A stretch of DNA of 63,911 nucleotides, the filler included, from Dimargaris cristalligena (taxonomy: Eukaryota): assembly GCA_003614675.1 (NCBI GenBank). It is 5 parts of 5 records of this genome, joined end to end, with 100 filler letters (N's around TTAATTAATTAA, not from the genome) between each part and the next. Parts side by side here need not be neighbours in the genome. Positions count along the whole stretch, not along the records: positions 1 to 12,815 come from ML003025.1; 4 more parts are not named here. The stretch is one strand, 5' to 3'. The notes under the pieces are model-generated. The model saw nothing but the letters and a program-made list of their open reading frames with translations. It searched no databases and was not told the DNA's origin. Position numbers and translations under genes: made by a program. Below, piece after piece: positions 1 to 63,911 of this stretch. Each line of letters starts with the position of its first letter. The stretch's first letter is position 1.

Positions 1-57
1 TAGTATTTGCCTCATCAAATGGATTTTTCGTTATACAGCCTTGTTGAACTACTCCCA
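1..57 (-). mobile_element. MITE family A, partial copy cut by window start
   Basis: Reverse complement matches the first half of the copy at 425-550 (GTTCAA..AGGCTGTATAACGAAAAATCCATTTGATGAGGCAAATA); ends CCCA followed by TA. Confidence 0.8.
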
Positions 58-389
58 TATCGTTTATGGTTTATTAATAAAGTAAGACGAGATGGGGACT
101 GGAATATTTGCGAGCATCGTTAACGGGTATTTTCGTTTTGGTTTTTATTAGTCGACCATTCAAGTAATGTGTGGGCTATTCAGGAATATACGGTGCCGGA
201 TAGAGATGTGCTTGGGACGTAAGGATGGTACAGGTCAGGGGATAGCTATGGCAATTCCATTCTTTTTAAATTCATATTAATAGCGACCCTAAACGGGACT
301 AAAAGTTGGCGTGCGAATTGGAAAGCGAAAATGGACTACTCGATCCTCCCAGCCAAGGATTTCCAGGGGATTGGCGAGACCGGCTGACC

Positions 390-424
<35 letters not shown>

Positions 425-427
<3 letters not shown>

Positions 428-547
428 GAAAGGTTCAACCGAGCTGTATAACAAAAAATCCGTTGGATGAAGCAAATATTGCTGGTTAAAATTAAGTATC
501 CCATATACTAATTATTTAAAACCTTATACGCCTGGGCCGAATTTCAC

Positions 548-550
<3 letters not shown>
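425..550 (+). mobile_element. MITE family A (~126 bp, imperfect ~27-bp TIRs, TA-flanked), inside a (TA)n microsatellite
   Basis: Left end TGGGAAAGGTTCAACCGAGCTGTATAA; reverse complement of right end TGGGTGAAATTCGGCCCAGGCGTATAA. (TA)n on both sides (~395-424, ~551-582). Four further copies in the window. Confidence 0.85.
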
Positions 551-586
<36 letters not shown>

Positions 587-3176
587 TGTGGTTATTATAG
601 ATTTTGGCTATTATTTACTTTCCTTGTATATGTATTGGAAGGTGGGGTGGCTTTTCATTCAGCGGGTGGAATTGATTAATGGACTTGACAAAGATCTTGT
701 GATCAGAGTGGGTGTGGATGTGGTTCTTGGTGCTCCTTATATATATTACATTTACCGCTATTCCCAAGACATCGTGGTAGGAGAGATATTAGGTGATTTG
801 GGAAACAAGAAACACTCGACTCATCATCGTTGAAAACCACGAAACCCTTAAATTAGCCACCATTATAGCACGTAGATTAAGGGGTTCGTGTGAGTGAGTG
901 ATATAGAGGCCATGGGGGGAGGAGGAGATTGGTTCCAAGTAGAATGTCCGCAGCGCTGAATAACTAGGAAGGAGGGGCAGGGAAAGAAATAAATGTGGGT
1001 GTGTGCAATAGGTGGATATATAAAAGTATAGGGCAGGTAAAATCAGGTGACGCCAGTAAGATTACCAACCCTCTCTACTTCGACATCCCTCCACTTAAAC
1101 CAGTCCAGTTATATAGGCCCCCAACTATTCGTGCGGGTAATAATGGGGCAGCAATATTATTGGGTCTTTAATTTCCACCAATGGATGCTAGCAGAAACGC
1201 TCCGATTGGTAGCCTCATGGAGAAACCCTCTCCCCGCACACACACACACACACACGTTTAATATGCCCCTGGACCCCTTTTCTTATTTCTCCTCCTCCGC
1301 GCTTCCATTCTGTTGCCACTAAAATAAATTGATTATAATATTAGCAGCCAGTTCTATCGAGGGGGGAGGGTGTACCATAGCAGAAGAGCTGCGGACCCTA
1401 GGGAGAGAGAGACTTGATGACTCTCGGACTTGTGTGCAACCTCCCCTTCTCTCTCTCTTTTTCTCCCTCTCTTGGAAGACACGGTGTTCACATCATAATG
1501 ATCGGGTGATTTGACAACAGCAGGGCGATTAAGAAGAGGGAGGTGGTGGTGGTGCCACATACCGGTTATTGGGATAGGTGGGCGAGGCCAAAGAAAAGAA
1601 CAGACCAGAGAAGCGATCTTCCCTCCCAGATTGGGAATGATTAATCCAGGTTGCTGGGTATAATTAAGGGGAAACTTGGTTGTTGGGGGATGTCTTGGCG
1701 AACAACCTGTCGAATTTCTGCTAAATTTGCCACCTCCCTATAGGCCAAAAATCGGACGAGATTTTGCTTGCAGGGATTTGGACCTTTCCTCCTGTCTGTT
1801 GTATATACTAACTATACTATCCACTTTGGCAGAGTAGAGGAGTAGTGGAAGAAGCCCTCTCTAGTATATATACGCTTGGGTGGGTTGTATTAATTAACCC
1901 CCGAATGTGTGTGTCACATGTACCCATTTTGCCTTAATATTGATCTCTTCAGGTAAGAAGAAAGCAAGGCAGTGTGGCAGTGGGTGGACATACCACCACT
2001 ACAATAACCAGCGTAGGCTTAGTAGTTGTTATCCTTCCCCCTCCTCCGCTGCGAAAGGGCGTCGTTGGTGACGCCGGCCCTGTTGTTCCAGGCTCTACCG
2101 ACCGTCGGCAGTGGGTTCGTTGTGGCTAGCGCCGCGCCTTCCCTCGCCACAGCCCGACGATACTTCTGTTCTTCGGTTGGGCTTGTTGACTATTAATTCG
2201 CTCTTCTCTTCTGTTCTGTTCTTTCAACCTCTGCTATTTCCTGGGTACTGCTGTGGAGTTACTCCACCATTCCTTTACCGACAGCCACTGGTGCATTCCT
2301 TGTTCCTATTACTATTACTCTTATTAGTCCCTCCAAGTGGTTCAGTTAGTAGTTACGTAGCCCTTTCTTTCCATTCTCTCACCCTCTGTTCGCTATTCGC
2401 TTAGGGGAGAAGAGCGGTTCTTCTTCTGTAGCTATTCTCTGGTACATCGTCTTGAGTAATATACTTCTACTACTCCAATTCTTCTTGAACTATACGACGA
2501 CCTTCTTCCAGCCCGTTTCGTCTGATCTTGGCTCTCACCCCCTTCCTTCCTTCTACTGAGTATATGCCCCCCTCCCTTTTGGTCTCTCTCTTTCTCCCTC
2601 TCTTCTTTTGTTGTTGTGACCTACCACACCACACCACCACTGCTGCTGCTGTCTGTATGCGCCCTTATCCTTCCGGTTCTCTCTCTTTCTCTTAACTACT
2701 TTCCCATTCGTCTGCGCCTGTGGCTACGCTTTCTCAATATACTATATCTGTTTAATTCCTTTTGCATTCCTTTATAACTAACTCTCTCCACCCCGGCTAG
2801 TCCTCTCTGCGCTCGCTCTACTAGGCCGCCGTTGTATCCCTTAACCCAACTCTAAAAGAATGGCCTGATATTTCTCTACATCCCCCGGAATCTCTCCCCC
2901 CTCTTTATTCCCCTTCGCTTTCTTCCCTCCCGCCCTTTATCTGGCTTTCTCGTGCAGTGGTGTACCTTCCGCACCGCCCAAAACCCTCTCCTCTAACCCT
3001 CTTCTTACCCTGGCACGAGTTACGCCAACTTCTTCTTTTTTATTTAGCCCCTGAACCTGCGCCGTTTTTATTGCACGCCCTAGCTTATCCTTTTCGACGC
3101 CGTCTGTGCATTTCCCGACTCTACCACTTCCCCCCCCCATATATATATATATATATATATACATATAACTCATACC

Positions 3177-4628
3177 ATGGGCAACCAAACTTCCAAGCGC
3201 TCCTCCCGAGCCCGCACCGGTTCCGAGGGTCGCCTCTCCACCGATATAGCCCAGTTTCACAATACCCGCCAAGCCTCCTCCTCCGACCAGCTACCGTACA
3301 ACGCCGCCGAGGAGAACACCGCTCCCCGGAACTCCACTGGTCCTGACCCCTCGGCTTCCCACTTGGCCTCCGTGGCTGGTTCCGAGGATGGCATGACCGA
3401 CGAAACTTCCGTGGTGGCCGGTTCCACCCAGGGTGTCAATGGAGCCGGCTCCCGGCTCTCCGTACCCAACGCCACCGGCCCTATGGCACCCGTGGAACGT
3501 AAGACCGAGCCCATTCTGATCCGGAACGGCGATGATAACCGGCGCCTCAGTACCATCTCCCTCACCAACTACATCTCCACATCATCGGGCTCCGTCACCG
3601 TTGTGAACCATCCCGAAAAGAACAAGGAATTCAGTGTCGATGAAATGATCCAACGGCTCATCGAGGCCGGCTTTTCGGGTAAAGTCACCAAGACCCCTTG
3701 CCTCAAGAACTCCGAAATCACCGCCATCTGCCACGCCGCCCGGGAGATCTTCCTGTCGCAGCCTTCCTTCCTCGAACTCTCCGCCCCCATCCGGATCGTA
3801 GGTGACGTACACGGCCAGTACCCTGACCTGCTCCGCCTATTCAACCAGTGCGGGTTCCCCCCTCACAGCAACTACCTGTTCCTAGGCGACTACGTCGACC
3901 GCGGCAAACAGTCCCTCGAAACCATCCTTCTGCTCATGTGCTACAAGATCAAATACCCCGAAAATTTCTTTTTATTGCGGGGCAACCACGAGTGCGCCAA
4001 CGTGACCCGGGTCTACGGCTTCTACGACGAGTGTAAACGGCGCTGCAATGTGAAAACATGGAAGACCTTTGTCAATGTGTTCAATACCCTACCCATCGCC
4101 GCTGTCGTGGCCTCCAAGATCTTTTGCGTCCACGGAGGTTTGTCACCGAGTCTCAATACCATGGACGATATCCGCAACATCCAGCGGCCGACGGATGTAC
4201 CCGACTACGGTCTGCTGAATGATCTGCTGTGGAGCGATCCGTCCGAAAATACCCTGGAGTGGGAGGACAACGAACGCGGCGTCTCCTTCTGTTTCGGCAA
4301 GTCCATCGTCAACGGATTCCTTAACAAGCACGACCTGGACCTGGTCTGCCGCGCCCATATGGTAGTCGAAGACGGCTACGAGTTCTTCAATGGCCGCACC
4401 CTCGTCACGGTGTTTTCGGCACCCAACTACTGCGGGGAGTTTGATAATGCCGCGGCCATTATGAATGTCAATGAGGATCTCGTATGTAACTTTGATATCC
4501 TACGGCCGGCGTACGATACACCGCTGTCCCCAACCTTTAACCAACTGCAGCCCCGGCTACTCCAACAGGTTGCCGGCCGGAGGAACCGGCCGTCCCCACC
4601 GATGTTCCAGGAACCTCAGTCGGTATAG
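3177..4628 (+). CDS. PPZ1: PPZ-type serine/threonine protein phosphatase (PP1-related), intronless, 483 aa
   Basis: PPP motifs GDVHG, GDYVDRG, RGNHE, HGG, WSDP, RAH, SAPNY. N-terminal MGNQTSK myristoylation motif and a long Ser-rich disordered N-terminus distinguish Ppz from Glc7. Confidence 0.93.
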
Positions 4629-5966
4629 TATATGCCCATGTGTGTACAAATCCATATATATATACACCTATATAGTTTTATATAGTAGTTTTCTTATTGG
4701 AAGAATAAGAGAGAGAGTTGGCCCTTCTTAAACCCCATAATGAGTTGGTCCTTGGTTAGGTAGGGGTGGCCTAGTGGAATGTCCGATTTTACCTTACGGT
4801 TACCATCGTCTTCCTTCTACCATTCCTTCCCATTGTGGGGAAAGGGTTAAAGGGGGGGAGACATATTGCCAATGGGTAGCGTTGAATATGCCTGGTGGGG
4901 TGGATTAAGAGGCAGAGAGCGTGGACCCACTAATCTCACCTATTTTGGCCCGACTCTATTCATCATATGATGATACTCTTTCTATTCTATCTTATTATAT
5001 TCTCCACAGGGTTTGGTCCCGATTCATTATGGCCCATGGCTATAGTTCCAAAGGCCACCCACCCAAGCGCAGTGGGAGAGAGGGGTCACACACTATCCAT
5101 TCAGCCAGCTCTCAACGTACTTCTCTTCCTTTCGTGTGTGTGTCCGCTCCCTTCTTATCTCTATACACACCTTGGTGCACCCAATCTTAATCCAATATTT
5201 ACTACTTCCTTGAGGGTTTTCTCGGCCTGCCAAAGCACCAAATCATCCTATACTGCTTTTATTTACGTATTTCACTTCTTCTGTAGCATATTCTCTTCAA
5301 TCTAAGGCGAAGCCTTTGTACCATGTTCTCACCCTCTCACATTCCCTTTTTCGGATCTCTTATTTGATTGTGATCTTATATCCATCATCGACATCGACAT
5401 CGTCATTACTTTTATTTTTATTTTTGCTATTACCACTATTCATTTCTACGCAAAATGGATACGGACCCCCACCCACTGATGGTTCCTGGTGTATACCCGA
5501 GGGGATGCTATTCCTCTTATATTTTCCTAGAGTCGACCACTTGTGTCGTTTCATTGCTGTGCTGTGGACTATTATCACCAGTACTACTACTACTATGCCT
5601 TACTCAACAACACTTATCCACTTGCGCAAGATTCTTTTATACTATTATTATCATTTACTTTTGAAACCCATTGGGCATTTCCTCTCCATCCCATTCATCA
5701 CCCTGCTTTATCGTCCTATTATCAATCCCAATCTCTTCCGTTTACATTCGCTGTATTAATGTATTACCATACTTCCACTGTCTGTTACCGTCTGGATTTT
5801 CTTCTTCTTCTTCATTTTTATTTTATTTTTCGTTGGTTGGTTCTACGTATCTTTTCTCTATTTCTATGTGTGTGTGTTTTTGCTCCATTCATAAATAAAT
5901 TGACGTGCAATTTTGCGAAGGATAGTTTATACCATATTCCCATGTGTTTGGTTCATTTAAAATATA

Positions 5967-6091
5967 TGGGTGAAATTCGGCCCAGCTGTATAAGGTTTTA
6001 AATGATAATGTATGGGAGATTTATTTTTAACCAGTAATATTTGCTTCATCCAATGGATTTTTCGCTATACAGCTCGGTTGAACCTCTCCCA
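5967..6091 (-). mobile_element. MITE family A, full copy with TA target-site duplication
   Basis: TA|TGGGTGAAATTCGGCCCAGCTGTATAAG...TATACAGCTCGGTTGAACCTCTCCCA|TA; reverse-complement homologue of 425-550. Confidence 0.85.
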
Positions 6092-6795
6092 TATTGATGC
6101 GATTATCGAAACAGCTATGATTATATTTTTTGCCAATCTAGTATATTTTTGAATCCCCGGGACTCTATGAGGGGGATGAATTGCTGCCTTAGCCTGTCTT
6201 TTCCAACCCATCGTGTGATTTCTTTGTTCCACTACTGTTTACGGCCCTTCCACATCTAATTACTAATGGGAAACCCTCTGTATAGAGAAGTGAGTTATAA
6301 TTAATAATACTAGCTGCCTATTTGTAACAGCTAAATGGGATATTATATTGGGGAACATCCAGATAAAATCTCCCATATATGTATTGTGTGGCTGGCGGGG
6401 ATAATCTGTGAAGGGAAAAATGGAATCACCAATGTTGGGAGGGGTTTCATGGTTTACTTGCTTCCAATGGACGGGAAATACGGAAGAGGCGGTGGAGGTA
6501 TATTATATAGGATATAGGAGGATAATAATACTGTGTGTTCTCTTCGCCTGGGTCAAGTTTGTCTTTCGTCCCTTAAAGTATTTCTTTTTTGGTATCTCAT
6601 CACCCTTTCTTACTACTCCGTGTTTCCCATTTCCTATATGCATGCATAGAGGGGTTTTCTCCTTTTAACTATTTTCACGACCTTAAACTATCTCGCTCTC
6701 GCTTTATTTGCTCTTTCCACTTCAGTTGGTCCAATTTCATTTTCCTTATTGTCCATTAGTCGCACCCTTTCTTTTCTATCCAGTTTGAATCCGCC

Positions 6796-9093
6796 ATGGC
6801 TACTAAGCGCATCAAGGTAGGCCTTGCTTTAAGCTATTCCAAGTGTTTTATGTATTTTCCTCTAATGAAAGAGAAGGAGAGTACCTCAGGGAAATCGCGT
6901 ATTGTATATCATTTTAGGGAGCATTCTCTTTGTTTCGATGCGCAGTGTTTATATGCATCATAGCCTCCCTCATGCCTGGTGCGTAGCTGACTTTTTCATC
7001 GCTCCGTACCCCTGTTAATTCACACTGTCCCTTTCCCTCTTCTATCCTACTTTACTACTCGCCAATAGGTCAACAATATATGCCGAGTGGCTACTGAAGC
7101 GCTGCTCAAAAATGTATTCGGGCTGTTGGGCGATATTGAATCGGTGACTCTCAAACCTAGGTAATTTACGCGTCTATATGGTTTCTCTCTTCTTGGGAGG
7201 GTGGTGTTTCTTACCACTTGCTTGTAGAGGGTTAGTGGGTTTTTCTGATTTTGCTTTTAAACCTGGTTTTTTATTCACGGGTCTGTCAAACGGCTTATAA
7301 ATCGATTTCGCCCTGGGCATATATACTCCTACCTACCTACTAGGGTGAATCGGCGGTGTGTATACCCATAGTTAGTGTCGGTGATATTTATACGCTCTTC
7401 GTAATTGGTGCTGCCTTAACCGTCAATGTCCCCTGTTCAATTTTCTGCATGTGTCTGGCCAATGTACTTTTTTCCATATTTTGTATATATGCACCTATGC
7501 CTATCTATCTATCTATCCATCTGGCTGAATTGCCTCTATAATCACGGGGGTTATCTGACGTGCATTTTCCCTTTATTGCCCCCATGTATTGCGGCTGTAC
7601 CCGTCTTTCAATACACGCCTGATCCATACACTATTGACTAAATTCCCATGTCTCTAGCATCGAGAATTGGACAGAACTCAGACGCAATATTGTGTAACAA
7701 GCGCCTAACTGTCGGTGTGACAAGCCATTGCAAGTGCGTTTGGCATGGCTATCCTAGATAGGACTCGCGGTTTATCAATTTATTCAGGGTTTCGCTCCGA
7801 TACCTATAATACTGGTTCGTTAATTTCTTAAGCTTCCCCCATCGAAATTTCGACTAACTCTTTTACTATATCTTGCTATACTATGCTGTAATCATTTCCC
7901 TCCGTTCCCTCAACCAATATATTCCTCGAAATAGCACCATTCGTCCCGATAGCTTCGAGAGTCTAATCACTTTCAAAGAGGCGCAGCCGGCCGTCGCTGC
8001 GCTCCACCTCTCAGGTACGGAACTGGGCGACCAGGTTATGATCGTGACCGCTGATGTTGCCCCCGGCGCAGCTAATGGCCATTCCCCGGCCTTTATGCTA
8101 GCGGCTGGTGGTAGTGGTGCTGCTGCAGGCGGACTTGGTTCGATGGATCCGGTTCGAGCCGAAGAGATCTCCCGTACTGTCTACGTAGGTAATATCGCTT
8201 CCACGGCCCCCGAGGCCGACTTACGCCAATTCTTCGAGGTCTGCGGCCCTGTTGCTTATGTGCGCATGGCAGGCGACAGCTCCCAACCCACTCGGTTCGC
8301 TTTCATCGAATTCGAAGCTTACGCTGGGGCACAGGCGGCCTTGGCCCTCACCGGGGCCCAGTTTGCTAACCGGCCCTTAAAGGTGAACCATTCAAAAAAC
8401 GCCATCATCAAACCACCCAAGCCCACAGCCGCCACGCTAGGAGGCGGAGATGCGGTGATCCCAACCCCGGGCGGGGTTGGAACGAGTGTCCAGGACGCTT
8501 TGCAGAAGATTCGAGAGGCCCAAATGCGGATTGCCCAGAAGTACGCGGGTGCGGCGGGAGTTTCCACGGCCTATAATCACCATAACTCTATCCCGGCGAA
8601 CGGCAGCAACCCTGGTTCGGATTCCCTTAATGGGGGAGTGGGCGGAAAAGGTGCGGGTGAAGGAGTAGGGCTGGGGAGTGGTGGCCTACCGCCATCCGGT
8701 ATCTCTCCCCTTGCGGCGCAATCCCGGTCCCGGTCCCGGTCCCAATCTTTCTCGCGTCGTTCAATCCACCGTGGCTCTCGTAGCCAGGAACGCAGCAGCA
8801 GTCGCCATAGTCGTTACCCTGACCGGGACCGTGAACGCGAAAGGGAGCGCGATCGTGACCGGAGCTCTCGCCGGCGCTCTCACCGCCGTGACCGATCCCG
8901 CGACCGGGATTATGTCCGGGAACGTGATGGTGAATACCGGCGCTCACGTCGGCATAGTCGCAGCCGTAGCCCTTCCCCATCACGGCGATCCAGTGGAGGA
9001 CGGTCGAGCCGTCACCGTGATTCGGGTCGTAAACGGGAACGCAGTCCAAGCCAAAGTTTCGGGCGGGACCGTTCTCGGCCTAGTCGTCATTAG
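6796..9093 (+). CDS. SR splicing factor, two RRMs plus C-terminal RS domain (SRSF11/SREK1/Rsd1-like); exons 6796-6816, 7069-7160, 7935-9093
   Basis: Phase-consistent GT-AG splicing gives MATKRIK|VNNICRVATEALLKNVFGLLGDIESVTLKPS|TIRPDSFESLITF...AALHLSGTELGD (RRM1). Then EEISRTVYVGNI...GDSSQPTRFAFIEF...LKVNHSKNAIIKP (SREK1-type RRM2) and a long RS/RD tail. Confidence 0.88.
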
Positions 9094-9882
9094 TTTGGCG
9101 GGATGGAAAGATGGATGATAATGAGAAAAAGAAAATCATAATACATAATTTCAGTTGTTTCCATCGTTAGGTATTCTTGAAATAAATTTATTATCCCGGC
9201 TTTATCCTTTTGGTTGTTATGGCCGGAACTTCACTTTATCCGTTTATATAGTATTCCATAGATAGCACATACTTGAATACAGGCGGGATGTTTGTTTTTA
9301 ATTGGGAAAAGTCCAGACAAAATATCATTTCGATATTTGAAATGCAAATGGAGGTTTGTTCTGCTCACGGGGCTGTAGATGGCCAAGTAAAAACTTAATG
9401 TAGGCCATGGCCATGGCTATATAATATAATATTGGGTCCTCTAGGGGGGAGAATCAGTACATGTAACCTACATGTTATAGCTATTATTATTCAAGACCTG
9501 ACTAAATGAGCTGCCGGATCGGATTTGAACTACCTCGTAGATGCACAACCAAATAACTTTTTTTCTACCTTATTTCTCTGATATAGACCTGTGGTGTACT
9601 TTTGGAGCTCTGGGTTAACTAGGACAAGGCAGAGTGCCTCGTTTCATTCCCCTAGTATATTCCCTTTGCTTCACTCCCCCCCCACCTGCCATTTACAATT
9701 CACTGGTTAAGTAAGTGGATATAAATATATTAGAAGTGTTAGCCCATAGGGATATCGAGATTGCAATGGAGGGCTATGCTTTGTCTTGCTATACAGAGAT
9801 CCGCCAGTTGGGTGATCAGCTAGAAGTTGGTGCATGGTCTGGTACAAAGACTGGATGGATAATCAATATATATATATATATA

Positions 9883-10098
9883 TAGTGACTCTTAAAAGTG
9901 TATCAATGTTTTACACTTTTAAATTTAAATAGTAATTACTCAACACCTATGGGAGGTATTAAAAAATAAATACCACCAGGAGAAAGCCCTATATCCCTAG
10001 TATACATGTGTAAAACTATAATTTTATTGTTTCATTTAATGGCAAGACACAAGGATTTAAAAAAGATTGATGCATTGATACACTTTTTGGAGTTGCTG
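9883..10098. mobile_element. Decayed Tc1/mariner-type MITE (~216 bp) with ~27-bp TIRs
   Basis: Left TAGTGACTCTTAAAAGTGTATCAATGT vs reverse complement of right CAGCAACTCCAAAAAGTGTATCAATGC. CAG..AAAAGT is a typical Tc1-like terminus; the left end abuts a (TA)n run. Confidence 0.7.
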
Positions 10099-10160
10099 CA
10101 AAAAAAGTGTTCTTTCTTCTCTGGCCTTAATTACTAATAAAACTTTTTTTTTTAGTTTAC

Positions 10161-10746
10161 TGTCACCTGGGTTAATTACTCTTAGTTCATCAAGAGTCCC
10201 AAGGATAGGCTTCTAGTAATAGGTGGGGCTTAGGCTTAGCTAAATAGGTTACTAGCATTAGGTACAGAGTATAGCACTAACTAATATAGGCTAAGTAGTA
10301 GGGATATGTAAGAGATGTGCAGTTAGTACACTTACTAGTCAGAATAGGGGGAGTGAGTGTATATAGAGTTTATTGGGGCTAACTAGGGGGTAAGAATAAG
10401 CTGAGGAACCTAACCAGTCCTAATGGGGCCTAGTTATATATATACAGGGACAGCTCCAAGGGGAGGTCCTAAGGGGAGGGTACTACTTAGACTATAAAAT
10501 ATATAAATGGGCCAACCAGATGATTGTGGGTATCCAGAACACTCTGATGGTAACTGGAAGAGTCTATGGATTAATACTGGGAGTGATTAGTGTAAAGAGG
10601 CAGAGTCTGGAAGGGGAAGGGTTATATGATAAGGGATGATCCCATAGTACTGGGGGTGCCTATGGGAAGGCTAATATGATACCATAAGGCCTAATATGTT
10701 CAGATACCTAAGCCAGCTGGATTAAGGTGGATTAGATGGTCCAACA
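10161..10746 (-). mobile_element. LTR-like relic (probable solo or degenerate LTR; right boundary uncertain)
   Basis: 10161-10365 is an inverted, diverged copy of 26079-26279, both ending at ...GGTGACA. Minus strand shows TATATAA then AATAAA before that end. Region lacks CpG. Confidence 0.6.
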
Positions 10747-11396
10747 GTAAGTAGTAACTGCCAAGATGTAGCAGTTAAGGTAGTAAAATACTCACAGTTT
10801 AATTCAGGGGCAGCTGGGAAGAGGTATATAGGTACTATTATAATAGAGCAGAGTAGTCATTTGACTACTACAAGGTATTATATGGATAGTAGTCATTCTT
10901 TCAATCAATTATTAGTGGGTATCTGGCTTTAACAGTTTTAAAAAGTTCAATACCTATTAAGCCATGTTTATGCACATCCAGCCAAAATGGTAAGACCTTG
11001 GGCCAGTGGTATCTGAGCACTAGGTCCAGTAAACAAAGGGTTAGTAGTTCAGGGATGCATTGCTATGGCATTCTGGACATGTCAGATATTCTTTAGATTA
11101 CTGAAACCTTAAATTATGCCTTGAGTGTAAATTTCTAATATAATACTATACCAATAATCCATTGAATACTACCAGCAGGCCGCCATATTCAATATTAAGG
11201 GAAATCTCAGGCTAGTTTGAGCAAAAATTAGATTTATTGGGGAATAGTAATGTCAACTTAAAAAAACTGGTGACTGCACAAGTGAGTGTCTGGAGATGAA
11301 GAGATGGTGAATGTAGGCAGCATTTGATAGCAATGAATACCATACTCGTCAAATCGCTGTTTGTATTGGTAAGGCTAGGATTCAGTACGACGAGGG

Positions 11397-11741
11397 CTAT
11401 TTTTTTATATGAAGCGCGCCTGTAAGCTTATTTTTAGCACTGGAAAGGGATTTGACAGCCCTATTTTTAGCATTGGAAAGAGCATTGCCAGTTTTTTTAA
11501 TAGCGCTGGAGACAGACTCCTTAGTTCTTTGTATTTTGGTTTTGGGAGCGGGGGCGGGGGGTGTTGGCTTATACTTAAAGGGTTGAGATATTGGCTTAGG
11601 GAGTGGGGTTGTCGGCTTATTGTAGTGTCCGGGATCTAAATCAAAACGCTCCGTAAACCTTGATTTAGGGGCTGTTTTCCCAGTTTCGCCAGCAGCGGCA
11701 TTAGCGAACAGCACAGCAATTAGTAAAAATATAAGTTTCAT
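11397..11741 (-). CDS. Small secreted basic orphan protein (114 aa)
   Basis: ATG at 11741, signal peptide MKLIFLLIAVLFANAAAG, Pro/Lys-rich middle, Lys-rich helical C-terminus; (TA)n/TATA-like run upstream near 11950. Confidence 0.7.
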   Translation of the reverse strand: MKLIFLLIAVLFANAAAGETGKTAPKSRFTERFDLDPGHYNKPTTPLPKPISQPFKYKPTPPAPAPKTKIQRTKESVSSAIKKTGNALSNAKNRAVKSLSSAKNKLTGALHIKK

Positions 11742-12815
11742 TATGACTAGCAATGGGGAGATGGGTTGGCGAAAAAGTGGTGGCGGGTTGCCGAAAGAGG
11801 TCGCAACGGGATTGGCGAACTAATATGTCCAGTAATGGTGCTTATGGAGGTACAGGTGGGGAGTTTCCAGATGATGAATGTGAAGAAAATGTAATATCGG
11901 TCAGTGAAATAATGGCGCGGAAATACAGTGGCCACCGTAGACCTTACATATATATATATTGTATACTCGATGGATCTACAATATCGAATGCCGGCGACAG
12001 TGATAAACCCAGTATAACTGCTTTCCCGTTTTAATAGGCCAGTTAACCCATGCCTAGCGGCATGGGGCTAGCAATCCCGCTGCTTCTGTGTGTGTTGCCG
12101 CTGTTCCGCCAGTACAAATAATACTTAGGGGATTGGTTCATCTCTGCGGAAATATGAAACCCCGATTTAAAAAAGGGCTTTATAGATTGAAAATATATTT
12201 CCCGTCGATTAATATATTTATTTCTCACTCGAATGCAAATGCGGCTGTGTTGGGATTTGCCCCATGTTAAAGTGTAAGTTGGAGAACTACCCCAGCCTAT
12301 TCGTTGGAAAGAGGTCCGACTTTCTCGCATTTAATGCGAGCGCTATGCACTTTAGCATTTACTCCATTGTTCAAGTACGTGTTAAAGACAAGTGGGACAT
12401 TAAGACAAAGAATAGAAAGACAGTAGATCCTCATACAATTAATGGAAGATGGTACGGGAAGAAGATACAGCCTGAATGTTACGACGATTACACATCATTT
12501 CTTCCGCTTGACCATCGTAAATAGTTCTCAAGGATAGACAAATGGCCAATTCCTGGATAATCACAACCCAACTACTTTTATACTCAAGTTATCATGTCAC
12601 AATATAAACCAAAAGCATATAACCGCCATAATATATGGCTTATTGAACAAATCAACACATACTTAGTCGAGGCTGAGAATGTCCGAATGTGAAGAATTTC
12701 CCCCAATATTCAACATACCTCGGCTTCATTGACCAGTATTTACTAAAATAAGCGACAGTCGTTGAATTCATTGCACAACCCACCACCTAGGCTGAAAGCT
12801 GAGCAGTACACCTTG

Positions 12816-12915
12816 NNNNNNNNNNNNNNNNNNNNNNNNNNNNNNNNNNNNNNNNNNNNTTAATTAATTAANNNNNNNNNNNNNNNNNNNNNNNNNNNNN
12901 NNNNNNNNNNNNNNN
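12816..12915. other. Artificial contig linker
   Basis: 44 N + TTAATTAATTAA (stops in all six frames) + 44 N. Confidence 0.97.
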
Positions 12916-13850
12916 GTACTTCTGATAAGTGCAAAAAATGGATTAAAAATAAAAGTAAGTAAAAAATGTGGTAAGTTCACTTCAGAAGGTATTTCATCTG
13001 GCTGGCTTGTTTATTTTTTGCATAGAGCAAATCCAGCTATTAAATAGCCCAAATAACAATAGCAATTGGTTTCATTTTAAGAATGAGTCACTAAATCTAT
13101 ATTATAAAGTAGCTATTTTTTGTAAAAATATATGGGGCTAGCTCCTAGGTGTAACTCCTTAGTATTAGTATTTCCAGTCACCTGATCCCAAACTCTCCTC
13201 AGTGCTTAATTGATTGGAACTGCTGCCCAACTACTATTACTATTATTATCTATATATCTATATATATACTAAAGGAGGGTTAATACTAAACTGACTACAG
13301 TACCTAGTACTAACTAAATATATAGACCAGTACCTATATATCTAGGGTAGAACCACCCCAGAAGATAAGAACCTAGCTATGCAGCTAGAACCAACTCAGC
13401 ATCATTTATACATAGCCTACTATTGTATCTATACTTCTAGGCAACTAGCAATTTCATATTTAAGTTGCCTTTACCATGACAATTAATAAGTCACAGGGCC
13501 AGACATTCTCCAGGGTAGCAGTATTCCTTAATCAAAATATATTTTCTTATGGCCAATAATATGTGGCCCTTTCCAGAGTGGTCAACCCATCCAATCTCTA
13601 TGTGGCAACTCCAAATAGATGTAGGACTACCAGGAATGTGGTATATGGTAAGGCACTATAGTGAGGTGGTGTAGAGTACAGGGTGTGGTAACAAAGTGAA
13701 AACATTCTATTTTTCTGCTAAAAATTGACCCTTATTTTATAACTATATGGAAGACACTTAAAAAATTGCAGCACTTCCTACAGAGAGCACATCTGTACCA
13801 TAAGTTGAAATGAAGGATCAGGGGGGAGTGTATTCCCCAGATCTGTTGCT
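12916..13850. mobile_element. CpG-free, TpA-rich decayed repeat or transposon relic (family B sequence at left end)
   Basis: 12916-12980 nearly identical to 25892-25955; no CG dinucleotide seen until 13851; no intact ORF. Confidence 0.6.
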
Positions 13851-15947
13851 CGTAACTTATATGAGAAGATGAATAGGTCTATATAGCACGCATGCCAGAG
13901 CCTGTTTTGAATAATAATTAAAAAAATAAGTTAGTGTCGGTCTAGCTATATGTTATTCTAGGCGGCTCCACCTTCGACATATTAGACTTAGGAATGTGGG
14001 CGATGGGTTTGGCTTCCGTCTCAATATGTTTTGAATGACTAGTAAAAATATTGTAAATTTATTCGGAAATAAGAATCTCCCAATAGACATTCCTGTGAAT
14101 TGCTGACTGGTACCTTTTATCTGCAGGATTTCAGGGTATTTTGTAACCAAAATGGGGTGCTTGGAGGATTCTAGTTGTTCTACAAAACTTGGTATAAATA
14201 GTTGCAAAATACTAAGATATAATAAATTAACATGTTGGAAATACATCAACGAAGAGAGAACTACGTGAATAAATCGCAGTATTGATAATAAGAAACCGAC
14301 TGAATAGGCGTTACCGAAATAAAAACAAGCTAAGCCTAGATCTATTGAATTAATTATTGGAAGGACTTGACCCCTAACCTCGACAGTTATTCATGACATG
14401 TTAGCGACACAGCGCACCACATACTTCCTACGGTCGCTGAAAACTGTACTCGCTCAACGCTTAATTACAAAAGGGGCTGGGAGATTGGTTGGTAGTGATC
14501 ACAGGGTTCGGAACGGAGGTGAAGGAAACGCCATTGAAGGGGCTTGCAAGCCTTCGGCTATTACCGTTAATTTTCGCATATGGAATCGACCTGCATCCTC
14601 TAAAGCTTGTCCCAACCACATAGGGGACTGCACGGCAAGCCCAATGCAATCACATTGGCACAAATCAACAGTCAGCGGTTGATAAAAATAGCGCGACCGC
14701 AACTTAGATGGCGGCTGTCATTTTATTTGGGATTCTTTGTATTCAAAGCGACGCCGTTGCGAACTGCTCTTCCACAGTTCGTACCATCCCGTCTGCCATA
14801 GCAGTGTCCAATTAAGAACCAACCATAACATAGTGTTAAGATCTTCCTTCTTCCCTTTCTCATGTTTCCCCTTTTTTAATACCGCCCTCATTTCATTCAG
14901 GGGCGCCTTCTTCTTTTACTTAACCACAGTCTTCAATTGGGGAAACCAATTGGCCCGGATTCAGTCTGGCTACTGGCATTCTTTCCATTTCAACGCACCC
15001 GCCCTCCGCAGATGTCCGGGATTGCGGAAATAGTCCATATAGTACCCACCAACACTAAGCTGCACCTAATATGCGGAAGCGGGTAGTTGGTCCACCGGCA
15101 AAGAGAGCCCTCCACCAGGCGGTACCTTGCATTGAATTCCGTAATTATAACCGGCATCAACGCCATCATGCCCTCTGGGACGAAGGGAGTTAAATATAAG
15201 AACAGGTCAAATACAGTCGGTATAGTGAATAGTGTGGTTGGTTTTGGACCTGTTGATGCATGGCGGACCGTCCCCAACGCACCTTAGGAGTGGGGGAAAT
15301 CCCGCCTTGCATTAAAAGCTCAGCTATGTCTATTGCATAGCCCATTCCATATTTTTATCCAGTGAGTCGTTGAAACAACTGGGCTCAGGCGGATTGAAAA
15401 TAGAACAAGGCGTACAGGCGGAACTTCAGGACCATTGCTAGCTGCATGAGGAACACCTCCTGAGTATTCACCGGCCAAAACGCCGCATATCCAACACTCG
15501 AAGTGTATTTATTCCAGGAAAAATAAGGAAGCCTGGGCAGTTTACCTAGTTTGTCGCAGTGGTAGAGGTTAGTCCAAATTAGCAAAACGGGTGCCGTTTA
15601 CGAATTGAGGTAAAAAACTGACTGCGATGTTCGGAATAAGTAAACTCCAGCTCTCTATAATGACCCCTTTTCTGGATCTATAAATATCCGGCTGTTCGTC
15701 ACCATTTGAAAAACCAAACTCATCGTCTTTCATCTACTTGACATCCAATCTATTTTTTATACGCATTTTTCTGAGAAAAATTGCTACCCTAGCAACATTT
15801 ACTTTTTTCGTCATTCGTGCACATTCGTTGGTATCTCCACTGTTCCTGAACTGGTTCCGGATATAAATCACTTTTCTCCCATTCAATCCTCGACGGACTT
15901 CTTATTACCCCCTCTCCTTTCCTCGCTCTCCCAACATCCTTGTCATC

Positions 15948-16925
15948 ATGAAGGTCAATGTCGGTATTGCTACTCTTCTGGCTGTCGCTGTGGCCACCCA
16001 GGCCCAGGCCGCGGCCTCTCCCGATCTCACTCCCCGCAACATGCCCGAACATCGCCATCATGGACATCCGCAGCGTCACGGCCATGGATCCAACCACTCC
16101 TCCGGCGGAAACGGGGGCAATGGCGGTAACGGTGGCAACGGTGGCAACAGCCGCGGTAGTGGCAACGCTGGTAACGGCGGCAATGGTGGCAACGGGGGTA
16201 ATGGCGGCAGCATCCATCGTCGCTCCCCTTATTCCGACTACCGTAACCGTGGCTGGGGCCGTGACTATGGTCGCTACGATAACGATCGCTACTATGACAA
16301 TGACCGCTACTACGACAACGACTCCGGTAACGGTGGCAATGGAGGAAACGGTGGTGATGGCGGCAATGGTGGAAGCGGCGGCGATGGTGGTGACGGTGGC
16401 AACGGTGGCAGTGTCTACCGCCGCAGTTCCACTGGCAGTGGCGGTAACGGAGGTGATGGTGGTGATGGTGGAAATGGCTCCAGCGGCGGAAACGGAGGCA
16501 ATGGCGGTGATGGCGGTAACGGTGGGATCAGCAGCGGCCGCGGATCCGGCGGTAATGGTGGAGACGGTGGTAACGGAGGAAACGGTGGAAACAGCTATGG
16601 CCGTGGATCCGGTGGAAACGGCGGAAATGGCGGCAATGGTGGTAACGGAGGCAATAGCTCTGGAGGACGTTACTCGTACAACAGCGGATCCGGTTTTGAT
16701 TACTACCGCGGGAATAGTCGCGACAACGGCTGGGGCTGGGGAAATGGCCGTAACAGCGGTAACTACTGGGGTGGCAGCTCTAGCGGCTCTGGTGGTGACG
16801 GAGGTGACGGCGGTAATGGCGGTGACAGCTATGGCCGTGGATCCGGCGGCGATGGTGGCGACGGTGGTAACGGAGGCAACGGCGGAAGTAGCTCTGGCCG
16901 CTACAACGATTACAGCTGGTACTAG
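15948..16925 (+). CDS. Secreted Gly/Asn/Asp-rich repeat protein (GGN/GGD blocks, Tyr-rich spacers), 325 aa
   Basis: Signal peptide [27 protein letters not shown] at ~15863; AATAAA at ~17107; synonymous variation across the repeats preserves this frame. Confidence 0.85.
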
Positions 16926-17533
16926 ATGTCTACCACTTCTAGCTTTGCGTAGTCGCTCCTCCTTTTCACAATTCGTAATTTTCCCCCAATTGACACTTAA
17001 TGCCAAATTTATAACGACATGGATGCTTGAATGGCCGTTGAACGTCACAATCCCATAAATGACATAATTTTTTGGGCCAATGTATTGGCCTTTTATTGAA
17101 CAATGAAATAAATGATCTGTTTTTCAATCCAATTTAAATGTGCTCGATAAGATGTTAATTTGACCTATGATTCTCAAAAGTTATAGGCCCGTTCTACTTA
17201 TGTGGTTTCGGTGACACCTAGTAGCATACGTGAACAATTTTACAGTCAGCTTATACATCACCACAATGAGGCCGGGTGCGTTAATTACGGCGTATATTGC
17301 CAAGGGCAATTAGGTTCTTCAGCCAGTTACGTTGAGCTATGTCGCTTCTTCAACCCATTTGGATCTAGAGATTGTTTACTTTTGAATTACCAATAAAATC
17401 AAATTTTTATTGGTAATATTAATATTTAATAAAAATCAAATAAGACTTATAAAAAGAGGGCCACTGGCTTATACATAATCAAAAATAATTACACTAGTAT
17501 ATCATAAATCAAGGTGGGTTTGTAGTTTTCAGA

Positions 17534-19882
17534 TTATACGCGCGTTTTCATATGGGGGCCCACATAAATAACTTGACTTGCACCGTTAAACTGAATACCA
17601 AATAATGAGTCAGACGAACAATAAAAAATAGGTGAATTAGATAAGGTTGGTACAATTTGGGTTATCTGACCAATCCGGAGAAATGATATTGAAACATAAG
17701 AAATCCGTGGGTGAATTAGTAATGACAGATAATAAAACTCACTCGGTAATTAGGGTCCACGACTAATCCTTCGGGCAAGATGACTTGTCGGTAGTAATTG
17801 CTACACTGGTAACCCACGCGGTTTGGAATATAGCTTGCAAAGAGGCCCCACTAATGTTCAACGGTAGAAGGTATAGTTTGAAGGATTAATATTATGATAT
17901 GGTGTATTATTCTATAGAACCTAATGGCCGCCTCCGGCAAAAATGGTCGAAAATAAAGATGCTATGTTTTTGATCAGGCAGGTATTATTAAGTGGATGGT
18001 GAAAAAAGAATATTTAGCAATGGGTGTACCACTTACCTTGTCGCCACAGCCAAAATCCCGAGCAGTCTATAAGCATTACACAGGTATATATATATATATA
18101 TAGGTGCCAAATTGTTAAAATCCAAAAGGAAGGTAAAATAAATAGCTTTACAACATATTCTATCACAGGTAGGGGTGTACAAACAATAAACAAAAGTGTA
18201 TACCATGGACATTGATACCTACATTCAAAAACAATTGTTTTTCTTCCTCTGTCCAGTCACCGGTCCATTGTTCCTGTTATAATAATAATCACAGGCATAT
18301 ATATATATATATATATATAATTATCCGTGATTTTAGCACCTTGTCCAAACTATAGGTTAGCTCTTCCCCATCTGGATAAAAAGGTTTGAGGACCAAAGGC
18401 ATGGGTAGCCCATACATGGCCACTCTTCCGGCATATACACCTACCGTCCCTGGTTCGTTGTGCCGGTAAAAATAGGCGTTGGGATTCTTTTTGAATAGCT
18501 TAGATGCGACAAATTTAGCGGAGGACCAGCCGTTAAGAACGTTTCTTTTCCGACCGCCGGACTTCGATTTAGTAGCGGATGGTCCCTCAGGCTCCCCTAA
18601 TGGATTTTTGAAGGAAAAAGTGCCTCCGCCGTTTTTATCCCAGCTATCTTTGGCGTTGGCTTCGAATTCGTACTTGGCCATCAAGCCAGGGTTAATCCAA
18701 CCGCGGTAATGCCCATCTACATGGATCGCCTGGGCTAGAATAGTGGCTGTAAAATGCTTCTCGGCGGGGTTTAAATGACTACCGTCTCCCAGCTAAACAG
18801 TCAATCACACGATCAGGCAAATTATAAAGACAGGGCAGTATAGTGATTGTGAACAAGATATACTGGTCAAGTAAATCAGCACGGTAACAGGGCGCTTGGC
18901 TAAAACTCCATATGTGAGTTTTAACATAAAATTAGTTGGACTGTAGGAGGGGGGACTTACCTCTAGACTGACATCACCGGATTCTTTAGGAGAGGAGGCT
19001 TCAGTATCGGACAGATCATTTGGCAGGGTCCCATGGCTAGGCGCCACTCCTCGAATTCGACTCGATGTGCGCTGAGGAACCACTCGCTGGGAAACGGCCA
19101 CCCTGGCTCTAAAATATTCAGGGATATACACGGATAGAAAGGGGTGATCGTGCCTTTAATGCCTAAGATTCGTTCATATTGCTTTTATCTATATAGCCAG
19201 AATAAATTTGGCGTCGGCCATGGACCAAATAGGTTTGCATGAGAGAAAAGGTGAGGGCGGAAGTATATGATGATGATTTACTTACTTTTTAACACTGGTT
19301 TGCACGTTTGCTAGCCCTTTTTTGCGAGGCTTTGCTGACACAGCAAGGGGCGAGGGCTTTTTAGACGGGATCACATCAGGGAGATCATTTGGCAGTTCAA
19401 GTGCCTCCAAAAGTTTCCGATTGTTGGCGATATTAGCCAGGCGCTGTTTTTCATAATCGCTGAGGTGATTAGTCTTGCTCTCCTCTGTGAATTAGTAATG
19501 CGTGTTACAGAAATACAAGATATTGAGGCATAGGCTGGCGCATTATATTAGACAGGCGCTTCGATATTACGTTGGGTGGAGGCTTGTAGAACTGGCACGT
19601 AATCCTAGGACATCCACTTATCGCCGAAACTCATATTAATGCGACATGTTCATTATTGTGGAGCCGTTTGGATTACACGAAGAGTTGCAACGGACTAGTA
19701 AAAGCCAGGGTTGACCCAGAAAAGGGAAAATAGTGCAACTAGAGGAACAACGATATGTCCATTTACAGCAGGTGGTTTATCAGCGATAGAATGAGGCTCA
19801 TGTTCAACCTGCCTTTGACTACTTTGAGTGCCCGACGCTGGCGGACCCGCGTGGTCGTTGGCGGAGAGGTTGCTTGAAGCAT
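17534..19882 (-). CDS. Myb/SANT-like domain protein (NPNAYxYR...WG.F...IP.RVGYQCSNxYR family); exons 19604-19571, 19484-19286, 19108-18961, 18792-18445, 18273-18223, 18066-18037, 17850-17743, 17590-17534; first exon (ATG 19882?) uncertain
   Basis: Eight phase-consistent GT-AG exons assemble to ...LSDYEKQRLANIANNRKLLEALEL...KKNPNAYFYRHNEPGT|EQWTGDWTEEEKQLFLN|TARDFGCGDK|WGLFASYIPNRVGYQCSNYYRQVILPEGLVVDPNYR|FNGASQVIYVGPHMKTRV*. Mostly missed by the ORF track. Confidence 0.8.
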
Positions 19883-20981
19883 ACTGGCCAAATGGCGAAG
19901 GTGGGGGAACAGAATGTGTACACTAGAATAAGAAATGGGCCGTCAGAATGCAGTTGGGTAAACTACGGCACTGCCTATATTTCGAAGCCAAGTGGCTAAG
20001 GGGAGCTTGGAACCACAGGCGCCTGACCCTACTACAGGAAGTCTTACGCGTTTGTGATTTTTTCCTCTTTTTCGTTCGGCTTGTCAACGACCACAGCTAA
20101 GCTTTCCCTGACAAGCGCAGTTAACGAAGATGCTGTGACAGGGGTACTTTAATTCGGCAAAAAAATACAGTGACAGAAACACAATCCCAAAGGTACACCA
20201 TTCTGCTGCATTCCAGGGAATAGGGAGGCGACAAGAGTCTCAGTGCGACGGCATGAAAGGAGAGTTGCAGGCGTAAGGGGGAAGGTTCAAACAGTGCTCA
20301 TGGGGCTTATGAAGTACCAGGATAGGAAGAAAAATCCGGCTGCCGTTATCAAGTTAAAGCCCAGCTTCAAAGGCAGAGCAACGAACGTCAGCGCCCCGTA
20401 TCCTAGTGGGTCATGGAGCTATACTAAGAGAAAATCGACTGCTCAATTCATTCATTAGGGCAGTAAACCCTAACGGACACTATGTAGGGCGAGGGTAACT
20501 GTAGTAAGGGCCCTTTAGGCCAAAAATATTGACAAGTAAGCAGCAGAAAATCGGTATTCTATAATAGGATATTGCTAAAAGAGATCGGTTATGATGCTGT
20601 AGAATATATCACTGGCCTACTGGCTAATAGTTTACCGCAACTGTTACGTAAATCTCTAGAAGCGGACCACCAAACCAATCCCACTGGCCACTCATATGGT
20701 AGGAAGTGTAAGAGCTGCCATCATAATAGAAATTGTCCATGTAAATTAAACAAACCAACACGTCAAATTCCACACATTAATTTCCCAAGAAGAGACAATG
20801 TCCAAAGGGTTTATTTCTGGATAAACAGTACCGCAGGCAGTAATCAGACAATGAAATGGATTTCTTATAAACGCGGCAGTGACTAATAAGACACCCCATT
20901 TGAATACTGCTTCAAAAAGACGGTACCCCGAACCATAAACTTGGGGGATAGGCAGTAGAAAGCCAGTGGCCCAAAAAACCC

Positions 20982-22451
20982 TTACTGGGCCCGCGGCACC
21001 ATATTATCCTGGGCTTGCGTGGACTCGGCATTTGTGCGCTTCCCGTAGAACACAATCCGGGACAAAGCGGTGGTGTCCTCATCTTCCAAATTATCTTGTA
21101 TGAATACTACTAAATGGGCCACATTTTGGAAACGAACGTAGCGGAGATTGATGAGGTTATCGGATTCGTAGTCCTCTTCGGTCAGCTCGATGAGTTGGGT
21201 TTCATGGACACTATCGACCTCGTCAAACCCCAAGTTAGGGCGGTTGGCGAACAGTTTGATCGTCTTAGGGGCCCGGCCCTGGTCATTGACACCGGGTCCG
21301 GAAAGAATGCGCATGGAATGGAGTTTGACCGGTTGGTTAAACGGGATGTGAATAAGGAGCTGTTCGTCCACATCGCTTTCCAAAAAACTGGGCCCCGCCT
21401 GGAAGATGTTGACGACGGGGTGCTGGTCCGTTTGGTTCAGGCAGCCGGTCTGGGAGGTGATGATTAAATGAGTCAAGTCACTCTAGGTGGACCAATCGAA
21501 GTGGGAGGGACCATAGGGCAGCCCCAGTTACAACATAAAAATAGCCGAAAAATAGAAAATCGTGAGGGTCAGATAGGTTTGAATAAAGTCTTGATGGAGA
21601 GTGAGGTACTCTGATTAAAATTAGTACCGGATTGCATTATATTCCCGCAAGGAAAGTACTGAATCAATTCACTTACATAACCCTTCGGGGCCGTAGATGC
21701 GGCGTCCTCGGGAAAATACTGCGAGCCTAATTCTCGCAGTGTGCCTTCCAATTCATCCACATTGGATCCGGTCAAATGAGCTACCACTTCCAAGCGATCG
21801 TGGATAAGGACACCAACTTGCTTCCGGAACATCCCGAGTTGCTCCAGATCCGGCACTTTGTCCAAATCGACCTCATAAAAGTCGACCTGGGGGAAGGAAT
21901 CGGCCAATTTAGCAATATCCGCTCGAATCGCGTCACTGGGCTTATGATCTGCAAGTGGAATGCTCCCGAAAACATATATATTTAGCGAAGACGTGCAAGA
22001 ATAAGAGTAGATACGAACGATAGGTTAATGAAAATTCGGCGACAGTCAGGGGTACCGAAAAATGGGTTAGTCGGAAGCGGAATTAAGTGGCTACGATGTC
22101 TATTCAAAAGGCCAACATTGTTCATCGATCCCGCTAGTGTTTCTCGCATTCGCGATGCCTCATGAACCTACCTTTCGAGTAGTACAGATATAGTACCTAA
22201 TCATAGGGGCATTGCCGGTGGAAGAGTAGATTAGGATAACGGCATACATAGTTTCTAATTGCAAGATTAGTCATAGATATGAGCCACCTAGTAGGGACAA
22301 TAATGATATAGCGGTAGGTAGCCCCGAGTCATACGTCCAGTCATTAGTAGTCTACCGAGGGGGGAGGGGCCTTCGTGCGCCTACTTACCAGTTTACTGGA
22401 GCTGGGTTTCAAAGAATTTTCCAATTCCTTGGGGGTTCGGAGGAGCTTCAT
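20982..22451 (-). CDS. Thioredoxin-fold plus PITH domain protein (Txl1/TXNL1-like); exons 22451-22389, 22196-22172, 21948-21677, 21482-20982
   Basis: PITH motifs CLNQ, LESDVDEQLLIHIPFNQPVKLHS, APKTIKLFAN, LRYVRFQNV, FIQDN. N-terminal Trx-like segment (FPQVDFYEVDLDK...LTGSNVDELE) joined by phase-consistent introns. Confidence 0.85.
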
Positions 22452-23878
22452 CGCGGCTTAGTTGAATGCGTTAGGTAAAGCGGAATGAGATGGTGAAGAT
22501 GCTGCGCTGACTGGGATGCGAATGGGAGGAAGCGACCAGATATCCTAACAGACAGAGTTTGGTGAATGGGGTGCCCTATAGTATGAGGACGAGTTTACAA
22601 GCGGGGTGCTAAATGCGGAAAAGGTAAATGTAATTGGAAGCAAGATGTAAAGTCGAAATGACATACAATACAATAGAACGGGCGGTATAAGTAAGCTACC
22701 ATAGAGTACTCCTTCCTTGTACCCAAGAGCAACGTGGGTTCTGTTGATGTAGAGTGGTATTGGCGGGCCTCCGTAGGCCATTGACCCACCACATACATTG
22801 GTGGGCTGGTCTGGTATTATGTCAATTTCCAGGCAAGCAAAGGTAGCTCATACTGCACAGCATATATACCTCATTCCCAGTATGTTTCTCTCCCTTTTCG
22901 GACCATCAATAAGATGGTTATGCCACGTATTGACCAGTGTGGTTTTGACTAGAGCCATTACGTCACGTTTTTGAAATACAGCAATGATCAGGCAATATTG
23001 GCAATTGGCTATTTGTGTGCCAGTTAATCCCACAGCCGTTAGGATGAAATAGTCACAAGGGTAAAAGGGAATCAAGCAACTCCGTGACAACATTAAGCAT
23101 AGAAAGGGCGTTATCAGAGAGGCCCAGTCCCGGGAGCAAGTGTCACTTTATTGAGTAGATGTTAAAATTAACGAAAATTGAACTAAGGAGCGGATTACTT
23201 AACTATAGGTACTAAAGTAGACTAATAATTAACGATATAAATTCGGGGAACGCAAGTTCATATGTGAGTAATGGGATGGAATTCGCTAGTCTATTTGACA
23301 ATGTAATACTGAACAACACTCTATCCAAGGGCAATGCTATAGGCTATATAGTGTAGCTGTCGACTAATAAGTTGGTACGCTTAATTAAAAGGAAGATTAA
23401 AGCCGGGCCAAATCCTATAGCTATTTTTCAGTTTATTAGCCGACTATTTATTTGACACCCCCTTTTCTAGCCAACTCATTCTTATATTGGTATCCGCTAT
23501 TGTTATTGTCTATTAGATACTATTCACGGCCTTACCTTAAGTGTCCTCTGAGCTTACCCTTCCTAGGCGCAGGAATTCTGACATTTACCAAGATTTTAGC
23601 CCACGACATGAGCATCAGAATATAAAAATAGCTAGCATCAAACATATCGGGCCAATGCCTGTACGAGGGCGAGAACGAGAACGAGTGAGAGTTTCCAAGG
23701 TGCCTATAGCCGGCAATTCATGGAACTTCGGATACCCTAAGGATACAATTAGACTCAGTAATTCCTGTACCTAGTGGGGCCTAGAATTAAAGCACGCTGG
23801 TCAAAAGACATAAGGGCCGCTCCAACTGATCCTGAACCAAGGATGCTTATTTCAAATCTGATCAGCTGCGTATCCACA

Positions 23879-24016
23879 TTGGTAAGGTTCTGTCAGTCTG
23901 TATAACGAAAAATCCGTTAGATGAGGCAAAAACTACTGGTTATAACTTAATATACTGCCTATTATCCCATACACATATCATATAACCCCTTATACGGCTG
24001 GACTGAATTCCAACCA
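23879..24016 (+). mobile_element. MITE family A, diverged copy
   Basis: CTGTATAACGAAAAATCCGTTAGATGAGGCAAAAACTACTGGTTA...CCTTATACGGCTGGACTGAATT matches 425-550. Confidence 0.75.
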
Positions 24017-24365
24017 AATTAAATAATAGCCTTAGCGTAATGCCAATATATTGTATTGTGAATAACCAGGTCCAATGGACTTCCGCAAATATCTGCAATT
24101 GATTCTGGCTATTATGAAAATGAGTGAAGTGGCTAGGGCTGCCGATATAAAAAAATCGAAAGGCAACCCACTCGCCTTGCTAAATTACAATTGATATTTA
24201 TACATGCACCTATGGGTTGGTGGTACAGGGTCTCCGAAATATATCTGTGTATGGGTGTATACTAGGGTAGATATATAGATAAAGAAAGGGCAAACAGCCG
24301 CTCGCGTAACGGACTCATCATAGCACATCTAGTATTTCCCCCGAAGCTGTGTTAGCCTAAAAGTC

Positions 24366-25727
24366 TCATATATCACTGTACCGGTTCGACTGGTTGTTGT
24401 GGTGATTACGGATTTGGTATTCGGACTGACTCCGGTCTTGGGAGGGCATCGTTTGGTTACTAGTAGAAACATGGGGTTGGTTGGTTCGATGGCGATCCCG
24501 GAGGGTCGGGGAAGTCATCCTGGGGTCAGAAGGATAACTGCCCGTACTGAGCGTTTGCCGCCGTGAATAATACACACCGGGTGATGACGCGGATGGGGAA
24601 GGTGATTCCGACACCGACACCGATGCCGACGATAGTGAAGGGTGCCGTAGTGGTGGGGAGGCGAGGGAGGGTAAGGTATGGGCGGACCTTGACACGCCCC
24701 CAATCGGGTGATCGATCCAATGGTTCAGCTGGCCGCCTAGGGCCGCTAGGGGAATGGTCGGGTGGGAAAAGCGAGTGGTGGACTGCGACAGTAGGCGGGA
24801 TATGGTAGAGGTACCCGCACTAAAAGACGTTACTCGAGGCTCGTGGGTGGTCCGCGGATTCCGCAGCGACAGATGGCTCCGGGTGGCCGCCTCTGCTAAT
24901 GGGGTGGTGGTTGTTGGCGCGGGCCGGGTCATCAGGGTTTCCAGGCGTTGGTGCGCATTACTAGTGTCACCGCTATGGCTGGGCATACTAGGTACCCTCC
25001 GGGGGCGACGGGAGGCGGGAATGGGCTCATTCATTTCCTCAGCCATGCGGATAATCCGCTGGCGCTCGTTCGGGGAAAAATCCTCCAAATCACTTAAAGT
25101 AATGGAATCGATATGACTAGCCCTCAAATCAATATGGGTATCGTAGTCATTGAGGTCCAGGTAACTAATCGTATTTTCGGACAAACGGTCACTGTCGTCC
25201 GGTCGACTATTAGACGGGATATAGTTACGGGCCAATTCGCGCGCATATGCGTCGTCCAGATAATATTCGTCATGAGTGCTGTAACTAGCATCGGTATGGA
25301 CGTTAGCCAAGGCATGTCGGTCGTCGTTGGCACCGGTACTATTACGGAGTTGGGGAACATGCTCGTGCGATGGCGTACCATAGTGGGAGGAATTATTGTC
25401 GCTAAAATCGTTGGTGCTTGCAGCACTATGATGTCCCTCCAGGTTTTCCTCGTCGTATCGATCAGCCCACTGGAGGTGGCGGTCGTTTACCGATGCCGAC
25501 TCTTGGCCAATACCCTGTGCCCCCGAACCGACATCGCTATAACAATCCCAGTTGTGCAGGTTGGTCCCACTAATATAGCGATCCTGGTCGTGGTCGTGAT
25601 GGTGATGGTCGTCATCGCTCACTTCGGCACCGTAGTCGTCGTGGTCGCCTCCCTCATCATCATAGTATTCTTCTTCTTCTTCTTCTTCGCCCACGCTCTC
25701 TTCTCTATTGCCGCCTTCTCCCCCCGC
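24366..25727 (-). CDS. 5'-truncated, largely disordered protein (acidic then Ser/Pro/Arg-rich); function unknown
   Basis: Frame is open from the contig end at 25727 (AGGEGGNREESVGEEEE...) for ~450 codons to the stop at 24366; coding-like GC; no recognisable domain. Confidence 0.7.
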   Translation of the reverse strand, partial: AGGEGGNREESVGEEEEEEEYYDDEGGDHDDYGAEVSDDDHHHHDHDQDRYISGTNLHNWDCYSDVGSGAQGIGQESASVNDRHLQWADRYDEENLEGHHSAASTNDFSDNNSSHYGTPSHEHVPQLRNSTGANDDRHALANVHTDASYSTHDEYYLDDAYARELARNYIPSNSRPDDSDRLSENTISYLDLNDYDTHIDLRASHIDSITLSDLEDFSPNERQRIIRMAEEMNEPIPASRRPRRVPSMPSHSGDTSNAHQRLETLMTRPAPTTTTPLAEAATRSHLSLRNPRTTHEPRVTSFSAGTSTISRLLSQSTTRFSHPTIPLAALGGQLNHWIDHPIGGVSRSAHTLPSLASPPLRHPSLSSASVSVSESPSPSASSPGVYYSRRQTLSTGSYPSDPRMTSPTLRDRHRTNQPHVSTSNQTMPSQDRSQSEYQIRNHHNNQSNRYSDI

Positions 25728-25827
25728 NNNNNNNNNNNNNNNNNNNNNNNNNNNNNNNNNNNNNNNNNNNNTTAATTAATTAANNNNNNNNNNNNNNNNN
25801 NNNNNNNNNNNNNNNNNNNNNNNNNNN
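25728..25827. other. Artificial contig linker
   Basis: 44 N + TTAATTAATTAA + 44 N. Confidence 0.97.
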
Positions 25828-25884
25828 AATGGAGGAAAAATGACCATACTCGTCAGGGGCAGGGGCAGGGGCTCATTCACTCAT

Positions 25885-25955
25885 CAGGGGCGTACTTCCG
25901 ATAAGTGCGAAAAATAGATAAAAATAAAAGTAAGTAAAAAATGTGGTAAGTTCAC
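25885..25955 (+). mobile_element. Repeat family B fragment (possible hAT-like terminus CAGGGGCGTAC)
   Basis: Near identity to 12916-12980; begins CAGGGG. The superfamily assignment is a guess. Confidence 0.55.
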
Positions 25956-26078
25956 CACACTGTATAATAAAAAATCCATTGGATGAGGCCAATATTACTG
26001 GTTAAAAGTTATTCTTATATATATTCATCTATACATGTATTATGTAATACCTTATACAGCTGGTTTGAATTTCTTCCA
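25956..26078 (+). mobile_element. MITE family A, diverged copy
   Basis: CTGTATAATAAAAAATCCATTGGATGAGGCCAATATTACTGGTTAAAA...CCTTATACAGCTGGTTTGAATTTTCTTCCA|TA. Confidence 0.75.
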
Positions 26079-26279
26079 TATATACTCACTCCTCCTATAT
26101 CTGACTAGTAAGTGTGCCAGCTGTACATCCCTTACATATACCTACTATAGCCTTTATTAATTATTACCATATCTATACCTGATACTAGTAGCCTACTTGG
26201 GCAAGCCTAAGCCCCACCTACCATTAAAAGCCTATCCTCAGGACTCTTGAGGGACTAAGAGTGATGAACCCGGGTGACA
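26079..26279 (+). mobile_element. LTR-like fragment ending GTGACA
   Basis: Reverse complement aligns with 10161-10365, with mostly transition differences. Confidence 0.7.
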
Positions 26280-26638
26280 CATCTGAAACATTATACAGTT
26301 ACATTAAGCTTCTCACAACTATTTATGGGCACTAGCCTATTTTATCTAGTATCTAAATTGAATGTACCAAAGTATTAAATCATTAGTAGGGTAGCAGAAT
26401 GTTAAATTTTCCAATAAGGAAATAGTGGTGATAGAAATACAGAGAATCATTGAAAGAGGACGGCAACCAAAAAAAATCACTAAGATGCTGGTTTGGGAAC
26501 GGGCTGTGCAGGTGATTCTCAAAGGCACGACGAGTATGGAAAATAATCCAAAGCAGAGGGTGGGTGGTGGGGTGGGATTAGGGGACCAGGGTTCATTGAG
26601 GAGTGGTCCCCTTCCCTTCCCTTTTATTTCCCTTAATA

Positions 26639-27247
26639 TTAGCCATCCTGGGCCTGGTCTTGGGCGATGAGCCGCAAGGCAGCCACGGTATAGTCCAACA
26701 TGATCCGAGCCTGCTGAACCGCCGACCGTAACTGGGCCGCAGCGAGTTCATTGTCCGCGGCCAAGTCCTCGAAAGCGCGGACCTGTTCCCCGTCGGAAAG
26801 TTCCTGGGGCGGAAGGGCCCCGATGAGCGTATCGATGGTCCGGTTTTGCTGGCACAAATCCGTGGCAAACTCACGCATAAACGTCTCCATGTCCGCGGGT
26901 CGTTCAGCGCGCTCATTGGATTTCGTCACGGGGATCGGCGCCACGGGGCCGGATGTGGTGGTGGTCACGGCCACTAGAGGGGCCCGGGTATGTAAATAGT
27001 CCAGGCCGCTGACGAACATTTGCGACATTTGGTCGATACTGTCTTGCAGTTGGGTAACCCGATCCATGAGGGAATACTCGAGCTCACGGGGTGGGGACTC
27101 CACGGTGTTGGGTGGGAGAATGGTGGAGGAGTGGGATGTGGGGGCGGTGGGAGCGGATGCGGAAGCGGAGGGGGGGACAGAGGTGGTAGTGGGAGTAGTA
27201 GTAGCAATGGTGGTGGTGGACAACGACGAGAACGATGAGCCACTCAT
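26639..27247 (-). CDS. MED21: Mediator subunit Med21/Srb7
   Basis: MDRVTQLQDSIDQMSQMF...FATDLCQQNRTIDTLIGALP...SDGEQVRAFEDLAADNE signature, preceded by a ~59-aa Ser/Thr/Pro extension. Confidence 0.88.
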   Translation of the reverse strand: MSGSSFSSLSTTTIATTTPTTTSVPPSASASAPTAPTSHSSTILPPNTVESPPRELEYSLMDRVTQLQDSIDQMSQMFVSGLDYLHTRAPLVAVTTTTSGPVAPIPVTKSNERAERPADMETFMREFATDLCQQNRTIDTLIGALPPQELSDGEQVRAFEDLAADNELAAAQLRSAVQQARIMLDYTVAALRLIAQDQAQDG

Positions 27248-28874
27248 AAAATAGAATAGCAGCTGGGCCGAAGTAGGGGTGGTGACGGGGGGAAGTGGTG
27301 TTCGGCGAGGAAGAGGCAGATGGGGCCAGGGAGTGGAAGACGTGAAACGTCAGGCATGAACAATGGTAGCAGGAAATGTAGGAACCGGGGAGTAGCGGAA
27401 AGGTGGCGGAGGTGGTGGAGAAAATGGGCAATCGCGGATTCACCTAAGTGAAGGAAATGTGGAAAGAAGGAAAACGGGACACATGAACAAAACTAGCAAG
27501 TGAGGAGCGAATGTCGTGGTAGGCAAAGAGGTCAGTGTAGAAGCTAACCATACCGGGTTGAATGAGAAGCGCCAGTGGCCCGTCTTTCGTGATCCCAAAA
27601 AACCTGAGTAGGTATCGTACAAGTGGAAGACCGGCTGAACATCCTAGAGAGTTATGCACTGATGCATTCCTAATATTGCACAATGAATCTAATGTCACTC
27701 CAAAGTTGCCGTTGTAATGTAAAAATGTGCACCAGGATAATGCACTGCTAAGGGATTTGAATACAACACCCAGCGTTCGCTAGAGAAATCTTGTGGGTAG
27801 GCTAGAAGCCCAAGAGGTTGAGTGTGAATAATCGGATGGTCATCGAGTTGCAGATTGATCAAAGGATAGACCGGTTTTGTAACTATAATAAGATATCCTG
27901 TTTCTAATTCTATTTTTAACCTTCCTATCATCCACTACATTAGTAGGCAATTATAGTCGTTCGGCAGAACGGAGAGAGTGGGTCATAGATGTACAGGAAT
28001 ACCGATGGATGACTAACCTCCCAGAACTTAATGTAGATTGCCGAACAAAACCGTACAATTCAAGATGATCGAGAAGGGTGTTGATTTCGTACCATTCAAA
28101 TCCCTAGAAACCAGCTACCAATTCGTCGGTAGAGTAAGTCCCGGTTTAGGTTTCAAATAGACACGTATAATCAAGTTACCCTACCGTGCATTGGTAACTG
28201 TGAATCCGCAGCTGGAACCAAAGGGTTTTTGAGCCCTAGCTGGGTGATTAAACTATCCAGCGTGAATCTGAAGTAATAGGACATGCAATACTGGTAACTA
28301 TACGCTGAATCTGCTCTGCCATCGCTGACCCCATTTGATCAGTGATTAAAGAAACCCGCTTCTCAGGTATCGGGCTTTGCGCAATACAATCTTTACTATA
28401 ATTATCGTGGTTTCACTTTACATACAGTGAGCACTGAGTAGGACGGTCTGTATTCGGATTACGATAAAAATGGGCACTTGGCAGTATAAGTTAATAGACG
28501 GGGTCGACCAAGTGAGAACGGGTATAGACTCAAGTGAGACATTTGATAAACCCGATAACCTGGTTCATTCTACCGGTTTGGTGCACCTGGGATTTTAACT
28601 AAAACCCTGATTAAGCTAGGTTTGATCACCGTTCGTATTCAGGTAAGGGAAGTAAATACCTTCATACGTTATTTGTTCCCGGAAATACAAGTTTGACTTC
28701 GGCTCTTCCCGATCGACCTGCTTCTTTTAAAGCCCCTACTTTATAGCCCTCAGCTTAGCCCCCTGATAATAGCGGCCTGCTTACCTTTGTCGCCGACACT
28801 GCCAATTATAACACCCCCATAGCTATACCTTTTCGCCACTTAGTCCTGAACTTATCGAGTTCCTGCATTTAACC

Positions 28875-30092
28875 ATGAGTGATTCGACAGTACGGTCACT
28901 GGATTTTGGTGAGGAGGAGCGCCTGGCAAGCACCAAATTCCCCGAGGGCGAGGATGTAATTCTGGACCCCTTGTCCGACTCACCCCTCGAACTTTACGCC
29001 CCCGACCAGGCTCGATACCACCACCGTAGCCGCCCCTTCTCGCGCCTGCTAGTCACCATGTTCGGGATCGTTGCGTTTCTAACCCTAGGCGTGACAATGT
29101 ACAACTCCCATTCCCTTTGGGACAGTCAACAACAGGGCCTAGCGGACACCCGCCTCCTCCAACAAATCCAGGCCAACACCCACCGGGACCCGCCGCCGCC
29201 CCTTAGCCCCGAGGAAAGTCAGCGCCAGCTACTCCAGAACAAAACAGACCACACCGAACAAGTGTTTGGTCACGCCTACATGATTAATCTGGCCAAACGG
29301 TACGACCGTCGCGACTACATGGTCGATTTAATGCGGTACCTCGACATTCCCGTCGAATTCAGCGACGGCACGACCCCCGATATGATCAATTTCGTGCCCG
29401 CGGCGACCAAGGAAAGCAGCCTCGACGACAGTACGCTCGCCTGCTGGCGCAGTCACATGCACATTTACCAAGATATCGTAACCAACGGTTACCCGCGGGC
29501 CCTGATCATGGAGGACGACATTGACCTGACCCAGGATGTGACGGACCGCGTCGAGGAGTACCTCAACCACCTACCCGACAACTGGGACATGTTTTACTTG
29601 GGCCACTGCAGTGTCGGTTATTACGTCGGGCCCATGTACGACACGGCCCACGGCATTCGTATTCTCCGTGGTCCGTGGTGCACCCACGGGTACATGGTGT
29701 CCTTCCGCGGCGCCGCCAAACTTTTACGTCTGCTCCGGGCCCCTACCCAGGCCATCGATGCCTCCATCGCTGATTTGACCGGGCAGGGCCATTTGTACGC
29801 GTTCGCAGCTGAACCCCGGCTCGTGGCCCAGATTCGCAGCAGCGATAACCCGTCCGATATCGCGAATAGCTCGGATACCCTACTGTGGAACGAACTCGAA
29901 TCGTCGGCCCGGCAGGCGATGGAAGAGTGGTTGGAAACGGGCAACTCGACCACTCTGATGCCCCTGGATCCCCCCGAACCCTCGCCGAGCGACCAGGTCG
30001 TTGACACCACCGTGGCTGTGGCTGTGGCCGTGCCCACGGACGCAGTCGCGGCTGTGGTGGACCTGGAAGTCATGCCGGACGACGCTAGTTAG
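28875..30092 (+). CDS. GT25-family glycosyltransferase, type II membrane protein, intronless
   Basis: YMINLAKRYDRR, LACWRSH, LIMEDDID, WDMFYLG, CTHGYMVS..GA.KLL motifs; single TM (LLVTMFGIVAFLTLGVTMY). Confidence 0.85.
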   Translation: MSDSTVRSLDFGEEERLASTKFPEGEDVILDPLSDSPLELYAPDQARYHHRSRPFSRLLVTMFGIVAFLTLGVTMYNSHSLWDSQQQGLADTRLLQQIQANTHRDPPPPLSPEESQRQLLQNKTDHTEQVFGHAYMINLAKRYDRRDYMVDLMRYLDIPVEFSDGTTPDMINFVPAATKESSLDDSTLACWRSHMHIYQDIVTNGYPRALIMEDDIDLTQDVTDRVEEYLNHLPDNWDMFYLGHCSVGYYVGPMYDTAHGIRILRGPWCTHGYMVSFRGAAKLLRLLRAPTQAIDASIADLTGQGHLYAFAAEPRLVAQIRSSDNPSDIANSSDTLLWNELESSARQAMEEWLETGNSTTLMPLDPPEPSPSDQVVDTTVAVAVAVPTDAVAAVVDLEVMPDDAS

Positions 30093-30534
30093 CGTCCGTT
30101 AGGAAATTTACCTCAACCGGGGTTTAATAAATCGTACCACGGATGGCCGTTTTCGGGGCTCATTCAAGAGACCAGGACGCTATCTTATGCGTCCTCCAAC
30201 TACCCCCTTTTTTTATACATCTACTCCGCGGTGCCTTTTGTAGTTTACATTGTTACATCATCCATGGCGCTTTTTTTTATAGAAATAACTAGCCATTATA
30301 AACAAAGCCCATCTATTGACTTACACCATACTAATTGAAAAAGAAAAAAAGAAAATACACCCACCGCCTCAGTTTACTCATATTTTAGTTTAAAAATCAT
30401 TGTACCAAATATAAATAAATAAATAATGGCTGAATATAAAGTGTAAGAAGGGGGAAGGGTTAAATCTAGAATAAACTACCAATCGAATTAAATTCCCAAG
30501 CAAATTTATAGTGGCGGATTATAGTCGCTGGTAT

Positions 30535-31698
30535 CTATTTCTTGGTGTGACTGTTGGGATTGCGTACACCGAAGGGGTTCCGGTTCACGTTGGGAGACTG
30601 CGAGCGCTCATAAGAGCCAGTATCGGTACGCGGCTGTTGGGACCGGTTGGGCTGGGAGGAGTACATGCCGCTGATCGTTTCCCGCATAGTCTGCAGTGCA
30701 GCGTCGTTGAAGCTGACGGCGTCGGGGAAAGCCGGGGAGCCGGGGGCGGTCGAGGAGTTGGCGGAACCGGGGTTCATGCGGTTCAACAGCTGATCCGCCC
30801 GGTGTTCCTGGTTCTGCCGGGCGGCCAGAGGACCGGAGACGACATGGGCCGGGAAACGCGGCTGGTTCTGGTATTGGTTCTGGAAGCCTGCGTAACGCGA
30901 AGTGCTGCCGCCACCGCCGTATTGGCCCCCGAACGACAGCCGTTGGGACCCGCGGAGGGCCTGGCCGACATTGAACTGGGCGTGAATATCACTGGGCTGT
31001 TCGGCCAGCTCGACCAACGGGTGGGATCCCCCAGTCAGGACGGCCTTGCGGACGTAGAACTTGGCCCGTTCGCGGGAGCTGAAGGCGGTGGATTTGTTCA
31101 TACCGGGTTTTATCAGACCTGCGACGAACCCACCGACACCCACAGCGAAACCACTGGCGTCGCGCGACAACATCCGACCGGGCACTTCGGCCTCGGCGGC
31201 CGTGGGGCGGTACTGGTAGTAGCTCGACCCGGTCTGATAGTGCTGGCCGGGGCCGCGCGTGGCCGTAGTCGCTTGCAGGAACTTGTACAAGTCCGTGGGC
31301 AGGTATTCGCCGGACTTGAGGGCCTCCTGCCAGGCCCGCTTGCGGGAACCGGCGTAGGCGAGGAACTCGGACCATTCCGGGGTGGACATGCTGGTGATCC
31401 GCGCCGTCGGGATCGGACTCGGCACTTCGGGCTTCACCTTGGTGGGGAACAGTTGGCGCCACCGGCGCATGTGCAGGACGTTGCTCTGGGCACTTTCGAA
31501 CCGGGTTTGCTGTTCGCGGGAATCGAGGGCTTGGATGTGGACAAGCTTGGTGCGCAGCGCAGGGGGCATGTCCCGTTTCAAACCCCAGGCCCCCTCGGCC
31601 CGCGATTCAGCACCAAAGGCGGTGTAGACTTGACGGATCTTGGGATCGAAGCTGGCCAACCGGGAGGTCCGGTACAGTTTGCCAAAAGAGCTCTCCAT
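30535..31698 (-). CDS. MRP51: Mitochondrial ribosomal small-subunit protein bS1m/Mrp51-like
   Basis: N-terminal F..L.R.SRLAS...QVY...GAWGLKRDMP motif; PGRML...GFAVGVGGFVAGL segment; ATG at 31698. Confidence 0.75.
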   Translation of the reverse strand: MESSFGKLYRTSRLASFDPKIRQVYTAFGAESRAEGAWGLKRDMPPALRTKLVHIQALDSREQQTRFESAQSNVLHMRRWRQLFPTKVKPEVPSPIPTARITSMSTPEWSEFLAYAGSRKRAWQEALKSGEYLPTDLYKFLQATTATRGPGQHYQTGSSYYQYRPTAAEAEVPGRMLSRDASGFAVGVGGFVAGLIKPGMNKSTAFSSRERAKFYVRKAVLTGGSHPLVELAEQPSDIHAQFNVGQALRGSQRLSFGGQYGGGGSTSRYAGFQNQYQNQPRFPAHVVSGPLAARQNQEHRADQLLNRMNPGSANSSTAPGSPAFPDAVSFNDAALQTMRETISGMYSSQPNRSQQPRTDTGSYERSQSPNVNRNPFGVRNPNSHTKK

Positions 31699-33788
31699 GG
31701 TGTGCAAAAAGGAGTATAATATGGGCTATCAAACGGCCAAGGAGGAGTCGATTGATACAAAATAAATGAATAAGGACCGGTGAAGAGGAAGAAAGAGGCA
31801 TATTCAACCACTAAAGGGAATCAGAATCGAATCTACCGGCCTAAATGGGCTACACCAGCCTAGTCAGAAGCAGTACTATGGGGCAGCGATTCGATTCGGT
31901 GGACGACTAATAATGGGTTTTACAATTTCTTGGGGATGTTGACTGAGAACTACAGGTAATATGGGAAATAATGGGAGAAATATTTATTGGCGGTAACTCA
32001 GCCTCTACCAATCGATTGGAGCTGGGGCTGAAATGACATAATAAAACTTGCGTTTTTGGATCGACCATTATTATAATGTCGGACCAGCGGTTTACCAAGC
32101 TATCCGACACGCCGGCTTTCCTTCCTTTGGAATAATTAAAGGAAAAACGGCAAGCACTGGTTTCTTTATGGAGCCCCTAAATTCATTAAAAAATGGTTAA
32201 ATAACAGGTCAACATGTGTGAATTCGATGGTTTATCGCCTCAAATGCGACAAGATACAGACGATTTTGTTTAACGGGCGGTGATCAAAATTCGAGTAGGG
32301 ATACCGAAAATAAAAAGTGAGGCATGAGTATAAACCGTTAGTATCAATATTAAATAACTGGTCTGTAGTGAATCCATATCAGACTCGGCGATGCATAGTA
32401 TACTGCCTATACAAAATACCTGACTAGCAGGAGCGTCAGTCTGTTCAACAGTGGCTGGTTGGGAATTCCGGCCTGACATAAAACACAGTCAGGGATTTCT
32501 TTGGGAATTGCAGTATTCATCGAACCCTATCACACTCCACGGGCCGAGAACCGCTACCCTTTAAGGGTCCAAAATCGGTATCTCGAACCTTAATGGGGAG
32601 TCGCAGGTGTAACATGGGGAACAGGGGGACCGCCCTGACGAAGGCTTAGAGCTTGACCAATCGCTTTTTGAGTTATTGGGGCCATTGTGGAGGTCCATCT
32701 AAGAAAGCATTGCTCACACACTGTGGCCCAGTCCTTAATGCTTAATAGGTATCTAGTATTGCTACAAAACTATAAAAGCCTTAGGGCGTGGTCAGGGGTT
32801 TGACTGAAACTTCCATTTAACACGTAAATTGCCCTACCTACCCGCCCCCGTAATGGACAGGCTGCCCTAAACTAGCAAACTAGTCAGGTGGGTGGACCAC
32901 CTGACGGAGAGGGGACCAGGTAGAGTTGACCCTATAGAGTACGAACGGCGGCCCCCCATTGGTTGGTTCGACCATGTTTACCCTTTCTTTCAACTCCGCC
33001 CTTTAAAAACCCATTCACACAATAACCAGCCGTCATCAAAATGTAAACAGATGACTTGGCGGCCATTTTGCAGCGACAACTAGTATATGATTCTCAATTA
33101 GGAAGCAAGGTTTCGGCTGGACGGCGGCGGAGGCGGTATTTGTATTGCCAGCAATAACTTGTAGAGGACTAACTTTGGTGGGGAAACTACTTACCCAGTT
33201 CCCGCTCACTAAGTAATGTCTGGGTGGCATACTCCGAGGGCCGATGCCACAACAGGTAGGAGCCACACTCTCGGTGAACACAACCCGCTTTCCCCCCTGC
33301 GACCGCTTTTTTTCTCTTTTCCTAGCTTCTTCCACACTTACGCGACTCATTCCTTGTTTAATTGTCTCCGTGTTTTCTCCCCAATTAAGTCCTTAGAACG
33401 TTCTCTTTTACTTTGTCCAGACAAGTCGACTCACCATGGTCGTTTGTTGCCTATGCCTTCGACTATTTTCTTAAAGCCACTCTGGTCAACCATCGCCCAA
33501 TTCAAACACTTCTGCGACCCAAGATACCCCCCAAGCGCTGTCTCTGTGCCCACCGGCTTTCTGACAGCCGCTGCATGCGAGTTCCTCCAGTCTTAATTTC
33601 TTTGTCTAACCCTTCATCTTGTCTCCATAGTTCCTCTTTCCCTCACATTCCCCGCGGAGTTTGAATTCTAGTACCTTTTTACTCTATTATTGATTCTGGT
33701 AGTTATCCTAAACCCCCCTTACTGTTTATTCCGTTAGTAGCACCATTCCTAAGCACTCCGTCTAGCGTTTCCTAGTGCCACTCTCGTC

Positions 33789-36049
33789 ATGTCAAAGCGG
33801 GCACGCAACAGTAAGTATAACGTGACATTCCCTACCGCTTTACCCCGCACATACTGCCAGCAGGGAACTATCGCAATAACGTCTTTGGTAGCCTCAGCCG
33901 ACTCGAACTCTTGAATGCATTCTAACGCGGGTTATCCATTATTTTCCTAACTACCACCGAATACTAAACTATAGATGATGGCGGCGGCTGGGGGTTTACG
34001 GTTGCCCATGTGCAGCCCAAGAAAATCACGAAAATAGTGCACCCGGAACCTATAATAGCCGCCAATGGTCGGTCGCACCCTATACCTTCGGAAATATTGC
34101 CCCAAGTGTCTAAACCCAGGCAATCATCAGCTCTTAATGGTCATCGGGAGGCCCGCCCTGGTAAAGAAAACTCGCGCAACCATCCACCTCCCGATCCCCC
34201 CCTTCAAACGGTAAGAAGCGCAATAATCTATTCTATGAGTTCATGAATACTAAGCACCAGGCCCATGTCCTCGGCACTATACCTGGCTTTACTCACAACC
34301 GATTTCTTTATTGCCCTACGGCTACGAATCACTTTGCCAACCAACTCAACCATGTCGCCGTTCCTTTATTCTGTATTGATTTGTTTGTATAGCAGGGCAA
34401 ACCAAAAATGTCCAGGTCCGCCGCCGAGGAATCCTTGAGGGCGTTACGTAGAAAAACCCAGACGGCCTTGGCCGCTAGCAAACACCAGGATGCTGTAGTT
34501 CCCCTTAAAAATGCCGACTCCCCTCCACCGCCGCAACGAAATAACGTGGCCCGTAATATTCGGCGGCGATCTAGTTTTGCCAATCGTGGCAAACGAGCCT
34601 CATCCCAATCCGGGGGGACCATCTGTAAGTATATCTACCAATTTCCTATTTACGGGTTTAAGTCTAAAATTCCCGCATAAAGGATCGTATTCCATGCAGT
34701 TTAAATTTATCTCCTAACCTGCGGTACCCTCAAACTTGCTTCTGTACCCTATTTTTGCTTGCACGCTGCGGTGAACTACCAACCTAAATACAGTACCTCT
34801 GGACCCGGACATTGACCCAAAGGATTTCTACAAGCACATATCCCCTGACATTCCGGAGCCTCAGCGAATGCGCCAATTGATCGCCTGGTGTATCCCCAAG
34901 GCCGGCCTAGCGTTTCCCAAGAAAATTAGCGACAGTGAGCCGATCAAGCAAAGTAAGTGCCGTATATAATACATTTATTTATCGAAAACTTAATCCTCAA
35001 GTTTCTTTCCACATTTCCACATTTTCATATTTTATTTTTTACCACTTTCCCAACGAACTCCAATGTAATTCGTTTGGTATGATGCTACTGTTATTGGTTT
35101 GACTTTTAATTTCATAGCAATGAAGGAAACTCTTCGACAGATATATAAAGCAATGGTCAATAAGGATATTAGTACATCGTGGTATCATCGGCCGGATACA
35201 TTCAAGGCCGCAGAATCATCAGGGTTCTCCAAAGTCAAGGCTCAACCCGCCCCTCACCCAATCAATGTGTCTAATGTCAAGCGGAAACAACTACTAGAAA
35301 AAACCCTGGAGCGACTTCAGCGGGAGGAGCGGACATGGAGGCGACTTATCCAACAACATCAGGAGCAACCACTGCCTGTCCGGACTATTCCATCCCTTGA
35401 ATCCGCCGACCCATATCCCTTCGATATCGACATTTCTGTATTCAACAAATGCGAACGGCGTTTATGGGACCTCTGTCGGGGCCTAGACGAAAAAAATGTT
35501 AGCACCCCGGTTCTACAACCACTGGCCCTTCCACCACCGGCCACACCCCGCCTCTTGAATAACCCGAGCCAGCGATTAGCACCGACAGTTATTCCGATCC
35601 CGGAGCTCGTCGATCCCGTCGTGCACCCACGAGTTCAAAGCTTAGAGCCCGCCATTGACCAGTTAACACATACCCTTTACGTTACCCAGAAATTCCATGA
35701 GTGTATGCAGCAGTTCGCCGATTCCGTAGCCTCTCAAGTGATTACATCATTCCAGCGGCGTACCGGGCAGCTATCGGTATCGACATCGTCAACGGTGGGT
35801 TGGAACGGGGACGGTCATAGTAGAGTAGTTCAGGCCGAACAGGAACAGCGGGCGGAGTTTATTCTTAGTCGGGATACCACCATGGCCCCCGCCTTAGAAC
35901 CTGTGGCGGCGCCTGTTTCAATGGATGAGGGTGAGTCAAGTACACCTGTCCCGACCACTGATTCTCCTAGTTTAATTGCGCCTATTGATCCATTTTATAT
36001 TCTTAAGGCACTTGCAAATATCCAGCTGGCAGGCCGCGATGACCGGTAA
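33789..36049 (+). CDS. DSN1: Kinetochore MIS12-complex subunit Dsn1/Mis13; exons 33789-33810, 33975-34210, 34393-34624, 34794-34952, 35118-36049
   Basis: RRRSSFANRGKRASS (Aurora B motif), FYKHISPDIPEPQRMRQLIAWC, ISTSWY, PHPINVSN; all introns GT-AG and phase-consistent. Confidence 0.88.
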
Positions 36050-36815
36050 TACTATATATACTATGTCATTAGGCTGGGTTCAAGGGAATACGCAGGTGCA
36101 TAGTATTTTATAGGCTAGGGCTTGGTCCCTTTATTATACACCCATCATTTTATATCTGTCCACCAGTAGTAGTGATACACACGCACACTCTTATTTATAC
36201 TGTTATTCTTCTATAATTACCCGACCCACACATTCTACTTAATTTCATCACTATCCATGGTACTGCAAGCCCATGGCGTAGTCCCCCATCCCCTCTTTTT
36301 TTTTTGCTAGTCCTTAGATATCCCGCATTTTATATGTAATTGTAAACGGATGTATATATAGATATAAATGGTGGAAGTTCAAATCAGACTATATACCGAA
36401 TAATCCGTGAGTTGAGGCAAATTTTGGATTCTTGTCCCCAACATTAATGGCCCCCTCAACACCGAATATCCGTGTCAAGGTAGCCTATCCACCCTCGCCG
36501 TGTTTGAATTAAAACTCCATAGATACATAAAATGAACCCACTAGATTGACGCGCATCAATACGTGTAATTGGCTAGTCCCTGGAATGGGTCGGTAGAATC
36601 GCAACTGCATTTTAATAGGAGGGCTTGAAAGTACTGTGATAAAGGCCATATATGTGGAGTGGGTGGCCGTAGTGATCGTGTATAACAAACCATAGCTTTA
36701 AAGGGCCCAAAAAGGCAAGTAAGAATGAAGAGTGGCAATAGTTTTACATTCCACATTGGGTTAGAGGGGCGCACCTTCAGCGCTACGTGCCATGTTCTAA
36801 AAGCACTCTAATGGT

Positions 36816-38196
36816 CTATTGTTCAAGGAAAGAGAAAATCAACTGGTTTTCCATTGCATCCAAAACAGCATCCTGGCTATCCTCAATAGGGCGGTCCAAC
36901 AGTCGACCGGCCTGAGGGTATTCATTGAAAAAATAGCCCGAGTTAAAATTCGACATCCTTTGGCCCTTGATGTTGTTACGAATATTATCCCTAGAGCTTC
37001 TGGCGGAGAGACTGCACCAGTACCCCAGGATACGATGGAGGTCTTGCAGACCGGGGACTAACTGACTCGTTTCACCCACCTGGCCCATTAAAAACTGGGC
37101 GGTGGCGGGCTGGTTGAACCAAAACGCCCACATGACCGCGGTGAATCTATCCATAGGAGTTAGGGAACCCGTCCATCTCATATTGAATAATCGTTCCAGG
37201 GAAGTAGTGTCCCCCTTGATCGCCATCACTTTCATCGACCCATTCAATTGGGCTCGCCAAGCCAACATGATCCAATTATTTTTCAGGAGGACATTGTTCA
37301 AAGATTCCGGCGTATAATTGATCTGGCTAACTGTTATATCCAGCATTTGTTCCGCAGCTTCTTTGGCCATATCCCCAATGGGAGTTAATAGTCGCATGGC
37401 CAAGTCGGTATGGCCCAAGCGAAAGAGCCGGGGGGAAATGCTGTGGTTAAGGGCAGTCGTTGCTACCCCTCTCCCATTGACCTCTTCCAAATCAAACGAA
37501 ATTTCATTTCCGAGAACGTAGTCGCTGATTAGTTTTTCGAGCTTGGGTTGGGAGAGAGCTTCGACAAGGACCTGAATGGCCCGGGAATCATTGGGTGTCA
37601 GCTCATCTTGACGCACATAGTCCCAGAAACGAGCTTGCATCTATCCGACCATAAAATACAAGGTTAAGTATATGTTATATTGGAGTAACGCCAGCTAAAG
37701 CGGCTGGATAGCACTATTTACGTTATATATACCTGTGTTCGACACCCATCATACCTTATACACCAGGATACAGACAACTACAGGTGATCGAACTTACCGA
37801 TTCAGTGATGACAGTGGCTTCTCGAATTTCATCCAATATGTCTCCCATTTGACCTTCGGCCTGAACGGGCGGGGAATCTTGGCGTCCTTGGATTTCCTGT
37901 ATAATTCGCCTAGCGACGACCATTTGCAGAGGCGTGAGTTGCATGGTTGGCGAATTGCCGTTGGCGTCAGGTGAGGGAGTGTCAATTCCGGCTTCCTGCA
38001 GTCGCCGTGTAAATTCAGCGGCCGCCACTCTGTCTAGTCGGATATTCCTGACAGTGTTGATTATGTCGGGCTGGGACGGATCAATTGGGAGGCGAGGAGA
38101 GGTATTACCTTGGTCCGGAACTGGGGAACCCAACAGGATCGGGGCTAGCAGGCTGAGGATCGGTAGTGTAAGCAGGAAGTAGGTGAACTTAAACAT
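36816..38196 (-). CDS. Secreted orphan protein, ~407 aa, two exons (38196-37798, 37640-36816)
   Basis: Signal peptide MFKFTYFLLTLPILSLLAPILLG-SPVP; phase-0 GTAAGT...TAG intron joins two ORF-track ORFs; TATAAAA upstream on the minus strand (~38338). Confidence 0.78.
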
Positions 38197-38623
38197 GGCT
38201 TAGTAACTTTACCTAAAAAGTAGTCAACTATACTTAACAAAAAGTGGGGGTGAGGGTGACTGACTAAAATGTGGAATCCGGCGAGAATGGGGGATATGGG
38301 TGGAGGTGATATGGGAGGGCTATAGCTAAGCTTTTATACTTCGGGGAAGCCCAGTATATTTAGGGCTGCCTAGATTCTGTGCTTGTCGAGAAAAGTGAGC
38401 TGGAGTTCTCTTCACCAAAAATTCCAAAACCCCCCCTCCTCCCTCACCCACTATTATCCGCTTTAAACTTTTTTTCTCAAGCATTCTCCAGCCTGGCTAA
38501 TAGTATGTGGTTACATCTGCATGGTATAAGTGTAGTAACACGGCCCGGGGATCCGGGAGGGTTCAGCGTGGCCCTATCGGGTTGAAGGGCACCGGACCGT
38601 GAGGAGGAGGCCGGAAACAACCG

Positions 38624-38723
38624 NNNNNNNNNNNNNNNNNNNNNNNNNNNNNNNNNNNNNNNNNNNNTTAATTAATTAANNNNNNNNNNNNNNNNNNNNN
38701 NNNNNNNNNNNNNNNNNNNNNNN
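38624..38723. other. Artificial contig linker
   Basis: 44 N + TTAATTAATTAA + 44 N. Confidence 0.97.
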
Positions 38724-40470
38724 CTTTCCCTTTTTATCACCTATCTTTTCAAATAAAGTTCAGTTTTCAAGGATTTGAGTTCAGTTCTTTACACCAGTAG
38801 GCTCTTCAGTAACTATTGTATCCCAAGAATTATTAATAAAAATATATAAAAGTTATAGCATTGACTATTCCCAAGAAGTCACCCACCTCTGTAATAAATT
38901 AACTGATTAGAGCCTATCTTTACAGATCTAATGGGATACAGAGTATATTCTTATTGGAATGAATGAATACACTTATTATGATGTTCAGCACTGTAAATAG
39001 TAATAAAATATAAATATAAAAGAAATAATACCCTGGGGTACTCAGAAATAACTAAAACATAATCAAACTTCTGCAGAAGTGCTACTGGGTGAATTCTTCA
39101 GCCTTAACTGAAAAGTTGTGGTTATTAATAAGATATTCCACTAAGTATTTATACTAAAACTTGGGGATTATAAATTGATAATATGCTAAAGGACTAAAGG
39201 ACTAAAGTCAGACTAATGGTAAAAGATAATAAAATGGTTAGACCCATTGGTATAATAAAAACAAGGATATAAAAGGTATAAACAAACTTATAATAGGCTA
39301 AAGGAATAGCTAATACTTGTTGATAGAGTACAGCAAGGGTATAAATGTGATACTTGGAATAATAATCTAATTAAAAATAAACATATAATTATTGTATAAT
39401 AATAATAACTTATAAAAGGGAAAACTTAGTCTAGCAGTATCAATTCCTTGACTAATCACCTAATTATGGATAATGGCTTTAATTAAAGAGTGAAAATAAA
39501 TAGGACAATGCCAATTACTAACTATGGCTGTTTGGCTATATTACAATAGAAATGTGATGAAATCACCAGCTCATCCCACTGCTGGTTTGTTATCACAACC
39601 ATATGCTTGCCATTGGCCATCAATTCATAATTTACCACCAATTTGCAATATACTATTAGTTTGTAATTTACCACAAGTCCCCATTATTCAATAAGCTAAT
39701 CAATCCTAAATATAGATAGCCTCTGATTATAATCAGGAATGGCTATATTTATCACTAGTTCCTAACCATATAAATACCAGTGATTTTGCACCTTCTTGAA
39801 TACAGTAACCAGTTTTGTCTTCTTCATTTTTCCTAATATATTCTTTACCTCTGATTTCCATCAATTATCTACCATTTTCATTGGACTATTTACATTTTTG
39901 CCAAATACCATCACAGAAAAGATTTATTGTGGTTGGGCCAAGATGGGCTGTGAGATATATGGAAGTCACTAACCTCCTAAACTCAGGATACCTTGATTCA
40001 ACTTTGAATACTAGTAAAAACCTATTTGTGTTTACAAAAAACCATTATCAATAGATCATTACCATTTGGATTACATTTCTACACTGAATTTCTCATGCCT
40101 TGGGTTTTGATAATTTAATCAGTAGTTTATCAATCTAGTGTCATGCATTCCAGCATGGACAATCTGGTTGTCTATTTATAATAGCAATTTATATAGCTAC
40201 CATTGGTACCAGGAGGAAAGACAGCAGACTCAAGGTACACTTTGCCTCCATATTTTCTACAATTGATTATTAAAACACTCTTAATAGAACCTTCAAGCTA
40301 TAATTACATTTGCTTGCTTTATATTTAACATAATTATATAAATTATGACTTACTCAATTGAGCTGTGTCTAGCACAACAAAAGCTTAAAGGATTTAGGTT
40401 TTATTGGCTACTTCATACATTTAAATGAATAGATTTATTTCTTGAGGGTTGGTAGGCCATAAATCTTACT
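38724..40470. mobile_element. AT-rich CpG-free decayed repeat or transposon relic of unknown class
   Basis: No CG dinucleotide seen over ~1.75 kb at a contig end; stop-ridden frames; class not recognisable. Confidence 0.5.
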
Positions 40471-42807
40471 TAGGCGGGTTGCATTTGCCCCATTTGGTTA
40501 TATTTGACCAGCCATTTCAGAATATTTATGCTGACCTGCTGGAAAATTGTCCGAATTAGTAGAGGCAAATGGCCCTGGAATAATAACCCTTATGCTTGTC
40601 CGAGTTGGGTGGGCTGTTTTCCCATTACCCCCTCTCTCTTCCATACAAAATAATATGGCAATCCGCTAATTATCAATTATACGACATTGCCATAAAACAA
40701 TCAAACCAATTTATTATGAAGGGTATGGCAGTGTTCATGAAGTAACCTGTAAGTGCTACTACAGCTGATAACTTTCATTGGTCCCTTGACTTGCTTCCAT
40801 TACAGCTGTGCATATTAAGAGCAAATCTCCGGGTCTGACATAAAAATCTGGCCAAGGCCAACTGAAACACTACATTAACACCCCGTTATAGTTGCTCCTG
40901 AAATGGTTCTGGGTACTCTACTTTTTTATAATCAACAGCACAGCTCTATACCGTCCCCCATATAGTCAGGTGGGGAAATAATAGTTTACAGCCGTTCTAC
41001 CTTCCTGCTTCACATATAATTTATCACCCAAAGATAATCTAAAGCAATACTATGATTGACGACGAATGGACGAACCTAGCAGTTGTACCAATTAGATAAT
41101 TGTCTAGTATGGCTAGGTATATTTATGAGTAATGGAAAAAGATCTATGCACTGTAGAAAGTCGCTACTCTTGCCTAGCCGAGAAACCCCCAGTGCTCGCT
41201 CCTCCTTCCTCCTTCAACCAACCATCCGAAATTGCACTATACAGAGGGACCCCGCTGCTGCTTGGGCCTATAAACACGTCCATCCTGGGAACATGCCTCC
41301 TCTCCACCTGTCCCTTTGGACGAAGACCGCCGGAATCATTGCCCTGGATAACCGCCCATGCCACTCGAAACCATGACTTGAGGGTCAAGCTAATCATCCC
41401 CCTGGATATAGTAGCCAGCAGAGCCGATGGACATCTTCGCCTCTCCGCCATACATCACTGAGTGCCAATCCAGCACTCCTTTTACATTCGGAGTAATCCT
41501 AGATTCACTGAAGCTCCCAGAAATTCGGCCTATGGGAAGAGAGGGTGGGGTGGGGTGTGTGTGTAAAGGGACCCATAAATGGCTAGTGTAATGCCCGTTC
41601 ACTTTGGCATCTCATACCCCCAAAACAGGACCACCACCACCTGTATCAGGTTTAATGTTGCCCGGTTTGCCCAATGAACGCGAGTGGCCTGGATAGATAT
41701 CCTCCGACGTACGTCAATTGACTAACATGGTCTATCCTGGCCGATCCTTCGGTGTCATATGGGAAGTCCCTCATTGGCATAATGCTGGGGAGTAGGTCAT
41801 GGTAAGGGCTGCTCATCTGCCGATGGTCCCCCACAAATGGAAACCACCTCGGCTATAGCCTACTATCCGGCAAGCAAGTCGGATACAAGGAAAAAAAGAT
41901 AAGCGCCTATAGCCTACATGTGTTTGGCAATTCGGGGTTGCATTGCAGCAGGATTTAATAGCGATATTTTCCCTAAAGTCTAGTGCTTTATTCACAAAGA
42001 CGCTGGGCATGATAAGGGATGCTAGCTACTGGACTGACCAGGAGTGGGGCCAGACCCAGAATTTCCCTTATTTAGGACCGCACATTGGTCTAATGAAAGG
42101 CAAGGAGCCTGTAGACCGAGGCAAAGAAATAATGAAGCCCGTGCCCAACGGGCTGGGCACCAGCGGTGGATGTTTAGAGCAGAAAAAACAGAAGGACGAG
42201 GGGCGGAGTTCGATGGACCAAGTCCAGCGAAATGGCCATATAGTGAAGGAAATGCCCCTTGACCAACAAAAGGCCCTGTGGTTAACCACCTCCCCTTGTA
42301 ATCGACTGTGGTGGTCGCTGATGGGCATTATTCCAGCCAATCCCCAGCCATTGTTAGGGCCCATCTCTTCTCTCCTTCCCCCCTTGCTGCATTTGCGATG
42401 CTGAGATCCCGGCCGACCGTCATCCACCTGCCGCCTCATCCCGCTTTCGGATGACCATTAGCGAGGCCGGCAGGAGTATATAAAGGTGCCCAAATCCCCT
42501 GTTATTATAACCTCACTCCTGCCCTGACTTTCTCCTCCTACCTTGCTTCACTCCTGTTTTAATGACCTCTGCAGCCTTGTAATCGATTCATACTTGTCTC
42601 TACTTTTATCTTCGCACATTGGAAAACGCCGGTATCATCTTCAATTATTTCTTTCTCTAGTCACGGCAGGTGTTTTGTTTATTCATATCAATTCCATACT
42701 CGCCTTTCACGCCCCTCCCATTTCTCCGCCATTATTATTATTACACACACGCCCCATTCCTTTAGTATATTTTTAAATTATCCCTTCCGACTACCACCTA
42801 TTTCATC

Positions 42808-43866
42808 ATGGTTTCTTTCAGCTTGAACAATACCTCTGCCTGGGGCATGTTGACCATCGCCTTGCACATGCTGGCTATCTCGGCCAAGTGTCTCCCCGAA
42901 CCCACTACCCCCAGCACCTCCGTCGGTTTCACTGCCGCCGACTCTAAGTTCGGCTCGCAAATTGAAGGGGCCGCTACCGACGCCCAGGGCAACCTCTACG
43001 CCGTCAATTTCGGCACAGAAGCCGACAAGGACACCCTAGGTATCGCCGCGGGCACCGGTGCCCAGTCCCTCTTTTACAAGGACGCCGACGCCACCACCTG
43101 GTTCAACTCTATGCGGTTTGTGAAGACGAGCAGTGGCATTGTCACGTACGCCGGCGATGTCGTGGGCCACCGGGTGCTCAAGCTGACAGGTGCGACGGGC
43201 AGCCTCACGTCGTCGGTCTTTTGCCAGGACCCTACCATGCTCCAGCCCAATGACATGGCCGCCGCCTCCACCGGCGACCTCTTCTTAAGTGGGATGAACT
43301 ACACTGCTACCACCACCAAGGGCAACGGTGACCTCTGGTGGTGCAATGCCCAGGGCCAGGCCAAGCGCTTGGACACCCTGGAACGCACCAACGGTATTGA
43401 AGTGAGCCCCAACAACCAGTACCTCTACTTGTCGGAGGCCCAGAACAAGGACGGGGCCGTCATTGGCAACCGCATCTGGCGCTACGAAGTGGACCCCTCG
43501 ACCGGTGTCAAAATGGGAGCCGACGGCACCCCCACCAAGTCCCTCTTCGTGGACTTCGCCACCTTGGACCAAACCCAGGCCACCGATATCGACGGTATGC
43601 GCTGCGATACCCAGGGTAATCTGTTCGTCACCCGTAACGGTTTGGGCCAGGTGGTGGTGTTCTCGCCCGAGCGTAAGGAATTGTCGCGTATTACCGCTCC
43701 TTTCAAGTCGGTGAAGAACCTCGAATTCGGTGGATCCGACGGTAAGACGTTGTACATCGTCGGAACCTGTGATGCCGTGGAAGGGACCACGGACGCTCAA
43801 AAGGGTTGCGTGTCAGCCCACCCCGGGCAGCAGAACCCCGGTCTATCCTGGTCTCTGCTCCAGTAG
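42808..43866 (+). CDS. Secreted SMP-30/gluconolactonase/LRE-family six-bladed beta-propeller, intronless
   Basis: IEGA..D..GNLYAVNF, QPND, TNGIEVSP...LYLSE, IDGMRCDTQGNLFVTR, NLEFGGSDGKTLYI; hydrophobic N-terminal signal (start may be 42847); TATAAA at ~42479. Confidence 0.88.
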   Translation: MVSFSLNNTSAWGMLTIALHMLAISAKCLPEPTTPSTSVGFTAADSKFGSQIEGAATDAQGNLYAVNFGTEADKDTLGIAAGTGAQSLFYKDADATTWFNSMRFVKTSSGIVTYAGDVVGHRVLKLTGATGSLTSSVFCQDPTMLQPNDMAAASTGDLFLSGMNYTATTTKGNGDLWWCNAQGQAKRLDTLERTNGIEVSPNNQYLYLSEAQNKDGAVIGNRIWRYEVDPSTGVKMGADGTPTKSLFVDFATLDQTQATDIDGMRCDTQGNLFVTRNGLGQVVVFSPERKELSRITAPFKSVKNLEFGGSDGKTLYIVGTCDAVEGTTDAQKGCVSAHPGQQNPGLSWSLLQ

Positions 43867-44390
43867 GTCTGTTAGGGGTAGGGGGATATATATATATTGG
43901 GTTCAAGCAGTTCCCTGCACCCTTTCAACCCACTACAACTCACATTATTTTTGGATTCCTGCACTTTAAATGCATAACCACTGCTACTATTCAGATTGAC
44001 TCTGTACTGCCTAGTGCAGGTAGTTATAATAATAAACTACACCTTTTCATTTCAACTATACAATGTGACATTTGGTATTTGATAAGAAATGCATTCAAAA
44101 CTTAAGCGGTCGCACTATTTTCGGGATAGGGACAGTGCCTACATGGCGAAGGCCAGGGTCTATTGGGAAGGAGGTTATTATGAAGGAGTGCCTAGCTTAA
44201 TGGCGAATAGTATCAATTAAAGCAACGAGTTGCTTTGTATTCATCAATGCGACTTGCTCCAAGTACGGTGGATACATATGAAAAGGGAGTAGTTTAATGA
44301 CACAACTAATAAAATATACGGCGTTTTCGTCGGAGAAGGTAGTACACAACAGTAAGTTAAAAAGCAGCCAATTTCAAACAAGCGAGGCAT

Positions 44391-45056
44391 CTAGAGCACA
44401 TTGAGGGTCGGGAGGCCTTCCATAATTGACGGGTCATCCTTGATGCGTTCAATTTTAGCCGATAACAGGTGGTAGGTCTTGCGGCTCTGTTTGAACCGTT
44501 TTACAAACTGGTCGTGGTCCAAAGGTGACGGTAGGGCGTCGGCCGGGGGGGCATCCCCGTACGACCCGGATGTACGCCTCGGCGCATCGCCGTACAAGAA
44601 CTGCTGGGCCAAGGCGTCCGATTCTCGGTCAGCGCGATCGGCGCTCTTCTGCAAGTCGGCCTGCAAATGGTGGGGAGTATACGGTTTCATGGCATCGTGC
44701 TGGGTCTTAATCTGTTCGTAAAAATTGGTGGTCAGGGAATCCAGGATGGTCTGTTTATCGATGATATACTGGCGTAGTTCGGTCAGTTCCGGGGCCTGGC
44801 CCAGGATTTTACGGGATAGGTTTTCGTTGCCGAGCTCCAGTTCCAATTGCACGGTTTTGGTCATCTGGACCTGGTCGAGGCCGTTGAAATAGGACTGGAA
44901 GAGGTCCTCAAACTTGAGAATGTCGGAGAGGTCATCGGTGGTCTTGTTGGCAAACGTGGGGAACTCTTTGCGTAGGGCGGCCTGTTTGGCTTGGACCGTC
45001 TCGTCATCGGGGAGCCCGTAGTTGTTCATGGCTTCGGGGAGGGCGCCGCTCATCAT
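44391..45056 (-). CDS. VPS37: ESCRT-I subunit Vps37/Srn2 (Mod(r) domain); upstream exons possible
   Basis: N..L...L..EL.ELR coiled coil, ADRESDALAQQFL, DQFVKRFKQSRKTYHL..AKIER C-terminal signature. Confidence 0.8.
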   Translation of the reverse strand: MMSGALPEAMNNYGLPDDETVQAKQAALRKEFPTFANKTTDDLSDILKFEDLFQSYFNGLDQVQMTKTVQLELELGNENLSRKILGQAPELTELRQYIIDKQTILDSLTTNFYEQIKTQHDAMKPYTPHHLQADLQKSADRADRESDALAQQFLYGDAPRRTSGSYGDAPPADALPSPLDHDQFVKRFKQSRKTYHLLSAKIERIKDDPSIMEGLPTLNVL

Positions 45057-45705
45057 GGGAGACTTGGCACGGCCTGGTGGAAAGGGGGAGAGCGGGGGAC
45101 AGTAAGGGCAGAAGGGTAAGGTCACAACAACAAGGTATAGAGACAAAGAGCACCGAATAATAACGGGCCCAATAGCTACGCTGGGAATATCGTACAGGAA
45201 GGGAGGAGCTGCTCAAGACGGTATGACCCGCGTTGGAAATGGGCTAAAGGCCGAGAGAGGTGAAAAGGGAATAGAATTACAGGCAAAGGAGGCAAGGTAG
45301 AAGAAGGTATGTATCAATATGGTAGTATGGTGGTGGCATTTGGCTTGGCCAGGCCAAGAAATGAAGTAAGTAGTACCAGCCAAGTACCATTGGGGGAATC
45401 CTTTTATGCAGACTGTAAAGAACGGCTCGGACTCTAAGCATATGCGGTGTGCTCAACTAACCTGGTTAGATCCCCTGAGCCATGTGACTGGGTTTAGTCT
45501 ACTTGTTAGCACTTGAGTTCGCTGAGTCGCAGTTGCCTATTAGCTACCCGGTCCGTTCCTGTGTTTACCTTTAGCAATTGCGGCGATTCCCTTTTAGTTT
45601 GCCCAACCGGCCAATCAGCAAATCACTAGAGCCATTGTCGAATACCCTCCGCCCCTCTACATTGAATCTTCTGAACCGCAAGACCTATTAATTCTAGCGG
45701 CCACG

Positions 45706-47141
45706 ATGGGAGACAGTCAGTCGACGTTAACTTGGCACCAAGTACAAGTCACCACTTTGGCTGCCGTGGCTTCCCGTTTGTGCACCCATCCCTGTAAGTA
45801 GACTCTATTCGAAGGGAGTAGTAGCCCCTAGTACTACCGCTGTTACGCAGTATTCCGCAGGGTTGATGTGACGGGCATCCCCGATATCCCCTTACTAAGC
45901 AAAGAGGAATAGTGGGTCCGTTCGGCTAGGTATTTAGGGGTAAACCGATATGATAGATATCCAGCCTATCAACATCACCCAAATTCTAACCTTCCCTGTT
46001 TATCCCGTATACTCTGGTGCAACCAATCCAACTTTACTCTTATCGTAATCCCATAGTGGACACCATCAAAACCCGTATCCAGGCCGATCAAGGCCAGGTG
46101 CAGCCTAACTGGCGGACGGTGGTGCGACACACCCTAACCACTGAGCCCGTGCGCTCCCTGTACCGAGGCCTGCCCGTAGCGCTCGGTTTCTCCATTCCCG
46201 CCCTTACTACCTACCTCACCACTTACGAGGCGGTTAAGGAGGGCCTACACCAGTGGAGCCAACGCCAATTAGCGACGATTTCCAAAGATGACCACCACCA
46301 TACGGTCACCTCCTCCTCCTCCCCAGCAGGGTCGTGCCCCACCGGCCTGAAATCCGCCTGGGCCCGTCCCATCATTGGACTCTTAAGCCACCACTCGATG
46401 GGCAATTACGCCGTCTCCGCCATGTGTGCCGAAATGTTATCGGGCCTCATTTGGACCCCCATGGAAGTCATGAAGAACCGGCTCCAGGTGATTCGCCGTA
46501 CCGGACCACTGGGCCCGGAAATCCCCTTGCGCGGCGGGAGCCATACCCTCGCCCTGGCCTCCCAAATTTATCGTACCCAAGGGATTGCGGGCTTTTTCCG
46601 GGGGTATTGGTTATCCATTGCGGTGTTTGTACCCCATACCGTGATTTATTTCGTGACCTACGAAAAACTTAAATCCTGGTGGGCCCACCGCTGGAGTCCC
46701 TCCCAGTCCAGCTGGGACAATCCCTCCGCTGCCGGGGGTAAGGGCGATTCGGTATTGGCATCAGCACCAGCACTTGCACCGCCATTGCCCTTCTACGGCT
46801 ATCTCACCTGCGCCTCCATGGCCTGTGTTCTCAGTGCGAGTATCTCGAACATTTTCGATGTGGTTAAAACTAAGTGGCAGGTTAATCAGATTCTGGGGGA
46901 TAGGGTGAGTGGATCAACGGTTAGCCCTTCTTCTTCTGCTGCTTCATCCCAAGCCCATAGACAAGCCCCTCGTCGGGTTCGCGAGCTGATGAGGTACATG
47001 TGGCGCCATGAAGGGGGCTATCGTGCATTCTCCCGGGGTATGCTGGCCCGTGTCATTTGGATGACACCCAGTGTGACGATTTCAATGACGACCTACGAAT
47101 GGCTAAAACACCATATGTTCAACGACTCGATTTCCGCTTGA
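45706..47141 (+). CDS. Mitochondrial carrier (SLC25 family); exons 45706-45793, 46057-47141
   Basis: Spliced HP|LDTIKTRIQ, TPMEVMKNRLQ, IFDVVKTKWQ carrier motifs; LYRG, FFRG and FSRG motifs. Confidence 0.9.
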
Positions 47142-47867
47142 CGGGCCTGTTTGTTTTTACTCATTTTACGTTGCCATTTTGTCTTAAAAATATAAATACA
47201 ATAATTAATCAAATCTGTTAAAAATTAAGTATATTTGGTCCTGCAATTGTGCCAGACTACGACATGTTAAAGAAGACTGGTCCTGGGCTTATTTAACCAA
47301 TATTCAATCAGAGATACGGCCTTCTCTCCCCCCATCCACTTGTACTAAATACTCTGGGACGGTAGATATGTATCCAAAGTTAGAATCGACCGAACAAGAT
47401 TCAGGTGATTCCGTCCAACAATGCTGGGTATTATTATAACCGGAGAAGCCCTAGTGCACGATATATTCGTTTTTGAATGTATAGTATAAGCAGGGATAGA
47501 TGGAAGAGGGAAGACCCCACCTATACTTTGACCAATCGCTGAATTATTGTATCTTAGCTTCGATACAAATGGTCCTGACTGAATGCATCCTTGATACCCC
47601 TCCCCTATTAACGCCGACTGCCATCCGTATTGGTCTACTCTTCGAACGTATGGCAGAGTGAGTATAAATACCGGGAGCCCGCAACCCGCTCTACTCACCA
47701 TTCAACAGTGTGTGGCCCATCTTCTCTCACGCAATTTGAATGTTATAACCTATATCATTTTTTAGCCAATTCAATTCAATCATCACTCTCACCTTCTGCT
47801 CCATTTTGCTAATCCCATAATCCCCCTAAATAAGTAGCAGCGTTCCCCGTTCAACTCGCTCCAAAAA

Positions 47868-49730
47868 ATGAAGGTGACTTATCGCGTCGGTATCCTGCAA
47901 TGCCTTATGCTCACCATGGTGGTTCTGGCCGCGGATTCGGGTGATGACGTTTCGTACGGTGATAATCAGCCCCCGGCTCCGCCTTCGTACATTAGTACCG
48001 CTGAACCTCCCCAGCCCGAGACTAGCGAAGAGCCGGCTCCAATGGAACCTTCCTACGAGGCCGGAACCCCCATTGGAACTCCGACCGAGTATGTTCCTCC
48101 AGTTGAGACGCCCTATGAAACTCCAACCCAATATGTCCCTCCGGTTGAGACGCCCTACGAAACTCCCACCGAGTACGTTCCCCCGGTTGAGTTCCCCTCG
48201 TACTCGGAACAGCCCGCCGTCGAAACGGTGGTGGTGACCGAAGAGGTGGAAGTCACGGTGGGACCGGAGCCCACCACCGTGTACCAAACACCTGAAACTA
48301 TGACGGAAGTAGTCGAAGTCACGGTGCAACCGGAGCCCACCACCGTGTACCAAGCCCCCGAAACTATGACGAAAATAGTCGAAGTCACGGTGCAACCAGA
48401 GCCCACCACCATCTACGAGTATAAGTACCCGGAGCCCGTGGCTTCCTATGTTCCGCGCCCTAAGCCCGACAATCCGCCCCAGCCGGTATATGAGGCACCG
48501 GAATCGGAACCGCAACCCGAGAGTCCGCCCCTGCGGGATTACGAGGGTGAAGCACCTGCGTCTCTGCCTCAGCGAAAGTACGAAGGTGTGGCACTCGAGC
48601 CGGATAGTGATAGTAACGAACCCGAGACACCATCTCAATCGGGCGACGATGACGCCGAACCTGAATATCCGTCTCAGCCCGAAGACGATGGCACTGAGCC
48701 TGGATACCCCCCTCAGCCGGAATACGACAGTACCGAACCGGAAACTCCCTCCCTGCCGGCGAACTATAAAAGCGCGATGCCCAAGCCGGTGACTGAACCC
48801 CCCACTTCTTCGGATGACCAGCAGGAAATGGAGCCCCAGGATATGGGCAGCGCCGACTCCGGAGAGGAACCCAACGCGGAGTATGAACAGCAGCCGGAAA
48901 CCGGCGACATGGCTGACGATGGTACCACCAATTCCGACCAGTTGGGGGTCCAGCAGGCCGCCCAAATGGCCCAGGTGTTCGCCGCCATGGACAACGACGA
49001 TGGTGACTACGGTATTTTCGGCCGTAACGGGGGCGGCAATTATCAGGAAGATCCGGCCGCGGGTGCTATGCAGCGTCGGGCCGAGGGTGACGCCAGTGTC
49101 AACTCCGAATTGTTAGAATCGACCCCCGAAGGCGCGCCTACATCCACCAAAATTGAGGCCCAATTCACGACCCAGAATATCTTCACCCGCATCACTATTC
49201 CGGCGGCTATGTTTACCTCTTTGCAGCAGGCAGTGGCCACCTCCCTTCCCACCCCCGCATCGTCGACCTCGACCTCGCCTTCGTCTTCTTCGTCCTCAAC
49301 CTCAACCTCGACTTCTACTTCGACTTCTGGGTCCTCCTCGCTGACCTCGTTGGCCTCGTCTTCCGAGTCTCCCAAAGCTTCGACCTTACCCGAGTCGTCG
49401 ACTACGGCCGAACCGTCGTGGGCGCAGATAGAGTGGGCGCCTCTCCCGGCTGTCCCGGGGGCATCCCAGCCCACTCAGCAAACCGCCTCCGCGAACGAAG
49501 CCCCCAAAGGGGCCCAGAAAACCCACAACCACCCCGAAACGACTACTGAGACGCCGACCACGTCGAGCCACTCGTCGTCTTCGACTTTCTCGCTGTCCTC
49601 GACCTCTTCGAGCATGAGCATGAGCTCCGATGCAGTCTCGCGTCGTTTGACCCACGGCATTGGTTCGGTTGGATCAGCCCTGCTGGTCGTCATTCTAGTA
49701 CAATTTTGGACCGTCGGTGCGGGATTTTAA
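47868..49730 (+). CDS. Secreted, probably GPI-anchored Pro/Glu/Thr/Ser-rich cell-surface protein with tandem repeats
   Basis: Signal peptide; 3x TPT(E/Q)YVPPVE; 3x VEVTV(G/Q)PEPTT(V/I)Y; Ser/Thr stalk; SSDA followed by a hydrophobic C-terminal tail; TATAAA at ~47664. Confidence 0.82.
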   Translation: MKVTYRVGILQCLMLTMVVLAADSGDDVSYGDNQPPAPPSYISTAEPPQPETSEEPAPMEPSYEAGTPIGTPTEYVPPVETPYETPTQYVPPVETPYETPTEYVPPVEFPSYSEQPAVETVVVTEEVEVTVGPEPTTVYQTPETMTEVVEVTVQPEPTTVYQAPETMTKIVEVTVQPEPTTIYEYKYPEPVASYVPRPKPDNPPQPVYEAPESEPQPESPPLRDYEGEAPASLPQRKYEGVALEPDSDSNEPETPSQSGDDDAEPEYPSQPEDDGTEPGYPPQPEYDSTEPETPSLPANYKSAMPKPVTEPPTSSDDQQEMEPQDMGSADSGEEPNAEYEQQPETGDMADDGTTNSDQLGVQQAAQMAQVFAAMDNDDGDYGIFGRNGGGNYQEDPAAGAMQRRAEGDASVNSELLESTPEGAPTSTKIEAQFTTQNIFTRITIPAAMFTSLQQAVATSLPTPASSTSTSPSSSSSSTSTSTSTSTSGSSSLTSLASSSESPKASTLPESSTTAEPSWAQIEWAPLPAVPGASQPTQQTASANEAPKGAQKTHNHPETTTETPTTSSHSSSSTFSLSSTSSSMSMSSDAVSRRLTHGIGSVGSALLVVILVQFWTVGAGF

Positions 49731-50558
49731 ACCAACTATTTCTATGTAGCACCGGCCCGGCCTCGTAACTCTGTATCGTGTAGGATGGAACGGGAGCAGC
49801 AGCTATTCTAGTCTGATCCCTAATCCTAATCCTAATCCTAACTCTATGATTTTGGGTTTTTTGTACAAGTAGGCACGGAGACCGTGAGGCTTTGCATATT
49901 TGTCCATCCCTATTTATTATCGCCGTAGTTAAATGGCCGTTAAAGATCCTCTCAGCCTTGGCATTTTGCCCCCTTCTAATAGGGGGTTTATCGGCTGATC
50001 TTTATCCGAAATGATTTCGCTTACCCCACTTGGTCTTTGCAATAAACATCCGCTTTGTTTGAAAGTTACTTTACAACCTGGGCTAAGCCACCCTAGCCTA
50101 GTTAGCCCTACGGGTGTGGCAATTGCCATTCTGGCCAGTATTGTCGTCCTACCAGCAGACATGGCGATTTTAAGCCTTTGCTCCTCACTAGTCATCACAT
50201 GGCAGTCGGCTACTAGTGCTGCGCTCTCCCCAAGAGGAGGATTGGGCTAGCTTTGGCCAACCTGGGAAAGCTACTGAGAAAAGCATATAGCCTATAAGCG
50301 GTTTCAGGAGAGGTAGTGGGTGGGCCTCCTCGCGCATACATTAACAAGTGACGTTTCCCCCCATACAGCGACCCCACCGATAAAACCACGCTGGTCTGGC
50401 CTTGCCTTGTTGTCTTAAGGATCTTCTATCGGTTTATTCGCCCCTTCGCATTAACCTCCCATTGCCGTTCCCCGTTTCCTGACCGACTGTTGACGCTCCG
50501 GCATTTCTCTCTTTCGTTTCCACCCAAACCCGGTGCCCTCCCCTCTATATAATCTCCC

Positions 50559-51508
50559 ATGCAAATCATCGTTGAAAAGCGCCGCAAGCAGACCGCCAAC
50601 CCGGCCTCCGGCCCGGCCAAGTCCAGCGGCCCTTTTCCACTTACCGTGGACTTGCCCACTCAAGCGGGCCTAACCGTAGGTGAACTCAAAGCGGCCATCG
50701 CTAAACGGGTCCCCCGACTCAGTCCTGAACGTCAACGCTTGACGCTATCGACCGCCGGTTCTACCCCCCTGCTGGACGACCGCGCCGAGTTAGCCTCCGT
50801 GGGCGTGGTGGACGGGGTCACGGTTCAGGTGAAGGACCTCGGTCCCCAGGTGGGCTGGCGCACGACTTTTATCTGCGAATACCTCGGCCCGTTCCTGGCC
50901 AACCCCCTCTTCTATTTCTTCCCCCAATTTTTCTACCGTTCCGTGGTGGGCCCCGCTGTCCTGCATAGCCCGATGCAGAAAGTGGCCCTGCTCCTCTTCG
51001 AACTCCACTTCGCCAAGCGCCTGTACGAAACCATCTTCGTGCACCGTTTCAGCAACGGCACGATGCCCCTGACCAACCTGATCAAAAATACCGCCTACTA
51101 TACCCTCATGGCCGGCGTCAGTGTAGGCTTCTGGGTGTACGGACCCTGGAATACAGTCGCCCAGGCCAGCAGTTACCGCTCCCCGCTCGAAGCCGCCGTC
51201 TGCGTGGCCCTGTTTTTATTCGCGGAAGTGTCCAATTACATCACCCACCGTAACTTGAGTAGCCTGCGCCCCCCCGGTACGCGGGTGCGGAAGATCCCCC
51301 GGGGCTACGGCTTCGACCTGGTGAGCTGCCCCAACTACCTCTTCGAGGTCATGGCCTGGGTGGTCTTCACTTACTATACCCGCTCGTTGGCTTCGCTGGC
51401 CTTTACCCTGGCCGGGGCTGGGCAGATGTACGTCTGGGCGGTTAAGAAGCACCGCAATTATCTGCGGGAGTTCCCCGACTATCCCAAGGACCGTCGGGCC
51501 ATGATCGC
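50559..51508 (+). CDS. TSC13: Very-long-chain enoyl-CoA reductase, last few codons lost at contig end
   Basis: Ubiquitin-like N-domain, KDLGPQVGWRTTFICEYLGP, HFAKRLYETIFVHRFS, RKIPRGYGFDLVSCPNY, WAVKKHRNYLREFPDYP. Confidence 0.95.
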
Positions 51509-51608
51509 NNNNNNNNNNNNNNNNNNNNNNNNNNNNNNNNNNNNNNNNNNNNTTAATTAATTAANNNNNNNNNNNNNNNNNNNNNNNNNNNNNNNNNNNN
51601 NNNNNNNN
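51509..51608. other. Artificial contig linker
   Basis: 44 N + TTAATTAATTAA + 44 N. Confidence 0.97.
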
Positions 51609-54600
51609 GGCCAAACCCTGTTTTCGGACTGTAGCGGTCCATATGCCGCATCTATCCTCAGATGGATTTTCCCTATCTATTCTGAATAACACCATTAGAA
51701 CAAGCTTTGAAAGACGGCAATATGCTGACATTTCCACCTCGGCCTACTGCTGCCCCACCTACATTTACATACCCCCCTCCTTCATTCAACCCGGTATCCG
51801 CTGTAACAGAAGAGTGGATGGCGGGCCGTTTTTTATACAAGGAGTATAAAGCCGCAGGTTAATAAACCATACCAGATCAGCCTTTCTGCCATTATGCGGG
51901 CAGAGTCGGGATTATCAGCTGTCTTTCATTAATCCCACCCACATATACTATATTACTTCTATACCCCCCCCTTTAGCACGTAGGCATTATACTACCGTTC
52001 AACCTAATGTCCAGCCCTGCTTTATTTCGAGGGCAAGGGAGGCCGGACTACAACGACGAGGGCTGGATTAAAGACAGGCGATAATCCCCCAAGTTCCGAT
52101 GATACCCACCTACACTTGCCAAAGCGAAATTTGAGCTGGCATAGCGGATGAATGAGAAGAGGAGGGAGGGGAAAAGCTAATTTACACGGTCGATCCCAAG
52201 ATTCCTGGATGAAGGTGATGATCGCTCCTATTTAATTTGACAATCGCACTCTTGCCAATCTCGATTATTTCCAAGGCTGGACTGTTTTGTTGCCGCCCAT
52301 TGTACTTCATTCCTGTGATGGAGAGGATATGTTGGCTATACACCTTACCCCCCACCTTCGCATCCATTCTGGCAAAATATGTTGACTCTCACTCTTCCTC
52401 TGCCTGTGCCACCCCTCCCTCTAGTACCCCCAATGGATTGAGTGATAGAGTGCCTGCGAAGAACACCAGGCAAACGGGACTTGCCCATGGACTCAATAAA
52501 GGGTAGGTTTTTCCACCAATCAATACTATTATCAGCCCATTACCCCTTTACGGCTTTCGACCCTACCATCTCCAATCAGCGCCTTATACCCTCTCACGAC
52601 TGCCACCCGTCTTTCCTATCCTCCTTCTTGTTAGTTTCCATAACTATTTCCCAACATAACGGCTATTTTGTTCGCCATGCTCCTCGTCCAAGTTGCCGTG
52701 TTCGCCAATGTATTATAATCAAAAAAATCGCCTCCAATGAACCCTGGGCGATAAACGGGCCCAAATTTTACAAGAAGCTGTAGCCTAAGGACGGCAGCGT
52801 GAATCCTGATACAAATAAGAAGCCCAACACGAATCCTGCTGTGCAGACCCAAGTACCTACGGTGGCCGGTTTTAAGCAAATTCTCCAGAATAATTCTAAA
52901 GTCCCAGCCTAAGAAAAATTCACCATCCCGGAGTAACGCCATCTGAGTTGATGGGGCCTTTGGTTATCTACCCGCATCCCTTCATTAGGTGTACACCGGG
53001 TTTGTCGGGATGCGGTCAACCAAGTCGCCGCCATTGGCTCTTTCGCTTATGGTGGACCTTAGTTCAAGGCTACTTACCCGGTTTTGTCTTACCATTGGCT
53101 GACGGTAGCGGGAAAACGGCGCGTGGCCTGTACTCGTTTGTATCTACAGGCTCCAATTGCCTGGCATTACTTCTTTTGCATCACTATTTTTTCACCGTTG
53201 AATTGATGGCCACGTAAGCCCCTTGACAAATAAATGATGCTAGCATATATGTATATATATATAGGCTCTGGTTTATCTACTCACGAGTTAGACCTTGGGG
53301 TGCGTTCATTGGGGATATGGGGAATGCTACTTTACCCCCCGCAGCGAATGCCCTGGGGACTAGAGGTTTAATGAATGCTCCAACAGTTGTAGTGGTGTAG
53401 ATGGGTACAGCTTATAATGCGATACTGGCCTCTTCGATTTGGGTGGGGCAGTTGAAACTCTATCAATTGTATTATGGGATTCCCGCAGACGAGAATGCTT
53501 AAGTTATGCACTATGCACTTTCCTATATGTGGGCCACCCATTACACTGCCCATAGGGTGGCAAACAATTTAAATTGATTTAGCCGAAACCCATTTCGCAA
53601 TGGCACGGGTGTAGATTTAGAAGTATACTAACCCTCGGTACTCACCACTTGACCTCGGCCCTTTTATCCTCTACTCGGTTTCTACATTGCTGTTCGTGTG
53701 TTTTGTAGCATTTCAACTGGTTGAGCTATTGCGACGCTAACACTATCTCCAACCCTCGTTGACTGCTTATCCCTACGGCTATTAGATCTTGAAGAGCTGT
53801 ATATACCACTCCACCTTATGCTCTTGCGCAGCCGTTGACATTAGTGAATAATTGGGAATTATTATACTGGTCTATCTGGCATACGGCAAGCATATATTAT
53901 AGCAAAGCGTCCAATGGCTGAGGGCTGACCTTCGAATAAGTGCAGTACAGGAACCGGATACCCAAGCTTTGTTCCAATGAATTCCGATAGGTAACAAAAT
54001 CAAGGAATATCCCCGGTCTTGGCGTAAGGGTGAGTAGGACTTAGAATACGCTGTTTAGTCTATAACATGTATGATACCAATTGATGACTATACAATGCTT
54101 CGAAGAATGAAACATCGAGACGGGGAATAAGGCAAAATGAAGTATTCATCATTGATTAATAACTAGACAAGATAAGGTAGGAAAGGATACGAAAGCGATA
54201 AATGGTCATTTTTTACTATTCGGTCAAACCTCCGGGGGGTTCCAAATGGATGCCCGATTCCAAGGCTTAAATAGCCGGAGAGCCGGATCAACTGTGTCCG
54301 GGGAAATAGTATGCCTACTGCTGACAACCGAGAGCTCCGCTAGTGTATCGGTTATGCCTGCATTCGCTTTTTCTAGGGTGCTGCCAATGGGTTGGCAGCA
54401 GTAGTTAGTCGCACTTCCGCGAGCATCGTACCGACAACCCTAGATGTCTTCAAGGACCTTAATTCGGAAAATGAACTCAGGCTTTACGACATAGTCCCAC
54501 CTTAATAAACGATAAGGATGGGCGGAGCTATGTTTCTAATTTGGGTGCAGTCCGTTTGGCTGTCACCCCTACTGGCCTATTAAGTTGGGCTGATAAGGTA

Positions 54601-55124
54601 CCCTAGTGACATTGCCCAATGATCTCGTAGACAGCCAGGTGCACGGATGGCCAATTTCGGAAACTATAATCTAGCCCTCCGTAAAATTGGGCCGCGCCAG
54701 GCGAGGATATAATTCGGTTATTTGAAGTTAACAGATAGTTGACTGGCCGGCACTGGAATCAGATAATAGTTGTTAATGATTCAGCAATGAGTGACTGATT
54801 CATCACCGGTAAAACCAGTCACGTTTGCATCTGGCAGCAATATACACTCACAAACGCATACCGTTTTGCAATTGGTTTGATATATTACAATACGATGTAC
54901 CCCGAAAACATTAAACATTATTCGGACGAGCAAATAAACTAAATAGCTGTAGTTCCCTTACAAAAACATGCTCCTTTGTAAATCAAAAAGTCGGTTTATT
55001 TCGGGTGAAGCAGCATCCCCTACGTCGGACATGACCGCTTATGGATATCCTGAAACTCCTACAAACTTTACACTTCGTCCACTCCTTTACCAAACTAAGG
55101 GTTGCACATATGCGTCCAGTTCCT

Positions 55125-57159
55125 TCAATTGTACCACTTCGTCCACTTATGATACATATCCGCCACCTGATCCGGCTCCCAATGGCCTCCATCAAACTGG
55201 AAATCCATTGACACCACTTCCGCAAACCCCTCGGCCTCAGTCGGAGTTTCGAACCGACTTTTATACGTGTTAAACACGATGCTCGAAAGGGCCGACCGGG
55301 CCCTGGGAGATTCGGTAGTGGGGTAGTGGCCGGGATAAGCAATGTGGCAAATAAACGCGGCCGGTTCAGCGACCAGATGGGCCCAGGCCCGGAAAATATT
55401 ATTATGCCGCGCCACGTCTTCGGAGGCGCTTAAGTGGAGGCAGCGCACGGGTACGTTGTGTCGTTGGGCCACGCGAATGTATTCGGCCCGGGTCGACCGG
55501 TCGGGGTTGGTATTATCCACCACCACCGACTGCCCCGCTTGTAACGCTTGGTCACAGGCCGCCACGCATTTGGCCCGCGTTTTGAGGGTGTCCTGATTCA
55601 CGTGGGTGTAGCCGGCGGGGCGGAACGCTCGTTCAACTATACTTGATTTACCCGAAGCGGGGAAACCCACCACTACCACTAGTTCGGGCGATTGGTCCCG
55701 GGACCTTAGTTGAAGCTGTTCAGCGGTGGAGGGCAGTGTCGGCGGGGCGTCGGAGTCGGGGGCAGCTCCGATTCCAGTCTTTCCCAACTGACGGGCGACT
55801 TCGGCGCTTAGAGGGACCCGAGTCGGATGGAATTCCCCGTAGGAGAACGGAGCCGGTGCTTCACCGTGGAAGTATTCTTCGGGCGTGTGAAACGGCAGCC
55901 TAAGATTTTCGGCAAACTTACGGTCAGTGTCCGCGAAATCCACCTTCATCCCCCGCTTCCAATGGTGGGGTCGACCCGCGGCGTCCCCCACGTAGAAACT
56001 TTGGCCTAGATCAATGGGTATGCCGTCGTTCAAGTGGAGCGCCAAAAAGTGCCACATGCCGCTCCGGGGCTTGCGGTACAGATCGTACTGGGTGGCCGCC
56101 AGGAAGTGGAAAGGGATTTGGAGTTGGTGGGCGATCTGGTTCAGTTTGTTTCGGAAAAGAAGGTACTTGGCAAAGGCTTTCGGGTTGCCCTTGTCGAAGG
56201 AGTAGCGGAGCCCCGCTTGGTTGGAAATAATCGCAATCTTGTAGCTGGGATATGGTAATACGTGGGAGGGGGGGGATTGTAGTTGATAGAAGGGAAGAGG
56301 CGTGGGAGGAGGTGTAGAATAAAGAATTCAGAAGGAATAAGTATGGTTATAGTTATAGGGAAATGGGAGTTAATATGTTGATAAGAAATGGCATGTCCGT
56401 GGGGTAATTTATAACGGGAATTAGGAATAATGGAATAGTTTAAGGTTGAAGAACCGTATGAACTGGACTTACCCATCAGCAACCAACTGTCGGAGTTTAG
56501 CCGGTATGAAATCGTACAGAAACTCCCAGTCGTCGGCACTTTTGGAGTAGGTGTGGGTGCCCTTAACCTTGATGAGGGTATTGTCCTGTAGATCATTGGA
56601 AATAGCCGGGGATTTAGGGAGAGGAAGGCGGGATGACTCGAATTGGTTAGTCGGGCGGGTTTGGCCAAGGTGGCGGGGGGAGGAGTGACTCGGTAGAAAT
56701 GAATGGATCCCGGGGATGATAAATAAGAGCACACGACTACTACTGCCCGTACTTTGACCTAGACCCGATCCTATTCAACGGGAAACCCATGGACAATCGA
56801 CTTACCAAATCAAAACAGGCGATTTTAGCTCCGGATACGGGCTGCTGGTGGATGCCAATGATTACCGACCCCGATCGAAGCCATTCCACTGCCGAAGCGG
56901 AGTCGCCGCTGGGGGGCACCTTACCAGCGGTCTTGGAAGCAGCAGCCTTGGTCGTGGGGGCCTTGAAGAAGGTGGATAGGGAGGTCTGTTGGGTATCTTT
57001 GGTGTCCGAGGGGATCGGCCAGGCCAAGTCACGCAGGGTTAGGGCGGTGGGATCGGCAGGCAAATCCAGTGGGGCGGGAGCGAGGGGTTCCGGTTGGGTG
57101 GTGCGGGCGGTTTTAGAGGGGGGCTTCCGCGGGGACTGGCCTTGGCGTTTGGGTGGCAT
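55125..57159 (-). CDS. PNKP: Bifunctional polynucleotide kinase/3'-phosphatase; exons 57159-56806, 56585-56473, 56244-55125
   Basis: HAD motif FDL|DNTL split by an intron, IISNQAG, YRKPRSGMW, FYVGDAAGR, P-loop GFPASGKS, VNQDTL, VVDNTNP. Confidence 0.93.
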
Positions 57160-57845
57160 GGCGAATGGATTGGCGGGAGAAAACGGAGGTTTTTTGGTGT
57201 CAGTGGCCGGGAAATCTATACTAGGTTGAAAAAGAGGGAGCGGAGTTGGCTATCACTATCGGGTTACCTAAGTCGGACCTGGAGTGTAGAATAGCCTAAA
57301 ATAAATTACGGATATCCGACAATAAAGGGAAGGTTTGGTTTTACAGAGTGAAAGAGGACTAGCAGTTGCTCCGCCACGGTTGCGTAAGGGATAATAAAGG
57401 AAAGGAAGCAAGGGAGTTAGGTTGCACTTGTGAATCCCCCATGAGGTAACTTAGTCCTACCTAGGCGGGGGGTTCCGCAGGCCCAGGAACAAAAAGCCCA
57501 ACGAACAATACCCTCGAACCCCGTGCCCCCTTCTCCTTACCTACTTCCTCCCTCGCAATACCTAACCATTCCATTACAGTTCACTTTACTAGTTTATTCC
57601 TTTTATATACCCTTTAGTTGGGTCATTTTACCCTTTTGAAGCCATTCTCCAAACCCTCTCTTGTTTTATTGCGGGGCGCTCTACTTCTTGTCCCTCCTTC
57701 TACTCGCGTCCAATAGCAGAACTTCCCTCCTGACTGGGTCACCCCGTCCTCCCTACTACTTTTTTTTCCGCCTGATAACCTCCGCCCCACCCCCCTTTGT
57801 TCTCTTGTTTCCCTTCACTAACCCACCACCAGGTTAGTTGCCACC

Positions 57846-58655
57846 ATGCGCCCTTCATCGGTTGAGCCCCCACCCCGGGTCTCCTCCTCGTCCGAGGCCG
57901 ATTCCGAAGCCGGTCTCGTGGCGGGTGAACCCCGCCGCCCGCGCGACCTCCGCCACGCCGCAGCCCAGGCCCTCGAAAGCCAAACCGCCCATTCGGTCAT
58001 CCTCGTTTTGGTCATTACGGACCTTATCATAGTTCTCCTGGAAATCGCCTTCAGTCTCTACAACCTGGACCACGAGATAGAACACCTCCTGTGGTTCCAA
58101 ATCCTCAAGGGTATCTCGTGGGCCATTCTGGCCGTGTTTATCGTTGAGTGCATAGCTAAATTGCTCGTGTTCGGGTGGTCCTACTATTTGTTGGGCAAGG
58201 ACGGCTGGGTGCATTCCCTGGATGCCCTGATTATCTGGGTATCGTTGATTGTCGAAGTGTGTCTGCACGGCCGGGAACGCGAACTGGCGTCCTTGCTCAT
58301 CGTGCTCCGGCTGTGGCGTATTGTGCGTATCATGGACGGTGTGGCGTTGTCCGTGAAAATGAGCGCTGAGCGGGATGTCCATCGCCTCGAAGGGGAATTG
58401 GCCGCGCTAAAACACGACATGAACCAGTTGCGCGCTTCGAATACCCGCCTCGCCCGCGAACTCCAGGTCTACAAGGCGAAAGCACCTTCTTCCCAGTCGT
58501 TCACCCCGGCATCGACGATAACGATGCTGACACCGACAACCAACCCGGCAACGACAACAAAAGCCAGTCATCCCTATATGACCTCCTCTTCGTCCGGCGC
58601 ACTCCCCGAGCTGGTCCGTTCCCCGGCGGGCCTGTCGTCGCCTAAATCAACCTAG
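57846..58655 (+). CDS. HVCN1: Voltage-gated proton channel Hv1
   Basis: Four TMs; S1 Asp (ITDLIIV); S2 F..E...KL; S3 D; S4 RLWRIVR (RxWRxxR signature); C-terminal coiled coil; no pore domain. Confidence 0.9.
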   Translation: MRPSSVEPPPRVSSSSEADSEAGLVAGEPRRPRDLRHAAAQALESQTAHSVILVLVITDLIIVLLEIAFSLYNLDHEIEHLLWFQILKGISWAILAVFIVECIAKLLVFGWSYYLLGKDGWVHSLDALIIWVSLIVEVCLHGRERELASLLIVLRLWRIVRIMDGVALSVKMSAERDVHRLEGELAALKHDMNQLRASNTRLARELQVYKAKAPSSQSFTPASTITMLTPTTNPATTTKASHPYMTSSSSGALPELVRSPAGLSSPKST

Positions 58656-58882
58656 ATAGATAACCACCACCCCGGCAAAAACACCTGTCGACGGGGAGGT
58701 AGGGTATTGTACCTCCCCTTCTAACCCGAATTATCCATACACCGGTCCCGTGAGACCCGTCTCCGAATTTACTCAGCTTTCATCTTTTTTTGTTTTGCCT
58801 TACCATGCTAATTCACCCTTCACCGTAACGTATGAACCCACCCATACTAACCACCATTAACCTATCTTATTTGCGCCTTATT

Positions 58883-58883
<1 letters not shown>

Positions 58884-58914
<31 letters not shown>
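58884..58914. repeat. (CT)n microsatellite
   Basis: Directly visible dinucleotide run downstream of Hv1. Confidence 0.9.
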
Positions 58915-58916
<2 letters not shown>

Positions 58917-61900
58917 TATCTACTATACCATCTCGACGCCCATCTGTCGATTCTTGAATCATCCGATATCTCATCCAAATTCGTAACTTCGGACTTGGCT
59001 CGAAAACCACCTAGCAAACCGACAATCCCATTGCCCGTTTCTCTACATGACTCATTTGAACCGCCATTTCCTCTCATTCTAATTATCTGTTTTAAACACT
59101 ATACCACTAAAGAGAAGCATTCCTACATTTAATCAGGAAGGTGTTGGATGCGCAACTCCATCCTATCGCGGCCACTTCCAATTGGCCCGTTAAGATCCGT
59201 CATCTGCACACAGCAGGGATGATAGTTGGCATTAAGGAGTGTGTGGAGAGAGGACACGGGTGGTTTAATTCACTCAAGCCTACACTGTGGCTTCCAAACC
59301 TCATTAAAATACCATTAATTCTTTTTTGTAAGAAAAAACTCCCCTCCGAATTAGGCGAGGCGGAGTCTAAGTCACCTACCTATTTACGGGGTCGGCAGGG
59401 TGTTGATAGTAGACTAATAAACCAAGTCCCTTTGGAGCGTTTGGATGGGCCCCGAAGCCCGCCACCATTACCACTACTAATTGGCGAGGCCTGAAACAGT
59501 AGGGCCATATCAGTCTCAAACTCAGGGGATGCCAGGAAGGTGGCTTAAGGCGTAAATGCCTTTGTAGGGCTGAGCCACTGGAAGGACCCACCTAAGTTAA
59601 GAGCTCATATGGAATTTATTTAGATGCCCTAAAAGGAGGGAGGGACCCCTCATTTCAAAGCCGACCCCTTCGGTTCCCATCTACTGTCCATTTGTTTGAT
59701 GATGCTGAGAAGAATAGACCAACGGAGGATTTCCTAGTTGCTCCAGTGGCCCAGCCACCTAGTTCTTTGTATCATTATGAGGATTATGACTTTTCACTCT
59801 AGCCGCCAGTCTAATTCACCGCTATAATAAACCATTTGTCCTACATTCTTCATCTGACAGGTAATGTGTGTGTGGCGTGACTTTCTCCCACTCGGTTCCG
59901 TTTATTGATGATGGCTAACAATGACTTTTACCTAATTAGATCCGCATCGCCTTATTAATCTACCCTTCTCAGGTGGCCAGGGGCCTATACCAGCTTGGCA
60001 TGTTTGGCTAATCCCCTTGTTTCCGGAACTTCCAGCTGACCTGAACATGTAACCCTTGCGCAGCCGTCCTCCACGCATCAGCCGGCCTGATAATGGGGGC
60101 GATTAAGCGGGGGTTTTATTTTATTTTTTCCGTTTAGTAGTTGGGAGGAAGTGGCGTATGGATATCGAGAATTCTTTTCAGAAACATCAGGCATGCCAAT
60201 CTACAACATTAAGATGCCTTACTTCAAATTGTCCTCACTCTGATTTTCCTCCATCCCTAGGATTAACAGGGCACTAGCTTCAGCCAAGGGTTGGCCATTC
60301 CAGGGGTGCGCAATTCTTTTTTAGTAGACCGCGGTTATTGTGGATATTTATGTAGGGTAGACGATAAACTTGGCGATCGAATGATACTCGGCCATCCTGG
60401 TACCACTCTACATTGCCCTAAAAATCCTCAAATTATAGCGCATCATGTTCCTTTGGCCACGGGTAGCCATGAGGTATCTCCGACATTCTAAACCTGACAC
60501 TAAATCTTAACCCGGCTCTGATCCTAAGATACACGGGCTATTGAGATAAATGACATCTAAGCATTGACCCTGTGCTACATGACTTATCGGCTGATCATCC
60601 CCGATGGATGCTACGGCCACCCTTCGATTCGCCGCCTATCCAAACGCAATCAAGGTCCATCGCTGAATCAAGGGTAAAGCGGTTGAATCAAAAGATGGTT
60701 ACCATAGACATGATCCCTAAACCCGCGCTTAAATTGCCGGGGGTGCTAAGGAGGATCCTAAAATAGGCTCTATTGATTATTATTGTTCGACCCCAGAAAG
60801 GGGCATTGGGTGAATACAAGTGGGGGAAATGGCCGCCAATTCTAGTGAATATATCATTCACCGGAATCGGAGATGACCTGGTTGTACCTAGCACCTATAA
60901 AATCTACCACGCCATACCAGTTGGACCAGGGCGTGGAATTAGGGAGGAGTGGGAATTAGATACAATCGGATCCCTAGGGCCGAAGGCGGAGAAAATGCCC
61001 CTTGGAGGGATGTCATGTAAGGGTATGGCTGGAGTTATAGTGCTGGGAGTTTCCTTCATGATACGCTGGGAGCCCAAGGCCCAATATGACCTTTACAGGT
61101 GAGCACTACCCCGGTTAAAACTCTTAGGCATCCCCCCACTGACCCATCTTCCCGGTGGGGTACATGGATTGACTAACTTTTTCCCTTCCGCAGGTTCTCT
61201 CCAACAACCATTACACACCACCTGGAACCGACCCCGGTCTATTTAGTTTGGGACAGCAGTATATAACGCACACCTGATTGCGTGAGAGCGAAAGGCAAAG
61301 AGGGGGGGGGGAATACTTTCCAGGTCAACCGTTGGGGAGGAAAGAGAGGGAAGGCGACGGATGCATTTCACAGGACATCCATAAATTCAGGTCAAGTGGA
61401 CCCACCGCCATTCCACGCTGACTTAATAAAGAGACCGGGCAATCGGTACGTTTTAAGGTATTATTGTACCGTAATCAAGGGGGCGTTTTCCGGACCAGCC
61501 TGATCAATTACTACCCGTTGGTAGGGAGGGGAAAAGTCCAAAACACCTGGTCGACTCCTTTATTTGCCCAGGAACCCCTCGGAACACGGCAAGTTAATTA
61601 AACCATGGCCTTATTCATCCCTGGTCTAGGTGCTCGTTCCCCTTAGTACCACCCCTCCTGGCCCTAAAAAACATGCCATACCTACACCAGTGGAGTCAGT
61701 CAAAGGGTTTCCCACCCCAACTGATAAGGCCATTCTCGTCTGTGCGAGAGAGGATTGGGGGCGGGGGCAGAGTGATTAGCGAAGGTAATGAATACACTGG
61801 ACTGCCTTGAGTCGACTGCCACCGAGTCATCCGACCACACGGGCGTGTCAGCAGTGGGGAAGGGATTGGGAAAACACACCCACCAATTCCGAATGACTCA

Positions 61901-63046
61901 GTCTAGACTGGGCCCAAGGGTGATAAGAAACCACAGGAAGAAGTCTCCTAAAGAGACGACGCGTCTTGCATTTCCACACCGCTGAACCATTAACAATGGC
62001 TCAGGAAAACATGTGAATTAAATACTGCCTGCTAATATATACCCGCCCAAAGGGTTCGATTAGAGTGCGGCTCGCTACGGCAGACCGACTAGGTATTAGG
62101 TGCGGAAGGCCCGGGAGGGGGTGGTGGTGGGTCATTGGGATATACGACTGTCGAAAATGGCCGGGAAGGTCCTCTCTCTCGCTCTCCCCACTTTCCTCTG
62201 CATTTCTCTTCCCAACTCATTCCAGGTATGCCCGGCAGTAGATGATTTTATTTTATTTCGGGCGGCGTTGCCCGCCGGTTAGTGGGTCTGCTGTTTTACC
62301 GGCTGTTTTCATCAGATCCCTTCACTACTCCACCAGTCGTCATAATCTGGCCCGGATGGGTTAAATTAACCCTTCCCCTCCTCCGCTTCCGTAGAATTCT
62401 CCGACGACGACTTTCGCCAACCTGTATAAAATCATTTGAATGAGTGGCTAAGCGCATACCCATACCTTTTAAATAAAAAACCCCGCCTTCATAACACCTC
62501 CTTCTCCCACACCTGCACTTTGGTATTATGAATAGTGGAAGAGATAGAGACAGATGGATAGAGAGAGAGAAGGAAGGAGGGACAGGGCGAGGAGGGTGGT
62601 CCTTGTGACTGGCCTTGGGCCAGTGTATCCGTTACCTACTGGAATAAGTTCGCAGGCACAAGTCGTATGATACGTGTGCCGTCTTGGAAAAACGACCGGT
62701 CCATATGACCCCATGACAAAACTGCCCAGCGGGTTTTTGAAACAAAGGAACGGCGGGACGGGGGGGGACCAGGGGCGGTAAGGCCCCTCCCTCCCTGAAA
62801 TTATCGAATGATGGTAAAGTGTTGAGGAATGGAAACGAGGGACCGTTCATTTCTAAAGAGATGATAGAGAGAGAGTCCCTGAAAATAAACTAAGCTACGA
62901 ACAACCACCACATGTGCCTGCCCAACGAAGCATTAATTGGTGGAAAACCAAAGGGGCGGTTGGTGGTGGTTGATGGAATATAGACGGGATGCGCCCAAGG
63001 TACAGTAAATAGGGGCAGTAGGGTCTAAATATGGGCACATTTGCAG

Positions 63047-63072
63047 CCAGACCAGACCAGACCAGACCAGAC
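63047..63072. repeat. (CAGAC)n pentanucleotide microsatellite
   Basis: About five perfect units. Confidence 0.85.
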
Positions 63073-63790
63073 CCAAACGGGTAACGGTTAGAGTAAGTAA
63101 GTGGGGTACATATATATACAGGCTAGAAACTAAGACGGCCCCGTTGCTTGACAGGTACCGTAACGAATAACCAAACGATTACAGCTCTGTGTCACTTGGG
63201 CTGACATTTCTGAGAAGGTATTGGTGTACCATCTACCTTCATCATATACATGACGAACGCGACCTATATATTCCTTTTCCACCAGGCCCTGTGGTTTATA
63301 GGCTACTACGCTGCAGATGCGCTTTGCTACCTATTGACGGTGAAAATATATACATGAGGCTGATTTGGGTGGCAGTGTGGCCTGAGTGCCCGAAGCAAAT
63401 GAAGCCCTTGCACGGTGACACCACAGAAGCGTCGAGTCATGGGCAGCAACCATGTATCCAAATGGGGTTGAAGCGGGCGGAGGGATGCAGGTCTAGGGAA
63501 AATGGGGGAGGGGGGATCCCTATAGGGTAATAAAAAAGAGGGGAAGGGTTGATAAAGGTCAAAATAGAAAAATGGGGATATCCCAAGAATAAAACCTATC
63601 ACCCCATTCTGCTATATTAAGAAAACAGCCGGTCGAATAGGGAGGGAAATAAAAGGGATTATATTACACCTATTTAGTCAACTGCGGCACCACGGACCCT
63701 TTTCCTTGCCTTGGGCGGGTTTAAATTTAAATGGGCCAAGTGAATCATCACAGAGTGTAAAACCACATTGCTACGGCAGAACCCTTACTT

Positions 63791-63864
63791 TGGGGGGGGG
63801 GGGGGGGCCCCCCCCCCCACAGGGCCCCCCCCCCCCCCCCCCCAACAGCCTCCCCCGGGCCACG

Positions 63865-63901
<37 letters not shown>
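63791..63901. repeat. Poly-G/poly-C low-complexity tract
   Basis: Long homopolymer runs near the window end; may be partly an assembly artefact. Confidence 0.8.
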
Positions 63902-63911
63902 ACACTACCTA

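Follow-up and report, generated by a model that had tools for sequence, protein, structure and literature searches.

Gene structure and orthology

The window, i.e. the whole stretch of Dimargaris cristalligena DNA analysed (63,911 nucleotides, filler included), carries on its plus strand, as are all features described below, a SREK1/SRSF11-like gene of three coding exons. Coding exon 1 (6796..6816), which encodes MATKRIK, matches the annotated protein P0001 and is recovered by the ab initio gene model. It is followed by intron 1 (6817..7068; 252 nt, phase 0), whose branch AGCTGAC lies 79 nt 5' of the acceptor, and by coding exon 2 (7069..7160), which contains the first half of RRM1 according to its translation and the alignment of homologs. 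Intron 2 (7161..7934; 774 nt, phase 2) lies inside RRM1, while coding exon 3 (7935..9093) encodes the remainder of RRM1, RRM2 and the RS domain without a further intron. The three exons together (6796-6816, 7069-7160 and 7935-9093) encode 423 amino acids identical to P0001, a hypothetical protein of D. cristalligena annotated in two assemblies, which has two RRMs at its N-terminus and an RS-rich tail behind them. RRM2 was called by Pfam RRM_1 and RRM1 by aligning it with proteins named SREK1, and a PDB search returned generic RRM matches only.

On the basis of sequence comparison, the gene is treated here as the single SREK1/SRSF11 ortholog of its genome. Homologs of P0001 occur in Zoopagomycota, Mucoromycota, chytrids, holozoans and amoebozoans, including D. 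verticillata P0160 (whole RRM1, 40% identical) and Dispira simplex P0150, the model of which starts inside the region of exon 3. The SREK1-like protein P0093 of a sponge has its best match in the D. cristalligena genome at this locus (E 4.7e-26; next match 1.1e-8), and in a quick tree of 26 proteins, with the human sequence left out, 13 fungal rows join 6 holozoan SREK1 rows (SH-aLRT 96). The position of intron 1 is common to a Rhizophagus-like fungus (L009) and three other eukaryotes (L036, L045 and L055). The sponge search, the tree support and the shared position of intron 2 bear out the SRSF11/SREK1-like identity proposed by the first-pass annotation. A search of the openly accessible literature returned no account of SREK1/SRSF11 in fungi or of how its transcripts are spliced there, and the accessible parts of PMC11162794, PMC11357089, PMC12825443, PMC3173450 and PMC9767378 contain nothing on such a gene.

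Splice signals of intron 2

Splice models were built from 89 well-flanked introns predicted ab initio in a calibration set comprising 600 kb of the D. cristalligena genome and the window, using a gene model which reproduces the annotated gene without deviation; the 89 do not include intron 2. These predicted introns have a median length of 171 nt, GTAAGT-dominated donors, the branch consensus YTRAY and a median predicted branch-to-acceptor distance of 58 nt, and the AG-free stretch at their acceptors has a median of 74 nt and a maximum of 157. Introns of D. cristalligena are long for a fungus. With branch points at this distance, an AG-free stretch of 50-100 nt is ordinary at a constitutive acceptor of D. 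cristalligena, and only an extreme length is informative. The initial claim that a long AG-free zone marks a regulated acceptor may accordingly apply to the extreme 280-nt zone described below, but not to stretches of 50-100 nt. The unusual length of intron 2 was likewise confirmed in part, since its 774 nt contrast with the 252 nt of intron 1, but other RNA-binding-protein genes of this genome have introns of 627, 639 and 495 nt. The longest of the 89 predicted introns measures 591 nt, and 8 of 221 introns in a looser set, several of them probably fusions, reach at least 700 nt, a tail which is not a clean estimate as the gene model prior disfavours long introns. Intron 2 is single copy in the genome, by which a repeat or mobile element as its source is ruled out.

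The coordinates given by the first-pass annotation for intron 2, its AG-free run, the internal acceptor, the following segment, the donor and the stop were all reproduced on recomputation. The AG-free zone spans 280 nt (7376..7655), AG dinucleotides being located at 7374 and then at 7656. It contains four branch candidates of the YTRAY type (CCTTAAC, 7414-20; ATCTGAC, 7553-59; GCCTGAT, 7617-23; TATTGAC, 7632-38), among which ATCTGAC scores best. The branch TGACTAAA (7635-7642) named initially misfits the consensus learned for this genome and was dropped in favour of these four sites. A short TATC repeat was read directly within the zone at about 7500-7522.

The zone ends at a candidate internal acceptor TAG (7655..7657), whose score (5.01) exceeds those of 59 of the 89 predicted acceptors and also that of the gene's own intron-2 acceptor (4.24). 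Downstream lies the candidate poison exon of 76 nt (7658..7733), purine-rich and devoid of coding signal in any frame, followed by a candidate weak donor GTGCGT (7734..7739; score 2.86), which exceeds only 11 of the 89 predicted donors and is absent among their C-containing donors. An alternative donor GTTCGT at 7815 is weaker still (2.41). The rest of the intron (7734-7934, 201 nt) is a complete unit of donor, branch and acceptor whose size is typical of this genome, with the branch GACTAAC (A at 7857), a pyrimidine tract and the constitutive acceptor of intron 2 occupying 7851..7934. When spliced to exon 2, the segment is translated as ...LKPS-IENWTELRRNIV-stop, with a premature in-frame TAA at codon 51 (7695..7697) inside RRM1; the truncation within RRM1 by a segment whose 76 nt are not a multiple of 3, claimed from the outset, is therefore upheld by translation. 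The segment is also unannotated, as was claimed, the 423-aa P0001 skipping 7658-7733. In D. verticillata and in the other fungal homologs aligned, RRM1 continues over the exon 2/3 junction with no insertion, and hence 7658-7733 is not a missed constitutive exon.

A second internal 3' splice-site unit, overlooked by the first-pass annotation, is found at 7236..7343. It comprises a branch-like TTCTGAT (7243-7249), a pyrimidine tract and a TAG (7341-7343; score 5.95) preceded by 106 AG-free nt. Reading on from this acceptor leads to an in-frame TAG at 7369-7371, and the donors after it are weak (2.3-3.1).

Parts of intron 2 might instead encode a coding alternative that alters RRM1, in the form of a first exon beginning at ATG 7648, which is open as far as 7733 and continues in the frame of exon 3, of an exon of 69 nt that uses the GAG acceptor at 7662-7664, or of one of 27 nt (7344-7370), both likewise in frame. 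Each of the three has an open frame that runs on into that of exon 3, TATATA occurs at 7484, and two fish SREK1 proteins (P0067 and P0068) are annotated with a start inside an alternative exon. This reading is nevertheless very unlikely, as 7658-7733 scores below zero for coding in every frame (-5.9 to -14.8), GAG acceptors account for only 2 of 86 predicted ones and the GAG here scores 2.29, and neither D. verticillata nor the other fungal proteins contain an insertion. It is less plausible still that the intron hosts a small non-coding RNA such as a snoRNA, or a folded element, to which the length of the intron and four D-box-like CTGA motifs (7245, 7525, 7555 and 7619) might point. Intron 2 has no Rfam match at E up to 5, and the patterns tried revealed no C box in it when a single mismatch was allowed; it is single copy, and its folding z is -0.44 (+0.35 for 7376-7760). 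Box C/D or H/ACA snoRNAs and structured RNAs were rejected on the Rfam search, box motifs and folding z.

Chance expectation and composition

The internal sites may alternatively be chance look-alikes in the pyrimidine-rich sequence of an unusually long constitutive intron. Acceptor and donor pairs of equal quality occur 384 times in 659,308 non-coding nt, i.e. 0.38 per 660 nt, and pairs as good as the observed one are found in 968 of 3000 dinucleotide shuffles and in 1116 of 3000 mosaics of predicted introns. The splice scores alone are thus at chance level, being equalled in about a third of control sequences. Long AG-free runs also occur elsewhere, such as the 288-nt run at 5631-5918 in the window; 21 runs of at least 200 nt, 6 of them of at least 270 nt, are present in 1.33 Mb (both strands), mostly outside genes in pyrimidine-rich gene flanks. 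The TATC repeat within the zone, the existence of other long introns and the lack of conservation found in distant loci also speak for chance.

Against this reading stands the joint pattern. Among the 384 decoys, an AG-free stretch of at least 100 nt precedes 6 and one of at least 150 nt precedes none. An AG-free run of at least 200 nt together with the splice sites is found in only 5 of 3000 sequences in each control (shuffles and mosaics), and two such acceptors together in 10 of 3000 shuffles, although this rarity is somewhat overstated as the control thresholds were taken from the observation itself. The purine fraction is 0.57 in 7658-7733 versus 0.36 and 0.38 in the flanks, and the purine-richest 76-nt windows of intron 2 start at 7659-7663, coinciding with the segment, so that the composition island is in register with the splice sites. 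The purine value of the segment is reached in 27 of 10,000 shuffles at the fixed place and in 1393 of 10,000 anywhere in the intron. Furthermore, two "long" predicted introns with comparable units, in a MSH2-like and a sugar-transporter-like gene, look like missed real exons. The pattern exceeds splice-site chance once the composition island is considered jointly with the AG-free zone, and an explanation by chance look-alikes is considered improbable.

A putative unproductive splicing switch

Intron 2 is predicted, with an even chance of being correct in our estimate, to be an unproductive splicing switch with a 76-nt cassette poison exon. It would be a composite, regulated intron. In most transcripts, 7160 would be joined to 7935, giving the full two-RRM, RS-domain protein known as the annotated form. 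In some transcripts, a branch inside the 280-nt AG-free zone would be used, followed by scanning to the first AG at 7657, and the weak donor at 7734 would close the 76-nt cassette, which would then lie between introns of 497 and 201 nt. The resulting message would stop at codon 51 in RRM1, as read from the sequence, and acquire an additional 3' untranslated stretch of about 1.2 kb; it would presumably be degraded by long-3'UTR nonsense-mediated decay, or at least yield no full protein. By analogy, the gene's own or a sister SR protein may bind the purine-rich exon and strengthen the weak donor, constituting a negative feedback, and acceptor 7343 could provide a second dead-end route.

A branch point this distant would have parallels in human genes. 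According to the accessible part of Gooding et al. 2006 (PMC1431707), human exons with an AG-free zone of at least 150 nt are cassettes in 32.5% versus 19.8%, and some long AG-free zones are unrelated to splicing. The D. cristalligena candidate resembles the distant-branch-point exons described there in its zone of more than 150 nt, with the branch candidate CCTTAAC near the 5' end; however, those statistics are human, whereas the norm in D. cristalligena is already a moderately distant branch point (median 58 nt).

The internal acceptors (7343 and 7657) may also be decoys that delay the splicing out of intron 2 in a regulated intron retention, or 7657 may serve as an alternative 3' splice site without the donor. 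Both internal acceptors are strong and all nearby internal donors are weak, which suits this reading. In the accessible text of PMC2397502, retention dominates fungal splice variation, with about 37 retained introns per cassette exon in fungi and protists, and the cassette share grows with the share of introns longer than 200 nt. As far as the accessible parts of the sources go, the fungal Srp2 event is also a retention (PMC4379411), and human SRSF11 retains the introns flanking its poison exons. Retention or an alternative acceptor would, however, leave unexplained a purine-rich island of about 76 nt which ends near the GTGCGT donor, and a complete intron unit of typical size at 7734-7934, and is rated as rather unlikely. 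Several of these outcomes converge: retention of intron 2 leads to a stop at codon 39, and use of acceptor 7657 alone leads to the same TAA at 7695-7697. As retention, acceptor-only use and most uses of 7343 all end early, the case for an "unproductive intron" is stronger than that for the cassette in its exact form.

For the cassette itself, the route of decay is constrained by the position of the stop. The D. cristalligena genome contains UPF1, UPF2, UPF3 and Mago domains. The TAA (7695-7697) is located 36 nt upstream of the last junction formed by the 7734 donor and 1195 nt from the end of the normal stop. The junction-dependent limit is 50 nt, alongside which a long-3'UTR route is described, in the accessible part of PMC6173133. 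The stop is too close to the junction for this rule with the 7734 donor and sufficiently far only with the weaker 7815 donor; hence decay would need the long-3'UTR route, to which 1195 nt is suited. Re-initiation at Met 73, 92 or 108 may give rise to a protein without RRM1.

Intron 2 in relatives

A metagenome scan yielded 63 loci, none of them from Dimargaritales and most of them transcripts, fragments or other RRM genes, and among 40 candidate stretches in prokaryote genome contigs no relative was found. A phase-2 intron inside RRM1 is present in all seven distinct genomic loci measured. It has 75 nt in the Rhizophagus-like (glomeromycete-like) L009, the only fungus among the measured relatives; 119, 115 and 932 nt in the animal-like loci L023, L026 and L043; and 103, 127 and 52 nt in the other eukaryotes L036, L045 and L055. 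It is also short in L063, as judged by eye, and absent from at least two long genomic contigs (L011 and L021). The fungal models P0009, P0029 and P0051 break at the intron-2 position, which is compatible with an intron there and is no evidence of a poison exon.

Judging from these sequences, the position of intron 2 is ancient and common to fungi, animals and other eukaryotes. Introns of 52-127 nt in six of the seven measured relatives, however, leave no room for a cassette, and intron 2 of D. cristalligena has no sequence similarity to the 63 distant loci (best E 0.2). Over these distant loci, the comparison of orthologous introns proposed by the first-pass annotation supports conservation of the intron position, but not of a cassette-sized intron in the sole fungal relative compared (L009, 75 nt).

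Comparison with known poison exons

The closest animal counterpart is the vertebrate SREK1 (SFRS12/SRrp86) locus L051, where the intron after RRM1 harbours a 124-nt exon (2594-2717) carrying an in-frame stop. The 3' end of this exon (LVHER*VSST) matches the N-terminus (MVHDQYVSSTG) of the fish SREK1 proteins P0067 and P0068, which are annotated as beginning inside the alternative exon, one of them from a 1,272-nt contig spanning several exons. Both genes belong to the same family and carry a stop exon, a candidate one in D. cristalligena, behind a long AG-free zone (117 nt in the vertebrate, 280 nt in D. cristalligena) in a long intron. The vertebrate exon is located in a phase-1 intron after RRM1 (before G|KIPDE), whereas the D. 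cristalligena candidate is located in the phase-2 intron inside RRM1, and exon 3 of D. cristalligena has no intron at the vertebrate position. Many junctions follow the stop in vertebrate SREK1, compared with one, 36 nt away, in D. cristalligena, and the vertebrate locus has no sequence similarity to intron 2. In a coral locus (L071), this intron holds a candidate of 40 nt which would shift the frame and has a GTAAGT donor, the intron meant being that after RRM1.

As its host intron differs, the candidate has no positional homology to the vertebrate events and, if real, represents a separate gain. Of the two origins considered initially, ancestral or convergent, the former is not supported, given the position of the vertebrate stop exon in a different intron, one which is absent from D. 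cristalligena, and the 75-nt intron of L009; shared ancestry with the animal event was rejected on position. The event, if real, would thus be convergent, having arisen within this lineage and independently of its animal counterpart. The fuller form of this proposal, in which one or more independent cassette poison exons, perhaps in tandem (7343 and 7657), are used with a very distant branch in an intron other than that of animals, the latter having been lost in this fungus, is tentative and somewhat less probable than an even chance.

Two other genes of this type are relevant, namely human SRSF11 (p54), whose poison exons we take to lie downstream of the RRM and hence not in the homologous intron, and C. 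elegans rsp-7, presumably the worm ortholog of an SRp54-type gene. According to the accessible parts of two reports (PMC12052203; bioRxiv 10.1101/2023.11.21.568046), two poison exons occur in human SRSF11 and the introns on either side of them are retained, the events beginning from "exon 5" of the splice graph in the latter report. The human gene is thereby similar to that of D. cristalligena, being of the same family and having two poison exons where two internal acceptors are found here, but the human exons are ultraconserved and RNA-supported, whereas the D. cristalligena candidate is known from sequence alone. Exon 3 of rsp-7 is, in the accessible part of PMC13247117, a non-triplet, RNA-validated exon whose inclusion rises from 14% to 78% without NMD. 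It shares with the D. cristalligena candidate the gene type and the form of a non-triplet cassette, and the worm exon is mostly skipped.

Unproductive splicing of SRSF5/Srp2 is common to animals and fungi and coupled to NMD, as stated in the accessible part of Lareau and Brenner 2015 (PMC4379411). The fungal event there is an intron retention at the animal-homologous position, supported by ESTs and an NMD mutant, while in SRSF4/5/6 the host intron was lost and a new event then gained elsewhere (PMC4379411). As far as that text goes, Srp2 resembles the present case in being a fungal SR-protein gene, and the lose-then-gain pattern would recur here; it differs in its SR subfamily, in retention as opposed to a candidate cassette, and in its homologous position.

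Other splicing-factor genes and significance

Among the other splicing-factor genes of D. cristalligena, the Srp2 gene is interrupted at SWK|DLKD, a junction which we take to correspond to intron 5 of SRSF5, by a 627-nt intron whose interior holds an ACCTAAC branch, acceptors and a GTAATA donor. In another SR gene, an intron of 495 nt lies within the RRM. The 639-nt intron of a Pub1/TIA1-like gene contains no scored internal acceptor, U1-70K lacks introns altogether and the two introns read in LUC7 show nothing unusual; long composite introns are thus not a rule for splicing factors here.

Unproductive splicing of SR genes is textbook knowledge in animals and plants, and the candidate would add no new type of mechanism. 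In Dikarya, one event is known to us, that of SRSF5/Srp2, which proceeds by intron retention. If the proposed switch is real, the pattern of losing an intron and gaining a new poison event would reach a further SR subfamily and kingdom, and exon skipping would operate in an early-diverging fungus, where fungi mostly retain introns. Together with the composite Srp2 intron, it would imply exon-skipping feedback on several SR genes in a zoopagomycete. As the stop is too near the last junction for the junction rule, the gene would also offer a natural test of the NMD route in these fungi. Finally, two SRSF7-like genes of this genome carry 4-nt microexons.

SR and other RNA-binding-protein genes of D. 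cristalligena

The Srp2 gene (SRSF4/5/6-like; locus L121 on contig C1023 of the D. cristalligena genome, G000) is interrupted by an intron of 627 nt (L121:2549-3175) at the junction SWK|DLKD, which we take to be the SRSF5 intron-5 position. Judged from its sequence, this intron holds a candidate poison exon: besides an ACCTAAC branch, it has acceptors around +282 to +327, and its internal donor, GTAATA, lies at +440. A second SR gene carries an intron of 495 nt within its RRM (L112, about 2991-2497, minus strand; G000:C723), in which an ACAG at the end of a long pyrimidine tract is followed by G CAA TAG TAG, which gives immediate stops, and the AG-free zone of the final acceptor is 199 nt.

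Two SRSF7-like paralogs, both composed of RRM, zinc knuckle and RS domains and both on the minus strand, contain 4-nt microexons (AGAG and CGCG), each sitting between two introns (L111, about 3050-3047, G000:C689; L104, about 5520-5517, G000:C52). The microexon is required in both paralogs, because the RRM frame is otherwise lost, and gene finders would overlook it. The first intron of a Pub1/TIA1-like gene (639 nt; L103, about 4785-4147, minus strand; G000:C153), read by eye, contains a GCCTAAT branch and a CAG separated by 4 nt from a GTGAGA donor, a unit which falls below the score threshold of the splice-site scan. U1-70K undergoes unproductive splicing in animals and plants, but its gene in D. 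cristalligena (L189:1497-2401; G000:C1364) appears to lack introns, and unproductive splicing is therefore impossible there.

Intron traits and AG-free runs

In a 664-kb sample of G000, the predicted introns (ab initio model, unverified) have a median length of about 170 nt, and the median distance between their branch point and acceptor is 58 nt; such long introns and distant branch points set D. cristalligena apart from most fungi. The Ser/Thr phosphatase gene next to the SREK1/SRSF11-like gene (window 3177-4628 for the phosphatase) is flanked by two additional AG-free runs of 238 nt (2561-2798) and 288 nt (5631-5918). The former ends in a TAG that is a well-scoring acceptor, and may be a 5' UTR intron.

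SREK1 genes at animal and animal-like loci

The vertebrate SREK1 locus L051 has a stop-containing exon (L051:2594-2717), the 3' end of which matches the annotated N-terminus of P0067 and P0068, two SREK1 proteins from fish whose database entries probably derive from exon-included transcripts. In the intron after RRM1, the coral SREK1 locus L071 contains a candidate frameshifting exon of 40 nt (L071:710-749), which has a GTAAGT donor and a long tract of pyrimidines; this hints at an origin of the animal SREK1 event before the bilaterians. Both RRMs are intron-free in two animal-like SREK1 genes from the metagenome scan (L011 and L021, about 7001-7760), which are carried by contigs of 59 kb and 78 kb.
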